From NCBI GenBank assembly GCA_000004985.1, contig GG739132.1: DNA of 7,530 bases, one strand, 5' to 3'. Below the pieces are notes generated by a model that saw nothing but the letters and a program-made list of their open reading frames with translations, did no database searches and was not told the DNA's origin. Made by a program: the position numbers and the translations under genes. Positions 1 to 7,530 of the stretch are shown here, in pieces (position 1 is the stretch's first letter; every line of letters starts with the position of its first letter). The DNA comes from Naegleria gruberi (taxonomy: Eukaryota).

Positions 1-105
1 TAATTCTTTAATTTGCTCTCGTTTCTTCTTACCTGGCAAAAAGCAAACCATCCAACTACAACACTTCAACCACATCCACCATTTCTTTGTAGCTTTCTAT
101 AGAAA

Positions 106-1101
106 ATGTACACTAATGAAAATACCTTTAGCGACAATACTGATGAAGAATTGTTTGACTTTAATTTTGGTTTTCCGTTAACTCATGATGATGAACAAGT
201 ATTGTCAACAACCACTGAATATTTAGGTAGCTTCCAACAACAAAAAGAACATTTACAAGAAGATTTTTCAACAACTTCAGTTGATTCTGTCTTTGTTGAT
301 GATCAAGATTTGGTTGATGGTTTTGCTGCTTTGGAGCAACAAGAAGCTCAACTTATGAGCAATTTGCATGCTTTTGTCTCCATGTATTCTACAGTAGAGA
401 TGGATATTCTTGTTGATCAATATACATTAGCTTCACCAACAACAAGAACTTTCCTCAGTCTTGATCAAAACACTTCTTATGAAAGTGTTGTCGATCAAGT
501 TGTTGTTGGCAAGAAGTCTTCCAAAGACATCTCCAAAGGAAAGTTTGAACACTCTTCGTTTGTGGAAAAGAGAACCAAGAAGGCAAAGAAATCAGAAGAG
601 CAATCGATCAAGAAACGTGCAAAGAAGTCTTCTCCTGATTTATGGGAACACACAAAATTCTCTGAGAGTGCACCTTACTTTGAGATTGTTACTGATGTGA
701 AGGAGATGGAGCTGATTCTTGAAGTAGCTCAAACAAAACGAAGACAAAATGGTCCACTAAATTCAGATAAGAATGATATTGTCCATTACTGTGATTTGTC
801 TTACAAGATTGAACAATTGGATATCAACAAGGTAAATTATGTTTCCCTTAAAGGTTTACTTGATAAGAAGACCATCTACAATGGTGAAAAGTCATCCAAA
901 AGTTATACATGGATTAGATTGAAGGGTACGTCAGAGTACTTCTTTTTATATTGCCAAACTGGCAAAACCAATGCTGTTCATAACATCATGTCAATCAACA
1001 ATACTGAACTGGTCAGTACAAGATCTGACCATCTCTCTAAATATTCTGCAAAATGTTCTGACACTGTCAGAATCATAGGTCCAAAACAAACCAAGTACTA
1101 A
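106..1101 (+). CDS. Hypothetical nuclear protein, 331 aa. Acidic N-terminal region, a basic bipartite-NLS-like stretch (KRTKKAKK...KKRAKK) and a C-terminal globular domain of about 150 aa. Family not recognised.
   Basis: True ATG at 106 with A at -3 (agaaaATGt). Uninterrupted 332-codon frame ending in TAA at 1099-1101. Yeast-like codon preference (TTG, GGT, GCT, AGA, CAA, AAG). GC content is clearly higher than in the flanking intergenic DNA. The CA-rich 5' leader at 40-100 is typical of yeast. Confidence 0.75.
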   Translation: MYTNENTFSDNTDEELFDFNFGFPLTHDDEQVLSTTTEYLGSFQQQKEHLQEDFSTTSVDSVFVDDQDLVDGFAALEQQEAQLMSNLHAFVSMYSTVEMDILVDQYTLASPTTRTFLSLDQNTSYESVVDQVVVGKKSSKDISKGKFEHSSFVEKRTKKAKKSEEQSIKKRAKKSSPDLWEHTKFSESAPYFEIVTDVKEMELILEVAQTKRRQNGPLNSDKNDIVHYCDLSYKIEQLDINKVNYVSLKGLLDKKTIYNGEKSSKSYTWIRLKGTSEYFFLYCQTGKTNAVHNIMSINNTELVSTRSDHLSKYSAKCSDTVRIIGPKQTKY

Positions 1102-1577
1102 CCTACCTGGTTTGCTATGAACCTCGCAAGCGAATACTTAATTTCCCTCAATATTACTCTCAGTATCATACATAAGGATTCACCCATCTTATGTGTGATA
1201 TTGCTGTGATACGGATTGGAAAATAAGGTTTCTATTGCGAATTGAATTCAATCATTGTTTTAATAATTAAATAAAATTCTTTGTAAATGTAATAACATAA
1301 TTAAATTTAATCCTCGGATCATGAAATTAATCATTTAAAAATTCAATAATTCATGATGTTAAGGGTGGAACAAGTTTTATTATTACATTCTTTGCACGTT
1401 TCTTCAAAAAAGGATGATGAAAATCCACTCTGAACAACGTGATTTCCAACCTCACGTTTCATCCATTTCAATCCTGCACCTAAAGTGATGATTTCAAAGC
1501 TTTAAAGAAGGTTACGTTCCTTCATCAAAGCCTAAAAAAACAACACAAAAACAATTCGAAAAGTTCTTTCAATACAA

Positions 1578-1595
1578 TAATAACGGCCGTTATTA
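1578..1595. promoter_or_regulatory. Perfect 18-bp palindrome TAATAACGGCCGTTATTA with a GC core in an AT-rich intergenic region. Candidate upstream activating site for a dimeric transcription factor.
   Basis: Checked base by base: 1578-1586 is the exact reverse complement of 1587-1595. It lies about 230 bp upstream of the candidate ATG at 1827. The sequence is certain; the function is inferred. Confidence 0.35.
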
Positions 1596-1781
1596 GGAGG
1601 CTCCTATTGATTCAGGAAATTCATTTTGTTATATAGATAATATTATTTAGTGTGAATTGAAAACGGACGTTAATCATTTTACATTCATCATTACATTTGG
1701 GAAATTAAATTATAAAAGTTGATAAATCGATTATTCATCATCATCATCAGTGTAAATAGTAACACCACCAAATAATTGTAG

Positions 1782-1788
1782 TATATAA
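1782..1788 (+). promoter_or_regulatory. TATATAA TATA-like element upstream of the candidate ATG at 1827.
   Basis: Consensus TATA heptamer. A second TATA-like run (tatatagataata) lies at about 1632-1644. An ATG with A-rich -3 context (gaaaATGc) follows at 1827, 16 nt before the gap. Confidence 0.3.
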
Positions 1789-1842
1789 TAGTAGTATTTA
1801 AAATAGTATATTAATATTAATTGAAAATGCTCAATACAACAC

Positions 1843-2853
1843 NNNNNNNNNNNNNNNNNNNNNNNNNNNNNNNNNNNNNNNNNNNNNNNNNNNNNNNNNN
1901 NNNNNNNNNNNNNNNNNNNNNNNNNNNNNNNNNNNNNNNNNNNNNNNNNNNNNNNNNNNNNNNNNNNNNNNNNNNNNNNNNNNNNNNNNNNNNNNNNNNN
2001 NNNNNNNNNNNNNNNNNNNNNNNNNNNNNNNNNNNNNNNNNNNNNNNNNNNNNNNNNNNNNNNNNNNNNNNNNNNNNNNNNNNNNNNNNNNNNNNNNNNN
2101 NNNNNNNNNNNNNNNNNNNNNNNNNNNNNNNNNNNNNNNNNNNNNNNNNNNNNNNNNNNNNNNNNNNNNNNNNNNNNNNNNNNNNNNNNNNNNNNNNNNN
2201 NNNNNNNNNNNNNNNNNNNNNNNNNNNNNNNNNNNNNNNNNNNNNNNNNNNNNNNNNNNNNNNNNNNNNNNNNNNNNNNNNNNNNNNNNNNNNNNNNNNN
2301 NNNNNNNNNNNNNNNNNNNNNNNNNNNNNNNNNNNNNNNNNNNNNNNNNNNNNNNNNNNNNNNNNNNNNNNNNNNNNNNNNNNNNNNNNNNNNNNNNNNN
2401 NNNNNNNNNNNNNNNNNNNNNNNNNNNNNNNNNNNNNNNNNNNNNNNNNNNNNNNNNNNNNNNNNNNNNNNNNNNNNNNNNNNNNNNNNNNNNNNNNNNN
2501 NNNNNNNNNNNNNNNNNNNNNNNNNNNNNNNNNNNNNNNNNNNNNNNNNNNNNNNNNNNNNNNNNNNNNNNNNNNNNNNNNNNNNNNNNNNNNNNNNNNN
2601 NNNNNNNNNNNNNNNNNNNNNNNNNNNNNNNNNNNNNNNNNNNNNNNNNNNNNNNNNNNNNNNNNNNNNNNNNNNNNNNNNNNNNNNNNNNNNNNNNNNN
2701 NNNNNNNNNNNNNNNNNNNNNNNNNNNNNNNNNNNNNNNNNNNNNNNNNNNNNNNNNNNNNNNNNNNNNNNNNNNNNNNNNNNNNNNNNNNNNNNNNNNN
2801 NNNNNNNNNNNNNNNNNNNNNNNNNNNNNNNNNNNNNNNNNNNNNNNNNNNNN
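1843..2853. other. Assembly gap (1011 N).
   Basis: Run of N. Reading frames cannot be related across it. Confidence 1.
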
Positions 2854-2862
2854 CTGACATGA

Positions 2863-3444
2863 TTCTCCAACAACTCAACTCAACAACAGCAACAAGTTCC
2901 TGTACAAATTATACTACCAACCAGTGAGGAAGAACAAGAAAAAGAATTGCCAGTTAACGAACCAATCCAAGTAATACAGTTGGAACGTGATGAGCCAACT
3001 CCTACAACCTTTTCAGAATTTGTCTCCTTCTCCTATGAAAGAGTTGGACTGCCCCAAGATTATACACGAGTAAGCATTATCAAGGATGAGATTGGTTCTG
3101 AACCTGCCCTTGTTAAAACTGAAAAAATTTCCAAGAGCAAACACTCCAAAGTTCTCATTCTTCTCAGCAGTGACAGCAACAAGGCAATTAATTATTCAAT
3201 CAAGGTACTAGAGTCGCCAGTCAAACACACACAAACAGGAATAGTTTCTTCTACTGTGGAATATGAACTGGAGAATATTGAAATGGAAATGATTACTCTA
3301 GAGTTTGAATTTACTCATTCTCTCACCAACAGATGGCTTTCTTATTTCACAACTCCAGAACAGATTCCATTCACTATTGAAATTTATGTTCAATCGAGAA
3401 TTCCAGAACATACCTCAACTCTTTCTATTGAATCAATCAATTAA
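2863..3444 (+). CDS. C-terminal portion (3' exon or gap-truncated CDS) of a protein-coding gene. Gln-rich linker followed by a beta-rich C-terminal domain. Family not recognised.
   Basis: Frame opens at 2863 directly after TGA at 2860-2862 and runs to TAA at 3442-3444 (FSNNSTQQQQQVPVQIILPTSEEEQEKELPVNEPIQ...). The ORF-track start at 2947 is TTG, not ATG. The first in-frame ATG is about 118 codons further in, so the true start must be upstream, in or before the gap. Codon usage matches gene 1. Confidence 0.6.
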   Translation, partial: FSNNSTQQQQQVPVQIILPTSEEEQEKELPVNEPIQVIQLERDEPTPTTFSEFVSFSYERVGLPQDYTRVSIIKDEIGSEPALVKTEKISKSKHSKVLILLSSDSNKAINYSIKVLESPVKHTQTGIVSSTVEYELENIEMEMITLEFEFTHSLTNRWLSYFTTPEQIPFTIEIYVQSRIPEHTSTLSIESIN

Positions 3445-3793
3445 AATTATTTGTGACTCTTTCAGAATTGTGAAATTGAGAAACTTTGTATGAGAACAAT
3501 TAGGATAAATGTAAATTTGCAGTTGTTAACTATCCAACGCCTACTGACCTTTCTTTTTCAATAGCCAAGTTAAAAGTACATGTTTACAACATGTTCCTTT
3601 GCTTACGCTTTCAATTAGAAACCATTCGAAATTCGATGAATATATTATTAGTATGAAACTATTCATTTTAGAAGAATGTTCTCTTAACTTCCCAAGGGCG
3701 CCATAATCCGTTAATTATTAAAACAAAAAACCTTCAAATAACAAAGACATGCTCACCTGTCAACATTCAAAAAAATTCAACAAAAAAAAATCT

Positions 3794-3799
3794 TTTATT
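3794..3799 (-). terminator. AATAAA on the element strand, about 45 nt downstream of the ORF2 stop, followed by T-rich runs. Possible polyadenylation positioning signal.
   Basis: Plus strand reads tttatt at 3794-3799. Weak signal: AT-rich context makes chance matches likely. Confidence 0.2.
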
Positions 3800-3843
3800 G
3801 CAATAATAACGAATCTATTCAGATTCTCTTTGAATTTGTAAAT

Positions 3844-6800
3844 TTACATTGAGTCAATATAATAATATCTATAGGAGCGGCCGACAAAGTTAGAAATGGC
3901 TCCCTGGATCTCAGGCCATTTCTCTGCAATGTCTGGGTATTGTTGTACGTATCCATCTTCGAAGAATGTGGTTCCAGAATGGTGGAAGAAGAGTACATGG
4001 TGATGCTTTTCTGGTCTGAATTGAATATGAGTGAGTTTACACTCTCTCTGATCAAGAATATCAGATATTTTTGACAAGCAAAAGTATCTGGCACTATCCA
4101 GAGCAGGGCATTCATGAATATAGTGATTAAGGTCAGATTCTGTGTTACAATCATGACAGAAACTTTTACCCTCACCAAAATTGATGTGGGCATTTGAAGA
4201 GTTTCTCCAAATATAATATTTAGATTTAGGAGACAAATGGGATTTAAGGTAGCTGACGTTGATAGAGTTCCAATCTAGGTTAGGTATGTGATTGGGGTGA
4301 CTCTCAATCTTGTCAAGCATTAGCCTTAAATGTTGTGAGGTAGTTAACCTCTTATAGTCAAAGATTATAATATCGTTCTTTGTGAGGATATATTGATTAA
4401 AGAGTAGTTTACGGATATCAAAGATTTTAGGTTTCAGAGTTGCATTCTTTGCCAATAAATCAACTTTGATATTTTCCTTATCCTTATGAGCTTCAACTTT
4501 CTTGAATTCATATTCAAGTTTTCTATCCTTAATGGTTTTAAAGAAGGCTTTTTTTAGTGGTAGAAAGTTTCCCTTATATCGTTCTTTGAGAACTTCAATT
4601 GCCACATTACTATCAGTATGGATTTTAATCTTGGAGTCTCTTGGGATAACTTTAGCTGCTGTAATAATANNNNNNNNNNNNNNNNNNNNNNNNNNNNNNN
4701 NNNNNNNNNNNNNNNNNNNNNNNNNNNNNNNNNNNNNNNNNNNNNNNNNNNNNNNNNNNNNNNNNNNNNNNNNNNNNNNNNNNNNNNNNNNNNNNNNNNN
4801 NNNNNNNNNNNNNNNNNNNNNNNNNNNNNNNNNNNNNNNNNNNNNNNNNNNNNNNNNNNNNNNNNNNNNNNNNNNNNNNNNNNNNNNNNNNNNNNNNNNN
4901 NNNNNNNNNNNNNNNNNNNNNNNNNNNNNNNNNNNNNNNNNNNNNNNNNNNNNNNNNNNNNNNNNNNNNNNNNNNNNNNNNNNNNNNNNNNNNNNNNNNN
5001 NNNNNNNNNNNNNNNNNNNNNNNNNNNNNNNNNNNNNNNNNNNNNNNNNNNNNNNNNNNNNNNNNNNNNNNNNNNNNNNNNNNNNNNNNNNNNNNNNNNN
5101 NNNNNNNNNNNNNNNNNNNNNNNNNNNNNNNNNNNNNNNNNNNNNNNNNNNNNNNNNNNNNNNNNNNNNNNNNNNNNNNNNNNNNNNNNNNNNNNNNNNN
5201 NNNNNNNNNNNNNNNNNNNNNNNNNNNNNNNNNNNNNNNNNNNNNNNNNNNNNNNNNNNNNNNNNNNNNNNNNNNNNNNNNNNNNNNNNNNNNNNNNNNN
5301 NNNNNNNNNNNNNNNNNNNNNNNNNNNNNNNNNNNNNNNNNNNNNNNNNNNNNNNNNNNNNNNNNNNNNNNNNNNNNNNNNNNNNNNNNNNNNNNNNNNN
5401 NNNNNNNNNNNNNNNNNNNNNNNNNNNNNNNNNNNNNNNNNNNNNNNNNNNNNNNNNNNNNNNNNNNNNNNNNNNNNNNNNNNNNNNNNNNNNNNNNNNN
5501 NNNNNNNNNNNNNNNNNNNNNNNNNNNNNNNNNNNNNNNNNNNNNNNNNNNNNNNNNNNNNNNNNNNNNNNNNNNNNNNNNNNNNNNNNNNNNNNNNNNN
5601 NNNNNNNNNNNNNNNNNNNNNNNNNNNNNNNNNNNNNNNNNNNNNNNNNNNNNNNNNNNNNNNNNNNNNNNNNNNNNNNNNNNNNNNNNNNNNNNNNNNN
5701 NNNNNNNNNNNNNNNNNNNNNNNNNNNNNNNNNNNNNNNNNNNNNNNNNNNNNNNNNNNNNNNNNNNNNNNNNNNNNNNNNNNNNNNNNNNNNNNNNNNN
5801 NNNNNNNNNNNNNNNNNNNNNNNNNNNNNNNNNNNNNNNNNNNNNNNNNNNNNNNNNNNNNNNNNNNNNNNNNNNNNNNNNNNNNNNNNNNNNNNNNNNN
5901 NNNNNNNNNNNNNNNNNNNNNNNNNNNNNNNNNNNNNNNNNNNNNNNNNNNNNNNNNNNNNNNNNNNNNNNNNNNNNNNNNNNNNNNNNNNNNNNNNNNN
6001 NNNNNNNNNNNNNNNNNNNNNNNNNNNNNNNNNNNNNNNNNNNNNNNNNNNNNNNNNNNNNNNNNNNNNNNNNNNNNNNNNNNNNNNNNNNNNNNNNNNN
6101 NNNNNNNNNNNNNNNNNNNNNNNNNNNNNNNNNNNNNNNNNNNNNNNNNNNNNNNNNNNNNNNNNNNNNNNNNNNNNNNNNNNNNNNNNNNNNNNNNNNN
6201 NNNNNNNNNNNNNNNNNNNNNNNNNNNNNNNNNNNNNNNNNNNNNNNNNNNNNNNNNNNNNNNNNNNNNNNNNNNNNNNNNNNNNNNNNNNNNNNNNNNN
6301 NNNNNNNNNNNNNNNNNNNNNNNNNNNNNNNNNNNNNNNNNNNNNNNNNNNNNNNNNNNNNNNNNNNNNNNNNNNNNNNNNNNNNNNNNNNNNNNNNNNN
6401 NNNNNNNNNNNNNNNNNNNNNNNNNNNNNNNNNNNNNNNNNNNNNNNNNNNNNNNNNNNNNNNNNNNNNNNNNNNNNNNNNNNNNNNNNNNNNNNNNNNN
6501 NNNATGTTCATCTTTAATTGTGAGGGCAGCATTAATAAAGCTATTAAGAGCTTCTTCCTCATTGTCATAATCATTAGATCTTCCACTAAGATAAATTGTG
6601 AAGATGTTAATTGGAATTCCACGACTTTCGAATCGTGTCCATTGTAATGTTCCAGGTACGAGATTATTATTTGTAATATTGCGCTTTCTATAATTATTTA
6701 GAAAGTGCATAGCTGCAGTACCTTTGCAACCTTTTCTTGTATTCATTAATGAGTTAAATAATAGGTACCCTGATCCAGAGTTTTTGACTTCTATTTCTAG

Positions 6801-6977
6801 TTCTGGGGTATTTAAGTGAGTTTCAGTTAAACTCATAAAGTGAATTCCATGTGTTAAACACATGGATTTCAATTCAGGAGTAACTGATTTATGGCTTGCG
6901 TGCTTATATAAACCATTTACGTTATAGCACGCTAGCCTTAAACTTGTTGTGGTTCTACTCAAGGTAGAGTAGATGGA
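3844..6977 (-). CDS. Retrotransposon ORF2 polyprotein: APE endonuclease, then reverse transcriptase (inferred, inside gap 4670..6503), then RNase H, then a CX2CX7HX4C cysteine-rich domain. Interrupted by the assembly gap.
   Basis: Frame open from 6977 (after TAA at 6978-6980) to the gap, then open again from 4669 to TAA at 3844-3846. N-terminus is ..SLRLACYNVNGL..(33 aa)..LTETHL, then KGCKGTAAMHF and INIFTIYLS (APE motifs). After the gap comes KIKIHTD, about 33 aa later AHKDKENIKVDLLAK (RNase H D and H..D motifs), then C150-X2-C-X7-H-X4-C166. There is no ATG in the first 33 codons. The ORF-track 'M' at 6962 is TTG. Confidence 0.85.
4108..4158 (-). other. L1-type cysteine-rich motif CX2CX7HX4C (C150 HDC NTESDLN H YIHE C166 of the 253-aa terminal segment).
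   Basis: Counted directly from the translation. It sits just after the RNase H motifs and before the stop, as in L1-clade ORF2 C-termini. Confidence 0.7.
4425..4669 (-). other. RNase H-like domain of ORF2 (C-terminal half; N-terminal half in gap).
   Basis: IKIHTDIVMAIEVL (I.TDS-type third carboxylate motif) and KKVEAHKDKENIKVDLLAKNAT (AHKG..GNE.aD.lA-type H and D motif). Order and spacing match retroviral and LINE RNase H. Confidence 0.6.
4670..6503. other. Assembly gap (1834 N), presumably hiding the reverse transcriptase domain of ORF2.
   Basis: Run of N flanked on both sides by ORF2 coding sequence on the minus strand. Confidence 1.
6504..6962 (-). other. APE-type (exonuclease-endonuclease-phosphatase fold) endonuclease domain of ORF2, N-terminal part.
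   Basis: The NVNGL and LTETHL motifs are spaced as in L1 ORF2 (NINGL ... QETHL). Downstream GVaIli-like and NIYaP-like blocks are present. Confidence 0.85.
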
Positions 6978-7212
6978 TTAGATGATGAACTTAATTCATC
7001 ATCTAACATATTATTATTACTATTATTAGAATCCTCTAACATCTTATTATTAGGATTATTTAACATTTTGTTATCATTATTAGGTCTAATAATATTTGCT
7101 TGTTTAAGTATTTCAACTATATTATTAATATTGTTATTAGTGAGCATGAGCTGTTGAGTTAAATCTATAATACTTTTTTCAATTTTATCAATTCTATTAT
7201 TTGCATTTGTGA

Positions 7213-7249
<37 letters not shown>

Positions 7250-7530
7250 TACAATAGTAGTAGTTGGTAGTTGTCTAATTGGTTCATCAATAAATACGAG
7301 TTTATCAATAGGTGATAACTCTAATTGAGGAAGATATGGGTGTAATTTACTTTTCCTTTGGATTTTAGAATCCAATATTTGAATAGATGGCTTAAATTTA
7401 AATCCATTTCCACTATGATTTCTTTGTTTATCCTTTAGGGAGATAGATTTCTTGCAAAATTCATTCATTTCATCCATATCATTGTGTACAATTTTAATTA
7501 ATTTGTATTTAGTTGTTCCAGAGCGGTTAG
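6959..7530 (-). CDS. Retrotransposon ORF1 (upstream ORF). Asn-rich, coiled-coil-like. The 5' boundary is uncertain: the first ATG is at 7477, but the frame stays open to the window edge.
   Basis: ATG at 7477-7475. No stop in frame between 7478 and 7528. Ends in TGA at 6961-6959, which overlaps the ORF2 open frame. Product is ...RIDKIEKSIIDLTQQLMLT... plus N12 and N-rich tail. Confidence 0.6.
7214..7249. repeat. (ATT)12 trinucleotide microsatellite, equivalent to (AAT)12 on the minus strand, encoding a poly-Asn run in ORF1.
   Basis: Twelve perfect ATT units read directly from the sequence. They are in frame as AAT codons in ORF1 (NNNNNNNNNNNN). Confidence 0.95.

Follow-up and report, generated by a model that had tools for sequence, protein, structure and literature searches.

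A probably defective LINE copy in Naegleria gruberi, very likely from a heterolobosean lineage outside L1/Tx1

Positions 3782-7530 very probably carry, on the minus strand, a single copy of a Naegleria gruberi non-LTR (LINE) retrotransposon of the APE type that belongs to a Heterolobosea lineage outside L1/Tx1; the copy is probably dead. Positions are those of the window, i.e. the whole 7,530-nt stretch of DNA that was analysed. The element is an ordinary LINE of an already known kind, and its family is little described and, so far, specific to amoebae.

Results

Organization of ORF2 and identity of the host

An earlier note on this DNA had proposed a LINE whose ORF2 starts with an APE endonuclease, contains an RNase H and ends with a CCHC knuckle. 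This layout was borne out by motifs and by homologues, and all the motifs listed in that note were found on the minus strand, in the region where it had placed them. The features of the copy are collected in Table 1.

Table 1. Features of the LINE copy in the window
Feature	Positions	Strand	Remarks
ORF1, C-terminal part	6959..7530	-	No stop codon between the window end (frame from 7528) and the TGA at 6959-6961
UUGA overlap	6959..6962	-	UUG codon of the ORF2 frame runs into the ORF1 stop, UGA
APE endonuclease, N-terminal two thirds (ORF2)	6504..6977	-	Homology to P0004 and P0087
NVNGL	6909-6923	-	APE motif
TETHL	6813-6827	-	APE motif
Run of 1834 N	4670..6503	.	Covers the rest of the APE, linker, RT and first half of the RNase H
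RNase H, C-terminal half	4447..4668	-	Pfam, AF2 model
IHTDS	4609-4623	-	Third catalytic D of the RNase H
AHKDKENIKVDLLAK	4447-4491	-	Catalytic H and D of the RNase H
Linker and ORF2 C-terminal domain	3847..4446	-	
IWRN	4201-4212	-	C-terminal domain feature
CCHC knuckle CX2CX7HX4C, CHDCNTESDLNHYIHEC	4108-4158	-	Sequence motif
HHSG	3973-3984	-	C-terminal domain feature
WPEIQ	3904-3918	-	C-terminal domain feature
ORF2 stop codon TAA	3844..3846	-	
3' UTR, 52 nt	3792..3843	-	Alignable with related copies L001, L004, L006 and L003 past the stop codon
Inverted repeat GAATC-TGAATA-GATTC	3811-3826	-	Conserved, in the 3' UTR
AATAAA	3794-3799	-	In the 3' UTR
A + T9, 3' limit of the element	3782..3791	-	A-run on the + strand; similarity to other copies stops here

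The 158-residue N-terminal piece of ORF2 shares 83.7% identity with residues 1-153 of the relative P0087 and 58% with P0004 (E 4e-57). The latter protein passes the Pfam profiles Exo_endo_phos (37.3 bits, cut-off 24.5) and Exo_endo_phos_2. The 274-residue C-terminal piece is 100% identical to the N. gruberi protein NAEGRDRAFT_82331 (P0001; E 6e-184), and the 'yeast-like genome' of the earlier note is thus that of an amoeboflagellate. As the protein search placed the sequence in Naegleria, the Candida/Zorro lead was dropped. P0001 passes the RNase_H profile (45.8 bits, E 9e-12, cut-off 25.8); as half of the domain is hidden by the N-run, the visible C-terminal piece by itself scores no more than 20.1 bits. 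The Pfam check of the visible pieces that had been suggested therefore identified RNase_H by way of the full protein P0001, and returned no match for the APE piece alone or for the ORF1 fragment. With P0004 and P0001 both above their cut-offs, the family has the significant endonuclease and RNase H matches whose absence had been named as grounds for giving up the LINE reading. These matches place the motifs well outside what chance would produce.

The RNase H match is to PF00075, with no RVT_3 match reported at E<=0.1. An AF2 model (pLDDT 82.5) matches Escherichia coli RNase HI with a target-normalised TM score of 0.7-0.8, and the catalytic residues are the canonical D-E-D-H-D (in DIHTDGS, AEICSI, IHTDS, AHKD and VDLLAK). 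The CCHC residues are invariant across the family alignment; this motif is not specific to L1. A restriction-like endonuclease was also considered for the C-terminal domain and was rejected, as conserved catalytic residues are absent and the Foldseek matches are non-significant (E>1). An Rfam search of the window gave zero matches.

Relatives and distribution of the family

Of 1.84 billion representative proteins, only 51 matched at E<=1e-3. [quoted passage not shown] All close relatives of named source are thus Heterolobosea, and no fungal proteins are found among the family matches, so that the proposed likeness to Zorro is unsupported.

In the relatives, ORF2 is ~1210-1230 residues long and is organized as APE endonuclease, RT, canonical RNase H and CCHC-knuckle C-terminal domain. 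P0087, the closest full-length relative, is an ORF2 of 1228 residues with RVT_1 and RNase_H on record, and it aligns to the RTs of R2 (E 1e-18) and L1 (E 5e-16). The full-length relatives P0006 and P0045 combine Exo_endo_phos(_2), RVT_1 and RNase_H. RVT_1 scores of 82-104 bits were obtained for P0006, P0008, P0011, P0013, P0020 and P0025, the RT of the window copy being masked.

Copies of an N. gruberi subfamily, B, are present on three scaffolds with 98.9-100% identity to P0087, and dozens of gene models of N. fowleri are fragments of the element. In N. lovaniensis, 190 LINE fragments make up 0.25% of the genome (PMC6125883). The literature that we searched on LINEs of Heterolobosea contains bulk RepeatMasker counts only, and the proteins are annotated as hypothetical.

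NAEGRDRAFT_82331 is annotated as a stand-alone protein of 391 residues, which might suggest that this RNase H-CCHC protein is a domesticated host gene. Nevertheless, it corresponds colinearly to the 3' third of the full-length ORF2s and then runs into the conserved 3' UTR of the family, an APE and an ORF1 precede it on the same strand, and the paralogues are multi-copy and variably truncated. It is therefore extremely improbable that the protein is anything other than a transposon remnant.

Clade placement

An NJ tree of the RT core was built with 20 sequences, 245 columns and 200 bootstraps; its references are labelled mollusc RT cores (PMC10294476) and PDB sequences, without Proto1, Dualen, Ingi, Tad1, I or R1. 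The family is monophyletic at 100%. Human L1 groups with three Tx1-type references in a clade of 97% support to which the family does not belong, within a small taxon sampling. The branch of the family arises close to the base of the APE LINEs, with 13% support for the basal node of the tree, and the family does not group with Nimb, the sole I-group reference compared.

With the RT profile of the family, R2 proteins reach 115-135 bits and human L1 ORF2p slightly less (105-109 bits). With the RT-core profile, the L1/Tx1 references obtain 78-95 bits, second only to R2 and above Nimb, L2 and CR1, while Nimb, as the only I-group reference, obtains 62-63 bits, below L1/Tx1, R2 and RTE-X. The thumb segment is R2-like (LxP...LDxxIRxAxRxxLxLP...GGLGLPS). 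Because of the tree placement, the R2 versus L1 scores and the canonical D-E-D-H-D RNase H, the designation 'L1-type' is unsupported, and the absence of poly(A) points the same way.

RNase H domains have been reported for the I group as well as for Dualen and Proto1, and that of plant L1 elements is archaeal-like, with the catalytic H replaced by R (PMC4640811). An L1-clade element with an RNase H, similar to Candida Zorro or plant L1 and residing in a yeast-like genome, would fit the APE N-terminus, the CX2CX7HX4C motif, the two-ORF layout and the rank of L1/Tx1 above Nimb, L2 and CR1. However, the host is N. gruberi, the 97% L1+Tx1 clade excludes the family, R2 scores at or above L1, the poly(A) tail is absent, and L1-type ORF1 families are unmatched in the Pfam searches. 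In Pfam architectures of plant L1, zf-RVT is found ahead of the RNase H, whereas the RNase H of the family precedes the CCHC knuckle. This RNase H also belongs to PF00075 and has the catalytic H, rather than being archaeal-like with an R (PMC4640811). Membership of the L1 clade is thus very unlikely, and sequence comparisons indicate that the family is a heterolobosean lineage outside L1/Tx1, among the APE LINEs.

The R2-like thumb, the R2 proteins as best PDB matches by sequence, the branching near the base of the APE LINEs and the RNase H of Dualen and Proto1 (PMC4640811) could also be accounted for if the family were a remnant of the switch from restriction-like endonucleases to those of the APE type, akin to Dualen/RandI or Proto1, with a C-terminal domain that is a degenerate restriction-like endonuclease. 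We consider this doubtful, given that the family alignment after the CCHC knuckle has no conserved acidic or Lys residues able to form a PD-(D/E)xK site. It is likewise a tentative and rather unlikely proposal that the family represents a clade-level APE LINE lineage outside the named clades, near the R2-to-APE transition. Such a lineage would have a thumb and a C-terminal domain that are both R2-like, together with a canonical RNase H, a UUG start of ORF2 at the ORF1 stop, and target-primed reverse transcription at A/T-run sites that is primed on a U-run, not on poly(A).

ORF1 and its junction with ORF2

The ORF1 fragment contains an Asn-rich tract, and its C-terminus is predicted to be coiled-coil-like; its Pfam search yielded sub-threshold noise only. 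It shows a weak, colinear resemblance to the 523-residue ORF1 of L006, and its last 17 residues share 65% identity with the end of the L004 ORF1. In searches with sequence profiles only, the L006 ORF1 matched no Pfam family at threshold, including the L1 ORF1 families (Transposase_22 / RRM-CTD, RRM + zinc knuckle). In the relatives, ORF1 has ~480-520 residues or more, evolves fast and is devoid of recognised domains.

ORF1 lies upstream of ORF2 and overlaps it, and the ORF2 frame is -1 relative to ORF1. No AUG is found in the ORF2 frame ahead of the catalytic NVNGL motif. The sequence ACY-TTG-AGT, read as T-L-S in the ORF2 frame, is kept in the window, L004 and L006, three copies with 53-84% identity; in the more distant L002, AUG codons overlap the end of ORF1. 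We rejected -1 frameshifting as a mechanism of the family, as the slippery heptamer A_AAU_UUA is present only in L006 and absent from the window and L004. The missing ORF2 AUG is common to the intact relative L004, and it is thus not in itself a defect.

The 3' end and hallmarks of insertion

The element extends ~55-60 nt past position 3844, to ~3782-3792. The hairpin sequence motif of its 3' UTR is common to five of the six copies; the fold energy is not significant (z -0.22), and the hairpin is thus a conserved sequence motif only. In all six 3' ends, AATAAA is followed by 0-16 nt and then by T6-9, with no A-run after these and hence no poly(A). The A + T9 stretch of the window copy belongs either to the element, as its U-tail, or already to the target site, as its first part.

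The related copy L001 is 5'-truncated (insert 3676-5238) and lies between perfect 17-nt direct repeats, ATTTTTTAGTGCTAAAT, a target-site duplication that starts with ATTTTTT. The evidence for target-site duplication comes from this one related copy, the 5' end of the window copy being outside the window. A duplication around L005 was not accepted, as it consists of a 10-nt imperfect repeat only, inside element-like sequence.

State of the window copy

At least the lowest-coordinate 351 nt of the N-run (4670-5020) mask known sequence. P0001 reaches 117 residues into the run, which therefore behaves like a length-preserving mask. Its equivalent in P0087 is 801 residues or 2403 nt long, so that the run is 569 nt shorter. 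The two halves of ORF2 are in different frames (codon starts 6962 and 4605; 1834 nt is 1 mod 3). The copy thus looks defective, because its two ORF2 parts do not share a frame and it lacks ~570 nt by comparison with the intact P0087, and it is probably dead, provided that the N-run preserves the true length. Without that premise, neither the frames nor the length would argue for a defect.

The earlier note had seen intact ORFs and a potentially active element, which would imply that the frame and length problems are artefacts of an N-run of incorrect length. All visible parts are indeed open, over 158, 189 and 274 codons in AT-rich DNA, the AUG is also missing from the intact ORF2 of L004, and near-identical copies of the sister subfamily suggest recent activity in the N. 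gruberi genome. Against this, the run acts as a length-preserving mask over the 117 residues of P0001, it is 569 nt short with the halves out of frame, and the public gene model (P0001) begins at an internal Met without upstream extension. Furthermore, no further copy of the same subfamily was found in N. gruberi by homology search, and the nearest relative, at 91% identity, comes from another sample. In addition, ORF1 is cut by the window end, with the 5' end of the copy beyond it. An intact, active copy is thus quite unlikely, and we favour a defective one.

Discussion

Comparison with known elements

The family resembles the L1/Tx1 group (human L1, Xenopus Tx1-like elements, Candida Zorro) by its two ORFs, with the APE at the N-terminus and the CCHC at the C-terminus of ORF2, and by the 5' truncation and ~17-nt target-site duplication of the related copy L001. 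Human L1 ORF2 is translated in an AUG-independent manner, and ORF2 of the family may likewise be translated without a conventional AUG context. In contrast with L1/Tx1, the family has a canonical RNase H between RT and CCHC, an R2-like thumb, a 3' end with AATAAA and a T-run without poly(A), an ORF1 without the L1 ORF1 domains as judged with Pfam profiles, and a heterolobosean host, neither fungus nor animal. It differs from plant L1 by its PF00075 RNase H with the catalytic H, compared with an archaeal-like domain with R (criterion of PMC4640811). Its host is N. gruberi and not Candida or a related yeast, and it is by host and family matches, not by Zorro sequences, that we set it apart from Candida Zorro.

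The I group (I factor, Ingi/L1Tc, Nimb, Tad1, LOA, R1) has the same order of APE, RT and RNase H in ORF2. The I factor carries a C-terminal CCHC motif, as does the family, and Ingi elements reside in Euglenozoa, which are fellow Discoba. Nevertheless, the RT core neither scores high with nor groups with Nimb, the sole I-group reference compared.

By sequence, R2 proteins are the best relatives of solved structure for the family RT and thumb (115-135 bits). A poly(A) tail is missing from both R2 and the family; R2 recognises its own 3' UTR. Dualen has in common with it the combination of APE, RT and RNase H (PMC4640811). Unlike R2 and Dualen/RandI, the family has an APE, no conserved PD-(D/E)xK residues and two ORFs, and site specificity is not evident beyond the A/T-run.

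Proposed mechanism

Sequence patterns suggest how the element may have been mobilized. A bicistronic RNA would be made, and translation of ORF2 would be coupled to the termination of ORF1, at the UUG that overlaps the UGA stop. The ORF2 protein would nick the target at an A/T-run site. The 3' end set free in this way would be complementary to the T-run and serve as primer, so that the RNA is reverse-transcribed from its own 3' end (AAUAAA...U-run, without poly(A)). Frequent 5' truncation and ~17-nt target-site duplications would be the outcome.

Significance

For the window itself, the outcome is mostly corrective: the host and the clade had been wrongly assigned, and the copy is probably dead. 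If true, the deep, non-L1 placement of the family would provide a Discoba data point for the early history of APE-type LINEs and for the acquisition of RNase H. A family-level description, spanning the APE-RT-RNase H-CCHC order, the AATAAA + T-run end, the UUGA junction and the 17-nt target-site duplication, would improve the annotation of Naegleria genomes, including that of the pathogen N. fowleri.

Domain organization of the element

In the AT-rich window there are two runs of N, 1843-2853 and 4670-6503, the latter lying between the two visible pieces of ORF2. The protein motifs quoted in the earlier note were all found, at the positions listed in the table. Pfam searches on the visible pieces alone were weak: the APE (endonuclease) piece gave no match, and the C-terminal piece scored 20.1 bits with RNase_H, under the cut-off, because half of the domain is masked. 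Both domain calls were settled via homologues. The C-terminal piece is 100% identical (E 6e-184) to P0001 ('predicted protein NAEGRDRAFT_82331 [Naegleria gruberi]'), which reaches 117 aa into the N-run and scores above the cut-off of Pfam RNase_H (45.8 bits, E 9e-12). The AlphaFold model of P0001 (pLDDT 82.5) matches the RNases HI of E. coli and T. thermophilus with target-normalised TM scores of 0.7-0.8, and the five catalytic residues D-E-D-H-D are present. The N-terminal piece shares 58% identity with P0004, a relative that passes Exo_endo_phos and Exo_endo_phos_2, and 83.7% with residues 1-153 of P0087, a 1228-aa ORF2. Full-length relatives carry APE, RVT_1 and RNase_H. After RNase H, ORF2 continues with a linker and a 137-aa C-terminal domain with invariant W, R, H, C, C, H, C and G residues; this domain has no conserved acidic or Lys positions able to form a PD-(D/E)xK site.

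Features of the LINE copy in the window
Feature	Position (nt)	Strand	Kind
ORF1 C-terminus, 189 aa visible	window end (frame from 7528) to TGA 6959-6961	minus	open stretch
ORF2 N-terminal piece, 158 aa	6977 down to N-run at 6504	minus	open stretch
NVNGL	6909-6923	minus	catalytic motif
TETHL	6813-6827	minus	quoted motif
ORF2 C-terminal piece, 274 aa	N-run at 4668 to TAA 3844-3846	minus	open stretch
IHTDS	4609-4623	minus	quoted motif
AHKDKENIKVDLLAK	4447-4491	minus	quoted motif
CHDCNTESDLNHYIHEC	4108-4158	minus	quoted motif
3' UTR	3792-3843	minus	
Inverted repeat GAATC...GATTC	3811-3826	minus	
AATAAA	3794-3799	minus	
A+T9 stretch	3782-3791	minus	

A trinucleotide tract at 7211-7250, (ATT)n on the plus strand, codes for 12 consecutive Asn residues in ORF1. 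Conservation of ORF1 across subfamilies is otherwise very poor, with 19% identity between the copies on contigs L006 and L008. The other N-run of the window (1011 nt) is flanked by plus-strand ORFs at 106-1101 (331 aa) and 2947-3444 (165 aa), which match no Pfam family and show no kinship to each other.

The ORF1-ORF2 junction

The ORF2 frame is -1 relative to that of ORF1, and in the ORF2 frame of the window no AUG precedes the catalytic NVNGL. This lack alone does not count as a defect of the copy, as the same arrangement is found on contig L004, whose 1228-aa ORF2 is intact. The sequence ACY-TTG-AGT (T-L-S in the ORF2 frame), with its TTG overlapping the ORF1 TGA, is kept in three copies of 53-84% identity, those of the window, L004 and L006. 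In L006, an AUG lies eight codons past the TTG, and the peptide ahead of this AUG is conserved. In the more distant L002, AUG codons overlap the end of ORF1. From these arrangements, we infer that ORF2 may be expressed by termination-reinitiation: translation would terminate at the end of ORF1 and, by coupling, reinitiate at the near-cognate UUG or a nearby AUG. In L006, positions 1560-1572 also include an RSV-type slippery heptamer, A_AAU_UUA, which precedes the ORF1 stop by 4 nt. Neither the window nor L004 has it, and in AT-rich DNA it probably arose by chance.

State of the window copy

In P0087, 801 aa (2403 nt) separate the residues that correspond to the last APE and the first RNase H residue visible in the window. 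The N-run of the window measures 1834 nt, 569 nt under this equivalent, and its length is 1 mod 3, so that the two ORF2 halves are out of frame. Sequence under the run is known from P0001, so that the run acts like a mask and not like a gap in the assembly. The public gene model begins inside ORF2, at an internal Met, and has no upstream extension; ORF1 is cut by the window end, the source contig being only 7824 nt long. Because of the shortfall, the frame mismatch, the internal-Met gene model and the ORF1 running off the window, the copy is probably defective, provided that the N-run keeps its true length. The activity envisaged for it earlier is thus unlikely.

Phylogenetic placement

We compared the RT core of the family with labelled mollusc RT cores (PMC10294476; labels in Table S7, sequences in Data S2) and with PDB-derived sequences, among which the L1 fragment was verified to be identical to 8c8j. 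The core alone scored 88-104 bits against R2, 95 against human L1, 78-89 against Tx1-type, 74 against RTE-X, 62-63 against Nimb, 57 against L2, 27 against CR1 and 24 against Proto2. Against this reference set, which is without Proto1, Dualen, Ingi, Tad1 and I, the family is closer to early-branching groups than to either the I or the Jockey group. R2 proteins gave the best alignment for the thumb segment, LxP...LDxxIRxAIRRKLxMDxxTPxxxFHLPxxxGGLGLPS, and the family RT+thumb profile scored 115-135 bits with them, versus 105-109 with human L1 ORF2p.

In a neighbour-joining RT tree (245 columns, 200 bootstraps), the family is monophyletic (100%). It splits off close to the base of the APE elements, at a node with a support of only 13%. 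The L1+Tx1 clade (97%) excludes it, so that in this limited reference sample the family is not part of L1/Tx1 and the L1-type assignment of the earlier note is not borne out. The RNase H of the family keeps the catalytic H and differs in this from the archaeal-like type of plant L1 and Utopia elements.

Retrotransposition hallmarks and 3' end

A 9-kb contig (L001) carries a 5'-truncated copy, 91% identical at the protein level, at 3676-5238, in which similarity to P0087 starts at residue 724. The insert is flanked by a perfect 17-nt direct repeat, ATTTTTTAGTGCTAAAT. Truncation and repeat together are the classical signature of target-primed reverse transcription.

Downstream of the stop codon, the window can be aligned with L001, L004, L006 and the 45%-identical L003 over approximately 50-60 nt before the sequences diverge. 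All six 3' ends analysed have AATAAA followed, after 0-16 nt, by a run of 6-9 T, with no A-tail after it. Five of the six share AGAATCT(G/C)AATAG(G)ATTCG, which contains the inverted repeat GAATC...GATTC; in the distant L005, this position is taken by another inverted repeat, of 6 bp. The energy of the predicted 3' UTR fold was not significant. In L003 (1328-1360), an extra 7-bp inverted repeat, ACACTCA...TGAGTGT, directly follows the stop, upstream of the shared one.

The target-site duplication of L001 starts with ATTTTTT, and the T-run therefore pre-existed at the target. The RNA might end in a U-run that pairs with the A-run on the bottom strand once this is nicked, mirroring the poly(A)/T-run priming of L1, or the endonuclease might favour A/T(n) sites. 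Judging from the sequences, one of the two would apply, and the data fit both alike.

Distribution and subfamilies

With P0002, a relative at 91% identity, we scanned 1.84 billion representative proteins exhaustively by HMMER and obtained only 51 matches at E<=1e-3. Their named sources are N. gruberi, N. fowleri (clusters of 14 and 30 gene models) and Willaertia magna. N. lovaniensis is a further named source of family members, and the remaining family matches come from metagenomes or read archives. The family RT profile scores at least 258 bits within the family and at most 98 bits outside. The window being from Naegleria gruberi, the yeast-like host proposed earlier was wrong, as, probably, was the clade; the identification of a genuine LINE copy stands.

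N. gruberi has at least three subfamilies: that of the window and two others, approximately 70 and 55% identical to it. Fragments of the 70%-identical subfamily, located on three scaffolds, share 98.9-100% identity with P0087 and thus imply that it was amplified recently. In the searchable literature, Naegleria LINEs appear as bulk counts only. L004 (ENA ERZ929261) is labelled a metagenome; its ORF2 matches an N. gruberi gene model over 393 aa with 100% identity. N. gruberi or a very close strain is thus present in the sample, along with an element that appears intact.

Three N. gruberi gene models, P0015 (NAEGRDRAFT_67419) and P0005/P0082 (NAEGRDRAFT_54134/54470), have no RT core. They break at nearly the same point, right after DIPQxWK, and miss P0087 residues 478-789 or 476-804. 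P0005 and P0082 are 99.9% identical and lie on separate scaffolds. Possible explanations are non-autonomous derivatives with a deleted RT, gaps in the assembly that predicted introns bridge, and artefacts of the models. In P0019, a 2328-aa protein of the butterfly Parnassius mnemosyne, the RT thumb segment is matched six times in tandem, at 389-aa intervals. It resembles a retroelement fragment, repeated in tandem, that has been annotated as a single protein.

The element of the window is an ordinary LINE of an already known sort. The traits of its family that deserve specialist attention are the T-run terminus, the UUGA junction, the R2-like thumb with the C-terminal domain, and the restriction to Heterolobosea.

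What the first reader, a model, noticed from the sequence alone, without database searches (positions are those of the whole stretch)
6957..6980. ORF1 stop overlaps the ORF2 frame (-1 phase). ORF2 has no AUG for 33 codons and no slippery heptamer is present.
ORF1 ends with TGA at 6961-6959. The ORF2 frame opens 19 nt earlier, at 6977, and its first sense codons are S-I-Y-S-T-L(TTG)-S-R-T-T-T-S-LRLACYNVNGL. That places the conserved APE N-terminus exactly where an L1 ORF2 would start, but there is no ATG until codon 34. The overlap (TCTAATCCATCTACTCTACCTTGA) contains no X-XXY-YYZ slippery site, which argues against a classic -1 frameshift. The TTG overlaps the TGA as 'TTGA', a near-cognate analogue of the ATGA/UAAUG stop-start overlaps used for translational coupling in some LINEs. 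AUG-independent reinitiation of ORF2 has been reported for mammalian L1.
Basis: partly seen in the sequence, partly recalled or inferred. Interest (0 to 1): 0.5.

Follow-up and report, generated by a model that had tools for sequence, protein, structure and literature searches.

The report
AUG-less UUGA stop-start junction, Naegleria LINE
In a Naegleria gruberi jumping gene (a LINE-type retrotransposon) the second gene has no AUG start and instead begins at a UUG that overlaps the first gene's UGA stop; this junction is conserved in three old lineages and sits in an unusually strong cluster of predicted RNA hairpins, which points to ribosomes restarting at the stop codon rather than to a dead copy.

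Summary
On the minus strand ORF1 ends at TGA 6961-6959. The ORF2 frame (-1) opens at 6977, TTG 6962-6960 overlaps the stop as TTGA, the first ATG is codon 34 from the TTG, and there is no X_XXY_YYZ heptamer.

The element is not a Dictyostelium or L1-clade element. It is a Naegleria gruberi non-LTR retrotransposon with APE, RT, RNase H and Cys/His domains.

The junction is not a defect of this copy:
- A second N. gruberi-type insertion (L006) has an identical junction and an intact 1228-codon ORF2 that starts at the TTG.
- Two other lineages, each only about 53-56% identical in protein, also have TTGA in the -1 phase: N. fowleri (L007) and L009, which has both ORFs intact.
- A fourth lineage has an AUG at the homologous position, next to its ORF1 stop (AUGaaUAA).

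The junction is the most structured part of the N. gruberi element (280 nt, z = -9.6). Amino-acid-preserving recodings show the structure is carried by synonymous codon choices in all three UUG lineages, and not in the AUG lineage.

Best reading (about 0.5): coupled termination-reinitiation at UUGA, assisted by flanking hairpins. A -1 frameshift is the main rival, because L009 carries a canonical A_AAU_UUA heptamer. Nothing has been tested experimentally.

The parts
6959..7528 (-). C-terminal 189 codons of ORF1 plus its TGA stop (6961-6959). The frame is open to the window edge. Full ORF1 is about 566 aa in other copies.
   Evidence: full ORF1 from P0015; no Pfam domain of note
6978..6980 (-). 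TAA that closes the ORF2 (-1) frame upstream. The frame opens at 6977.
6959..6962 (-). UUGA: ORF2-frame UUG (6962-6960) overlapping the ORF1 UGA (6961-6959). This is the proposed restart site, with A at -3.
   Evidence: the same tetranucleotide in the same phase is found in L006, L004/L007 and L009
6504..6962 (-). Readable 5' part of ORF2 (APE endonuclease N-terminus, with the CYNVNGL and LTETH motifs).
   Evidence: relatives carry PF03372/PF14529
6977..7007 (-). H1: predicted 14-bp hairpin, loop UAA. Its 3' end lies 15 nt before the stop codon.
6954..6973 (-). H2: predicted 7-bp hairpin (UCUACUC/GAGUAGA). The UUGA sits at the boundary between the loop and the 3' arm.
6887..6943 (-). H3: predicted G+C-rich hairpin of about 19 bp that encloses the CYNVNGL codons. 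It starts 15 nt after the stop codon.
   Evidence: a hairpin at the same place in L007 and L009
6824..6886 (-). H4: predicted interrupted hairpin of about 26 bp (core CCAUGUGUU/AACACAUGG) over the MCLTHGIH codons.
4670..6503 (.). Run of N hiding most of ORF2 (rest of APE, RT, start of RNase H). It is 568 nt shorter than the same stretch of L006.
3844..4669 (-). C-terminal part of ORF2 (RNase H, then a Cys/His motif CHDC...HYIHEC), ending at TAA 3846-3844. It is 100% identical to N. gruberi NAEGRDRAFT_82331.
3791..3843 (-). 53-nt 3' UTR ending ...GCAATAAAAGA. It holds a small hairpin, GAATCT-GAAT-AGATTC (3826-3811), that is also present in L009. It is followed by a T run that belongs to the target site.

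Best explanation
The window carries a Naegleria gruberi non-LTR retrotransposon whose bicistronic RNA expresses ORF2 by coupled termination-reinitiation.

Proposed mechanism:
1. A ribosome finishes the roughly 566-codon ORF1 at UGA.
2. It is not fully recycled, moves 2 nt, and restarts at the overlapping near-cognate UUG (UUGA, with A at -3).
3. This makes a separate ORF2 protein whose N-terminus lies 11 residues before the catalytic CYNVNGL motif.
4. A cluster of hairpins flanks a span of about 33 nt centred on the stop codon, roughly the size of one ribosome. H1 ends 15 nt before the stop and H3 starts 15 nt after it. The hairpins are proposed to hold the post-termination ribosome at the site, as the downstream structure does in SART1. 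They may compensate for the weak start codon, and the weak codon keeps ORF2 protein scarce.

Shown: the sequence anatomy; conservation of the junction; intactness of ORF2 in sister copies; the excess of predicted structure.

Inferred: that translation restarts here; that UUG is the codon used; that the hairpins act on the sense RNA.
For: 1. The junction is not a lesion. L006 is an independent insertion with different flanks. It matches the window 100% over 711 nt across the junction and has an intact 1228-codon ORF2 from the TTG.
2. TTGA in the -1 phase recurs in N. fowleri (L004/L007) and in L009, which has both ORFs intact. These lineages are 53-56% identical to each other in APE protein.
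3. The distance from UUG to the Cys codon is 10-11 codons in all three UUG lineages. UUG is the only near-cognate start codon they share, and in N. fowleri it is the only one present at all. All have A at -3.
4. The fourth lineage (L001/L008) has AUGs at the homologous position (third AUG 11 codons before Cys), 2 nt before the ORF1 UAA (AUGaaUAA). This resembles the calicivirus junctions AUGucUGA and AUGA (PMC2699510, Table 2).
5. In N. gruberi and L009, a synonymous change of the last ORF1 codon (CCU to CCA, CUU to CUA) would create AUG, yet U is kept.
6. No slippery heptamer is present in N. gruberi or N. fowleri. No -1 re-pairing rule fits all three P-site codons CCU, CUU and AAU.
7. Structure, N. 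gruberi: in a sliding scan of 4.3 kb, seven consecutive 120-nt windows around the stop have z from -3.6 to -6.3. The 280-nt fold is -89.1 kcal/mol against -44.9 +/- 4.6 for shuffles, z = -9.6.
8. Structure, amino-acid-preserving recoding of ORF2 codons 1-60: N. gruberi 0/400 recodings fold as well as the native sequence, N. fowleri 1/400, L009 6/300, and the AUG lineage 301/400.
9. Hairpins occupy similar positions in the three UUG lineages, and RNAalifold recovers H3 and H4.
10. Literature. SART1 uses UAAUG coupling and needs downstream structure. Human L1 ORF2 translation is AUG-independent. Calicivirus restart tolerates near-cognate codons at up to about 45% of wild type, still with Met-tRNAi (PMC5972666, PMC10275272, PMC11485995, PMC3894237).
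Against: - There are no expression data of any kind.
- Reinitiation after a roughly 566-codon ORF normally needs a dedicated element, and no calicivirus-type UGGGA motif was seen by eye upstream. Complementarity to Naegleria 18S rRNA could not be tested.
- L009 carries a canonical A_AAU_UUA heptamer in the ORF1 frame with the -1 frame open.
- N. fowleri has a partial site, U_CAA_AAU.
- The hairpins are near-perfect palindromes, and the antisense strand folds equally well (-89.0 kcal/mol). The structure might therefore act on antisense RNA or on DNA.
- The pairings are not in the same register between lineages, and the covariation term is not favourable.
- The structure excess is modest in N. 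fowleri and L009.
- Only three independent UUGA lineages exist. T before TGA in all three has a chance probability of roughly 0.05-0.15.
- The N. fowleri copy is itself decayed, with frame breaks in ORF1 and ORF2.
Confidence: 0.5

Rival explanations
1. Programmed -1 ribosomal frameshifting, or a single-tRNA P-site slip provoked by the slowly decoded UGA, makes an ORF1-ORF2 fusion protein. The hairpins would be the stimulators.
For: - ORF2 is in the -1 phase with a short overlap in all three UUGA lineages.
- L009 has a canonical A_AAU_UUA heptamer in frame, 9 nt before the stop, with the -1 frame open.
- N. fowleri has A_AAU|UGA, where tRNA-Asn could re-pair on AAA.
- Strong structure lies downstream.
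- -1 frameshifting is the usual reading of gag-pol-like overlaps in retroelements (PMC5009743).
Against: - In N. gruberi, the best-attested young element, no heptamer exists. No codon in the 19-nt overlap allows reasonable re-pairing (CCU to ACC, CUA to UCU, ACU to UAC).
- The geometry is wrong. H2 contains the stop itself, and H3 starts 15 nt after the stop, which is beyond the usual 5-9-nt spacer for any site inside the overlap.
- In N. fowleri only three -1-frame codons are open before the UUG.
- A canonical heptamer in a 46-nt AT-rich overlap is expected by chance about 1 time in 8 (own estimate).
- The sister lineage with AUGs needs no frameshift.
Confidence: 0.2
2. The hairpin cluster is an internal ribosome entry element that places ribosomes on a non-AUG codon independently of ORF1 termination, comparable in principle to the mouse L1 inter-ORF IRES or to dicistrovirus IGR IRESs.
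For: - An exceptional, local excess of structure spans the ORF2 start.
- The candidate start codon lies in a hairpin loop.
- IRES-driven ORF2 translation is reported for mouse L1, and non-AUG A-site initiation for IGR IRESs (PMC3592465 abstract, PMC3894237).
Against: - Most of the structure lies downstream of the start, inside the coding sequence.
- There is no Rfam match.
- This model does not explain why the ORF1 stop and the ORF2 start coincide within 0-2 nt in all four lineages, including the unstructured AUG lineage.
Confidence: 0.1
3. ORF2 of this copy is simply not translated: the element is a decayed relic and the missing ATG is a mutation.
For: - The window copy cannot be checked across the N run, and its two readable ORF2 parts are in different frames.
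- The N. fowleri copy is decayed.
- The N. gruberi gene models of these loci are fragments.
Against: - An identical junction sits in front of an intact 1228-codon ORF2 in L006, and a homologous one in front of an intact 1221-codon ORF2 in L009.
- Insertions are near-identical (0 mismatches in 711 nt, 3 in 887 nt) but have different flanks. A 5'-truncated copy has a 16-bp target-site duplication. Both point to recent activity.
- The same A-to-T change arising three times after the death of each copy is very unlikely.
Confidence: 0.05

Closest known systems
SART1 (Bombyx mori telomeric non-LTR retrotransposon): ORF1/ORF2 UAAUG translational coupling (Kojima, Matsumoto & Fujiwara 2005, as described in PMC5972666, PMC10275272 and PMC3894237)
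   Same: - A bicistronic LINE RNA with no inter-ORF spacer.
- The stop and start codons overlap.
- RNA structure downstream of the junction is important in SART1; here it is only predicted.
   Different: - The restart codon here is UUG, not AUG.
- The overlap is UUGA in the -1 phase, rather than UAAUG in the +1 phase.
- There is also a strong hairpin upstream.
- Nothing has been tested experimentally.
- The host (a heterolobosean amoeba) and the element clade are different.
Calicivirus / influenza B / hypovirus termination-reinitiation (junctions AUGA, AUGucUGA, UAAUG; PMC2699510 Table 2; PMC5972666)
   Same: - The stop of a long upstream ORF and the restart codon lie within a few nt of each other.
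- Restart is position-driven and, in experiments, tolerant of near-cognate codons.
- Output is low, which suits a protein needed in small amounts.
   Different: - In those systems the natural codon is AUG, and the cis element (TURBS) lies upstream and pairs with 18S rRNA.
- Here the natural codon is UUG.
- The conspicuous structure flanks the site on both sides, and no UGGGA-type motif was seen.
Human LINE-1 ORF2 translation (Alisch et al. 2006, as summarised in PMC11485995 and PMC5972666)
   Same: - ORF2 translation depends on unconventional, AUG-independent reinitiation after ORF1.
- ORF2 protein is made rarely.
   Different: - Human L1 has a 63-nt spacer and a natural AUG.
- This element is not of the L1 clade: it has an RNase H domain, its RT is closer to R2-type RTs in the PDB, and its ORF1 has no L1 ORF1p domain.
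Retroviral / LTR-retrotransposon gag-pol -1 frameshift (e.g. the A_AAU_UUA type; PMC5009743)
   Same: - The downstream ORF is in the -1 phase with a short overlap.
- There is downstream RNA structure.
- One sister lineage (L009) has A_AAU_UUA.
   Different: - There is no slippery site in this element or in N. fowleri.
- The spacing of the structures does not fit.
- A sister lineage uses AUGs.
Dictyostelid NLTR-A / NLTR-B elements (PMC5006619)
   Same: APE-RT-RNase H non-LTR elements of AT-rich amoebae. This was my first guess, based on the poly-Asn tract.
   Different: - The organism is Naegleria (100% match to an N. gruberi protein).
- No tRNA gene lies nearby.
- No sequence relationship was shown.

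Membership tests
APE-type non-LTR (LINE) retrotransposon | N-terminal apurinic/apyrimidinic-like endonuclease in ORF2 | tested here: met
   The window fragment has the CYNVNGL and LTETH motifs. The window fragment alone gave no Pfam hit. Relatives with 55-59% identity hit PF03372/PF14529, and P0013 has a weak PF14529 hit.
APE-type non-LTR (LINE) retrotransposon | Reverse transcriptase domain downstream of APE | tested here: met
   Masked by N in the window. The identical-family copy P0013/L006 has RVT_1 at E = 4.8e-28 and matches R2 RTs in the PDB at 1e-18.
APE-type non-LTR (LINE) retrotransposon | Insertions with variable 5' truncation and target-site duplications, and no LTRs | tested here: met
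   L002 is 5'-truncated inside RT and flanked by the 16-bp duplication TTTTTTAGTGCTAAAT. Three copies share the same 3' end and have unrelated flanks.
   phmmer of P0013 against the PDB returns only R2-type RTs and no L1 ORF2p chain at E<=1e-3. ORF1 has no Transposase_22 hit. An RNase H domain is present. No phylogeny was made, so the true clade (I/Tad/Ingi-like?) is open.
Coupled termination-reinitiation (stop-start overlap) | Upstream stop and downstream start overlap or lie within a few nt | tested here: met
   UUGA in the window, L006, L007 and L009; AUGaaUAA in L001/L008.
Coupled termination-reinitiation (stop-start overlap) | Restart codon is AUG | tested here: not met
   UUG in three lineages and AUG only in the fourth. 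Near-cognate restart is known only from mutants of viral systems (PMC5972666, PMC10275272).
Coupled termination-reinitiation (stop-start overlap) | Cis-acting RNA element near the junction (upstream TURBS pairing with 18S rRNA, or SART1-type downstream structure) | tested here: inconclusive
   There is a strong local excess of predicted structure. There is no significant covariation, the strand is not resolved, and 18S complementarity is not testable here.
Coupled termination-reinitiation (stop-start overlap) | ORF2 translation depends on termination of ORF1 at that place; a separate ORF2 product | not testable with these tools
   Needs reporters, proteomics or ribosome profiling.
-1 programmed ribosomal frameshift | Slippery heptamer X_XXY_YYZ in the upstream frame, inside the overlap | tested here: not met
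   None in the window/L006 or L007. Present in L009 only (A_AAU_UUA).
-1 programmed ribosomal frameshift | Stimulatory structure 5-9 nt downstream of the shift site | tested here: not met
   H2 contains the stop codon. H3 begins 15 nt after the stop, so it is more than 15 nt from any codon of the overlap.

The most novel reading that the evidence does not exclude
A naturally AUG-less stop-start junction (UUGA) has been kept by selection for a long time in a small Naegleria-specific LINE clade. An AUG is one synonymous change away. The weak restart codon works because the terminating ribosome is boxed in by hairpins placed about one footprint apart (15 nt on either side of the stop). This would be a structure-assisted form of termination-reinitiation that does not need an AUG, and possibly not Met-tRNAi.
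Probability: 0.3. Interest if true: 0.65.

Novelty: new variant of a known kind. Interest (0 to 1): 0.5.

Why it matters
How LINEs translate ORF2 from a bicistronic RNA is still unsettled. For human L1 the evidence for AUG-independent restart comes from engineered mutants.

Here nature supplies the mutant. The element family looks recently mobile, ORF2 has no usable AUG, the junction is conserved across deep lineages, and a sister lineage with AUG and no structure serves as a built-in control. That makes the question directly testable with a few reporter constructs: UGA moved or removed, UUG changed to AUG or to a non-cognate codon, and hairpins opened and restored.

It also warns annotators that LINE ORF2s, here in Naegleria, can be missed or truncated by ATG-based gene calling. 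The N. gruberi and N. fowleri gene models at these loci are fragments or spurious intron fusions.

Tried and rejected
- **Dictyostelium TRE/NLTR element.** This was my first guess from the AT-richness and the poly-Asn tract. It was rejected by a 100% match to N. gruberi NAEGRDRAFT_82331. No tRNA gene is in the window.
- **Collection scans.** The search for related loci with the APE profile in genome contigs, viral contigs and metagenome contigs found no relatives. All relatives came through protein clusters and the look-up of encoding contigs.
- **N. gruberi reference copies.** P0002 and P0015 are not on record in the contig index, so the other N. gruberi reference copies could not be read.
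- **ORF1 cluster look-ups.** They added nothing new.
- **Nucleotide homology with the AUG lineage.** I considered that the window's +1-frame ATGATGAAT-TAA (about 7003-6992) and the strings TAATCCA and CTCTACC are remnants of an L001-type AUG start destroyed by a 14-nt insertion that created hairpin H1. This is suggestive but untestable at this divergence, and I did not rely on it.
- **Frame mismatch across the N run as evidence of decay.** Rejected as uninformative, because the N run is not length-true.
- **An oligo(T) 3' tail.** Rejected. The T run is part of the target-site duplication.
- **Rfam.** No family reached threshold, only sub-threshold hairpin-like miRNA matches.
- **Sense versus antisense folding.** It does not discriminate between the strands.
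- **Covariation across three lineages.** It is not significant, and the pairings are in different registers.
- **Other ideas.** Splicing across the junction (as in the gene model P0015), transcriptional slippage (no homopolymer run in the N. gruberi overlap) and readthrough (the ORF1 frame hits TAA six codons after the UGA) were considered and dropped.
- **Primary papers.** Kojima 2005 and Alisch 2006 are not held, so I cited them through reviews.
Full report
**1. The observation**

The feature lies on the minus strand.
- ORF1 reads ...DDELSSSSNPSTLP and stops at TGA 6961-6959.
- The -1 frame is closed by TAA 6980-6978 and opens at 6977.
- It then reads SIYST-L(TTG 6962-6960)-SRTTTSLRLACYNVNGL..., so the two frames overlap by 19 nt and TTG plus the stop form TTGA.
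- The first ATG of the ORF2 frame is codon 34 counted from the TTG. Starting there would remove the CYNVNGL motif, which holds the catalytic Asn of APE-type endonucleases.
- No X_XXY_YYZ heptamer lies in the ORF1 frame within 300 nt of the stop.

- The ORF1 frame is open to the window edge. ORF1 is about 566 aa in other copies.
- Only 158 ORF2 codons can be read before a run of 1834 N.
- Any -1 overlap on a UGA necessarily gives an NUG codon, so the TTG alone proves little.

**2. What the element is**

I first suspected a dictyostelid element because of the AT-richness and the poly-Asn tract. That was wrong.
- The C-terminal part of ORF2 (4669-3847) is 100% identical to the N. gruberi predicted protein NAEGRDRAFT_82331.
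- The full ORF2 of the family (P0013, 1228 aa) has an APE domain (PF14529, weak), RVT_1 (E = 4.8e-28) and RNase H (E = 4.3e-11), followed by a Cys/His motif.
- Against the PDB it matches R2-type reverse transcriptases (1e-18) and no L1 ORF2p chain at E<=1e-3.
- ORF1 has no L1 ORF1p domain.

It is therefore an APE-type LINE with an RNase H domain and not an L1-clade element. The exact clade was not determined.

The family is small. A profile search of 1.84 billion representative proteins found only 24 hits at E<=1e-3 and 6 at E<1e-30. The named relatives are all from N. gruberi and N. fowleri; the other relatives come from unnamed metagenome and read-archive contigs.

The family behaves like a mobile LINE.
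- Three N. gruberi-type copies (window, L006, L002) share the 3' end ...GCAATAAAAGA and then have unrelated flanks.
- L002 is 5'-truncated inside RT and is flanked by a 16-bp target-site duplication.

**3. Is the missing AUG a lesion of this copy?**

No.
- L006, from an ENA metagenome contig, is an insertion at another locus. It matches the window at 711 of 711 nt across the junction and at 884 of 887 nt at the 3' end.
- Its ORF2 runs uninterrupted for 1228 codons from the same TTG. The gene caller prints that TTG as M.
- ORF2 integrity in the window copy itself cannot be judged. The N run is 568 nt shorter than the same stretch in L006, and the two readable parts are in different frames.

**4. 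Conservation beyond the family**

Four lineages with a readable junction were recovered. They are roughly equidistant, at 48-56% identity in APE protein.

| Lineage (source) | ORF1 end | ORF2 frame across the junction | Phase | State of the copy |
|---|---|---|---|---|
| N. gruberi (window, L006) | CTA CCT TGA | ACC TTG AGT | -1 | L006 has an intact ORF2 |
| N. fowleri (L004 = L007, reference genome) | CAA AAT TGA | AAA TTG AAT | -1 | decayed, with frame breaks |
| L009 (Logan SRR26782605) | TTA CTT TGA | ACT TTG AGT | -1 | both ORFs intact (ORF1 >=523 codons, ORF2 1221 codons from TTG) |
| L001 = L008 | GAT GAA TAA | ATG ATT ATG ATG AAT AAT | +1 | ORF2 is broken by a stop and frame change soon after the APE domain |

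Sources.

Further points on the junction:
- In the three UUG lineages the UUG lies 10-11 codons before the Cys of CYN(V/I)NGL.
- In the AUG lineage the third AUG lies 11 codons before that Cys, and the ORF1 UAA follows 2 nt after it (AUGaaUAA).
- UUG is the only near-cognate start codon shared by the three lineages between the frame opening and the Cys codon. In N. fowleri it is the only one present at all. All three have A at -3.
- In N. gruberi and L009 a synonymous change of the last ORF1 codon would create AUG, yet U is kept.
- L009 also has an ATG 8 codons after the TTG (R-M-A-CYNINGL). That ATG lies inside a predicted stem.

The common theme in all four lineages is that the ORF1 stop and the ORF2 start coincide within 0-2 nt. 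This is the signature of coupled termination-reinitiation, as in feline calicivirus (AUGA), RHDV (AUGucUGA), and influenza B, hypovirus and SART1 (UAAUG) (PMC2699510, Table 2; PMC5972666).

**5. RNA structure**

*N. gruberi.*
- I scanned a 4.3-kb composite of the element (window 7530-6504 plus L006 712-4000) in 120-nt windows.
- The only long run of strongly negative z-scores is at the junction. Seven consecutive windows have z from -3.6 to -6.3 and cover window 7050-6751. The next strongest stretch is three consecutive windows (z -3.0 to -3.7) far downstream in ORF2; the only other window below -3 stands alone.
- The 280-nt fold (7030-6751) is -89.1 kcal/mol against -44.9 +/- 4.6 for dinucleotide shuffles, z = -9.6.
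- It consists of four adjacent hairpins:

| Hairpin | Window coordinates | Description |
|---|---|---|
| H1 | 7007-6977 | 14 bp |
| H2 | 6973-6954 | 7 bp; UUGA at the loop/3'-arm boundary |
| H3 | 6943-6887 | about 19 bp, G+C-rich; encloses the CYNVNGL codons |
| H4 | 6886-6824 | about 26 bp, interrupted |

- H1 ends 15 nt before the stop codon and H3 begins 15 nt after it. The free span of 33 nt is about one ribosome footprint centred on a ribosome with UGA in the A site. That last point is my inference from commonly quoted footprint sizes.

*Test that keeps the protein.* Because the region is coding, I recoded ORF2 codons 1-60 with synonymous codons drawn from each element's own usage.

| Lineage | Native MFE (kcal/mol) | Recoded, mean +/- sd | Recodings folding at least as well |
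|---|---|---|---|
| N. gruberi | -51.4 | -25.7 +/- 5.1 | 0/400 |
| N. fowleri | -37.9 | -24.8 +/- 4.2 | 1/400 |
| L009 | -37.3 | -27.4 +/- 4.1 | 6/300 (strongest of eight 60-codon segments) |
| AUG lineage | -22.9 | -25.2 +/- 3.3 | 301/400 |

*Whole-junction folds against dinucleotide shuffles.* z = -9.6 for N. gruberi, -3.25 for L009, -2.9 for N. fowleri and +0.14 for the AUG lineage.

*Position of the hairpins.* They are similar in the three UUG lineages. The upstream hairpin ends at -16, -16 and -12 relative to the first base of the stop. H3 starts at +18, +20 and +23, and H4 at +75, +82 and +78. RNAalifold recovers H3 and H4 as consensus helices.

*Weaknesses.*
- The pairings are in different registers between lineages and the covariation term is unfavourable.
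- The antisense strand folds just as well (-89.0 kcal/mol), so the strand on which the structure acts is not established.
- No Rfam family matches.
- The contrast between UUG and AUG lineages rests on three lineages against one.

**6. Mechanism**

*Best-supported: termination-reinitiation.*
- The ribosome terminates ORF1 at UGA and restarts 2 nt further on at UUG, making a separate ORF2 protein.
- The flanking hairpins would limit diffusion of the post-termination ribosome and offset the weak codon. This would parallel SART1, where structure downstream of the UAAUG is required (PMC5972666, PMC10275272).
- The weak codon would keep ORF2p scarce, which is thought to be advantageous (PMC3894237).
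- Precedents for non-AUG restart come from mutants. Calicivirus restart tolerates near-cognate codons at up to about 45% of wild type and still uses Met-tRNAi. Human L1 ORF2 translation is AUG-independent (PMC5972666, PMC10275272, PMC11485995).
- I put this reading at about 0.5.

*Rival 1: -1 frameshift (about 0.2).*
- It cannot be dismissed, because L009 carries a canonical A_AAU_UUA 9 nt before its stop with the -1 frame open.
- N. fowleri has A_AAU|UGA, where a P-site slip onto AAA is conceivable.
- N. gruberi has nothing comparable. The structure spacing does not fit, and no single re-pairing rule covers CCU, CUU and AAU.

*Rival 2: IRES-like entry (about 0.1).* It would explain the structure but not the coincidence of stop and start in all four lineages.

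*Rival 3: dead copy (about 0.05).* It is refuted for the family and left open only for this one masked copy.

**7. Novelty and verdict**

Stop-start overlaps in LINEs and AUG-independent ORF2 translation are both known. What I did not find in the papers I searched is:
- a natural, conserved UUGA junction with no usable AUG;
- in apparently active elements of a poorly described Naegleria LINE clade;
- coupled to an exceptional hairpin cluster that is absent from the AUG-bearing sister lineage.

I rate it a new variant of a known kind, of moderate interest (0.5). It mainly offers a clean natural system for testing how ORF2 is reached.

Noticed in passing
window 1843-2853 and 4670-6503: There are two long runs of N. 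The second is not a true assembly gap. The N. gruberi protein model NAEGRDRAFT_82331 extends 117 aa into it, and the same stretch is 2402 nt in copy L006 against 1834 N here. The readable ORF2 parts on either side are in different frames.
   Followed up: partly
window 3782-3790 (T run) and L002 3655-3675 / 5245-5265: The element has no poly(A) tail. It ends ...GCAATAAAAGA and is followed by T6-T9. In the 5'-truncated copy L002 the T run is part of a 16-bp target-site duplication (TTTTTTAGTGCTAAAT), which suggests insertion at T-rich targets.
   Followed up: partly
window 3811-3826 (minus strand); L009 about 5235-5255: A small 3'-UTR hairpin, GAATCT-GAAT-AGATTC, is conserved between the N. gruberi element and the 53%-identical L009 lineage. 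It may be the RT recognition element of the 3' end.
   Followed up: no
window 103-1098 (+) and 2863-3441 (+): Two plus-strand open frames (332 and 193 codons) lie next to the element's 3' end. They have no meaningful Pfam match and may be one host gene split by the first N run. They were not identified.
   Followed up: no
window 7195-7235 (minus strand), ORF1: A run of 12 Asn codons (AAT)n lies inside ORF1, followed by a predicted coiled-coil-like segment (NRIDKIEKSIIDLTQQL). ORF1 of all lineages lacks known Pfam domains, and the lineages are barely alignable with each other.
   Followed up: partly
L007 (N. fowleri VFQX01000066.1) 4693-7422; P0015 (N. gruberi): Reference gene models at these loci are artefacts of ATG- and intron-based calling. 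N. fowleri FDP41_009026 starts at the internal Met (MCLQH...). N. gruberi NAEGRDRAFT_60001 fuses ORF1 and ORF2 pieces through spurious introns.
   Followed up: partly
window about 6992-7003 (minus strand, +1 frame): ATGATGAAT-TAA resembles the ORF2 start ATGATGAATAATCC of the AUG lineage (L001/L008). The loop and 3' arm of hairpin H1 (14 nt) look like an insertion relative to that lineage. This could be a trace of how the UUGA arrangement arose, but it is speculative.
   Followed up: no
L009 1560-1566: A canonical -1 slippery heptamer, A_AAU_UUA (the type used by Rous sarcoma virus, from memory), lies in the ORF1 frame 9 nt before the UUGA of this sister lineage, with the -1 frame open.
   Followed up: partly
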